Positions 1 through 64,000 of a DNA stretch of 64,000 nucleotides are shown piece by piece. A program made the translations under genes and the position numbers. The stretch's first letter is position 1. Every line of letters begins with the position of its first letter. The stretch spans positions 33,790,001 to 33,854,000 of the forward strand of contig OX597818.1 of NCBI GenBank assembly GCA_951406725.2, given 5' to 3'. The notes under the pieces were generated by a model, which saw only the letters and a list, made by a program, of their open reading frames with translations, had not been told where the DNA came from and searched no databases. Origin of the DNA: Octopus vulgaris (taxonomy: Eukaryota).

Positions 1-520
1 TTCAAATTCCGCCGAAGTCGACTTTGCCATTCATTCTTGCGGAGTCGAAATAATAAGTACCGGTTGAGTATTTGAATTCAATATTTTTGCAAAAATCAAG
101 GCGACAAGCTGGCAGAGTCTTTAGCATGCAGGAATAAATGCTAGCGAGATATCCTCCGTCTTTGCGTTGTGAGTTCAGATTCTGCCAAAGTCGACTTTGC
201 CTTTCGAGTTCGATAAGTACTAATTGAGCACTGGAATAGATTTAATCGATTTGGCCCCTTTCCGAAAACAGCTGGCTTTGTATCAAAAATTTGATATATT
301 TCTGCAATAATGAAGGCGACAATCTGACAGAATGGTGAGCGCGCCATGCAAAATGTCTAGCTGTATTTCGTTCGCCTTTACGTTCTGAGTTCAAATTCAG
401 TCGAGGTCGACTTTGCCTTTCATCCTTTCGGGGTCTATAAAATAAGAGCACTGGGATCAATGTAACTGACTTACCCGCTTCTTAAAATGCTGGCATTCTG
501 TCACATATTTCTACAAAAAT
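1..520 (+). mobile_element. Three tandem decayed copies of SINE family A
   Basis: Repeated GTTCAAATTC.GCCGAGGTCGACTTTGCCTTTCATCC motif at about 1-75, 99-290 and 313-520; matches the full copy at 19825-20056. Confidence 0.8.
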
Positions 521-1765
521 CTCAGATTAAGTAGTTAATATAAGTATTACTTATCTAACCATGGAATTTATATAGGGTCTATCTACACTGAAAAATATAG
601 CCAAAAGCGAAATTTTGAATTTAGTTCCTAGAGTTAATAGGAATTTCGAGAAGTTAGTTGCTTGTGAACGTTTTAGTATGGATATCACTATCATTCATTC
701 AAAACGAAAATAGCATCGTATTACAGATCTGTGAAAAATTTAATATACTGTCACTAAAGCGATGCGAAACCACTACAAAACTACTATAGTACTTCAGTTT
801 CCATTGTACCAAGTTGAGAACACTTAATTAACATCAACCATTACCTGAGTATTCCACGTTGTCAATTATTCACGAACCGAAATACAAAGAACTGCGACTT
901 TCTTCTGAGGATTCTTCATAAATTTAATTAAATAGACGCGCACTAACATTTGTGTATATTTAGCACACTGAAGCAAATTGATTCATCAGTAAGATGCTGG
1001 AGATCTATAGTGTCAGTATCTGATGTTGAAGAACATCCCTAAAGGGCAAATACTACTGCTCTATTAAGATCAATGAGTCTTCATTAGACCACCTATGGAT
1101 TAAAATCGATATTCTGCTTTCTAAATCCAAAACTAATGCGTTTCTCTGCCCCCAAGAATTATACATCAAACGTCTATTGTGAATTTGACAAGTGGTTTTG
1201 GATAGGAATGGTAACAAAATCATTAACAATTTCGTGTTGCATTCTCAGAAATATAAACTATTTTAGATTCCTATGTGTGCACTCTATGTAGTGTTGACAG
1301 CACAAGAGTGAGAGAAAATATAAGTTGCAATAAAATAGTGATGACGAAAGGCAAACTAATATACAGCAGAGTTCTTTGCAATGAAATAGCAACAATCTCT
1401 TGTCAGCATTTTTGGGGATATACTTTTGAAACGACGGGCAATTACCAGGTAATTTGAAAATTTTCTTTCCTTGTGCATACAAATTGCATTCAGCGGTGGA
1501 AATATCTGATCGCCGAAACATACGCGCAAGCGCATCATTCACACACTTTCACGCATGTATACACATAGAGAAAGAGATATAGACACACATATTTCTTTCT
1601 ATACTTGATAAACATTTCATATAAATACACCAGTACTTGGCAGTAATAATATATAAATGAAGTTCTGTCTACGATGGATACACCGGTATATATATTCATA
1701 TGTATATATATATATAGTAAGGGAGAGAAAGGGAGAGATACATAGAGATTGTAGACAACATATAT

Positions 1766-2064
1766 GTGTGTGTGTGCGTGTTTGTGTGTGTATGTGTGTG
1801 TGTGCTTGTGTGTGTGTGCTTGTGTGTGTGTGTGCGTGCGTGTTTGTGTGTGCGTGTGTGTAGGTATGTATTTGTGTGTCTGTGTTTGTTCCTTCCACAT
1901 CACTTGACAACCGATGTTAGTGCGTTTATGTCCCCGACACTTAGCAGTTCTGGAAATTAGACCGATAGAATAAGAACTAAGTTAACAAAGAAAAATTCCT
2001 GGGATCGATTAGTTCGAATGAAGGCGGTGCTGTAGCATAGTCAAAATGTCTGAAACAAGTAAAA

Positions 2065-2098
<34 letters not shown>

Positions 2099-2390
2099 TT
2101 TTACTTGTTTCAGACATTTTGACTGCGACCATGCTACAGCACCGCCTTCATTCGAACTAATCGATCCCAGGAATTTTTCTTGTTAACTTAGTTCTTATTC
2201 TATCGGTCTAATTTCCAGAACTGCTAAGTGTCGGGGACATAAACGCACTAACATCGGTTGTCAAGTGATGTGGAAGGAACAAACACAGACACACAAATAC
2301 ATACCTACACACACGCACACACAAACACGCACGCACACACACAAGCACACACATACACAAGCCACACACACACATACACACACATATATA
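1766..2390. repeat. Fold-back inverted duplication of a SINE family B 3' half around a (TA)n spacer
   Basis: 1766-2068 and 2095-2390 are near-perfect reverse complements; ORFs 1766+ and 2208- end in the same peptide. Confidence 0.9.
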
Positions 2391-3320
2391 TAGTGATAAT
2401 TTACAAAAGACGAAGACGAGTGTGGAAACAAAAAACAGATGTATTAGTGAGAAAGTCTTTTTCGTCTCGAGCCTACGCTCTTCGACAGAATGGAACAAAG
2501 AAATAAACAGGGAGAGAAAATAGAAAAATGTTTAATGGCTAGCGATCTATCGTGGCGAATGCTGAATAAAGGTGTCATACGGGAGAGCTAGGAAGAAGGG
2601 GAGATAATAAAGTAGTGGTGATCCCAAAACGAATGGGCACGTGCGTGTGTATGTGACATCGTCTATATGCGTGTTGAAGGGGGCTGGTGACCTTGACGTG
2701 TGCGTGTGTGCATATGTAGGTGTGTGGATGATGGTGTCGGTGTTGGGAAGTGGTCAGTGCTAGTGTGTGCGCTACTGTGGCTGCTGGGAAGTAGTCAATG
2801 CTAGAGTGTGCGAGTATGCGGGGTGGTGTTATATGGTGTGGTGTGGTGTGGTGTTTGTGGTGTGGTGTTGTGTGTGGTGTGGTGTGGTGGTATTGGTGTG
2901 TCGGAAGGCGAGTGGGGGAAGCAAGGGCGGGGTCTAAGGGATAGGGTGAGGGTGGGATGTGATTTATAGGGATGGTGGGTTGGAATGTGTAGGGTGGAGT
3001 AATGAGGGAGGGGTGACGATGAAGGGAGAGGGTGAAAGGGAGAAGGTGGGTAGTAGGGAAGAGAGGAAGTAGGTGTCAGAGCAAAAGAAGAGAGGTGGTT
3101 GGGAGGAAGTAGGTGTCAGAGGAAGTAGGTGTGAGAGGAAGAGAGGAGAGAAGAGGAGAATTAAATGAAGAGGGGAGGAGAGTTGAGCACATGTGGCGCA
3201 AAAGAGCGGAGAGAGAAGACTAATCCCTGCTCACGGCGAAGACGGGAGTCCGGATGTCCCCAGTGCAAGGACAATCCGAACACAGACAAGTGTTGTAATG
3301 AGTGACCGGTAGAGCGGATA
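2390..3320 (-). mobile_element. 5'-truncated Penelope-like retroelement: GIY-YIG C-terminus, 3' UTR and terminal repeat
   Basis: Minus-strand peptide RSTGHSLQHLSVFGLSLHWGHPDSRLRREQGLVFSLRSFAPHVLN resembles the PLE endonuclease C-terminus (H..S.GHS...R..E..IF.L....P.GLN). The terminal segment recurs at 9890-10310 and 59915-60085. Confidence 0.75.
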
Positions 3321-6300
3321 TATACACGCATATACATGAGTGTGTATGTGTGTATGTCTGTGTGTCTGTCTGTCTTTTTATCTGTCTCTGTCCCTCGCCA
3401 CAATTTGACAACCGCTGTTGGTGAGATTATGTCCCATAACTTAGACGTTCGGCAAAAGATAACGCTAGAATAAGTACCAGGTTTTAATAGAATAAGTAAT
3501 GGAATCGATTCATTAGCCTAAAAGGTTTCTTCTAGGTGCTGCTCCAGCATAGCCGCAGTCTGCTAACTGGAGTAAGTAAAAGATAAAAGATATGGGAAAG
3601 GAAGACAGACAAACAGAGCGAGATAATCTTCCCGAACAACATATAAATTCGTTTCGTATCCGCAATACATAAATACATCTCTTGAAATGAAATTTTAAAA
3701 CTGACATAAGAGTTAATTAGTTTTTTTCTTTTTCCATTAAAATTTCATTTGTAGTATAATCTAGCATACAGAATTGCATGCTAAACTTCCTCAATTAATA
3801 ACGGCATGTTTCATTTCGTTAATCGATACCTTTTTCCTTGTTAGATTGTTCTTCTCACTTTTTCCTCCTTTATTTTATATTCTCTCTAAATAGATAATAA
3901 TGCGTTGAGTAGAAATATCAATATTTCCATACTGCTTCGTGAATAATTTCGCTATAAAATACTACGAATCATTATATACTACTCGATAAAGAACTTGTAT
4001 GTCTATCAAAATTCCATTATTACGTGAATATTTTTATATCATTCCATATAGTTCGTTATTTATAATAATACAGCACAAAATTAATATGTATAAAGTAAAT
4101 CTTATTCGTTCTTATTTTATGCCTTTTTTCTCATTTAATTACCCATATTCTCTTAAATTTATTTACATTGACGCTAAATTGGCATAATATTGCTGAAAAT
4201 ATATTATATTTAGTTTTATTCGCCTGGTTTGCACACGTCTTCCTATATGTTTTATTCACAACATATTTCATGATATAGTCTTACATCTTTATAGTAAAGT
4301 AAACCAATACTGATTTGTTTCGTGTTATATTAAAAGGCATCTATTTTTCATTTGTCAATAATTGTATTTATAATTTCTTTTGGTTTTTGCATATCGATTT
4401 CATGTACAATTTAATTTCATAATTCTAGATGCTAATTTTAATTCTGCATATATCTTTGAATGTCATCTTCCGCCACATATGCTCTGTCTATCATAAATAG
4501 TAACATTGCCAAGTACAGTGTCAAACAAACCACAATTTTGGAAACTGATTAGATCACAATACCATTCTAATACACACTCCCTTGGGAGCGGAAACAGGAA
4601 ATTCTAACGACCCAGACTATTTTACTGCGTGGCCCGCATTCACAATACCTTGCATAGTACAGTATTAATAGACTTGCATTATTCATAATAATGTGCAGCA
4701 CTTCATTTAATACTATACTTCATTTAATTATTTAAGTAAATTTAATATTATTTTATTTAGAAGTGACAATTCCTGGTTCGAAAAACTACGTCATCCGAAA
4801 GTCTTCGGAAACAAAGGTTCCAGAAAATCAACCCGTATTACTATAGCTGTGTTGACTTTTATTACTGCATCTGCCAATAAACAGTTCTAAGACATAGAAG
4901 TCAGATAGTTAGTGGCAGAAGATAATCTGTTATACTTGAAAAGTACTTATTTTATCGAGGTCGGAAGATTAAAAGTTAAAGTCAAATCCGGCACGATTCG
5001 CAAACAGAAAGTAAAGCAACGCTGTTAAAATACCGCAAGACTATTTTGTCACCACTTGAGCAATTCTATCGATTTTCCGCCTTAGAATTATATAAAATAA
5101 TAGCTTTCTAATTTCGGCATTCTATCAGCAATTTTGAGGGAAGCGCGTTATTGCTTCCAATACGCGAGAGGTACTTTATTTCATCGATCTCAAAAGAGCG
5201 AAACGCAAATTTGACCATGAATTACAACTCAGAAAGTAACTGATAGAAAATATAATGAATAGAATTTTGCCCGACCTTAAACGATTATGCCATTTTGCCG
5301 TCTTCAGAATTATATACATCAGCATGTATATAATTCTGCATCAGCATGGCCACAGCACTGAGCTGAAACTAGAGAAAAAATGGTTGCTTCCTATATATAC
5401 ACCCTGATCGAATTTTTGAGATATGGGTTAGTTAGCTGAATTGAGTCATTACTTGAGTGATACTATTTTTAATCTCCCCTGTAGGAGTGTAAGTCTAAAA
5501 TGAGTTCAGAGTAATTTGCTATTAAGATATCGAAAGCCGAATCAAATACCGCGAGGTGCTGGATCATAGTCGATTATATTGATCTACGATCAAATATTGG
5601 TACATATTTTATTGACCCCAGAAGGAGGAATTATAAAGTAGACCTGAAGAGAATTTGAACACTGTAGCTATAAAGGCACAAATGATTACAGATTGCCATT
5701 TTTCCCATTGTTATAATAAATATATCATTAGAGTTTATTAAGAATGTATCTTAGAAGTCTTTATCCGCGTCGTTATTATTCTTTCTTGTCAGTTGAGATG
5801 AACTGGAAGAAAATAGCAATTATACAATAGTTAATTTGTTTGGCCTAATGTAATATTGTTCCATGAAATTGAATTATTAAATATGGTTTCCTCTTAAATA
5901 AGAACTATTACAAAAGAATAAAAGCAGAAAGAAAGAGATAAAATGGTATCGTGGTGATGTGATGATAAAGAGGAGAAATAGAATTTGAAAGGAACAGAAA
6001 GGCAAAGAATGATAACGATGATGATATTGAGAAAGAGAGAAACAGGGGGAGGTGGATGTAAGAAGAACAAGAGGAAATGATCTAAGAGAAAAGCGAAAAG
6101 GGAAATAGGAACAAAGATGGCAACCGAATTGAAATTATATATTTACTTTCCAATAATACAATATGGCAGAAACGTTAGCTCGCTGGGCGAAATGTCGTCT
6201 GTTCTTTGCGTTCTAAGTTCAAATTCCGCCGAGGTCGACTTTGCCTTTCATCCTTTCGGAGTGGATAGATTAAGCATCAGTTACATACTGCGGTCAGCCT

Positions 6301-6415
6301 AATCGACTGACCCCACTCCCCAAACATTTTGGGCGTTATATATCCGATATAGCGGATATATAACTGTTAGAGAGGACAACAAACGCCAACGCAAGGCAAA
6401 CCTCTCAAGTCATAT

Positions 6416-6453
<38 letters not shown>

Positions 6454-6466
6454 GGAAAAAAACTCA

Positions 6467-6522
6467 GTCTTACAGCTGTTTCTAGGATATCCCAGAGTAC
6501 AGTATATTCCGTCATCGGTGAC
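6467..6522 (-). ncRNA. Type I minimal hammerhead ribozyme, U4C core variant (possibly decayed)
   Basis: Minus strand reads GTCA-CCGATGA-CGGAATAT..GGATATCCTA-GAAAC-AGCT-GTA-AGAC; palindromic stem III ACAGCTGT. Confidence 0.6.
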
Positions 6523-6624
6523 AAATAGGGAAAATGAGAAGGGTGTAGATTAATGAAATGACGACATAGAGGACAAGAGTAAAGGCATAAAGAGATGAAG
6601 AAAGAGACGCACACAGAGGCCTGC

Positions 6625-6776
6625 TTGGAGGCCCGACATTCCAAGTTCTTTCAGAAAAACTGAAGGACTGCTATAATAAGTGTGTGGATCTGTGAGGGGA
6701 ATATGTTGAATGAAGTCATAATTAACTATTATATTTTCTTTTACTCAAAGCCAGGAACTTTTAAGCACGCTCCCGT
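6625..6776 (+). mobile_element. Mariner-derived MITE, partial
   Basis: Transposase C-terminal remnant (CYNKCVDL.GEYVE) followed by a TIR-like GCCAGGAACTTTTAAGCAC..CGTA; homologous to 17960, 19020 and 46060. Confidence 0.7.
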
Positions 6777-8129
6777 AAATGCCAAGTAATTAAATTCAGC
6801 CGGTGAGATTTAATATGTAATTAAAAGTACTAAATTTATTCTGATTGTTGTTGTTTAACCTCAGGTCAGTTATGATCTAACAGTTTGTTCATGAAATGTA
6901 TCATTGCTGTGATCATTCTGTCATTTATGATGTAGATACTGTATCTATGGTTGCATACTATAATATCTAAAGTGGCCTTAACTAACACATACGTACATAT
7001 GTATATACAAGCAGTTTTGGTCTCTTTACGTTTTTATCTCTCTCCCTGTCTCTCCCCTCTTTTTCTCTCTTCCTTTCTCTCCCTCTTTCTTCCTCCTTCT
7101 CTCTCCCCTAGTTCTCTCTCCCTCTCTCTCCCTCTCTCTCCCACTCTCCTGTCTCTCTCTTTCTCTCTCTCTCTCTAACTTAGCGGTTCGCTAAAAATAA
7201 TCCTGCAGCATAAGTAGCAATTTTAAGATTAGTGCTGAGGTTGATTTGTTCGAGCAAAGCATTCAAGGAGGTGCACCAGCATGGCCTCAGTCGAATTACA
7301 AAAAAAAGATTAAAGACAAAAATAGTTAAAAAGTGTATATATGCATGCATGTATGTATGTATGTATGTATGTATGTATGTATGTATGTATGTATGTATGT
7401 ATTTTGGAGATGTACTTCCATGGTAAGGGACATAATCTGAAACTATGTGTTGAAACAAAAATGGTTTCAGTCGTTGAATTTACATATTAAGCCATTCAAA
7501 AACCCACAAGACTGAAAAAAAAAAGCCTCCTTGCAACAACAAACGTATCAGTAACCAGGTCGAAATTAGTGTGGAAGCATTGACACCACATAATAAATGT
7601 TTAAGAGAAGTTTACAGACTGCTTGTATTTGAATGCCTAATATTTGTCTTACAGGCAGTAATTGGTTTATACACATGCACACAAACATATCATAAAACAA
7701 GGATCAAAGATCGTTCCCGAACAATAGGATCTTACGGCCGGTTTCCGGGATTCCATGGCGTATACATAACCCCGATCTGTCACAGGACTGCAAACATTTG
7801 CCAGCTGAAAGGACTCGATCAACGTTAAATGAAGTTGGTCTCAAATTCATATGTAGAACACGCTAACCAGGAAGACACACGTTTGCGTGGTTTAGTGTTT
7901 AGGGTACTTTGTGTTATTATATATATATGTTTTCGTGCGTGTTTGTGTGTGAGTGCGTGTGTGTGTGGGGGGGGGGTGTCTAAGTTAAAATTCTTGGAAG
8001 ACAACAATTCAATAAATAAGCGAGACATAGTATGACTGATATTATTTTTTTCTTATTCAATAACGGCTGTTATATTGAATAAACTATTTTCTCGGGAACA
8101 GCTATTCAACTTGCTCAGAAAATGCTGTC

Positions 8130-8165
<36 letters not shown>

Positions 8166-8197
8166 GGGAGGGGTAGGTGTGTATGCATATGTAAATA

Positions 8198-8275
<78 letters not shown>

Positions 8276-8330
8276 ATAAAGATAGATAGATAGATAGATA
8301 GAGAGATAGATTTATATACGGATGCCTATA

Positions 8331-8407
<77 letters not shown>

Positions 8408-9383
8408 ATATGTAAGTGTGTGTGTATACATATGGGTATGTTTGTCTATTGGCATGTGTGTCTGCCAGTACCTATTTCGTGTGTTGCCTACGTGTATGTG
8501 GGCGTATGTGCGAGAGCAGCGTGTGCGAGAGCGTGTGTAGATAAACGCGAGTGCAATTATAAACATTATTGCCAATATTATTCGAAATGAAATTAAAATT
8601 GTTCAGATAGAAAAACTAGATTTATAGAAATGTCATTTTGTAACCTTCGCTGATTAAAGTTACGAGTGGGAATAAACACGCATAAATTGCTTCTCAAGAC
8701 ATTATTTTGAATGGACGCCTAAACTAATATCGTTTGTAGAAAATTTTCAATTTTGTTGTAAATATATTTTATGTTGTTATCTATTTATCATTTATATATT
8801 TGCTTTCGCTTAATATACGATGATATTTACAACAATACCAACAGCAATCTGAACACTACTATAAGTACTAAAAAGAATAGAAATAATAAGTAAGAAAATG
8901 GAGAATAGAATAAAAAAAGACATTCGAGAAACATAGAAAGACATCCTGTCGAAGTTATATAACTATAAAGGCTGCGGCAATAAATAAGAGCACAAACAAC
9001 AACAACAACAACAAGATCAATGCCGATGGTGATGATGATTGTTTCTAACTTAAGGACAGCAATTTTCGAATACAGTTTAGGCGATTGCAGTGACCTCAAT
9101 ACATGACTGCTACTTAATTTTATCAACCGCTGGTATATGAAAACCGACGTTAGCCTCAGCAAGATTTGAACTCAGAACTTTAAAATTGGACGAAATACTG
9201 TAATTCATTTTGTTCTACACCCTAATATACTTGCCAATCCACCGCTATTATGACATTTATTATTCTATAAAAGGACATAAATTTCGTGGGAGGTTTAGTT
9301 GACCGCAGCACTTTCTGTGTATAAGTGCACACACACACACATACACCCACATCCCAATCCCACCATGTATATATATATATATA

Positions 9384-9624
9384 TTCTTTTATTCTTTTAT
9401 TTGTTTCAATCATTTCAGTGTGCACATGCTGGAGCACCACCTTGAAGGATTTTTAGTCGAATGAATCGACCCCAGGACTTGTAATTTTAAAGCATTATGA
9501 TTATTCTACCGCTCTCTTTTGCCGAACCGCTATGTTACGGGGTTGTAAACGCACCACATCGGTTGTCAATCGGTGTCGGAGAGACAAACACTGACACAAA
9601 GTCACACACACACAGATAATACCA

Positions 9625-9688
<64 letters not shown>

Positions 9689-9845
9689 GACGAGCTTCTT
9701 TCAGTTTCCGTGTAGCAAATCTACTCACCAAGCTTGGTCGGCCCGATCCTATAGTAGAAGATACATGCCCCAGGTGCCACGCAGTGATACCGAACACGGA
9801 ACCATGTGATTGGCAAGCGAGCTTCTTACCATTCAGCTGCGCCTG
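9384..9845 (-). mobile_element. SINE family B (CORE-like, internal microsatellite)
   Basis: Reverse-complement match to 29969-30372. Confidence 0.85.
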
Positions 9846-9889
9846 CTCCGATAGATATGTTAATTTCTACTATAGATTATATATATAAG

Positions 9890-10310
9890 CAACGAGCACG
9901 TTTGACGCTTGGGAAAGTAGGAAAGTCTTTAGCATTTCGGGCCTACGCTCTTCAACAGAAAGGAACACGAGGAAATAGACAGAGAGAGAATAAATAAAAA
10001 AACTTGTGAATTTATCGATCAATCTTGGCGACTGGTTGGAAAAAAGTATTTATACAGGAGAGCTAGGAAGAAGGGGAGATAATAAGTTACTGCTGATCCC
10101 AAAACGATGGTACACGTCCGTGTCTGTATTTGAGAGTGTGTAAATGTATGCGTGTGGAAAGGGGCTAGTGAATTTGACGCGTAAATGTGTGCGTGTGTAA
10201 GTGATGTGTGCGTCTGTAATGTTTGGGTGTGCAGATGATGGAATCTGGTGTGGGTGCTAGGAAGTGGTCAGTACTGTGTGTGGAGTGGTATGGAGTGGTG
10301 CGAGGTGATC
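9890..10310 (-). mobile_element. Penelope-like element 3' fragment, same family as 2390-3320
   Basis: Shares GAAAGTCTTT..GCCTACGCTCTTC.ACAGAA.GGAAC and GAGAGCTAGGAAGAAGGGGAGATAATAA with 2450-2610. Confidence 0.75.
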
Positions 10311-10727
10311 TAAACGACTGGGTAAGTGCTGTAGCGGATTACCAGGGCTCCAAGCTCATAGCCGAGACGTGAGTTGTGGAACCATTTTAGATTTCCGATA
10401 TAGCGTTTGTTGTCCTCTTTAACAATTATATATATATATATTAAATTCGACTTACGCTGAAAGTCAACAAGCAGAGTTTGCTTTAGAAGCATTGAGGTGT
10501 ATTGAAAGACACAGATAGGGAAATAATTTTATTCGCAAACGTAGGATAATGCTAATAATATAGCACTAACAGGATAAACTAACTAGTGCTTTACCAGCAC
10601 TTGACGTGTAATAAAGGGATGTGAGTTCGAGTCTAATGGCTGGCCGCCGACAGATTTTTTCCTGCAAAATACGGATAGTTTATGCTGTTATATTATTAAC
10701 ATCATATATTTCCTTATATATACATAC

Positions 10728-10788
<61 letters not shown>

Positions 10789-11442
10789 CAGGCTTCCGAA
10801 CGTTGTACGTTTAACAAGTTCTGCGAAGCATTGGTCAGTCACGTGGTTACAAAATCACCTTCAGAACCACATGGCCTTTCACGTCCATATCCCACTATCT
10901 ACTTATGCGTCTCTCTATGTATACGTGTTGATGTACATATATATTTGTGGATTTTCATTTCCCAATGTAAAATATTATACAATTCTATATGTGGTATTCT
11001 CCAAGTTCCTTACTCCTTCTGAATGTACACGTATTATATATATGTAAAAAAAAAGATTTATTGAAAAAATTCTGCGATACCTGTCTCCTAGTATTACAGA
11101 TTTCATAGTTGCAGAGTTTTTTTTTTGTTTGTTTTCACTAAAGAGAGAAATATTATAAATAACAAATACACAAATGGTTTTCGCTTTCGTTGTATTTCTG
11201 CAACAATATTTCTTACGCCAAGAGGGAAACGTTTAGCCTATTCTGAAACACTCCAACACGTACACAAATAGGACATGACAAACCAATTCTTCTTTCCATG
11301 CTGATGGTGATAGCAAAAAGCCATATTCCCGGATAAAAATTTAATAGATTTGTTATTACTAATATCTGCATTTCTTAGTGTCATTTCCTGTATATTTTTG
11401 CATTAATAGTGAAGATTACTAGTGATATAACTATGTAAGCTC

Positions 11443-11860
11443 TTTTACTCTTTCAATTGTTTCAGTCATTTGACTGTGGCCATGCTGGAGCATCGCCTTT
11501 ATAGTCGGGCAAATCGATGCCAGGACTTATTCTTTGTAAGCCTAGTACTTATTCTATCGATCTCTTTTGCCAAACCGCTAAGTTACGGGAACGTGTGCAC
11601 AACAGCATCGGTTGTCAAGCGATGTTGGAGGGACAAACACAGACATGCAAACGTATACATACGTATACATACACACATATATAAATACATATACATATAT
11701 ACGACGGGATTCTTTCAGTTTCCGTCTACCAAATCCACTCACAAGGCTTTGGTCGGCCCGAGGCTATAGTTGAAGACACTTGACCAAGGTGCTACGCAGT
11801 GGGATTGAACCCGGGACCATGTGGTTGGTAAGCAAATTACTTATCACACAGCCACTCCTA
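11443..11860 (-). mobile_element. SINE family B, near full length
   Basis: Reverse-complement match to 29969-30372. Confidence 0.9.
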
Positions 11861-12177
11861 AATCTATAGGTAGCAATTTGGATTAATTGTGTTCTGGGTA
11901 GCTAAAACGTAAGGAGGTTTCTTCTCTGATGAAGGGACAATATTAACAGAAGCAGATCTAATACGGAATTCCCACGTTTCCCCTTTTCCTAAAGAGAAAA
12001 GTAAATTTTTTTTCACACTCTATAGTTTCTCCGCTACGTTCTGAGTTAAAATTCAACCGAGGTCGGCTTTGCCTCTCATCCTTTCGGGGTCGACAAATTA
12101 AGTACCAGTGGAAGACTAGGTGTCGATATAAACGACTAATCCCCTCCCCGCACAAATATCAGGTCTTAAACGAAGGG

Positions 12178-12327
<150 letters not shown>

Positions 12328-12373
12328 AGTAATAGCTACAAGAGGCGGGGAGGTGAATGTGGTGGTGATGGTG

Positions 12374-12425
<52 letters not shown>

Positions 12426-13292
12426 GTATATACATATATATATATAAATGCACAGACATTCGTTTGCGTAAGTGTTTATGATTGCCTGTATGTAAATATG
12501 TAAAAACCAAGAAAAAAAAAAGAAAGAAACTGAATGTTCATATATAAGCGGTCTGTATACCTTCTTCAGTATATAAATAACATTTATGTATTTACAGCCA
12601 TAAACAGAGAAATAGTTATATATGCATATCTTAAAATGCATTTATGTAATGTGTTAGCATATGAATGTTTGTAGACGTATGTGCGAGTGAGCAAGCACAA
12701 GGTTTTTATTTTTTTACCTTATTTTGTACTTAACATTTTTCTTCATCTTTCTGCTGTCAAACTCATTCTTTCTCGCTCTCCCTCAGCGCCTATCCTCCTC
12801 TTTCTTCCTCTATTTCTCTCTTTCACCTCAGCCAATAAATCTAGGTAAATCTTTTGCACAATTCACATGCACACACATACACACACATACAAGCGAATAC
12901 TCGCTCCCTTTGGCATTCTCTTTTCTCTCACAATTTATCTCCCCCTTTTTTTCTGTTTCTCTATATCTTTCTTTCAGTAACTCGCTCCCTTCCCTTCACT
13001 GCACGTTGTGTGCAATCCAGGTTGCCTTGATATGTATGCATAATAGATATAAGAATATTATAAAGTAATGCCCGTTTGTATGTGTGTGCGCGCTTGTTAT
13101 GTGTGTGTGTTGTGTAGTGTGTATGTATGTGTTTTCTTTTACATGTATGTGAATGCAGGTCTTCTTTTATACATGTGCAGTATTTCAAATATATGATTGT
13201 CGCCACATAAATGCATCAGATTTCTCTTTTCCTACTACTTCGCTTCCGCCATTTTTCTGTTATGTGTATGGCTCAATGAGTGTGTGTGTGTC

Positions 13293-13324
<32 letters not shown>

Positions 13325-13807
13325 TGTGCGTGTGTGTGTGTGTGTGTTTACATGCGAATACGTTTATGTTCGGCATACCGACATAAGTGAGTGCGTGAAA
13401 ATCATTTGAACATGTTCTCCTTATATGTGGTTCCTTTCTGAATGTCTTTGGCAGTTTTATTTAAGGGGTTCCATGTTGCCTTAGCAACATGCAGATGATA
13501 TACGTGCAGTATCAATCAATACAGGTAGATATGGAGACGTAGAAAATAAAATCTCTGATGATTTGGAAACGCGTTCTCGCGTTTTTTGTTTTTGTTTTTT
13601 TTTTCCTTTTATATAAAAGAACGTTAGTATATAAGAAATATTACCATGATAACCATTCCTCGTCTGATTATTCTTGCTTCATTCAATAAACAAACCTATC
13701 TCCTTTATCAACCCACATATTCCTTGTATCTTCCTACTATTTATTTATCCGTCTTCATCTATATCTGTATCATAATTTGCTCCCTCTGTCCTCATTTTAG
13801 TTTTCCC

Positions 13808-13857
<50 letters not shown>

Positions 13858-13912
13858 CATGTATGTGTATATGTGTATGTGTGTATAAATAATATTTATT
13901 TATATATATATG

Positions 13913-13999
<87 letters not shown>

Positions 14000-14368
14000 C
14001 TATCTATCTATATATATATATATATGACAATATGACAAATAAAAGACGGTAAATGGAATATACGAGAATTTATTATTAATGTCGACAATTGTTTCGACAC
14101 ATCTAGCATTGATTCTTCATAGGTAGGACACTCAACAACTGGTTCTGGAGCATCCGGCGGTGCAGATGTATCTCGTCGGGTGATAAGAGAAATAAAAAAC
14201 CGTTAAAATAACAGTTCCGCAATGAAACTTTTCGTTTTGTAGAAAGAAAAGCAGCCAGACCGAGGAAATGTCTTCACTTATATAGAAGATCAAGTCTAAA
14301 ATCACAGGTGGCAAAAAGAGAAACGAACACGCAATCCTGCGAGAAAAGTATATATATACATGTTTATA

Positions 14369-14476
<108 letters not shown>

Positions 14477-14579
14477 AAGGTTGAAGATGATATATATATT
14501 TGAAGATGTACAGGTATGATATATATATAAATAAATATCTATAAATATAAACCATCCGATCTTCTGATTACCTCATTTC

Positions 14580-14692
<113 letters not shown>

Positions 14693-15171
14693 TGATGTAA
14701 AACTCTATACGCAAAGTTATGCCAAACAAGGCTTTTCAAGCTGTTGGAAATATAAGGATTTTAGTGACCAACTGATATAATTAGGACAAAAATTCTCAGA
14801 GCTGGTACCGGGGACTCAATGTTCATTTAATTTTGTTATACATCACTAATCACAATATGCTTCTGATTTCTTCTTGATTGCTCCATAATATTTAAATACT
14901 TTTGTAGATTTAGTTATAAATTCATAAAATCCAAAGTATTATTCAAGTAATTATTCAGCATTTATTCATTCTAATAAAATATGAACAACAGTATTTATGA
15001 ATTGACAGAATCAGTGCTTGTTTGTCTGTCTATCTGTCTGTCTATGCCAGTCACTCCACAGGTTGCCAGCAAGATTTTGTTTCTTTACAACCCCGTAACA
15101 TAGTATTTCTGCAAAATAGACTTATAGAATATGCAGCAGATTTTAAAAGTAAGTACTGTGTTCGAGTAAAC

Positions 15172-15483
15172 TAGTGGCTCTCAACCAGGGTCCAATATGT
15201 GAGTTTTGGGGGTCCACACAACAAAATAGTAAATTGGGGATACACAATAGTATTTTAAGGGCCCCTAAAAACATTTAGATGTATGCATTGGCATGTATTG
15301 CAAGAAACAGCTGGCTTTCTTTCTCTGTCATTTTGCATAGATCAACCTACACAAGCTAATGTGCGTAAGGCAAAATAGGAATTTTGAAATAAGTTTCTAC
15401 ATAACTAGTTTTTAAACAACAAACGGCTATGAGTAGGGGGTCTACCTAAATAAAATAGTAGTCTAAATGGTTGAGAAACCCTC
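15172..15483. mobile_element. hAT (Charlie-like) MITE inserted into an old SINE family B copy
   Basis: TIRs TAGTGGCTCTCAACC / GGTTGAGAAACCCTC; flanking 8-mers GAGTAAAC and GACTAAAT (6/8) as a decayed TSD; SINE B sequence continues on both sides. Confidence 0.75.
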
Positions 15484-15785
15484 GACTAAATCGTTCAAGC
15501 ATAGTCACAGTCCAGTGATTGAAACAAGTAAATGATAAAAGACGGATACCACTGGACATTTTTTTCTTTTCCTTTTAGATGATACGAATAAATGTTGGCT
15601 AATGGATGAAACTGATAATTTTGTGTATATAGAAAATACATGAGTACGAATTCAACAGACATATGATATAATATTAGGATTGTAAGTCGGAGAGCTGGTA
15701 GAAACGTTAGCACTCTGGGTGAAATGCGTAGCCGTATTTCGTCTGCCGTTACGTTCTGAGTTCAAATTCTACTGGTATATACGGT

Positions 15786-15854
15786 ACGTATTCAATGCCC
15801 GTGCCTACAATGAGCTTTTAGAGAAAGTATACCAATGTCTACATATATATATAT

Positions 15855-15910
<56 letters not shown>

Positions 15911-15976
15911 GTATATATACATGTAGGCATTGGTATACTTCTCTAAAAGCTCATTGTAAGCACATGCATTGAATAC

Positions 15977-15980
<4 letters not shown>
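15786..15980. repeat. Inverted repeat, about 57-bp arms, around a (TA)n tract
   Basis: CGTATTCAATG..AATGAGCTTTTAGAGAAAGTATACCAATG.CTACAT and its reverse complement at about 15920-15978. Confidence 0.85.
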
Positions 15981-16014
<34 letters not shown>

Positions 16015-16529
16015 AGCTTTTATACAGTTTCCGTCTACAACATTCACTCATCAAAACAGAGCTTGGAAGTATTGAATAAGACACGTGCCCAATGTACCGT
16101 GCAGTGGGACTGAACCTGAAACCACGTAGTTGCAAAGCGGGCAGCTTAACCACACTACCATGCCTGCATGAGTACAAAGTAACTATAAAGCCTATTTACA
16201 CATGATACAAATAAGGAAATGGAGCATAGAAATAATCAGGCTTCTGCAATGATTAGGCGTACATGGTTGTGTAGTAGGCAGTAATTAAAAATCATGAGGA
16301 CACATAGTAATTAGAGTTACTGCTCGTAAAAAACAAATTGTAATAAAATAAGCTATTAGAATTATATGGAGTTTAATTAATTGGTGGTTAATAAGAATTC
16401 GTATAATCTTCATTTAATAAAATAAACAAAAGTAGTAAATAGAGTACATATTCAAATATGAATTTAAATAATTAATTAAACTGGTATGAATACCACCCTC
16501 GAAGCGGTTTTCAGATGAATTCGCAATAT

Positions 16530-16572
<43 letters not shown>

Positions 16573-16710
16573 TATGTGTGTGTGTGTGTACGTATGTATA
16601 TATATGTCATATGTATATATATGTATATATATATGTATGTATGTATATATGTATATACATGTATATATATGTATGTATAAATATATATGTATGTATAAAT
16701 ATATATGTAT

Positions 16711-16748
<38 letters not shown>

Positions 16749-16771
16749 GTATATATATACATACATATATA

Positions 16772-16842
<71 letters not shown>

Positions 16843-17328
16843 ATATATACCGGTATATAAATCTGTGTATATGCATGTGTACACACACACACACATGTGT
16901 GTGTGTGTGTGTATGTATGTATGTGTTATCGCAATGTTTTGCATATATAAGAAACAACATTAGCAAATGTTTCCTTGCCGACATTTTTCTTAAGAAAGAA
17001 ACTTATGGTAGCATACAAGAGGGAAAAGAAAAATTTAGCGAAATAACTTTTAGACACTTATTAACTTGTGTAAACATTTATATGAAATATCGAAAGTCAT
17101 AACATCCTAAAAATACGAAGTGCTCTGTTTTGGCTCCAAGCGGTTTTCTTTTCGTTCATGGTGTATGTGTGTGTGTGTATATGTGAGTGTGTGTTCAATA
17201 TATAAACTGCTTGAAGCCAAAACCAAGCACTTTCATATTTTTCCTATTTTACATACAAACACATATACATACGCACACACTCATATACAAACACCACACA
17301 TGCCCACACACTTGTCATAGATAGATAA

Positions 17329-17388
<60 letters not shown>

Positions 17389-17579
17389 GTAGGTAGGTAG
17401 GTAGACACATAGATAGATAGGTAGATAGAGAGATAGATAGACAGATAGATAGACAGATAGATAGACAGACACACATATATATAATATATTCATGCATATA
17501 TACATACATATACCAGTGTGTGCGTGTGTGATTGCGCGCGCGCGTATGTACATGTGTATTTAGAAGGAAATTGTAGGCA

Positions 17580-17632
<53 letters not shown>

Positions 17633-17959
17633 TTGTAAATATATACTTGCTACGCTACTGAAAATTGTCGAATGATCCATAAATCTCATCAATGAAATTT
17701 AATATGTATTTACTTATACAAAATCACATATCTATCACCAATCTCCACTTTTCTCATTAGAGTGCGATTTGAAAGAAATTAGCCTGCTATCTCTAGCAGA
17801 GTACACGACATTGCACAGGCCTGTCGTAGCAAAAAAACTCCGCTCAATGTCGTATTTAATGACCCAGTGTTTAGTGGTTGAATTGCGGTTGTAATGATTC
17901 AGTGCATGGTTGTAATGAAACTATCCGGAGAGGTCTCGGCAGTGGTTGAGAGATCTCAG

Positions 17960-18172
17960 CAGTGGGTGCTGAAAGATTCCTAGCTTTGGGTAAAAGAATG
18001 TACAGGAAGATCAACTAATTATGATTTTATCCAACATATTTCCCTCTCAGATTCACACACCCATTGCAGCAGTCATTCAGTTTTTCTAAGCCCTGTTAAA
18101 AGAACTTGGAAATTTGGGCTTCCAGGCCTTTCGAGATACCATTAAAGACGGGGAGTTCTCAGTGCACCACGT
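17960..18172 (-). mobile_element. Mariner-derived MITE (about 215 bp)
   Basis: TIR-like GGTGCTGAAAGATTCC ... GGGAGTTCTCAGTGCACC; internal CAACATATTTCCCTCTCAG is the reverse of the GEYVE coding remnant. Confidence 0.75.
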
Positions 18173-18173
18173 G

Positions 18174-18214
<41 letters not shown>

Positions 18215-18224
<10 letters not shown>

Positions 18225-18591
18225 TTAGAGACAAAACCACTATTATGCAAATCAAACAAAGAAAGACTTAATCCAATACATAAAAATTTTTATATAAATT
18301 AAATAAAATTAAGTTATCCACTACAATTGTTTCTTGTCACTTCTAAGGACATTCATCAGGTGGTTTTCAGACCTTCTATTCAATTTTAAATTATGAAGTA
18401 ATTTAAAAACAATTGTAGTTTTATTTAATTTATATAATATTTTTTTATGTATTGGATTAAGTCTTTCTTTGTTTGATTTGCATAATAGTGGTTTTGTCTC
18501 TAATTAATATTATATAATATTTTACTATAAAATTGGATTCAATCCTAAATCTGATTTTTCCCTGTAAATTTGGATTTATTCCCTAATATTT

Positions 18592-18600
<9 letters not shown>
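18215..18600. mobile_element. Non-autonomous HHR-bearing PLE-like element with inverted arms, between (TA)n tracts
   Basis: 18215-18330 is an inverted copy of about 18408-18515; HHR in the left arm; (TA)n on both sides. Confidence 0.75.
18318..18363 (-). ncRNA. Type I minimal hammerhead ribozyme
   Basis: Minus strand reads CCAC-CTGATGA-A-TGTC-CTTAGAAGT-GACA-A-GAAAC-AATT-GTA-GTGG: stem I CCAC/GTGG, stem II TGTC/GACA, palindromic stem III, GUA cleavage triplet. Confidence 0.85.
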
Positions 18601-18653
<53 letters not shown>

Positions 18654-18940
18654 TGTGTGTGTGAGTGAGAGAGAAAGGGAGAGTGGGCACATGGCTTAGT
18701 ATTTGAGGTGTAAGACTCACGATCGTTAGATCCGGATTTCAATTTCTAGACCGGTTGGTGCATTATGTTGTTGAGCAAAACACTTCATCTCACTTTGGTC
18801 TGCGATCATTTCGACAGGTACACAGTGCACCTGTTCAGACAACGTCAAATTGATGGAGAGTGTGAGATAATGTGTTACACGAATATTTGATCACTATAAA
18901 TGAATCATTTGTTCGAGTCGTTCGGAGGGCGAGTCCAGCG

Positions 18941-18974
<34 letters not shown>

Positions 18975-18978
18975 GAGT

Positions 18979-19014
<36 letters not shown>

Positions 19015-19019
19015 ACAGC

Positions 19020-19236
19020 AGTGGGTGCTGAAAGATTCCTAGCTTTGGGTAAAAGAGAGTACAGGAAGATCAGTTAATTATGAATTTATTCAACATATTC
19101 CTTCTCAAATTCACACACGTATTGCAGCAGTCGTTCAGTTTTTCTAAGCCCTGTACAAGAACTCGGAAGCTTGGATCTCCAACCAAGCCTCTAAGGGATA
19201 TCAGTAAGATCAGGAATTTCTCAGCGCCGACTCGTA
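19020..19236 (-). mobile_element. Mariner-derived MITE
   Basis: Homologous to 17960-18172; ends CAGGAATTTCTCAGCGCC..CTCGTA. Confidence 0.75.
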
Positions 19237-19824
19237 AACTTGTGCTAGGTTTAATGAGAAAGTTGGCTGTAATAAAAGAAAGTTAGTGTCGAGATAATAA
19301 GAATGTTTATAATGGTTTCAGATTTTGGCACAAGACCATCAGTTTAAGGGAGCGGGTAAGTCGATTACATTGACACCCAGTGTGCAACTAGTACATATCT
19401 TATTGTGTCTAAAGGATGAAAAGTAAAGTTTACCTTGATGGAATATGAACTCGTGATGTAAAAGATTAGGAAAAAATGCCTACTATAGGCATATGACGAG
19501 ACATTTTGTAGGGGTGGGGAGTAGTTGATACCATTAGCCCCAGTGCTCAACTGGTACTAATTTCACCTGCTACGAAAAGATGAACGGTAAAGTCGACTTC
19601 GACGAAATTTGAACTCAGAACATATAGACGGACGAAATGTTGCTAAGCAATTTGTCTAGCGTGCTAACGGTACTGCCAGCTGCCGTCTTCGAAGTGTTTA
19701 TAACGAAAGCAAAACGGTAACGGTTGTTGTGGTTGTGATGAAATCGAATAACGTAGTAATGCAACTCTGGACTACTTCTATTGAAATGCATCAGTGGTAG
19801 TTTTAATGATAGAAAGAAAGTCAA

Positions 19825-20056
19825 GGCGGTGAGCTGGCAGAATCGTTAGCACGCCAGGCGAAATGCGTTGCGGTATTTCGTCTGCAGCTACGTTCTGAGT
19901 TCAAATTCCGCCGAGATCGAGTTTGCCTTTCATCCTTTCGGGGTAGATAAATTAAGTACCAGTTACGCACTGGGGTCGATGTAATCGACTTAATCCGTTC
20001 GTCTGTCCGTGTTTGTCTCTTCTACGTTTAGCCCCTTGTGAGCACTAAAGAAATAA
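19825..20056 (+). mobile_element. Full-length tRNA-derived SINE family A
   Basis: A-box-like TGGCAGAATCGTTAG and B-box GAGTTCAAATTCC; many copies in the window (for example 6160, 12030, 15686, 19310-, 19495-, 32202, 41215-, 54646-, 60705-). Confidence 0.9.
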
Positions 20057-20206
20057 GTAAGAAAGAAAATAAAAGGAAGTAAAATATAAATAAAATAAAA
20101 TACAGTAAAACAGAAGAGTTCAGGCTTCGGCTTCATGCTCTTGCCTGATGGGGCTGTGTAGAGTACGAGGAGGTTTAATTTTCTGTCATATGTTCAATGG
20201 TGCACA

Positions 20207-20574
20207 GTGGTTAGGGCAGCGGACTCGCGGTCATAGGATCGCGGTTTTGATTCCCAGACCGGGCGTTGTGAGTGTTTATTGAGCGAAAACACCTAAAAGC
20301 TCCACGAGGCTCCGACAGGGATGGTGGTGATCCCTGCTGTACTCTTTCACCACAACTTTCTCTCACTCTTACTTCCTGTTTCTCTTGTACCTGTATTTCA
20401 AGAGGCCGGCCTTGTCACTCTCTGTGTCACACTGAATATCCCCGAGAACTACGTTAAGGGTGCACGTGTCTGTGGAGTGCTCAGCCACTTACACGTTAAT
20501 TTCACGAGCAGGCTGTTCCGTTGATTCGGATCAAATGGAACCTTCATCGTCGTAACCGACGGAGTGCTTCCACA
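20207..20574 (+). mobile_element. tRNA-derived SINE family C variant with a 30-bp target-site duplication
   Basis: tRNA-like head (GTGGTTAGGGCAGCGGACT..GGTTTTGATTCCC); tail shared with 53108-53427 and 57160-57480; flanking direct repeats at 20177-20206 and 20575-20604 (1 mismatch). Confidence 0.85.
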
Positions 20575-23018
20575 AATTTTCTGTCATATGTTCAAGGGTG
20601 CACAAATATGTTATCGACACAACCTTTATATATACAACGTTGATTTTATTGAAACATCTAATTGTGTTCTTTTTAGGCTCATGCGTTCTGAGTTCAAACA
20701 CCACAATGACTCACTTGAGTGGTAAACTTCAGCTGTGGCCCAGTTTAACATAACCTCCTGCTGTTTTGATTGCTTTGTCGAATTCCCCTCTTGCAAGCTT
20801 TTCCGCCAGAATAATTTTCTTCTTCCTGCTTCGAGGTTGCAAAGACACAGCTCATTTGGCGACTTTAATGACACTTGAGCAGTTACTTGGATGATACAGC
20901 TCACTAGCGGCCCAAATGTAACACATCAACAATTTGTATAGATACTACTAAGTGATTGTAATGATAACACAAACCATTTCCCATGTCATTGCGTGTTTCT
21001 ACTAATAATGATGTGTTACTGGGGCATAACTGAATCAATGCAATCGATCTGGTGGCATGAAAGATAATGTCAATCAAATCAGATCCGTCTCTTTTAAAAC
21101 TGGAAAGATTCATTTGATAATAAAAAATAGACCGCATGGTCACGGCTGGAAAAACCTTTATGCATAGGTTTACTCCTTCATAGTCGACCTCATGATATCC
21201 AATCCCCAATTGTGATTTTACATCCACCTCACATTCATCTTTTCTTTCCCAAATGTACTGAACAATTTTGAATTTGAGATGGTATATCACAAAGTTCATA
21301 CTCCCGTTAATTACATTAGAGAATAAATATAGCAAAATCACTTCAACCAAAATCGTACCTTCAGTTCACCTGTATACTTAAACTATCACTGATGAACCCT
21401 AAGCAAATAATAATGGAACCAATTAACATTTCCCCTTTATTCCTTTCTCAGTGACTAATTTTATTAGTGGTTTGCATCTAATACAATCTTCTCTTATCTG
21501 TTATGTTCTCTTTTCCTTGAAAATGTTCTTATTTCGTTGATCATTCAAACTACGTATTTGTTTATCTTTTCAATGAACTTTCGCTTCATTCTTATTCCTT
21601 CAATCTAATGTAACTACTCTATCTGGGAAAATGCTTGGAACAGCCATCATGTTGTATATCGACCACTCTTGCGTAAATTGTTCCTAATTTTCAACAACAC
21701 TACTTGCTATGCAATATTTTATTTCTCACTTCTAATTTAACACAACCACTTGGTGTTCGCTTTCAACCACTTTCACAACAAATTACACATAATTCTACTC
21801 GAAACCGATATTTTACGCTCAAATACCCTTAATCAGGAATACATTTGATTGTTATTTTCTTTACAGCAATTCCTTTTATAAGAATCAGCAGGAAAATTTC
21901 AATTTACAATTAAGAATTTTACTGTAATGCATTCGAATTGTATTTTGCTTTCAAAACGGACAAATTTTATGGTAAACAGATACTCTAATACTGGCTTTCA
22001 CAAACAATTACCTGCATTTTTCAATAATACATACAACACATTTGTGAATCTTACAATGCAAAACTGTAATGTTTATTAATAGTCATAGCATAAATTTCAG
22101 CTAAGTGAAAATCCATTTCACATAAATTTCCAAACGTTGCTTTTGGTTTCACTTGCACCATTAAAGGGGTTATTTAGACTTAGGTTAATCCCAACGAAAT
22201 AGACCTATACACAAAGCCATTCCAGTCTTAACTATCCTAACTTTTATTTTACACCTAGGTGTTTAAAATAGAAATATCGAGTGAGTTCTTTTTTTTTTCA
22301 CAGTACATAGGTTGTGGTTTAAAGGAGATTCAGCTCTATTTATTTGGGTACCAGAGTTCACATTAAGGCTTCTTCCTTGTCTCGAAAGATCATAATATTT
22401 GTGGAAAATGTTCATTCTTTTGTCTGCTAGATACTCAGAAGCAACTAAATTTCTTCTCGGTACATTCTTCCAGCTTCGATGGTAAACTGCAATACTTAGT
22501 AAAAACAAAATAATTGCAATTAAAATACTCATAATACGTAATACAATGAGAATCTACCTAATGTATTTCTTATCTGTGGGGCATTAGTTCCACTTGACTG
22601 AGTATAAGAGCAATTTTAAATATGGGATATAACAATAATTTTATTAACTTATACACCAAACTGTTGGTTGACACTTCGGCAAGATTTGAACTAAGCATGT
22701 AGAATGAAGCTAAAGAATATACAGAACACTATAGAACTCTGCCACTTCTAATAATCTCCTACCAGCTCTGAGCACATAATGATTTCAGACTGGGGCGCAT
22801 GGCCATGAATTCTGAAGGGATTTGAACTCGTAGTGTAATATTAAACGAAACCTGATTGACAAGCTGGTTATGCTAGTAATGTAAAAGTATATGACTGAGA
22901 GGTTAGGGATTCGTTTGTACCAAATTTCTATTTTGGATGTATTTGGGAACATAATTGTGCTCATGATTTAGTGTTTGCTTCTTTCATGGGTATGAGTAAG
23001 TATCTCATTTGCCACATT

Positions 23019-23071
23019 TATCACTGACGAAGGGAGGGTTCTTATGAACTAACCCTGAAATCGGTCCGATA
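23019..23071 (+). ncRNA. Type I hammerhead ribozyme, slightly decayed, in a PLE-like element ending at (TAGA)n near 23310
   Basis: TATCA-CTGACGA-AGGG-AGG-GTTC-TTAT-GAAC-TAA-CCCT-GAAAT-CG-GTC-CGATA; GUC triplet. Downstream GCATATTTGGCATTAGAAT resembles 52997-53015. Confidence 0.7.
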
Positions 23072-23317
23072 TGGTTATGATGGAATTTTTTAAAAATTTC
23101 TGTCGATCTTTTTTGAGTAGCGTGCTTATTGTGAAAAATTATATGGTTATGGACAGGATGTCTAATTTCGGCATATTTGGCATTAGAATTTTTTTCGTTT
23201 GCCCTTATTTATAAATTGTTTATAAATTTAACCTTTAAAGATATTTTTTAATATGCTGGCCATTGATAACATTTTTTTCGAAAAAAATTTTTATCCTACA
23301 TTAAATATAGATAGATG

Positions 23318-23433
<116 letters not shown>

Positions 23434-24349
23434 TTGACCTCAACCAGCGTCATTGGTTAACATGGTTTTGTAGAATACTTTAATCAAGTAGTGGAATTGA
23501 ATCCAGAACCCACGTGTTTATGCAATGGACTTCTTAACTGCATAACCGTGTGTGAATACAAATATCTATTTGAATGTTATACGCGATTACATATGTATAT
23601 AATACAAGTATGCTTACGATAAAGATCCATTCAGTTCATCAACAGACACACACGTGTGTGTGTGTGTGCGCACGTATCTGTACAAATATGTAGTTAAGTG
23701 TGTGTGTATGTGCGTATATCTATCTACCTATATATTCCTACGTACAGTCTCACACGTAAGCGCACACGTTTTTATGTGCGCATATGTGTGTATGAGTGTG
23801 TGTGACTGTGCATGCGCACACGAATAGGTCGTATAGAGCTAGATCACTTGTCTGCGACGAAGACTATCAGTGACTATAAAATGAATTGGGCTTTGGATAG
23901 TAGCTGTTTAAGCTCCTCAGGCTCCTACATGTCTTTTGGCAAAACCTACACGTATACTTATGTGCATGAGTGTATAAGTAACTGTGTATGTCTGTGTATA
24001 AATATGAGTGTGTAATGCTTGCTATTTAAATAAATAACTAACCAAAACGGATGATACATCACTATTCCCCAGCTTATTATCTGAAACATGCATACACTGG
24101 TTTAGTAGAAGCGTATTATGATTGCATATATGTTTCTCGTGATGCTAATGTAGCTTTATGCCTTTGTTTTTTCTTAATTTTTTATGTATTTGTAGTTGTT
24201 ATATTACATTACTATATTACTCTCAACAACTTCTTATTTAGATTCCATCACTTCTACACCAAACCTATCATTTCATATTCTCTTACGACTTTTTTTTTCC
24301 GTTTTCCCCAACTGTATGTATAAACATGCACACATATACACATGCATAA

Positions 24350-24390
<41 letters not shown>

Positions 24391-24465
24391 TTTATACACA
24401 TATACATATATACATAAATGTGGATGTGTGTATATATATATACGTATATATATATATGTATATAT

Positions 24466-24500
<35 letters not shown>

Positions 24501-24551
24501 TATATATATATATATATATATATATGCATATATATATACATACATACATAC

Positions 24552-24629
<78 letters not shown>

Positions 24630-24635
24630 CATATA

Positions 24636-24723
<88 letters not shown>

Positions 24724-25284
24724 CATGTTCACAAATACACACACACACACAGATATTCATTATTTGCTGTCGCTTGCTGCTGCATTTGGATACTCAATAT
24801 TTAATTTATTTATTTGGACTGCTACTGCCTAATGGAATAAAGAGAGATTAGAAATGATGTTGATGTATTTAAAACTAATGGCTATTAAAACGCCTCATGC
24901 ACTGCTATAGTGAATCACTATTGGTTGACTGGTGTAAATGACAACGAAACATCTCTCCCACCGCCCTCACCTATCACCTACAGATTCTCTCCTCTGCCAT
25001 CATATTCTTTCGTAAAAATCTGTAATCTCTTGCCAAGTTCAAGTCGCCCATCAGGATATGTATGAGGTTTTGAAAATGGTAGTATTACTATTGCCGGATT
25101 ACCATTTTAGTTTTAGAGAGACGATATATCGTTATAATTGTCGTGCAAGCGACATACATTTTAGTAGTGTTTTCAAGTGATTTCAGTGTATGCGTAGAAA
25201 TATATGTGACTCAATATATATACATTTGCATAATATGTAAATATAAATGATTTTTTATGTACAAGCATATATATATATATATAT

Positions 25285-25665
25285 AAACCTAGCTTGCCAA
25301 CCACATGGTCCTGGGTTCTGTCCCACTGCATGGCACCTTGGGCAAGTGTTTTCTCCTATAGCCTCGTACGGACCAGAGCCTTGTGAATGGATTTGGTAGA
25401 CGGAAACTGAAAGAAGTCCATCGTATATGTATATATATGTATGTGTGTGTATATGTTTGTGTTTCTGTATTTGTCCCACCAACATCGCTTGACAACCGAT
25501 GTTGGTGTGTTTACCTCTCTGTAACCAAGCGATTTTGCAAAAGAGACCGACAGAATAAGAACTAGGCTTACAAAGAATAAGTTCTGGGGTTGATTTGGTC
25601 GACTAAAGGTGGTGCTCCAGCATGGCTGCAGTTAAATGGCTGAAACAAGTAAAAGAATAAAAGAA
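25285..25665 (+). mobile_element. SINE family B
   Basis: Match to 29969-30372. Confidence 0.9.
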
Positions 25666-25729
25666 TATATTCACTTGCGTGTACACTCAATATGCATATA
25701 CATAAATACACACATACACATGCATATAT

Positions 25730-25764
<35 letters not shown>

Positions 25765-25804
25765 GTTTTTATTGGCTAAACTGGCAATATGACCATTCCG
25801 ATAT

Positions 25805-25843
<39 letters not shown>

Positions 25844-26654
25844 ATTCCAGTAGTGCCTTTACTGGTATTCATTTCATATTTTCGTACGAGTTTCTTCAAA
25901 TTTCTTTGGAAATGTATATTACGACGTCATAAACTAACACTGATTATATACTGGAAAATACTGGGTTTTAAAATATTCTCGTCTCTAACAGACGAGAAAC
26001 ATATACACGTGAGAATAACGTACAAGCTACGAAATTGCTTTATTAATTCTGTTGTAAGTGTGAACGTTCTTAACTTCACGACTTCAACTGTTGCATTAAC
26101 CACAGCCAGAGAAAGCGATACTCTCCCAGCAGCTTTCACACACATCAATAAGAATGGATTACAAATTAAAACACAATTCAAAGCTAAATAGGTATCCTTT
26201 AGTGCACAATACATCTATATTCCTTAGAATTCTGCACAAAAATAGGCAATTAATGAAGGAAGCAATAATTATAGACAATCTAATCGTAAAATATACACAG
26301 AGAATTCACTAACAAGAAACAAAAATAAACTTCTGAGCGATTCTAGTCTAACGAAGAAATATTTGTATTTCTCTGATAACGTTTTCACTCTTATTGGGCC
26401 TGCCTACCATAAAGAATGAATAGCTCAAACCAGCATCACGTCGGCGTCAATATGAATCTATGAAAGTCTAGATATATTTTGGATGGATTTAAACGCATTT
26501 TAATGTCCGAAGTAAAAGTTTGTATAGTGAAACTACATCCCTCCCGGCAAAAAGCGGCAGCTATTATAAATAGACCAGTAGCCGGTCGACATGAGAAGGT
26601 CAGAGAAGATAAGAAGGTCGAAGGTGTGTGCAGACTGTGTTGATAGCTGTGTCT

Positions 26655-26726
<72 letters not shown>

Positions 26727-27411
26727 GTGTGTATATATATGTAAGTATGTATTATACATGTATGTATGTATGTATGTATATACGAGTTTCTTTCAGTTTC
26801 CGTCTACAAAATCCTCTTATAAGGCTTTGGTCGTTCGAAAGCTGTAGTAGAAAACACTTTCCCAAGATGCCACACAGTGGGTCTGAACTCGGAATTATGT
26901 GGTTGAGGAGCAAACTTCTTACCACATAGTTACTCCTGAATTCATCGTTCTTTTGAGAGCTTCGATTTTTCCTCCGTGATTTATAGCAAAACTGTTCACC
27001 ATAAACTGGCGGCGCCAACTTAACGTTCGACGACATGTGATTCGTAGCTCTCAAAGTGTCCTCACTAGCACACAGGTTTATATTCATGTGCATTTGTCTG
27101 TATTCGGGTTCATGTAGTAGTAAGAAACTCTAGTGAAAGGTACGTGTATTCAAATATGTTTTTACGTCTGTTGTGCAACATGAGATTGCAACATAGCATA
27201 TTTTTAATGTGGTTATTATAGTACGAATGTTCAATACAGTTATCAAGATTGACATGCAATGAGAAATGAACTCAGAAAGCCAAGTGAATATATGAGTATG
27301 TGTGTATGTGTACCTGTGCATATATGTATGTATACATACTTGTGCTCGACCATTTTAGTGGTTCTGTAAAATATAATAAAAATATTTATTGAACTGAAGA
27401 AAAAAAAGTAA

Positions 27412-27457
<46 letters not shown>

Positions 27458-27486
27458 CACGATATGATATATATATATATTTATAT

Positions 27487-27592
<106 letters not shown>

Positions 27593-28374
27593 CTGAGAGT
27601 GAATATGCAAATTTGAAATTCTAAATGGATTCTATGAAATGTTTATGATACTTACATATGAGAGGGAGGAAGGGGAAATGCCGGATTGAAATGGAGAACA
27701 ATAAAAGAAATCATATACAGGGAGTTGTTTTGAAAAGAATACTATCAAAAAATTATGATAATTAGAAAATTCAGAAGCATAAAACGATCTGGAAAGGACT
27801 TAAAGATATGAGTCAATTTTTTTTCAAATCCGTCAGAGATATAAATCAAAATGTTTATGTGAGGGTTAGAATTTACGACTTATATGGTGACGAGAGATTC
27901 ATCGTATTTGTATATTTTATATCTCTATTGGTCAACGATAATGACGTTAGTTACAGGTTTCCAATATCATGATTATTAGTTCACTGCATTCGTAATGGTG
28001 AGAGTTACCAGGAAATATTTGTAACTCATTTCAGAAGAAATACATCAATGGATACATCATTCTTCTTTCCGTACATTGAAAGCATAGAAGGAAGGCATTT
28101 ATATTTTATAATCTCCTGCATAGCTAGACTTTCTAGCATTACATTCTGTGTGTTGTGCATGTAATGCTACGGATGCAAGATTAATTATAGCTACACGTGC
28201 TGACATTATTGTGTGGTTGAGAAATTTGTTGTGTAACCTTGTGGTATTTGTTTCGAAACTACTGTGCTGAATCTTAGGAAAGTGTCTCCTATAACAACCC
28301 CGGGTTGACCAATGACATCGAAGGGAATTTGACAGATAGAAACTCTAGGAATGATATGTATGCATTCTATCTAT

Positions 28375-28414
<40 letters not shown>

Positions 28415-28607
28415 TAATAACGAGAACCTTTGGATGAAAATTCATAAATCATTTAATGCATTGCTACGTACGTTTCCACAAATTCAATGCTTTAGCTATT
28501 GTATTCCTCATCCATTTGGATATACATATAAACGTATACAAGCAGACAGACAGGGAGACAGACAGATAGAGAGGGAGACAAGGAGACAGACAGATATATA
28601 GACGGAC

Positions 28608-28791
<184 letters not shown>

Positions 28792-29309
28792 GTATCCAAA
28801 TTGAGGGATATAGATATAATATATATCCAAAAAAGCAGGCTGTGCATGTTTTCTAGATAATTGATTCTCTGATGTAATAGTTAGTCAACGATAGGTTCTC
28901 AACTAGTACATCAAACCGGGATTACTTTAGTTAAATGAAGATTACATTGTCGCTTGGAATATTCAAGTTAACTCACCGTAGATGTGAATTGAACTGAATA
29001 GAGAAGCCAGAAATACAGAATAGCAAAAAGAAAAATTCGGAAAAAATTAAAAGGTCAAAGAATATGAAATGGGAAAGGGTGGGGTCAAATATGTGGCAGG
29101 GGAAGTCGTATAGAGTTGATGGAAATGAAGAAAAAAGAGGAGGAAGAAACAGGAGGGAGAAAATATTTTCTTTGAATCGTTGACTTCATATCTGTTCATT
29201 TGGATTCTCCTTGCAGCCACTCTTTGCTCTGTTGTCTTGGATTTCGGTGTAGTTTTGGCTCTCAGTTTGTTTGTTTTTTAATTCTTCTTCCACTGGAATC
29301 ATTTTTTGA

Positions 29310-29560
29310 CGAGGACGAGAAATATAACATTATCTGCACTTAATTTTGAAGAGGCTGGTCTGATAACTGATATGATGCCATAGATATAAATGAGAAAAAG
29401 AACAGGGCCCAAAAGATTTCCTTGCAGCACATCTCTTTCAACTTGAAGATACTGAAGAAAGGTATTCGATACGAACAAACTAAATTCTGTCAGATAATAG
29501 TTGCAAGTATTTATTGATAAGAACACCATAAAAGATGGAATATAATTTCAAATTATTTGA
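29310..29560 (-). pseudogene. Ancient CR1/L2-type reverse transcriptase remnant
   Basis: Peptide DVLQGNLLGPVLFLIYIYG...KLSADN resembles GVPQGSVLGP.LFLIYIND...LFADD. Confidence 0.65.
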
Positions 29561-29968
29561 GCGCTACAAAGTGTTTTCTATATTAAGATTCTTTCAATCT
29601 CATCTGTAGACTATATACATGTATATGTATATAAGGATGTATGCTTGTACATATATGTGAGTGTTAGAAATTATTTTATATTAAGTATTGTATAAATTTA
29701 ATAGCTTTAGTGTTATATACAATATGTTAACTATCATCTAAAGCATTTCACAAGTTAATTGAATTGTGCTCGGCTTTTAAACATTTTATAAGTGTTTGCT
29801 TCATCTTAACTACAAACACATAAAAGTCAAACGCCAATCAACTGATTTATATTTCTCATTTCAAGGCCTTGAATAGTTTCTTAATTACTAGAGAATATTT
29901 CATTGAATTGAATTCCCAAATAAACTACCTTGTAAACAAGCGAATTTTTTTTTATATTTCTTAATATA

Positions 29969-30372
29969 CGCAGGAGTGGCTGTGTGGTAAGTAGCTTGCT
30001 AACCAACCACATGGTTCCGGGTTCAGTCCCACTGTGTGGGACCTTGGGCAAGTGTCTTCTGCTATAGCCTCGGGCCGACCAAAGTCTTGTGAGTGGATTT
30101 GGTAGACGGAAACTGAAAGAAGCCTGTCGTATATATGTATATGTGTATATATATGTGTGTGTGTATGTTTGTGTGTCTGTGTTTGTCCCCCTAGCATTGC
30201 TTGACAACCGATGCTGGTGCGTTTATGTCCCCGTCACTTAGCGGTTCGGCAAAAGAGACCGATAGAGTAAGTACTAGGCTTACAAGGAATAAGTCCTGGG
30301 GTTGATTTGCTCGACTAAACGCGGTGCTCCAGCATGGCCGCAGTCAAATGACTGAAACAAGTAAAAGAGAGA
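29969..30372 (+). mobile_element. Full-length tRNA-derived CORE-like SINE family B
   Basis: A-box TGGCTGTGTGG, B-box GGTTCAGTCCC, CORE-like ACCTTGGGCAAGTGTCTT, internal (TA)/(TG) tract, tail GCGGTGCTCCAGCATGGCCGCAGTC..CTGAAAC. Confidence 0.9.
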
Positions 30373-30597
30373 GTAAAAGTGTATATCACCACCGTTATTA
30401 CCTCGTTTTATTGCTAATCCTTATGAATCGAATAGATCTTTGCTTACCGTTTCCTTTACCCTATGTTGATTGGAATATTATTTTATCATTACGAATACTA
30501 GTACTACTACAACTATTACTCTTATTACAGTTCATAGATTTCGTTTTTGGATTTGGTTTGCAAGATTCTTTATATGAGTTCGTATATTGAAACATAA

Positions 30598-30790
30598 TCT
30601 GTTGTGTCTGGGGAGAGTCATTCTCTTTTAGCGCTTTATTATTTAACACACTAAAGACTATTGAAAAGGCTGCAAGACGCAACGAAAATTTTAGAAAAAT
30701 ATAGAAGGAAATAAGTGGAAATTTTACCGGTGAGTGTGTTATATAATAAGGCACTAAAAGAGAATGACTCTCCCCAGACACAACAGTTCA
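30598..30790. mobile_element. Fold-back element (about 55-bp inverted arms) enclosing a U3-A8 hammerhead-like motif at 30658-30694 (+)
   Basis: Arms CTGTTGTGTCTGGGGAGAGTCATTCTCTTTTAG..AACACACT and its reverse complement; inside CTA-TTGAAAA-GGCTGC-AAGAC-GCAAC-GAAAATTT-TAG. Confidence 0.6.
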
Positions 30791-31166
30791 TAGATTATTT
30801 CACCATTATGTCAACTGGTGATTTCTTAGATGCAGGTTCAATGTTTCCTCTCGACGCGTGTAGTCAATTTTCGCCTTCAGTCAATTTTCAGATAAGAATA
30901 GTCGCAAGTATTGATAAGAACGCCATAAAAATTATAACTACTTTTTCATTTCTTCCATGTTTTACAGAAAAGAATTGTTTATCGTAAAGCATAATGACGA
31001 AGAAATTGTGGCAAACAGCAATGGTATTAGTTTTATAGTTAAAACGATATTTCCTTCGCGACTTTCTGAATCTCTTTTTGTTAAGTTACATTAAGAATAT
31101 GACATCAAAACTCTTAACTTAAATGGATATATATGTATACATATGTGGATGCCTTTCTATACTTTT

Positions 31167-31572
31167 GTACTCTTGTTTCAGTCATGTGACTGTGGCCATG
31201 CTGAAGCACCGCCTTTAGTCGAGCAAATCGACCCCGGGACTTATTCTTTGTAAGCCTAGTACTTATTCTATCGGTCTCTTTTTGCCGAACTGCTAAGTTA
31301 CGGGGACATAAACACACCAGCATCGGTTGTCAAGCGATGATGGGGGAAACAAACATAGACACACAAACACATACACACATATACATATATATATACATAC
31401 ATATTTATGACGGGCTTCTTTCGGTTTCCGCCTACTAAATCCACTCACAAGGCTCTGGTCTGCCCGAGGCTATAGTAGGAGACACTTGCCCAAGGGGCCA
31501 CTCAGTGGGACTGAACCCGGAATCATGTGGTTCGTAAGCAAGCTACTTACCACATAGTCACTCGTACGCCTA
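31167..31572 (-). mobile_element. Full-length SINE family B
   Basis: Reverse-complement match to 29969-30372. Confidence 0.9.
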
Positions 31573-32201
31573 TAAATTTTTATAAGATGAGGATAAAGGC
31601 ATTGATATACGGCTTAAAAGTTTGATTTGATGGTCATATGCATTTATATGTTTGGGTTTGTCTTCACCAACACAATTTGAGAACCGGTATAGTTTTGTAT
31701 ATAGGCGCAGACGTAGCTGTGTGGTAAGAAGCTTGCTGCCCAACCACATACTTCCGGATTCAGTTCCATAGCATGGCACCTTGAACAAGAATCTTATACT
31801 ATAGCCAGGGGCCAACCAAAGCCTTCTGAGTAGATTTGGTAGACGGTAAATGAAAGAAGCTTGAAAATCAGTGTTGGTGTGTTGACGTCCCCATAATTTA
31901 GATGTTTGTACCATTTTCATATTCACTCGTAAAATATTGGCCGTTCAGAATTTATAACAGACGGCACTTGACCAAAATGTCGCACAATAGGACTGAACCC
32001 CAAAATCAGGCAGAGACAAACTTCTAAGCCCCATATCAATGAAATTTTTACAGTAATATTCGCCTGGGAATAAGAACTACCTTTATCCTTATCTTATAAA
32101 TATTTCATATTATTTTCTTATTCGTACTACAAATTGTATTAATGTTTCCGAGGATCGCATCGCTGAGTATTCAATCAGAGTAATATTAGTCTCCGTTTTC
32201 A

Positions 32202-32415
32202 AGGTGGCGAACTGGCAGAAACGTTAGCGCATCGGGCGAAATGCTTAGCAGCATTTCATCTGTCCTTACGTTCTGAGTTCAAATTCCGACGAGGTCGACT
32301 GTACCTTTTGTCCTTTCAGGGTCGATAAATTGAGAACCAGTTGCATACTGAAGTAGGTCTAATCGACTGCCCCCTTCCCAAAAATTCTGGACCTTGTACG
32401 TAGAGTAGAAAAGAA
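32202..32415 (+). mobile_element. SINE family A
   Basis: Match to the head and body of 19825-20056. Confidence 0.85.
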
Positions 32416-32605
32416 TATTTGTCTTCGTTTTGCTTTTTTTTTACATCTACAATTTATTCTTTCTACTTAACCATTCACTCGCCACTACTTGCAAGCATTG
32501 TGTAGTATATGCTTCAGCAGGGTCATTCACACACGCACACACACACATCCATATATATATATATATAGATAGATACACACACACACACACACACACACAT
32601 CACAT

Positions 32606-32634
<29 letters not shown>

Positions 32635-32636
<2 letters not shown>

Positions 32637-32854
32637 TTCAATCATTTTTGACTGCGGCTATACCGGGGTTTAGCGGAACAAATCGATTCCCAGAGCTTAC
32701 TTTTAAAGCCTGGTACTTATTCTATCGCTCTGTTTTGCCGAACCGCAAATTTACGGAGACGTAAACGCACTAACACCGGTTGTCTAACGGCGGTGGGAGA
32801 CAAACACAAATACAAATGTCACACGCGCAAACACACACACACACACACACACAT

Positions 32855-32888
<34 letters not shown>

Positions 32889-33005
32889 GACAGGCCGCTT
32901 TCAGTTTTTGTCACAAGGTTTTGGTCGGCCCGAGGCTATAGTAGAAGACAGTTACCCAAGATGCCACGCAGTGGGACTAAACCTGGAACCATGTGGTTGA
33001 GAAGC
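32635..33005 (-). mobile_element. SINE family B with an internal deletion
   Basis: Reverse-complement match to family B. Confidence 0.8.
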
Positions 33006-34947
33006 AAGCCATATAAACGAGCTGTTCCACGGTTTCCGTCTTTGATAATTTCAATTGGAAAAACTTCGTTAAGCATTGTATATATTCTATATTTATTACC
33101 ACAATAGTTATTTTTTATCTTATCAACCTAAAGGGAAAAATACAAAGGTAACCTCTTGTAAGATTTGAACTCAGAATGTGAAGTTACGTAACTAAAAGTA
33201 ACATATTACTCTAAATTGCTCCTTACGGACACAACCGAGCTGTTGCCATTTTGAAGCAACATTATAAAAATGAGAGAAAGTAAAAGTTTTATTCTAACCA
33301 ATGACTTTCACCTTTAAACAAATGCTCACGTTGGTGTTGTTTTCGTTGTTATTCCAGCTGGCAGTTCTTATCGTTGTTATCCACTGCAGTTCTGTCAATT
33401 GTTTCCTCTCAATGAAAGCAAGGTTTCAGTTACATAGCTCAGGTCATTACAGAGTTTTATAGTTTCAGGTGCACATCGAGCGGAGGAATATCATCTCATG
33501 AACAAAGGAGAAAGTAACGTCTGTTATAAAAAGCAGAAAAGAATTGCCAAAACAATGGGTGAAAGAAAGTGAATATTCTGAAAAGAAAAACACGATTTCT
33601 TTTCAGTTTTAAGACAGTATTTCAATGCACCACATTATATAACTGGAGCAGCCACAGGTGTTAAAACCTGTAAGATTCTGGCATATCCATAATAGTAAAA
33701 TGTTATCAACCAAAGTGTTATATTCTCCCTTCATTTTCAGTTATAAAATTGCATTCTATTTATTGAGATTTTTGTGTTCAAACCCAAATTAGATTTGTTA
33801 AATATACATCAGATTCAATCTTAGTTGATAAAATATATAAAATAATATATGCGTTTATATCATTGGCGATAAAGTTTTAATACTGTTTTTATGTATTTCT
33901 CATGTCATAAAGCATTTTACTGAATGATTTGTGTTAACTTAATGCAATGATATTTGGTAATGAAAGCTATATGTATATATCCAGCAGCGTATGTCAAAAT
34001 GAACATCAATTCCATCAGCCTGTTCGCTGTGGTAAGGCGTGGAAAGGTCATGGATTATGTCATATCTGTCTGAATAAATAGCATCGAAAAATAGTTAAGA
34101 TACAATAAAAATTGGAGACGGTTGCATTTAATATCATTAAGAATATGGCGGAGGGAAGATATCCCAGAGGAGTTTATAGCATATTAAATAGAAATACAGT
34201 AGAGGCTCATAAATGCGTTATAGTGAGTCGGAATCCTTCGATCAACTGATATCTAATCAGATGGCAGTCATTAATTATTTACAAATTACGTAGATAATTT
34301 CATTTGATTGAAACTTTTCAGCTTTCTATTTTACATATGAGCCAATACCGTATTCAAATTATTATCAAAAGAAAAGATTACTAGGAATTACTTTATTGTT
34401 AAAGAAGGGAATTTTACCTTTCTCCTTGCGCCCAGCTCAAAAGGGTCGGTAAATATGTGGCAAAATAATTGCCAGTTTAATACAAATATTTATCTAACAA
34501 AATCTGTAGGAAAATTTGAACATGGAAAAAATCACGTGAGAAATCTCCACTTCCAAATTTTTCTTTGCTCCTTAAAAAGGAGAGATTAACCAAACTTCAA
34601 ACGTCGTTCCTTCAAGATGGCGTCTATTGACACACGTGTCCAATAATGAAATTTTTGCATGCAGATCTACTAAGAATGAAATGCACAAGATGAGTTAAAA
34701 ACTAGGATACGTTCAAAGCTATCGTCTTATTCTTTCAAAACTCCATCATATTTGAATATTGAAGACGAGATGTGGAAAATATTTTACGGTGAGTTTGGAA
34801 AGAAAAACAGATAAAACAACAGCATGCATATTACGTAAAAATTTCTTGAATGGAAAAATGGAACACGACACCTGTTATTCAAATTACAGAAACCCGCAGT
34901 TAGTCTGCGATTTATTTTCCATCCAAGAATTCTTTTATTATCTAATA

Positions 34948-35172
34948 CAGTACCCGCTCGCCATATCGCGGTTCACCTATCACGGTTTATTATTTAAGCT
35001 TACGTTGATTCCTCCGTGTTGTTGTTTTTGCATTTATAATAAAATAAATATACACAAATTATTAAAATAATAAAAAAAATATACCGTACAATACTGATTG
35101 TACTTCGTGAATTTTCATCTATCGTGGGGTAGGGAGGGAAACGTAATACCCGCGATAGTCGAGGGATTGCTG
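34948..35172. mobile_element. Tigger/pogo-like MITE
   Basis: TA-CAGTACCCGCTCGCCATATCGCGG ... CCGCGATAGTCGAGGGATTGCTG-TA: imperfect TIRs with a TA duplication. Confidence 0.75.
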
Positions 35173-35254
35173 TATACCTCATACTATTATTTGTAGCTGT
35201 AACCACTTCGAGATTCACCATGAAACATATATATATAATAAATAAATAAATGCA

Positions 35255-35497
35255 CCCTTTTAAAGACTAGCCAGGCTCATGGACCCGGTTTCCCGGTTTC
35301 TATGGCGTATGTATTCCCCAGCTGGACGGGACGCCCGTCCATCCTAGCGTTACTCATTTTTGCCAGCTGACAGAACTGGAGCAACGGGAAATGAAGTGTT
35401 TTGCTCAAGAACACAACGCGTGGCCCGGTCCAAGTATTGAAACTACACTCTTACGATCACGATGCTGATACCCTAATCACTAAGCCACGCGCCTCCA
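35255..35497 (-). mobile_element. tRNA-derived CORE-like SINE (family C head, different tail)
   Basis: Minus strand GGAGGCGCGTGGCTTAGTGATTAGGG...TGTGTTCTTGAGCAAAACACTT. Confidence 0.8.
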
Positions 35498-35505
35498 CAC
35501 CCCCC

Positions 35506-35551
<46 letters not shown>

Positions 35552-35558
35552 CATATGT

Positions 35559-35598
<40 letters not shown>

Positions 35599-36051
35599 AT
35601 GTGTGTGTGTGTGTGGGGGGGGTTTCTGTGTAAGTATATATAGATTTATCAAGGAGGAAATACCTTACAAAGCTACTGTTATTTCAATACGTACGCGTTA
35701 CTTATCGAAAATTCTAAAACATTCCCATCTTTGAAAAGAGGCAAATCTATATTTAAGCAACTGTGCCGTATTACTCAGTTGATAAATGAAACCAGGCACT
35801 AAGTTCCATAAGACATAGTGTTCTTTATTCAGTTGCAGTTTTCCGGAGTTCGTGTGTGCTTGCGTGCATGTTCAAAAATCTTAGATCGTTTTTCTAGAAA
35901 CATCCTGAAATACGAATGTGTCTTTCTTTTGCTAGGAAGCTTCTCGAGTGCGAAGGCAGCAGTAAAGACGCGCACGCAAGTGCGCTTGTATGTGTATGTG
36001 CAATACATATACATGTAATGTTATGCATATGTGTGTGTTTCTGTATTTGTA

Positions 36052-36088
<37 letters not shown>

Positions 36089-37584
36089 ATACTTATGTCT
36101 ATTTTCATATTTTTACACACGTGGGCTATTATGAATTTTTTGTTTTTTTGTTTTTGTATATACATCTGCGTGTGAAAGAAATGAAGAATGATTGTAGCAT
36201 GCAAGTATGTGCTTTGTATGTTTTTTTTTGCATGTGTTTGCGAGCGTGTGTGCATGTGTGTGTGTGTGTGTGTATGTGTGTGTGGTTGTGTCTGTGTGTT
36301 TGTGTCTGTGTGCGCATGTGTGTGCGTGCGTGCGCGCTTTTAAAAATGGAACTGGAAGGCATTGCACAGGTTTCAAATAAGTTTCAGGTATCTATTATCC
36401 CTGAGGCATAATCTTTTCATGAACATTTCCTTGAAAGCAACAGCTAAAAGGAACACATATACGTGTGTATCGCAGTATATCAGTGTGAAGAGGTTCGCAC
36501 ACGTGTAGGCCTGTGTGTTTATGCGCGCGAGTTCGTGTCTGCATATGTGTATGTATCGCTGTGTTTGAATGTCTGTCTATAACTCAGTTTCATTTTTATA
36601 TATTTTTATCGTTTCATGTATATATATTTGCATGATGTTCAAGCATTATGAATGGCTGTATTTGAAAAGTAGGTGTGCGTTTGAGTAATTGTTTGAGTGT
36701 GTTTCTGCATATATGCACATATATGCTAATGTGGAATTATGTTAGCACGCAAGCTGCTACATAGACGTTTGTGTGTGCTTGTGTGCTTAGATGCCCATCA
36801 GAATAAAAGTAACCGAATGGATCAATGCATCTTTCGTCGTTACATGCATGCAACATACATGCTTATATTGCATACATAATTACATATACACATTTAACCG
36901 TAGTACAGGCATACATATTCATTTCTAATCAAATCCCTGTTGTATAGCGATATGCATAGATGAATATGTGTGCGCCTGACTCCGTACCTCTAAATCACTG
37001 TGCGACTGTGTGTATTTGAAAAGACAAAATGAGAAAGAAACGAGAAGAGAGAGAGAGAGAAGAGAGAGAGAGAAGAATGGAGAAAGGTAGATACATGAGG
37101 AAAGAGAGAGATAAATTAAAAGTAACAATAAAGGAGAGAGAGAGAGAGAGAGAGAGATGTGTCGAGAATGTTTCTCTTATATAATCTGCATCGGAATCTC
37201 GGCTTGTGTAGCACAGCATTACCCTATTAGTTCCAGTAATATAGACACATGTCCTTTAACACAATGCAACGTCCATCTACAACAAAAGCCTAACATCAGA
37301 CAAAACTTTTATTGGCGGTTTTAATATCTACTTTGCTTAAAGAGAACTTCCAAGTTCGTTCCAAGCAATAACACTGCGTAAAATTGGTGTTTACAAGTTC
37401 GCAGGTTTATCGACTTATAATGTAATAATCTACTATATAGTGCTTTTTATCGACTTATAATGTACTCCATACTATGTTTTATCGGCATTTAATGTACTGT
37501 ATAGGAGGTTTTAATCATGTGCTACATAGGCACACACACACATACACAAATATTATCCTATCTATCTATCTATTTATCTATCTA

Positions 37585-37627
<43 letters not shown>

Positions 37628-37659
37628 TATTTCTCTCTCTCTCTTTCTCTCTTACTCTT

Positions 37660-37728
<69 letters not shown>

Positions 37729-37909
37729 GTCATGATACACATACTTTCATAATGATAGATAGATAGATATATATATAAATATACACACACACACACACAC
37801 ACACAACATATATATATATATACATATATACATATATACACATATGTCATGATACACATATATATACATACATATATACATATGTCATGATACTTATATG
37901 CATACTTTC

Positions 37910-37984
<75 letters not shown>

Positions 37985-39329
37985 CAGCTACAGTTGTATG
38001 TGTATGTGTGTAGTCATTTTACTTTCTTTTCTCTTCTCTAAAACTTCCAGGTTTTAACACATTTATGCATATGCATCTGTACGTTTTATGCAACAACACC
38101 TTTTCATCTCTCGCCCGATGTTAAATACGGGATTTTCTGCTGATGTATGATTATAAGCACACACTCACACAAACACACATGAGCATTTGATGTGCATGTA
38201 TGCATATCTCTATGTGTTCACGTCTGTTTCAATAGTTTTCTTGAAGAGTAGTGACATTAAAATTAAGTTACTATAGACTCATGATCTGCATTAGTTTGCA
38301 GGAGGCAAGGCGAATATGAATAGGATCTAACGGGATAGGTTTTATAGTGGATCAACGATTCATCTACGCGCTTATAACTTTATAACATTACAAACTGACA
38401 AAAGCTGGAATGGTGTGTATGTCATTAATCAGTTTTATTTCAAGATTTCTTGCTAAGAGAGAAAGAGCTGGTTTCTAACCTTCATCCAAGGCCCCTTTAT
38501 TGAAATTTCAACATCAACGAGATGTTTTTGTTTGTATGTATTTATGTATGTATGTATGTATTTATTTATGTATGTATTATGTATGTATGTGTGTGAGTGT
38601 GTATGTATGTATGTATGTATGTATGTATGTATGTATGTATGTATGTATGTATGTATGTATGTATGTATGTATGTATGCTGCATCGTCGGGGACTAAACTG
38701 GTAACCCCATCAAGCTTGATTGTTTGATTGTTGGACACCCTTCAGGATGAAAAATAAGACTTTTCAAAGGGTGGAAGAGCTTACGAGCAGTCAATAGCCA
38801 TCCAACAACATGTGCAAGTATGCATGTATGTATGCTCGGGGACGTCGAAATACCTGGGTCAGTCCAGGCGCACGGCCGGCTCAGTAGGAGGCCCGTCTGT
38901 TGTTGTCATAACAACTCTCTAGGAGAGTGAAAACCTGCGACACTGACAATATTCGATGATGTAGTTCGTCTATGTATGTTCTTCTATGTATGTATGTATG
39001 TATGTACGTATGTATGTATTACCTATGTACGTATATATGTATAATATGTATCTATGTCGTATGCATGTACATATGCATGTATGTGCATGCATATGTATCT
39101 CTGTGTGTACATGCATGCGTGTGTGTGTATGTGTGTGTGTGAGAGTGTGTGTGTGTGTGTGTGTTTCTTTGGGTTTTATTTAAGTTCTAACATGAGCTCA
39201 AGCCGGTCGCCAACAAAACGACAAGACATTTGGAGTTAAAAGACTTCCCGGAATTTGCAAATATGCGTGGATGGTGAGTGATTGAATTGTCGATGTATAC
39301 ACTTAGGTGTATGTATCTATTCCTCTAAG

Positions 39330-39850
39330 GAATCCCAAATAAAGAATCTGTAGAACATCTTACAAATCTTCACTGTGCCACTAACAGATTGAACTTGGAA
39401 AATGTGCGTCAGTTTCTTTTCCTCTTACTTCTAGTTCTTCTAGTTTCTATAGATTTTTGTGTAAAATTATAGGTATGTAATCGAATTCACCTATAAATTT
39501 AGATACAATTAAGAATTTGCTATTAGGGTATAAGAACTGTAAATTCGCATTAATTCGCCATAAATGTTCTCTTTTTCCTGGACGTTTGGTTGTACGTTCA
39601 CAGCCATTGGACCCCCGTGCATGAATTTTGTTCCCTTTCCTACAGAACAATATCAGGTAATTTATGTTTGCACCGAAATACTTTTTTAACCGGATTGTTC
39701 CACTACCATTCCTTCTTTTTAAAGGTGTGGATATATGCTGGTTCTGACATGCTTTTGATGTATACGTCAAAGCCATCCTTCCTACAGATAACGTATTAAA
39801 TAGTCTTCGGAACTATATTATGCTTGAGAGGTAGGTAGTATCTCAAAGTA
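39330..39850 (-). pseudogene. Decayed RLE-type (R4/Dong-like) LINE endonuclease fragment
   Basis: Frameshifted peptides WNNPVK..RCKH..PDIVL and NLQFLYPN; homologous to 63455-63860. Confidence 0.65.
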
Positions 39851-39853
39851 TAT

Positions 39854-39892
<39 letters not shown>

Positions 39893-40032
39893 CAAGGGTA
39901 TAATAGATATTGGTATCTTGAAGACTCGAAGGTTGGCAGGCAACGCTAAGTAGGTGCTATGGACAGACCGTAGTTAAACTCTTTGTTCGATAGTGATACG
40001 AGCAAGGAGTTTAATGTGCGTCTTGTATTAGC

Positions 40033-40104
<72 letters not shown>

Positions 40105-40180
40105 TAGACAAAATGAGATAACAAAGCCAAGGCTGTGAGGAGCTTTGAGGACATTTATAAGGAAAGAGATGTAAATATAA

Positions 40181-40226
40181 TCTTACAGTTGTTTCTGGGA
40201 TATTATGTATATCCCTTCATCAGAGA
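40181..40226 (-). ncRNA. Type I minimal hammerhead ribozyme in a roughly 170-bp microsatellite-flanked element (40103-40272)
   Basis: Minus strand reads TCT-CTGATGA-A-GGGATAT-ACATA-ATATCCC-A-GAAAC-AACT-GTA-AGA; 7-bp stem II, GUA triplet. Confidence 0.8.
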
Positions 40227-40269
40227 CGATGTGAGATGATTAAATAGAGGTAAATGTCCGAATTGGAAG

Positions 40270-40311
<42 letters not shown>

Positions 40312-40337
40312 GTTTAAATATGACCATTCCGAAATAT

Positions 40338-40390
<53 letters not shown>

Positions 40391-40393
<3 letters not shown>

Positions 40394-41192
40394 CATTATA
40401 TAAAAGGGCTTAGTAAAATAAATTACTTTGCCGCATACTGAACTCATTAGAAATAGCAGCTAAAAAAACTTTTCTAAAACTATTTCCAATACTTAAAGAA
40501 ATTTAAAGTAATTTATTTTACTAAGCCCTTTTATATAATGTAATAATTTGAATTCGCCTTAAATGGTCCCTTTGCATACTGAATACTTGGTGAAATTGAT
40601 TAATTAATTAATTTTACCCTCAATTGTTGAAATTATAATTCATCTCTCTCTATTTAATGCCTCGGATTTTACCGAAAAAAAGCATGTTGTTTGCTGATTT
40701 TAACCCACGCTGGTGGAAGGGGGAGAGCAGAAATTCTTCGCTTGCATATTTGAATTTGCTGGCACTGTTAGTTTCGAGTAGATCTTCAGAGGCGATGGGA
40801 AGCCGAAAAGGTATGCTCCTACTTTCAGTGTTTTCAAATCCAAACCAGGGAGTTCTGAGCTGATGATAGAAGTGTCGTTTTTGACTAATCTTGAAACGTA
40901 CGTTCTCAAATAACCTTTGCATTTGATTTTTTAATGTTTCTACCCTCATACTTTCGTGAGTTGAATTGAGCAAACACTATATGAGAGAGATTTTCTTTAA
41001 GTATTGGAAATAGTTTTAGAAAAGTTTTTTTAGCTGCTATTTCTAATGAGTTCAGTATGCGGCAAAGTAATTTATTTTACTAAGCCCTTTTATATAATGT
41101 AATAATTTGAATTCGCCTTAAATGGTCCCTTTGCATACTGAATACTTGGTGAAATTGATTAATTAATTAATTTTACCCTCAATTGTTGAAAT
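40391..41192 (+). mobile_element. Non-autonomous PLE/retrozyme-like element: inverted 5' arm, partial tandem repeat and HHR, inserted in (TA)n
   Basis: 40391-40500 is the reverse complement of about 40993-41103; 40505-40633 equals 41064-41192 (period 559 bp); (TA)n on both sides. Confidence 0.85.
40856..40908 (+). ncRNA. Type I hammerhead ribozyme
   Basis: TGAG-CTGATGA-T-AGA-AGT-GTC-GTTTTT-GAC-TAA-TCT-T-GAAAC-GTAC-GTT-CTCA: stem I TGAG/CTCA, palindromic stem III ACGTACGT, GUU triplet. Confidence 0.85.
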
Positions 41193-41346
41193 ATATATAT
41201 ATATATATATATTCTGCTATAGCCACAAGGGCTGAAATTCGAAGTGAAGGGGCTAGTTATTTACATTGGCCTCTGTACTCAACTGGTATTTATTTTATCA
41301 GCCCCAAAAGGTTGGGTCGTAAAGGTAAACTCGGCGGAATTTGAAC

Positions 41347-41470
<124 letters not shown>

Positions 41471-42692
41471 CGTGAATAGACTTATTTGGACTCGCATTCC
41501 TGTACTCTTTTATTCTATTACTCGTTCCAGATATTTTGTAAATATTGTCTTCATGTGTTGCTCTTAAAAATATGTGTATTTTTATGCTTATGTTATCCAG
41601 TAGATAGTTTATAGTTTTACTTTATAGCTTTGCTTTCAATGTCTTATTAGGGATGACTTGTTAGGCAGTGTTTCTGTCGTTTGCTGTGAAAACTTTTCGG
41701 GGATTATTACACTAAAAAGCAACATGTGTCTTGATATTTTCTGGCCAGAAACTAATCCTGAATAACCGTAATAGTGGGTACACCATTTGGGTACTCAAGA
41801 TTTATATGGTGGTGTTAAACCGGACGTCAGAGTACTACTAATCCCCAAGAACATGTACAATCATTCTGGAGGCTTTCCTCAAAGTATCCATCGACCTAAA
41901 ATTACTGGCATGTGTTGGGTTACCAGATACTACATTAGATGACACTTAAGGTAGGTAATGTGTAGTTGAAGGGAAACAGAAACCAAGTAATTGCAAGATA
42001 AACTTATCAACCACACGAACATAACTGCGACAATAGTACTCTTAATTTCAAGCATCCATACTGTGATCAGCCAGGAATATAGTTATGGGTTCTAATATGG
42101 ATTAAGTTATCGTCCACCATGTCAAATAGTTAACGTCAAAGAAGGAAATTTCTTTCCAAGACAAATTATCTGTGAAATCGGAAATTGCCAAGCTATGTCA
42201 TATAGTTAGCATTATTTAATGAGCACTGACATATTAAGAGGGCTCCAGTGAACCCACTCCAATTATTTTGACGTTGAATCATTTACATGATACATTATTA
42301 TAATGATTCAGGTGAACATTTATACGCATGTACGTGTATCTGTGTCCATATGCATGTGTGTGCATGTGTATGTAGAATATGTGAGTGTTACTGTTATATA
42401 GTTTTGCGGTTTCTTTATTTTTTTCGTCATTATGGTAAGAGTGTACATTTATGCATATATTTACGCAAACATATATGTACACATATATCACCCATGAATC
42501 ACATATGTGCGTATGTATTTTGTGTGTGTATATATATATATATGTATATATGTATGTATACACATACACTCTCACATATATATATATATATACATATATG
42601 TATCATGTGGTAAATGTTCTAATATATAGAGAGATAGAGAGAGAGATTGGTTAATAGAAAATTGATGGAGAGCGGTCTTTTTCTGTGGTAAC

Positions 42693-42792
<100 letters not shown>

Positions 42793-43431
42793 CATATCAT
42801 TGATTTCTAAATATATTGGACTATATTTTCCAATGTTTCCTATCGTTATTTAATACAGTTCTAAGAGCTTTGAAAGGAATTGAACTTCAACTGCTATATT
42901 TAGTAGCTCAAGTGACTGCACAGAGGCTTCAATGGCGGGAAATAAACGTTTTGTTTTGGTGTATTGCAACCATTTACGATTGAGGCTCCAAGTGTTGACA
43001 GTCTTGTCCTTTGTATCTCAGAGTCTAATCTGTTCCTAAATTTTAAATTTTGACTGTTATTTTCAGCAAATTAAGCGCCCATATCTCTGCTCTCTGCAGT
43101 AAGAAAATTGTCTGCCAATGATCAATAGTCGCACATCTTCTTCCTTTGGTGTCATATACTTTGAATTTCGAATCTTCAGAGTAGGTGGCTGAACTCACAA
43201 CTAGTTCTTTACCTATTTCAGCGAAGTTATGACATTTGAAAAGATCTTTTATTCAGTGAGTTTAGAATAATATGCTGTATCCATGGCCCTTGCAGACCAC
43301 TGTAGATGTATGAAAAGTATGCCACAGACGTTACTTTTGAACCTTTGTGCGCTTCGATTAAATTATCTATCAGAAAGATACATACACCTTAACATCGTTA
43401 CGTGTGTTTGTGTGCGCTGATGCAAATGTAT

Positions 43432-45735
43432 GTTTTTTATTTATTTATTTATTTTTATTTATCTAGTTTCAGCTCACTAGATGTGGCCATGCTGGGGCAC
43501 CGCCATTTGGTGTTGCTACATGATTTTACTTCACGAATGCTTTTTAGCAATTGCCATTTGGTGCATGAGAGAGTTCGATGCAGCTGCCCTCATCTGCACC
43601 TCCTGCTGTGAAGTTGGTTCATTTGGGATACCTGACAAGAAGAGATCCAGTTTTTATTTTAAAGACATCTGCATCCACCCCATACAGGTCTCTTAGGTTC
43701 TTCGGGAGGATATTGAAGAGCTGTGGGCCTCGGAAGCCCAGGCTATCACAGTATCTTGTCCTACATCTTGATGGCAAATTTGGAGTCCTTGGCACTATGC
43801 AGTGGCGCCCAGTTCTGGCATTTGTGTAACTCTCGATGCGAAAGTTTGGGACAAGTCCTTCTTCCAGATGTATATTATGGCATATCTTTCTCGCCTACGT
43901 TCTAAGGAATAGAGTCTCAATCTCTTGAGTCTTTCCCAATAGCTTATATGCTGCACAGAGGCTATCTTCTTCGTGTAGCTTCGTTGGATCGCCTTAAGTT
44001 CTGTGATTAACTTGACACTGGATGGTGACCATAGCTGAGAGTAATAGTCAAAGTGGCTTAGAACAAGTGTCCTCCAGAGGACCATCATGGTTTCCTGGTC
44101 TCTTGTTCTGAAGGTTCTAAGAATCCATCCGGTCAGCCGCCTACATTTCATTGCCAATTTAGCAACATGCACATGAAAGGTTGCATCATCACTCATGTAA
44201 ATACCCAGGTCTCGCACTGATTGTGCCTCTGGGATTGCAGTCCCTCCAGGTCCAGTGTATTTATTGGGTATTGAATTTAGTTTTGCGTGCTGATAGCATA
44301 GAGCTTGAAACTTTTCAGCATTGAACTGCATGCAATTCTTTTCAGCCCACTTGTATATTTTGTCCAGCTCACATTGCAGGTGCTTAGTGTCTTCAGGGTT
44401 CTGTATTGCCTGTGAAACTTTTGTATCATCTGCATAACTTGTGATCGTGGCTCTCTGCGTGGCTGAGGGCATGTCTGAGAGGGCCATTATGAACAGTAGT
44501 GGTCCCAGAACAGTGCCCTGCGGAACACCGCTCACTATTTGTGTGTTAATGGAGGTGGCCCCATTGGCTACTACCACCTGACTTCTATCCTTCAGAAAGT
44601 CATGAAGCCATTCTCCCAATTTTCCAACTATGCCAAGATCACGCAGTTTGTGACATAGCATTCCATGATCGACTTTATCAAAGGCCTTTGCAAAGTCGAG
44701 ATATATGACTCCCACATTTGAGTGTTTGAGCAGTCGTTTCAGCACCCAGTCATAGTGTTGTAGGAGCTGAGTTAAGCAGCTTCTTCCTGGTCGGAAACCA
44801 TGTTGAGTGTCAGGCAGCAAGTCATTTTCTTCAAGGAAGGTGATTAGTTTCCTTCTGACTATTCGTTCCATGACCTTGCTGATGTGTGAGGTCAGAGAGA
44901 TAGGTCTGTAGTTCTTGGCCTCCGCTCTGCAACCTCCTTTATGAATAGGGCATATTTTACCCTCTTTCAGTTTTCTTGGAAGTTTGCCAGTTGCAAGGAA
45001 GCTCTGAAAGAGGAACTGCAGTTGTCTTGCTAGGACTCTCTTACATACTTTTAGAAGGATTTCTGGGAATCCATCTGGGCCAGTAGCTGAGTTTGTTTTC
45101 ATTTCATCAATAGCCGTTATTACATCGTCTTCCTTTCTATTGATGTAATCAATCATTGCTGCTTCCGATTTTATATCTGCAGTGGTAAAGAAGTCAGTTG
45201 GATTGCTGACTTGAAAATACCCTAGGAGTGGCGTGAAAATACTCTTGAATTGCTCGTTTAGTATTTCACTTACCCTCATTGGATTTCCTGTGAGTCTGCC
45301 ATCCTTTTCAAGGAGTGGCCATATCCTACAGTGCACCGTAGCTGTTTCTTTGGCATACCTGTAGAAAGCTCTGGGGTTAGATTTTATGTTGTCTATAGCC
45401 CAGGCTTCTTTGTCTGCTCTTTCTTTTTCATGGGAGAGTTGCAGACATTTTTCAATTTCCAACAGTTTTATTTTCAGGCGGGACTTTTCACTACTTTCAA
45501 TTTGTTTGTTTAGGCGATTTGAAACTTTTGTACGCCATCTCATTAGAATTTTCCTCTCTCTGGGGATTTTGCTCTTGTGTACAGTAGCCTTTCTCTCTGG
45601 GACACATATGTAGCATATGACTTGCATTACAGACATGAATTGTTGAAGTTTCATGTCGATGTCTGGTGAGGATAGACATTCAGGCCAGTTTTGTTTGAGG
45701 ATCTCTTTCTCAATTTGTTTCCAGTGTGTCTCATA
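43432..45735 (-). mobile_element. 5'-truncated CR1-clade LINE with reverse transcriptase domain, 3' UTR and (TAAA)n tail
   Basis: ORF 43795-45819 has GPDG, NYRPISLTS, QHGFRPGRSC, YLDFAKAFDKV, GVPQGTVLGP and YADD motifs; frameshift near 43860; no APE domain. Confidence 0.92.
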
Positions 45736-46059
45736 TATTTTATATGCGTACACAGGATATGACAGACTTCTTGCGTTTTTTTTTCTTCTGCAAGGTGTGC
45801 TGACGTTAATAGTGATCAACTAAACTACTTTACTGGTAACAGGAAATGGAGTTTGAAATTTGGACGCCCGGATGAGAATCAGATATTGCAAGACATATTT
45901 CCGACTCTCTAACACTCTGCAAATTCAGCACTTTAGATTAATACTTTATTTATCGACCCCAAAATCAGGAATGGCAAAGCTGATCTGGGCACCTTTTGAT
46001 TAAAAACAAACATTACTGAGTCATGCTTGTGAATGCCATTTCATTATATATACGAGCGA

Positions 46060-46263
46060 GTGATGAAAAATTACTGGGGTTAAGGGTAACGTGAAAGGTC
46101 TGGTTGGAGGCCCAGACTTCTGAGTTATTTTGCAAGCAAAGCTGAAGGGCCGCTGTAATAAATGTGTATATCTGAGAGAGGAATATGCTGAAAAAAATCA
46201 TAATTAACTGATCTTCCTGTATTTTTTAAACCCAAAGGTACGAACGTTTTAGCACACCCTCGT
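46060..46263 (+). mobile_element. Mariner-derived MITE
   Basis: Homologous to 17960-18172 in the opposite orientation; ends TTTTAGCACACCCTCGTA. Confidence 0.7.
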
Positions 46264-46701
46264 ATGTTCATGCAGTATATAATATTGAAATCATGACTGG
46301 AAAGGAGGCACTATGAGGTGGATCAAAATGTAAGAAATAGCAGTTAAATCATACTCAATCCACGTAGTACCGTCTGAAATAAAATGAAATAATATGGATA
46401 AAATATGATGATCACAGCTGGAATCTCTTTGAAAATAGACATTCGATCAAGGCTTACTTGGAGCTAAGCAACAATAAAAAATTACTCATAGGGATTTGAA
46501 ATGATATGATATGGGAATGAAAACCAATTTCAATTACTTCCCTTCTAGTCAGTGGATTTCATTTTTTTCAAACGCTAGCAATTTATCATGCGTAATGTGA
46601 GAATACGGAAAAGAAAGGTAGATGATTTGTTGCATCTTTCGACATGTATATGTGGAGAAAAACTATATGTGTGTATATATATATATATATGTGTGTGTAT
46701 G

Positions 46702-46760
<59 letters not shown>

Positions 46761-46807
46761 GTACATATATGTATACATATATATATATGTACATATATGT
46801 ATACATG

Positions 46808-46840
<33 letters not shown>

Positions 46841-47025
46841 GTATATATATGTATATATATATATACACATATATATATACATGTATACATATATGTATGT
46901 ATGCATGCATGCATGTATGTATGTACGTACGTATGTATGTATGTACGTATGTATGTTTATTTGTTTGTGTCTATATATATATACATGAATGAATGAATGC
47001 ATGTTAAAACACACACATACCCAAA

Positions 47026-47078
<53 letters not shown>

Positions 47079-48050
47079 ACATGTACGTATTTACATATGG
47101 TTCATGTAGGTATGTTTATTTATTTTTCTTTTATTTTGCTTCAGATTTGTTCATAAAATGTCTAACATCCTTTATATTAAGATGTTAGCGGTATAAAAAT
47201 ATTGTTGTTTTCGTTCATTTTAACTTTATTTCCTGAAGTTAGTTAATATGAACTTTGCAAATACGGCTTTTTGTGTAATGACGAAATATACAGGTGGTAA
47301 TGGCGTCGTAGTACAATACGGAATTCTCGGAAGAAGCTAATACACATGTTGTAATGTGATGGAAGGTGAACCGGAAGTTGACGTGATGGGAAGCTTTCAA
47401 GTGGAGATGAGTTGACAGCAACAAGCATGTTCTGTAAAATTAAGACTGATACAGGAACAGTAGAGAAAACACATAAAACAGAGAGCTAGAGAAAGTGGGA
47501 GAGAGAGAGAAAGAGAAAGAGTGATATTATGATAGACCGTGTTTAGAAGATTTACAGTGAAGATAGGTTTATTGATCAGGCAGATGGCTTTATTCTAGAA
47601 TTCGTTGAGAAGGTTATTGAAGGAGATGCAACATGCCAAGTATTAAAAAGTGTATTAACGCATTGAAAAGGATTAGCAGTGTACAAAATTGACGAGTACA
47701 GTAATAACAAATCTAAAAACATAATCCTAGTCTAAGCGAAAGCGAAATAGATAATTCTAAAGCCTTTTATTAGCTACATAGATGCAGAAGAAAATTATTA
47801 TTATCTCGTGTATATCTAATAACTTTAGCAATATTACATTAGCAATTGTGTTTCTCTGTTGTTATTAAACTCTGGATATTTACATTATCACATATATGTG
47901 ACTGAACTACGGCCTCACAGGTCATGAATTCATTTCGTTAAGTCTCAGTCGCAAACTCTTTAATTCTACATTATAATTTTTGCACGGACAGAGTCAAATG
48001 ACTGAAGCCAGTAAAAGAATAAAAGAACATATATATATATGTATATATAT

Positions 48051-48094
<44 letters not shown>

Positions 48095-48096
<2 letters not shown>

Positions 48097-48327
48097 AATA
48101 AAGTCAAGGTTGAAAATGCTAAAATAATTTTATAAATAACATTTCAGTACCGCTTTCAGTCATTAAGACTTTTTCAACTCTAAGTATGTAAAACAATTAA
48201 ATTTTGGAAAAAATAGAAGAAAAGTGTTTTAAAAGACTATATGCATAGTATTTAAATACAAGGGTCATTTTTCTTGCTTCTGCCTGTCTCTGTCTCTCTT
48301 ATTTACTCTTGTGGATTCGAGTTCGTT

Positions 48328-48330
<3 letters not shown>
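48095..48330 (-). mobile_element. (TA)n-flanked PLE-like element with a U3-A8 hammerhead at 48145-48180
   Basis: Minus strand GAG-TTGAAAA-AGTC-TTAAT-GACT-GAAAG-CG-GTA-CTG; flanks homologous to 55028-55349. Confidence 0.7.
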
Positions 48331-48365
<35 letters not shown>

Positions 48366-48368
48366 TAT

Positions 48369-48408
<40 letters not shown>

Positions 48409-48431
48409 TACAGCTATAGATATATTATATG

Positions 48432-48489
<58 letters not shown>

Positions 48490-48493
<4 letters not shown>

Positions 48494-48830
48494 CAGTTTT
48501 ATTTTTATAACGTGCTTTCACTTCACTACCGAGCGCAGCTCTGTGTGCCTTAGGTATGTGCTGTGATTTGTTGTGATGCTCTGATGGTTATTGTATGGAA
48601 AGTGTTCTGCGTAGGATGTGTGCAGTGCCTAGTAGTGCAATTTTCTGTATGTTATATGTGTTTGTAAGTCCTGGTGTTTTTGTTATGTATTTGTCTGAAT
48701 ATTTTTTTATCATGCCTAAAGCACCTACTATGATAGGAATTGTTTCTGTTTTTAGATTCCACATTCTGGTTACCTCTATTTCCAGGTCTTTGTATTTTGA
48801 GAGTTTTTCCATTTCTTTTAGAGACACGTT
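48490..48830 (-). mobile_element. Short 3' fragment of an R4/Dong-type LINE in (TTA)n
   Basis: Near-identical to the 3' end of 48905-50058 (EKLSKYKDL..GTAHILRRTL). Confidence 0.88.
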
Positions 48831-48904
48831 GTTAGTCCCTCCCCACCCCGTCAAATATCATGCCTTGTGCCTACAGCAGATAAAATAACTATTATTATTA
48901 TTAT

Positions 48905-50058
48905 TCAGTAGTTTTATTTTTATAGCGTGCTTTCACTTCACTACCGAGCGCAGCTCTGTGTGCCTTGGGTATGTGCTGTGATTTGTTGTGATGCTCTGAT
49001 GGTTATTGTATGGAAAGTGTTCTGCGTAGGATGTGTGCAGTGCCTAGTAGTGCAATTTTCTGTATGTTATATGTGTTTGTAAGTCCTGGTGTTTTTGTTA
49101 TGTATTTGTCTGAATATTTTTTTATCATGCCTAATGCACCTACTATGATAGGAATTGTTTCTGTTTTCAGGTTCCACATTCTAGTTACCTCTATTTCCAG
49201 GTCTTTGTATTTTGAGAGTTTCTCCATTTCTTTTAGAGACACGTTGTCATCTGCCGGTATTGATACATCAATTAGAAAGCATTTTTTTTCTTCATGATCT
49301 CTGACAACTATATCTGGTCTGTTGGCCTTAATTTCTCTATCTGTGTGTATCGGCATATCCCAGAGTATGGTTGCTTTCTCGTTTTCTGTGACCTTTTCTG
49401 GTGTGTGCCTATACCATCTTTTTTCTGTTGTTATTCCATAATGTTGGCATAGCTTCCAGTGTATGTAGGTTCCAACTCTGTCATGTCTGTGAATATATTC
49501 CTTCTTAGCCAGGACTGGGCAGCTAGAGATAATATGATTTATTGCTTCTTGTCCATCTCCACATATTCTGCAGTTACTTGTAATATTTCTTTTCATTACA
49601 TGTTTTTGGTAATTTCTGGTGGGGAGGCTTTGGTCTTGTGCTGCAATTAAAAATCCCTCTGTTTCTGCTTTGAGTCCTGAGCTTCTCAACCATTGCTGGG
49701 ATTTTTCTTTGTCTATTTCTTTTGCGTTTAGTTTAGTGCAGTATTTACCATGAAGGGGCTTTTCTTGCCATCGTTTTATCATGGCTCGTTGCTGTTCTAT
49801 TTTTAGTTTGGATTTCATTTGTTTTATAGCTTTTGTTGTTTCTTCATCATCTTCTTCTTCTTCTTTGTGTTTATTAGGTGGTATGATTTCTTGTTTGTAT
49901 TTGTCAGCTTCCTTAAATACTGAGAACAGTTTTTTTGTTTTGCTCGTGTTTTGCTGCTATCTGGATCAGTTTTCCTTCCTTCTGAAGTAGGTATTTTTGC
50001 AGTCCTATGGTGGTTATTTTATAGTAGTTTTCCAGCTGTATAAGGCCTCTACCACCTT
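48905..50058 (-). mobile_element. 5'-truncated R4/Dong-type non-LTR retrotransposon (CCHC knuckle and restriction-like endonuclease)
   Basis: ORF 49003-49818 has CRICG..EAINHIISSC, RHD, RPDIVV..LIDVSIP and EKLSKY; (TTA)n at both ends. Confidence 0.92.
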
Positions 50059-50096
50059 ATTATTATTATTATTATTGTTATTATTATTATTATTAT

Positions 50097-50488
50097 TCTA
50101 TGTTTGACTTTTGCTTTATATTTGTACAAGTTGGCTCCAAGTCTCACCCAGAGACCTCAAGAGACAACAGGGTTGGATTTCATGTTGTTGTTATGCCTAG
50201 TGTGCCATATATTTGGGAGGTGGGGATGTTGTACTAATGAATGTTTAAAAAAAAAAAAAAAAGGTTTTTTTTTTTTTTTTTTTTTTTTAAACCGAAAATT
50301 ATGTTTGTTTTAAACCTTGAGGTTACATAGAGAGTATTTTGCGTAGGATATGAGCAGTTCCCATGAGCACTATCTTTTGAACTTCTGCCATTTTTGGGTT
50401 TCCTGGTATCTGAGTTAGGTAGCTATCTGCCCCTTTTGCTATCATTCCCAGGGCACCTATGACAACAGGTATTGTTTTAGTCTTCAGC
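50097..50488 (-). mobile_element. 3' fragment of a second R4/Dong-type subfamily in (TTA)n
   Basis: Minus-strand peptide KTKTIPVVIGALGMIAKGADSYL.QIPG.P...EVQKIVLMGTAHILRKILSM followed by a different 3' UTR. Confidence 0.8.
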
Positions 50489-50542
<54 letters not shown>

Positions 50543-50544
50543 CT

Positions 50545-50917
50545 TTTACTCTTTTACTTGTTTCAGTTATTTGACTGCTGCCATGCTGAAGCACCGCCTT
50601 TAGTCGAGCAAATCGACCACAGGACTGACTCTTTGTAAGCCTAGTACTTATTCTATCGGACCCTTTTGCCGAACTGCTAAGTTACGGGGACGTTAAATAC
50701 ACCAGCATCGGTTGTCAAGAGATGTTGGGTGCACAAACACAGACACACAAATATATATGTATACATATACGACGGGCTTCTTTTAGTTTCCGTCCACCAA
50801 ATCCACTCACAGAGCTTTGGTCGGACCGAGGCTATAGTAGATGACACTTACCCAAGGTGCCACGCAGTGGAACTGAACCCAGAATCATGTGGTTAGTAAG
50901 CAAGCTACTTACCACTT
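50545..50917 (-). mobile_element. SINE family B in (TTA)n
   Basis: Reverse-complement match to family B. Confidence 0.88.
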
Positions 50918-51383
50918 ATTATTATTATTATCTGAGCATGCATACTCCTATGCATGTACATATACCCATATTCATATAAGTATGTGTGTGTGTGTGTGTG
51001 TGTTAATAATAGTCTTGCAGAATTTCTTGCGTAATTAAGTAATTAATTAAGCATTTATCAGACGAATTACTCAGCCATCCCAGGTAAGGATGGTGTTTTT
51101 GAAAATTCACATCGTCCGCTAGTCTCGTAAGTTGCCTGACAAGTACTTGATTAATTGCTTAATTGCTTAAATGAGCAGCAAACTGTTATAGAGCGAGACA
51201 GGCACTCGGACGGACAGACAGACAGACAACAGACAGGTGAAGAAGACACAGTCAGACAGACAAACAGACATACAGACAGACAAGTAGAAAGAAAGAGAGA
51301 TGGGTAGTTGGTGGGATGTATGTGTTGGTGGATGAATGCATTGATCGATCGATCGCGGGCTTGCTCGCTCGCTCCGTCGCTTG

Positions 51384-51498
<115 letters not shown>

Positions 51499-51522
51499 TA
51501 GACAGGCAGACAGACAAACAGG

Positions 51523-51607
<85 letters not shown>

Positions 51608-51926
51608 CATTTCCAGGAAAACAAGGGACAAATGAATTAACAACCAGTGGTCTAAACAACTTTCTATTTGTTGGGTTAAATTCAATTTCAATTTCAAATG
51701 AATGAACCTGAGCTACATTATTAACCATTGATGTTTTTTTCTTTTTCAATTTTTTTAACGTTTCTTTCTTCATTTTCTCCATTGGTCTGCGGCTATGCTG
51801 GAGCTCTGCCTTTAACGGTTTTAGATCCTTGCAGCCGCCTCAATACTTCTATGAATTACTTATTTAAAGTAGAAAATAGAAATTAAATGCGCTGCGTAAG
51901 AAGACGAACTTTTGTAAATAGCAACA

Positions 51927-51980
51927 AAATTGAAAAAGTCTTAATGACTGAAAGCGGTACTGAAATGTTATTTATAAAAT
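51927..51980 (+). ncRNA. U3-A8 hammerhead remnant lacking the 5' strand of stem I
   Basis: TTGAAAA-AGTC-TTAAT-GACT-GAAAG-CG-GTA-CTG, same core as 48145-48180. Confidence 0.55.
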
Positions 51981-52822
51981 CCCATGCTGCTATCTTAAAA
52001 CAAAGCACGATAATTTTGATATGGAAATCCCAGCCATTAGAAACGATAACAAAGCTACAAAGGTGATAAGTCTGTACAGAATATAAAGACACTTATGCTG
52101 CACAGACGTGAAATATTCAAAGTATGGAACGAAAAGAAATATGGGATCACATTGTAAACAAGTTTAAAACAACAGAATTCTAATATAATTTACGGATAGA
52201 TTTTATGAAGTATTGTATTTCAACGATTCAGAAGACATGAGCATCACTTGCTCACCGTAATGCACGGACATCTAGCGGAAGATTTTCTAACAATACAAAA
52301 TGAAAATACGCAGAAAATGTCTCAGGAATATGCATACTCCCATCAAGAAAAGCACAGTTTATACGTTTCAATAAATATCTACTTTAATTAATGTTTCATT
52401 TTAACGTACATTTTGTTATTTATCTATGAGTAAATTGATCGTTATGTAAATGCTTAATTCTTCGAAATACATATAGTATAACACCTTTCATCCCTCCTTT
52501 CTCTTTTGTATAATATCTCCCTCTTGAATTACAAGTATATGAAAGCTCATTGTTTACGTTTCATTGCGTATTTTCTGTATGTCCACCAGATTTTAAATCT
52601 AATAATGAATAGTTTGTTACGAAATTAAGGACGGCGAACTGGAAGAATCTTTAGCGTGTCGTACAAAATAACGTGTGCTATTTATTCCGGGTAGTTACTT
52701 TCGGTGGAAATCCCACCGAGGTCAACTAGGAATTCCATCCTTTCGGAGAAGTGACTCTTGCTTATGCTTTTTCCATATGCTTTGCTTATGCTTGTAGGTA
52801 TTTCATTTATTTCTTATAGTAT

Positions 52823-52881
52823 TCTCTACTGAAGAAGGGAAAATCCGTGGGATTAATCCCGAAATTGGTTCAATATAGAGA
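52823..52881 (+). ncRNA. Type I hammerhead ribozyme in a PLE-like element (about 52750-53045)
   Basis: TCTCTA-CTGAAGA-A-GGGA-AAATCC-GTG-GGATT-AA-TCCC-GAA-ATTG-GTT-CAAT-A-TAGAGA: 6-bp stem I, 4-bp stem III, AUA triplet. Confidence 0.85.
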
Positions 52882-53107
52882 TAACGAATTTAAAAAAAAA
52901 AATTTGTTAGCTTGCCTTCCTCAGTTTCAGCACGACGTGTATTCATACTGAATGTATATTGTAATGTGGTGATTCACGATTTAAAATCTATTCTCAGCAT
53001 TTTGGCATAGAAATCTTTTTTCTTTTGCTCTTCTTTATAATTATGTATAAATGTACATAGGTATGTATATATATAAATATATGTTTGCGTATATACAGGA
53101 GCAGGGA

Positions 53108-53427
53108 GATCTCCGTCGGTTACGACGACGAGGGTCCCAGCTGATACGATCAACGAAACAGCTTGCTCGTGAAATTAACGTGAAGTGGCTGAGCACTCCA
53201 CAGACACGTGTGCCCCTAACGTAGTTCTCAGGGAGATTCAGCCTAACACAGAGTGTGACAAGGCTGGCCCTTTGAAATACAGACACTACTCATTTTTGCC
53301 AGTTGAGTGGGTTGTAGCAACATGAAATAAAGTGTCTTGCTCAAGGACACAACACGTCGCCGGGAATTGAACTCACGGTCTTACGATCGCGAGCCGAATG
53401 CCCTAGCCACTAAGTCACGCGGCCTTA
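53108..53427 (-). mobile_element. tRNA-derived CORE-like SINE family C
   Basis: Minus strand has GTGACTTAGTGGCTAGGG, GAGTTCAATTCCC and TGTGTCCTTGAGCAAGACACTT. Confidence 0.88.
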
Positions 53428-53530
53428 CTGTATATATATAAATACATGTATGTATATGTATATAATTATATATAGTTATGTGTGTGTATATATATATATA
53501 CACACAGATGTACATTTACAGGTATATATA

Positions 53531-53564
<34 letters not shown>

Positions 53565-54645
53565 CATGCATGTATGTATGTATTTTTATCTCCCTCTTTC
53601 TTTATAAGTATACATATATATATTTACATATTAAGACTTACATATATTCATACATTCAGGAGAGACGTTCATAGTGATGAAAGAAATAGTTCTTTTTTGT
53701 CCCTCGCCCTTAATATGTCACTTTTACAAGCATGACGTCGCTAGTTAGCTGGATTGCTTTCTTATGGTGGAACATGCTTCGAAAATATGAGGCAGACTCA
53801 AATGGAAAGAGAGCGAAAGAAAGAGGTCTCGTGGAGTTGAAATAGGGAATGTGGCTTGAAGGCTGGGTGTGCATGCAGAATGAGATTAGTATGATGTGTT
53901 GAGTGCGTGTAGTGCAGAATTAGAAGCAAACCCGGCAGCATTAATTAATTAATTATAAATTCTTAATGGATACTTTCACCCAGAAATATTTTCTTTTCCG
54001 TCGGATTTCAGATATGTTCTATGAATCACACTTTCTTCTATTATTTTAAATATTCTCCTAATTTTATTTGAATATACATCCATTTATCACACCCACACAC
54101 GCACACCCTTGCACTCATACACACACATACATATACCACATACACATACACACATGTATATATATATATATATGGAGGGGTGCAATGGTCGGTCACGGTG
54201 ATTAGGGCAGCGGACTTGGAATCGTAGGATCGCAGTTTCGATTCCCGGACCGGGCGTTGTGAGTGTTTATTGAGCGAAAGCACCTAAAGCTTCACGATGC
54301 TCCGGTAGAGGGTGGTGGTGATCCCTATTTCTTTACTACCCACAAGGGGCTAAACACAGAGGGGACAAACAAGAAGAGACAAACAGATTAAGTCGATTAC
54401 ATCGACCCCCAGTGCGTAACTGGTACTTAATTTATTACATATGCATGGTTGTATAAATGTTCTAAAATCTACACAGCCTTGGGTTTTTTATCTCATTACG
54501 GAAATTATTTTTTTTATATACACACGCTTATATATGACCTACGTTGGACCCCTTATTCGCACAATCACCGAACCTGGAAATTAACTATGATCTATCCATA
54601 GCACTTATTCAGCATTACCTGACACCTTTGGGTCTCGATGATACC

Positions 54646-54877
54646 TATTTCTTTATTACCCACAAGGGGCTAAACACAGAGGGGACAAACAAGGACAGAC
54701 ATAGGTATTAAGTCGATTACATCGACCCCAGTGCGTAACTGGTACTTAATTTATCGACCCCGAAAGGATGAAAGGCAAAGTCGACCTCGGCGGAATTTGA
54801 ACTCACAACGTAACGACAGACGAAATACGGCTACGCATTTCGCCCGGCGTGCTAACGTTTCTGCCAGCTCGCCGCCT
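54646..54877 (-). mobile_element. Full-length SINE family A
   Basis: Reverse-complement match to 19825-20056; an additional partial copy at 54325-54437. Confidence 0.9.
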
Positions 54878-55027
54878 ATCTGCCAGCTCGCCGCCTACCA
54901 CTATCTCTCATATCACTATATCTCGCTGATACCACTATCTCTCATAACACACATAAGCATATATATATAGATATATGTGTGTATAAGGATGAAAAGGAAC
55001 ACACGAGTTCATATATATGAAAAAACA

Positions 55028-55445
<418 letters not shown>

Positions 55446-55463
55446 ATATATATATATGTATAT

Positions 55464-55497
<34 letters not shown>

Positions 55498-55502
55498 GTA
55501 TG

Positions 55503-56011
<509 letters not shown>

Positions 56012-56746
56012 ATATTTTATTTATATATATATATTTATTTATATATATATACTTATATGTGATAGTGTATATTCTCATAAACACATCAAAAACATATGTG
56101 AGTGCTACGTTTATGCCGGGAAAGGTGGATGGAATGAATGGATTAGTGGAAAGACGGATGGATGGTTCGTATAGACAGATGGTTGGAGGGGTATATGCAT
56201 TAAAGATGGTTGCATAAACAGACGAATAGCAAAAAAATAAGAAAGACAACAGAAAAGGATAAAAACAACCTCAGAAAAGAAAACAAAAATAAAGCATAAA
56301 ACCAAGTATAATCGTCTAAGTAGGCATTTCAGTATCAATGATAAAGATGCGGTAATAACCTCCAATAAGCTGCCAATATCTTCATGAAGAATCAAAGCAA
56401 AAAAACATATGTATCAACAATAAGCACTGAAATAGGTAAATAACACAACCCATAATGTGAATGTTCATAGAAGACTTGAAGCTAATGGAGTGTTGATTGT
56501 GCCGTTTACCAAATTCTCAATTTACTAAAGAACTAAGTAGTGTTTCCATTAAGATAATAAAGATGCAATTATTTTTTATTTGGTTTATATTAAAGAGCAA
56601 TTTTGTCTCGTTCGACGTAACGCTTTGTTGAATACGTGCTGCATGTGTTGTGTTACACGTGCGTATATTCTTGCATGTGTATATTGTACGTCAGTCTGAT
56701 TTTATAACTGTGTTCCTAAATGTATGAATACATGTGTCTTAATATG

Positions 56747-56799
<53 letters not shown>

Positions 56800-56847
56800 G
56801 TGTGTGTGTGTGTGTATAAAGAAAGAGGGAGATAAAAAATACATACT

Positions 56848-57065
<218 letters not shown>

Positions 57066-57159
57066 CCTGTAAATGTATATCCGTATATATATATATACAA
57101 ACACACACATAAATATATATAATTATATACATATACATACATGTATTTATATATACAGT

Positions 57160-57480
57160 AAAGCCACGTGGCTTAGTGGCTAGGGCATTCGGCTCGCGAT
57201 CGTAAGGCAATCAGTTCAATTCCCGGCGACGCGTTGTGTCCTTGAGCAAGACACTTTATTTCACGTTGCTCCAGCCCACTCAGCTGGCGAAAATGAGTAG
57301 AACGTGTATTTCAATGGGCCAGCCTTCTCACACTCTATGTCACGCTGAATCTCCCTGAGAACTACATTTACACTACACGTGTCTGTGGAGTGCTCAACCA
57401 CTTGCACGTTAATTTCACTAGCAAGCTGTTTCGTTGATCGTATCAGCTGGGACTCTCGTCCTCGTAACCGACGGAGTTCT
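57160..57480 (+). mobile_element. SINE family C, part of an inverted duplication of 53087-53650
   Basis: Match to 53108-53427 including flanks. Confidence 0.88.
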
Positions 57481-57505
57481 CCCCGCTCCTGTATATACGC
57501 ACACA

Positions 57506-58790
57506 TATGCTAGAAATAGACGTCAAACTTGCCATTTACCACGAAGAATGTGTTCTCAAGAAAAAATTCAGCAAAGAAACAAAGTGTAAAAATAAGCAAG
57601 ACAAATGAAAATATACGAAATAAAAAACGATTACCTATGTACTAAATAGTTTCACTTGTTAATATTTACGTATATGGATACGCAACATCTGCGATTTTGA
57701 CGTCTATTTCTAGCATACAGGCTGTCCACTATTAGTGGTCATTCCTCTAAATTTCGGATTTTTTTTAAAATATGCTAGGCCACTGGTTTTCATTGATTAA
57801 TATCAATTTTTACCCTTATTTAATTTTATACATAAATATGAGAGAGTGACCACTATGAGGTTCACTCTAGTGCTAAAATAGATCCGCTAATGGTATAGCC
57901 ACTAAAAGTTGTTTCCAAGAAGAAATACCACTACATTTAACGTAAGGTAAGTGAAATATAACGAAAAAAATATATATAACGAAAAAAATAGATAAATAGA
58001 TATCTATTTTTTTCGTTATATTTCACTTAACTTACGTTAAATGTAGTGGTATTTCTTCTTGGAAACAACTTTTAGTGTCTATACCATTAGCGGATCTATT
58101 TTTAGCACTAGAGTGAACCACATAGTGGTCACTCTCTCATATTTATGTATAAATTTGTATTTTATCACTTGGTTTTTATGTGCTAAGCCACTTGGTATAA
58201 AATTGATGGTATTATTAAATTAATATCAAATTTTTCACCCTCATTTATAAACTTATTTAATTTTAAATAAAAATTGTTCCCTAACCGGTAAATTAACTGC
58301 TGTAGTTTATTAACTGCAGAGTAATTTCCGATTTCAGCGCGCCAGAGTGAAGGCATTTGAAAGATACACATAAATATAATTTGTGGAGTTTTATACACGC
58401 TGGATTTCGGTCGAGAGCCCTGTATCTAGTTCTAGAATTTGTATTTCGTAAACGACAGACTATGCTGACGATCTTGCAGATGTTTGCGTATCAATATACG
58501 TAAATATTAACAAGTGAAACTAATTAGTACATAGGTAATCGTTTTTTATTTCGTATATTTTCATTTGTCTTACTTATTTTTACACTTTGGTTTTTTGCTG
58601 AATTTTTTCTTGAGAACACATTCTTCGTGGTAAATAGCGAGTTTGACGACTATTTCTAGCATACAGGATGTCCACTATTAATGGTCATCCCTCTAAATTT
58701 TGTATGTATAAAATTTTTAATCTTTGTATTATTTTTTTAAATATGCTAGGCCACTTATTTTAATTGATTAATATCAATTTCTACCATTAT

Positions 58791-58800
<10 letters not shown>
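57506..58800 (+). mobile_element. Composite non-autonomous PLE/retrozyme-like element with a nested sister element
   Basis: Inverted arm 57506-57693 vs 58474-58663; direct repeat 57696-57828 vs 58642-58800; internal palindrome 57825-58153; ends in (TA)n. Confidence 0.8.
58460..58534 (+). ncRNA. Type I hammerhead ribozyme with an extended stem II
   Basis: CTATG-CTGACGA-T-CTTG-CAG-ATGTTTGCGTAT-CAAT-ATACGTAAATAT-TAA-CAAG-T-GAAAC-TAATTA-GTA-CATAG: stem I CTATG/CATAG, palindromic stem III ACTAATTAGT, GUA triplet. Confidence 0.9.
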
Positions 58801-58841
<41 letters not shown>

Positions 58842-59914
58842 ATAAGCGGTGCAAGTAATGTCTCACTAATTGCATAAAGGAATACTTAAATTATAATTTG
58901 TTTTGTGTATGTGTGTTCACTAACGTAAATAATTGAGTCGCACTCTTCTTGTAATACACAGTAAAACGTTGCAAGATCAACAAGTTACAAGATTATAAGA
59001 ACAAATTTATTTTAGCAGATCACAAATATTCCAGTCGTAGCTTTTCTAACTTGACAGCAAGCAAAGACATCAATTATGTAATCTTAATGACGTTCATGTT
59101 CCAAAGATGACTCAACGGCTATGTTCCCGCATTAGGTAATCTGTCTTGACACAACGCTGATTACATAACATTGTTAATACGAGCTAAAACACGGAGGGAT
59201 CATTCAACTTGCGCAACTGCGACTTGTAGACTGCAAAATGGCCAAAGTGTTATTATTAGATCTAGGGACACCAGTTTAAGATGCAGATCATTATATTGTC
59301 ATGTTTCTTATAAGTTGAAATATTAATATTAAATATCACGTGCAATTCATTAAGACAGAACTGAATCTGAGTATTTTCCGTTTAGCCTTTATCGTTTAGT
59401 TGATTCAGTCATTGGATTGCGGCCACGCTGATGCACCACCGCCAAGGACTTAATCGAACAAATCGACTCTGGTGACTATTTTTGAAATCTAATAATTTTT
59501 CTATCATTCTCTCCTTTTTTTGCCGACCCGCTATGCCACGAGGATGTAAACAATCCAAAGCTGGTTGTTAAGTGATGAGGGGAACAAAAACGCAAAGTCT
59601 CACACACATACACACATATATCTATATGCACATACATACGCATGTATATGCATATATATACGACGAGCTTCTGTAGAGTTTCCGCTTGCCAAATTCATTT
59701 AAGAGGCATTGGTTGTCCCTGTCTTAGAGTAGCAGATATTTTCGCAAGATGCCGCGCAATGAAACTGTACTTGAAACTACGTGGTTGGAAAACGAGCCTC
59801 TTAACCAGGCAGCTAGCTATTTCCAAATGAATTCAAATAAATTATTGAAATATAAACTGCAGTATTATAGTCATTTATATATCTATATATATCGCTACTC
59901 ACTAAATCTTTTTT

Positions 59915-60085
59915 TTATTTTCTCTCTCTGTTTATTTCTGTTCCTTTCTGTTGAAGAGTATAAGCTCGAAACATAAAAGACTTTCTCACTTCCCGAGCGT
60001 TAAACTAATATATCTGTTTAGTTTGTTGTTTACATACACGTCTTCGTCTTTTGCTTTATTTATTTTTGTAAATTTCAACTATATA
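59915..60085 (+). mobile_element. Penelope-like element terminal fragment ending in (TA)n
   Basis: Reverse complement of the 2392-2520 terminus; contains TTGAAGAG..GCTCGAAAC. Confidence 0.7.
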
Positions 60086-60188
60086 TATATATACATACAT
60101 ACATATGGGTGTGTGTGTTTCTTTGTATGTGAATATGTATGTATGTGTCCATGTGTCTATTTGTATGTACATATATTTCTATGTGTGT

Positions 60189-60228
<40 letters not shown>

Positions 60229-61732
60229 CTGCCTGAGTAAGCGTGCACGTATTGTTTCAGTTTGGCGTTGTTGGGGACTACAACTTAATGTACTGCAGAT
60301 GTTTCGAACATATCCAAGAAACAGAATGTCTCTAGCAGGATTCAGATGCATCGCCTACATAAATGGAGAGTGTGAGAGGAGCAACGAGAGTATACAACCG
60401 ATCCCCTAGATGGACATAAAATGACAACCATTATAGTGACCAGACGTGTTACTCCCGTTTTCATAATCCTTATAAAATGTTTAAACTAATAAAAACTTTA
60501 TTAAGGCATATCGTTTCCCTTCTCTTGCTCACACTAAGCAAATCTAAGATGTCTTAGCTTTAGTACTTTGCTTCAGTATCTTTTTTCTTAGCTTTAATAT
60601 CTTTGTTAAGGTAAATATATTGAAATACTCATGAAGCTTATAGTCTTTATAACTTTACAGAACACAACAATTATTATACCGGGTTTAATTATCTGGTGAT
60701 AAATAATCCTTTCTACTAAAGGCACAAGGCCTGAAATTTTGTGGGAGAGATCTGGTCGATTACATCGACCCAGTGTTTCACTAGTACTTAATTTATCGAC
60801 CCCGAAAGGATGAAATGCAAATCGACCTCGGTGGAATTTGAACTCACAACGTAGCGACGGGCGAAATATCGCCAAGCATGTTGCCCGGCGTGCTAACGTT
60901 TTCATGCATTTCTTTTCGGTTTGGAAACTCTTAACCTAGTTCGAATGACCATTCATAACGCTATCGGGATAACCAGTCTCTTATGAAGCTTTAAAGAATC
61001 GCCTTTGTTTATTTTTCATTTAATAGCCATCCTTTGTATAGCGTTTTTGTATTCCATGTGAAATTCTTTTTCTAAAGATTTGTCTGAAATCGAATAATTT
61101 AAACTAAATAACCGTGAAAAGACGATTTACGTGATGATGTGTGATCCCAGATTTTTCTAGTCCACGTAACACAGGTTGTTATGACACTATTTACTATGCT
61201 CTAATAAATTTTCAGTGAGTCACATCCTTTTATTATTTACCCAAAGAAAGATCAGATGTCGTTGACGTACAATGTTATTCATTAGACATGGAAACACAGG
61301 GAAACTTTTTTCGCTTCTTGTTTCATGCTAGTCGCTATTCTTATGTTTATGTTTCATTAACGACACAGCATATTTATGGCTACAATCATCCTTCTATTTA
61401 TTTTGGAAACGTTTGTGGTCTTTGTTTTGCAGCCTCATTAACCTCTATGGGGTGGCGTGTACCTTTCTTTTTAATATTACAATGCCGTTATCAAGTAATA
61501 TTGTACGATTGGATTTAACAGATTCACTTGGTTTGTCATCTGAACTATCTCTTATCAATAGCAATTGAGTGATGACTTCTGTCATTTCCAGAAGTTTGTG
61601 TTGTAATTTCATCAACACTCAATCCGTATAAAATCACTTAACCTGAAAAAAGCAAGGCATTGCATTCTGCCGTGAATGAATTTTGATCTTGATTAATCCT
61701 TTACATTCTTCTCTCTATCTCTCTCTATCTTT

Positions 61733-61956
<224 letters not shown>

Positions 61957-62414
61957 TTCTAATCCTGATTTATGATTGTTTATTTTCAAACAAGAATTAG
62001 CTAGATAAACTACAATGTAATTCTCTTTACAATTACTGTAATTTTAAAACAGATTACTATTGATAACTTGCTAAAAATGAAGAGGTTTATATTTATATAC
62101 ATACTATCAATATTAACATGACTGTTTTGTATCATTTATTGTGTATCATTCATTATTATGTATTATTCATATTATGTATTATGATAATGCAGTGTTGACT
62201 TTAACAATATAAATATTGTTATAATTAGTAAATAAATGCATAACGCAAGTGAATGATCTCATTCATGTTTATCCGACTATATCTGAGATATAATCATAAT
62301 AGTAAAATAAATTCCATTGAATTCGGAAAGCTGTTTTCATTGATTTTTATGTATTAGACAATTCACTACTACGCTTATAGATTCACAAGTTTACCTGCAT
62401 TTTCTGTAACCAGG

Positions 62415-63367
62415 CATTTTAAATGAGATGGGACCCTGACAAATACCATGGGTAAAAGCGGGTATTCAATTTGTTGGTGAGTTCCAGGCCATGATTGACA
62501 ATGATCCTTTCAAGTCAGTCAGGTCCATCACCAGGAACATGGCCGTGTCTGATTTTCCTATCAGGCAAGTTGTGCATGAAGACGTTCGGTATTCCTCATA
62601 CAAGATAATAAAGAAACAATTTTTATCCCAAGCCTTCAAGGACAAAAGAATAAACCACGTTACGAAGCTTTTGAACAAATTCAAGCATCCCCTCCAACCG
62701 AACATTCTTTGGGTTTTCTCAGACGAGAAAAATTTCTACCAAGATTAGACGGTGAACACACAGAACAACCGTTGGCTTGCCGTGATCCTAAAACATGTAC
62801 CAAGAGTGATAAAAATCAAACATCCAATCAACATCATCGTGTTTGGAGTGATTACTAACGATGGCGACGTTATGCCTCCATTCATCTTCCAACACGGCCT
62901 TAGACTCAACACGAAGGCCAACATCAAGTGCCTGGAGGAGGTAGTGCTGCCTTGGGTCACAAGGGTTGTTGCTAGAAGACCCAGTCATGGCTCTCAGACA
63001 ATTTCTGCAACCACATCACCCTTAAGATCTGGCCACCTGACTCCCCAGACTGCAACCCCCTTAATTATTATGTGCGGGGCACAGTTGAGCGAGAGACCAA
63101 CAAAACTCCTTGTAACACCAAAGATGAACTGAAGGTAAGGATTATGGCAGCATTCACCATCTTAAACGAGGTGACCCTCCAGAAAAGTTGCAAAACATTC
63201 CAAAGCCTGTCTGGAGGCCGTGATTGAAGCCAATTGTGATTTTATCAAATGAATTTACTCTTTCAAGATATTTTTTGTAATTTTGGCAAATATATCAGTT
63301 AAAATGAGATGTCATTGTTATTTTCATTTTTGCGTAATTTAGACAATTTATTCACAACACGCTGTTT
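62415..63367 (+). mobile_element. Decayed Tc1/mariner-superfamily transposase (maT/DD37D-like)
   Basis: Peptides WVFSDEKNF, NTQNNRW, KHP..IIVFGVI..DG and WPPDSPDCNPLNY; internal stop codon, deletion of the QQD.AP.H motif, frameshifts. Confidence 0.85.
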
Positions 63368-63454
63368 ATATATGTATATATATATATATATATATACATA
63401 CATACATACATACATACATACATACATACATACATACATACATACATACATACA

Positions 63455-63860
63455 TAAAAGCAAGGTATACTGGTGGAACATCCCGATAAAATCACTAATT
63501 CGGTGCAAACATAACAGACTTGATATTGTTCTGTGGGACAGGGAACAAAAAATATGCACTGTTGCAGGGATCAGCTGCCCAGCGGATGTGACTGTACAAT
63601 GAAAAGTCGAAGAGAAAAAGAGTATTTATGGAGAAGTAACGCGGAACTTACAGCTCTTCTGTACCCTGAATATGAATTCTCGTCTGTACTTTTCATTAGA
63701 GATGTATTAGATTATGTACGTCGAAATACGCACAAATCCTAGAAATATTCGGTTTCACGGATAAAGAGCTAAAGAAACTGAAGCGGATTCTCCAAATCCA
63801 ATCTAATAGTGGCAGAGGGAAGACTATAAGACATTCCAAAAATTCTTCGTGTGAAGTTTT
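63455..63860 (+). pseudogene. Decayed RLE-type (R4/Dong-like) LINE endonuclease fragment
   Basis: Peptide YWWNIPIK...RCKHNRLDIVLWDREQKICTV..ISCPAD, then EEK..IYGE..RNLQLFYPEY. Confidence 0.7.
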
Positions 63861-64000
63861 TTTATTTGAATAGAAGCACTCAATTGGGTGTTTGCATCGA
63901 CAGTTCAACTAACACACAAACTCGACCACATATTTACAAGCACCAGGAACTCTCTTAAATCAAAACATCTTGTCGCTTTGTTAGCGACCGGCTACATCCA

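Follow-up and report, generated by a model that had tools for sequence, protein, structure and literature searches.

A two-armed copy of one hammerhead-bearing repeat at the unit junction of its sister repeat in Octopus vulgaris, best read as one retrozyme inserted in another

We analysed a 64,000-nucleotide stretch of Octopus vulgaris DNA (assembly GCA_951406725.2, contig OX597818.1, positions 33,790,001 to 33,854,000 of the forward strand), which is called the window throughout and numbered from its first letter; labels of the form L### denote loci collected from the same genome (2.8 Gb) for comparison. Every part of a nested repeat locus that the initial annotation had listed is present in the window at 57506-58800, and the anatomy of this locus is confirmed as genuine (Table 1). 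The outer element, here host A, begins where an older SINE-like repeat leaves off. The TA-rich tail of that repeat appears to be the landing site of A; another copy of the SINE-like repeat, on the minus strand at 53079-53430, matches it through 57508 and then runs into TA-rich sequence instead. The inverted arm, the 3'-end repeat, the hammerhead motif and the (TA)n tract of A were all located by sequence comparison within the window: the arm at 57506-57692 is the inverse of 58476-58663 at 95% identity, and the 3' piece at 57691-57828 is repeated in direct orientation at 58637-58799. A had been said to share its plan with 40391-41192, and the same plan, with a hammerhead motif of its own, is indeed found at 40389-41197. 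The second element, insert B, sits at the junction of two host A units, that is, within the host insertion and not at its outer end.

Table 1. Features of the nested locus and its upstream neighbour (window coordinates; A and B numbers are unit positions)
Feature	Coordinates	Strand	Remarks
SINE-like repeat, older	57155-57505	+	tRNA-promoter-like boxes read from sequence; context only, outside the finding
Host A inverted arm	57506-57692	-	Unit positions 398 to 211; includes 3' half of hammerhead motif
Host A direct partial unit	57691-57828	+	Positions 372-534 with ~28 bp deleted; stops at the family's long end
Left copy of 14-bp duplication	57815-57828	+	Final 14 bases of an A unit
Insert B inverted arm	57829-58001	-	Short end (~B391-395) to B238; 18-bp and 8-bp stutter beside axis
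Insert B direct arm	58002-58251	+	B238 to long end B485; without ribozyme
Right copy of 14-bp duplication	58252-58265	+	Host-derived; putative target-site duplication
Full host A unit	58266-58799	+	534 bp, 30% GC
Type I hammerhead motif of host A	58460-58534	+	Predicted cut after GTA at 58529
(TA)n tract	58798-58838		At the host's long end

Further repeats lie elsewhere in the window. The copy at 40389-41197 belongs to another family, E, and has arms that are 99-100% identical, so it is very young; its tail measures 88 bp, its ends align with those of A and B, and relatives are found at L100, L116, L122, L163 and L196. Yet another hammerhead-bearing family is represented on the minus strand at 18190-18600, with its motif at 18359, between two (TA)n tracts, and relatives of it adjoin L136 and L147. 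A 415-bp tandem duplication, 97% identical, follows a (TAT)n tract at 48475-49247. Across 40 arbitrary 10-kb stretches of the genome (L086-L125), hammerhead-like motifs of several families occur at 7 places in 6 of the 40 stretches, one of these places (L111) having three copies, and the same stretches contain 238 long TA tracts. Hammerhead-bearing repeats of several families are common in this genome.

Genome searches with the host A unit and with the right half of insert B returned 2986 and 2337 first-look candidates, respectively; in each search 40 were scored and 30 fetched. Exact matches to the family ends number 273 genome-wide for A and roughly 200 for B (104 on the plus strand), and tandem dimers are also present. 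By these comparisons A and B are sister repeat families of hundreds to thousands of copies. They align across the whole unit, with 322 of 442 aligned bases identical and a score of 215 against a best shuffled score of 116.5 (200 shuffles), and the motifs that the initial annotation had seen as common to host and insert are thus real. The A unit is ~530 bp long (30% GC) and the B unit 485 bp (32% GC), both below 50% GC. An earlier estimate of about 509 bp for the monomer has to be revised, as it reflects the ~28-bp deletion in the left A piece, a deletion confined to that piece among 32 aligned rows. No ATG-started frame of at least 40 aa lies inside the full A unit (58266-58799), the only frames at the locus being two short minus-strand ones (81 and 62 aa) that each cross an element border, and no frame with reverse transcriptase (RT) and GIY-YIG was found in A or B.

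Each family has two fixed ends, one long and one short, that lie ~90 bases apart and so delimit a tail of ~90 bp. With queries that favoured long ends, two 10-base bins take up 53 of 76 A ends, and three such bins take up 69 of 76 B ends. TA-rich sequence adjoins 52 of the 76 A ends and 61 of the 76 B ends. The short ends of A, B and the family at 40391 align with each other. Just before the short end, a hairpin that contains one of the motifs common to A and B folds in both families (z -2.9 and -2.35; two windows), and the same hairpin in the deleted left A copy gives z -0.76. Divergence from the majority sequence is 3.4% in B versus 5.7% in A, measured on top-scoring copies only, and among these copies B is the younger family.

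The 14-base sequence CTTATTTAATTTTA has two matches in the 64-kb window, 57815-57828 and 58252-58265, and no others, which places both copies of the 14-bp duplication that had been proposed to flank the insert. At 29 of 29 other B loci (L025 and L030 among them being one insertion) the 14-mer is absent past the 3' end, where (TA)n, other flanking sequence or the next B unit follows. Intact A junctions carry it once, before the unit start, as seen in 42 exact pattern matches genome-wide, and 28 A loci out of 93 de-duplicated loci align across the unit junction without an insert. Because the 14-mer lies beyond the end of B copies and is present once at intact A junctions, both copies are host sequence, and removal of the insert together with one copy therefore restores an ordinary junction. 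The 14-bp duplication is best read as a target-site duplication. Among the loci examined it is the only clear non-microsatellite duplication of such length; at most other loci target duplications are hidden in microsatellite. Candidate duplications of 9-11 bp at L006, L129 and L145 proved ambiguous.

A pattern that spans the join of the A end and the B arm has a single match in the genome, at this locus, and no chimeric junction was found elsewhere among the 40 best-scored of 2143 candidates and of 3010 candidates. One partial junction match, at L085, turned out to be an A tandem behind unrelated sequence. The insert is not a feature of all family copies, there being one A-B join versus 42 intact A junctions. 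The unique join and the host-derived 14-mers together uphold the original proposal that a sister element was inserted within the host and flanked by a 14-bp duplication. An orthologous empty allele was not seen: a joint of 57814 to 58253 in run X1 was considered and set aside, with 4 other letters in between and a side of 22 bases, and is probably another A copy.

The insert had first been described as 437 bp long, with a palindrome at 57825-58153. The palindrome was found again at 57822-58156. The B segment is likewise real, but its own sequence amounts to 423 bp, to 58251, the final 14 bp being host. Among 30 two-armed B loci, 24 have one arm that starts from the long end (~B485) and another that starts from the short end (B380-402), and the outer ends of insert B are this standard pair. 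The same end-pair rule is followed by 11 of 24 two-armed A loci, and the arm of host A begins at A398, not at the usual A445. By comparison of copies, the 330-bp palindrome is the usual two-armed, head-to-head insertion form of these families. A reading of the palindrome as a MITE was rejected, since the palindrome represents a clipped portion of a larger unit, with an axis that differs from copy to copy. Both arms of insert B stop at B238, and an 18-bp and an 8-bp stutter lie beside the axis (57956-58001). The arms differ at 4 of 151 positions and are each other's nearest relatives (the next nearest copy differs at 6 of 150), which argues that they arose in one event. At its outer end the inverted arm has 4-7 bases of microhomology with the host.

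Other loci show variations on this form. Small pure palindromes without a ribozyme are present at L130, L145, L146 and L155. Several short-end arms (L003, L021, L024, L129, L132 and L008) extend across the ribozyme and terminate at the unit junction or slightly beyond it, where the start site of the other arm is located; two primers on one circular or dimeric RNA would fit this arrangement. At L008:1142-1390 and L076:1666-1896, ~240 bp of other repeat-like sequence lies at the centre between the two arms. At L026, L071 and L072, a piece that ends at the long end directly abuts another clipped piece of its own family, reflecting either a re-start or same-family nesting.

The hammerhead motif of host A consists of helix I (58460-64/58530-34), the core CTGACGA, a long helix II, GAAA and a short helix III with a palindromic loop; for motifs with such a helix III, a dimer may be needed for cleavage, according to the part of PMC7229834 consulted. 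Many copies of both families contain a type I hammerhead motif. When 22 related A copies are compared, 97.4% of cells keep the hammerhead pairing, and two-sided changes affect helix I in 5 copies, helix II in 2 and helix III in 2, although the mutual relatedness of these copies reduces the changes to few independent events. An Rfam search of the window at the gathering score returned no match, and in the minimum-energy fold of the host A motif helix II forms but the full hammerhead does not. The label 'ribozyme' is therefore used for A and B on the strength of motif and covariation, and cleavage is a prediction.

In B the predicted cut falls after unit position 229. Insert B spans B238-485 in direct and ~B395-238 in inverted orientation and hence has no ribozyme, and its direct arm starts 8 bases 3' of the predicted cut. 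B pieces with 5' ends at unit positions 226-238 were noted at L003, L015, L021, L024 and L147 as well as at window position 58002. Five other B pieces thus begin between 3 bases before and 12 bases after the predicted cut, a pattern not seen in A. Of the B pieces that start within 100 bases of the cut, 7 of 35 do so in a 16-base window (p = 0.02), in a biased sample where 2 of the 7 come from this locus and 4 from a query that begins at that position; the same test on A pieces gave 2 of 26 (p = 0.62). A pile-up of 5' ends at the predicted ribozyme cut of B is only hinted at by these counts.

Divergence within the locus bears on the order of events. The host A arm differs from its own unit at 8 of 187 positions, and among 30 copies compared this unit is tied with one other as its nearest relative. 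The left direct A piece differs from its own unit at 11 of 130 positions versus 9 of 138 for other copies, and the left and right A pieces carry common subfamily markers. The B arms differ from each other at 3 of 142 positions and the A parts at 8 of 184 and 11 of 130. An order in which A inserted first, into the TA tail of the SINE, and B followed would fit these values and the smaller divergence of B copies from their majority, with modest power.

Overall, the best reading of the locus is that of one non-autonomous, Penelope-mobilised retrozyme inserted in another. Probably, a 5'-clipped, head-to-head copy of B was inserted at a later time into the A unit junction by a Penelope-type RT/endonuclease, which likely chose a TA-like site rather than the end of a sister element. 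We propose that staggered nicks 14 bases apart opened the host A junction. The bottom-strand end would have primed one cDNA at the long end of B, and the top-strand end, which finishes in TTTA and would be complementary to the RNA at the short end, a second one. Both cDNAs would then have stopped at B238 and been joined after two slips, giving rise to the palindrome and its stutter. Priming from both strands of the target would be expected to yield the standard pair of outer ends that B has. The arm may instead stem from fold-back or self-priming, and self-priming is favoured for head-to-head palindromes in the portion of Arkhipova et al. 2013 (PMC3846280) consulted. As reverse transcription by an Anolis element starts in vitro without target homology, according to the text consulted of PMC11167929, the microhomology at the outer end of B may be incidental. 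By a simple rule the A unit has 7 TA-like sites; the junction (A534) is one of them, so that landing there needs no special rule.

The initial annotation had gone further and suggested that these elements preferentially insert at each other's AT-rich termini. This preference is unsupported: four tests found none, although they were small, based on exact matches and restricted to some orientations, and with such low power could miss a two-fold preference. Genome-wide, A-B joins and intact A junctions stand at 1 versus 42, and 28 A and 17 B loci cross the unit junction with 0 inserts, these loci having been selected by matching across the junction. Of 273 A ends in TA, 1 has a sister end on the far side of its (TA)n tail, where ~0.8 would be expected; for B ends this is seen at 1 place (L207) among roughly 200. 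TA-tract starts in general give a background of 4 in 1333, of which 2 in 886 come from arbitrary stretches. An A end followed by a clade end on the other strand within ~60 bases gave 5 matches at 3 places, which are two A-A mirror pairs and one sister (L204). We also clustered the flanks of 724 TA tracts from family loci, the 40 arbitrary 10-kb stretches, the window and GIY-YIG loci, and removed 21 duplicate loci and this locus's own copies before the test. The far flank was a Penelope-like or hammerhead-bearing end for 3 of 106 A/B tracts, compared with 29 of 568 tracts from the window and the arbitrary stretches (p = 0.46). Repeats of whatever kind made up the far flank for 38 of 106 versus 236 of 568 (p = 0.28). 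Clustering missed single cases such as L011; inclusion of L011 and L085 by eye raises the 3 to ~5 and leaves the picture unchanged.

Same-family mirror pairs, arranged tail to tail around one (TA)n tract, were observed at L203:1460-1589, L206:1391-1680 and L037:2956-3522, with arms that are 94%, 99% and 98% identical, respectively, and closer to each other than to the reference unit of the window. Two A-A mirror pairs among 273 A ends are far above chance co-insertion, and such pairs likely represent an inverted duplication or conversion centred on (TA)n, or an assembly artefact.

These tests bear on the alternative that the insertion machinery recognises the long-end/junction sequence common to the sisters, so that they land preferentially in each other's junctions. 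For it speak the exact coincidence of the top-strand break with A's own long end, the homology of A and B at the long end and junction, and the TA tracts common to sister elements at L011, L085, L110, L196, L204 and L207. The latter are, however, no more than shared TA/AT-rich targeting predicts, which suffices for them, and the single join against 42 intact junctions, the 28 A and 17 B junction-crossing loci with 0 inserts, and the counts of 1 in 273 (~0.8 expected) and 3 in 106 (versus 29 in 568) all weigh against the idea; the target used in vitro was the junction itself and cannot show a preference. We regard this alternative as unlikely. Doubtful to a similar degree is its fuller form, in which a helper enzyme targets conserved long-end/junction DNA of the retrozyme clade so that new copies home into old ones, and in which both cDNAs may in addition have ended by run-off close to the 5' terminus of an RNA cut by the ribozyme. 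If such homing were true, partial tandems would be built after insertion, and chimeric transcription units would arise in which the promoter and ribozyme of one family drive the ends of another. If both cDNAs ran off at the ribozyme-cut 5' end, the locus would be genomic evidence that cleaved RNA is the template.

In a further alternative, a single integration with template jumps would have passed from A to B RNA, folded back and returned to A at its usual start site, and the 14 bases would be the overlap of the re-start rather than a target duplication. Re-starts do occur, judging by the same-family clipped pieces at L026, L071 and L072, and A and B are related and probably have a common helper. 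Yet the fold-back would have to end by chance at the standard short end of B, two inverted arms are present here, of which each is what one insertion typically leaves, and the B arms are closer (3/142) than the A parts (8/184 and 11/130), although arm-to-arm conversion could explain this last difference. Together this makes a single integration improbable. Even harder to sustain are three side-by-side insertions, of a short A, of B and of a second A that by chance starts 14 bases before the unit start. Although A copies at L049, L055, L056 and L059 begin within ~15 bases of the unit start, and the right unit is not the nearest relative of the left direct A piece, the pieces are not separated by any (TA)n remnants, the subfamily markers of the two A parts agree, and an arm, a partial unit and a full unit are the ordinary plan of a single A insertion.

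The assembly of the palindrome was compared with contigs of public runs. A 56-base exact contig (57799-57854), found in runs X1 and X2 of two studies, covers the left junction with 30 + 26 bases on its two sides, just under a 31-base rule; run X1 may be the source sample. An 82-base contig from run X3 of a third study (57948-58029) contains the stutter and the turn with 2 differences, and extends 54 bases to one side of the symmetry axis and 28 to the other, the shorter side again under the 31-base rule. The right junction is crossed by no contig among the matches listed, and the unique flank likewise lacks cover in runs X3 and X4; such gaps carry no weight either way. An assembly artefact from fold-back reads is hardly credible: although none of the contigs among the matches listed spans the whole insert and the support comes from short-read contigs, the arms differ at 3-4 sites plus indels, the left junction is found in contigs of X1 and X2 and the turn in one of X3, and 30 other B loci are also two-armed.

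The genome has many intact frames with RT and GIY-YIG that end in (TA)n. We screened 30 GIY-YIG loci and 15 longer stretches, drawn from 148 matches among 150 scored out of 6136 candidates, for a partner of A and B. No convincing pLTR-like match to A or B was found in these 45 loci and stretches; the intact Penelope-like family gave 29 bases on the opposite strand (E = 0.026). One young autonomous Penelope-like family encodes a 765-aa RT with C-terminal GIY-YIG and a CxxxxCxxC linker; its frames lie at L186:445-1485 and 1793-4090, the repeat ends near 5175, family copies end in (TA)n, and many equal 781-codon frames are among the genome matches. The upstream frame of the L186 family, of 346 aa, has no Pfam assignment, and in the vicinity of L186:5066-5105 a stretch resembles a hammerhead but has a non-canonical core. 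The linker of this family appears Neptune/Nematis-like by the portion of PMC8557442 consulted.

Animal retrozymes have been argued to be non-autonomous Penelope derivatives (bioRxiv 10.64898/2026.07.22.740005; PMC7229834). As far as the consulted parts of these two sources describe them, metazoan non-LTR retrozymes resemble A and B: a tandemly repeated unit that is non-coding and low in GC holds a single type I hammerhead motif, monomers and dimers are dispersed in large numbers, and the duplication exceeds 4 bp, measuring 14 bp for B at this locus. On all sequence features A and B would belong to this group, with hammerhead cleavage predicted only. Their units of 485-534 bp exceed the 150-450 bp given in PMC7229834 and lie within the 51-972 bp of bioRxiv 10.64898/2026.07.22.740005. 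Two-armed insertions, fixed end pairs and nesting, all seen in A and B, are not described for retrozymes in the portions consulted of either source.

Penelope-like insertions comprise partial tandems, an inverted 5'-truncated copy and an optional tail, with a (TA)n bias in Neptune and Naiad (PMC8557442, in part), and the Anolis protein, in purified form, cleaves AT-rich DNA and extends each of its strands, with two internal RNA start sites that define the tail (PMC11167929, in part). A and B share the partial tandem, the inverted 5'-truncated copy, the optional tail between two ends, the (TA)n or AT-rich targets and, presumably, the extension of both strands. In contrast to the elements of these two sources, A and B have no ORF and a tail of ~90 bp, not 30-40 bp. 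TA-like sequence is found right at the A and B ends, in contrast to the Anolis start sites, which have no homology to the target (PMC11167929), and A and B carry a hammerhead motif, whereas Naiads do not in the text consulted of PMC8557442.

The closest parallel comes from Adineta vaga, where Pen2a_Av lies inside Pen3 with an inverted pLTR and a 9-bp duplication (PMC3846280). As at our locus, related elements are nested, with an inverted pLTR and a palindrome at the inverted junction. Target duplications, 9 bp for Pen2a_Av and 8-10 bp for others, are attributed in the consulted part of that paper to a liking for simple AT-rich sequence. Pen2a_Av bears ORFs and sits in an asparagine-coding stretch, whereas here two non-coding families, a 14-bp duplication and landing at a unit junction are involved. 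Our literature search found no paper that joins a retrozyme with nested insertion, and a search on octopus, Penelope and hammerhead found nothing on these repeats by title or start of abstract; supplementary family lists of PMC8557442 or the 2026 preprint could hold these families or their partner. The locus clearly exemplifies an already known type of element, and Penelope-in-Penelope nesting with an inverted arm and a duplication has already been published (PMC3846280, in part).

Target duplication and nick positions are unreadable in (TA)n, which surrounds the majority of copies of these families. Here, the target is not a microsatellite and its empty state is known from dozens of sister junctions, so that the footprint of the insertion can be read directly: a 14-base stagger, one arm per fixed end, microhomology over a few bases and an endpoint common to the two arms. 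The locus establishes no new targeting rule; it is a rare, readable footprint, and may serve directly as a substrate for tests of two-strand priming by a Penelope-type enzyme.
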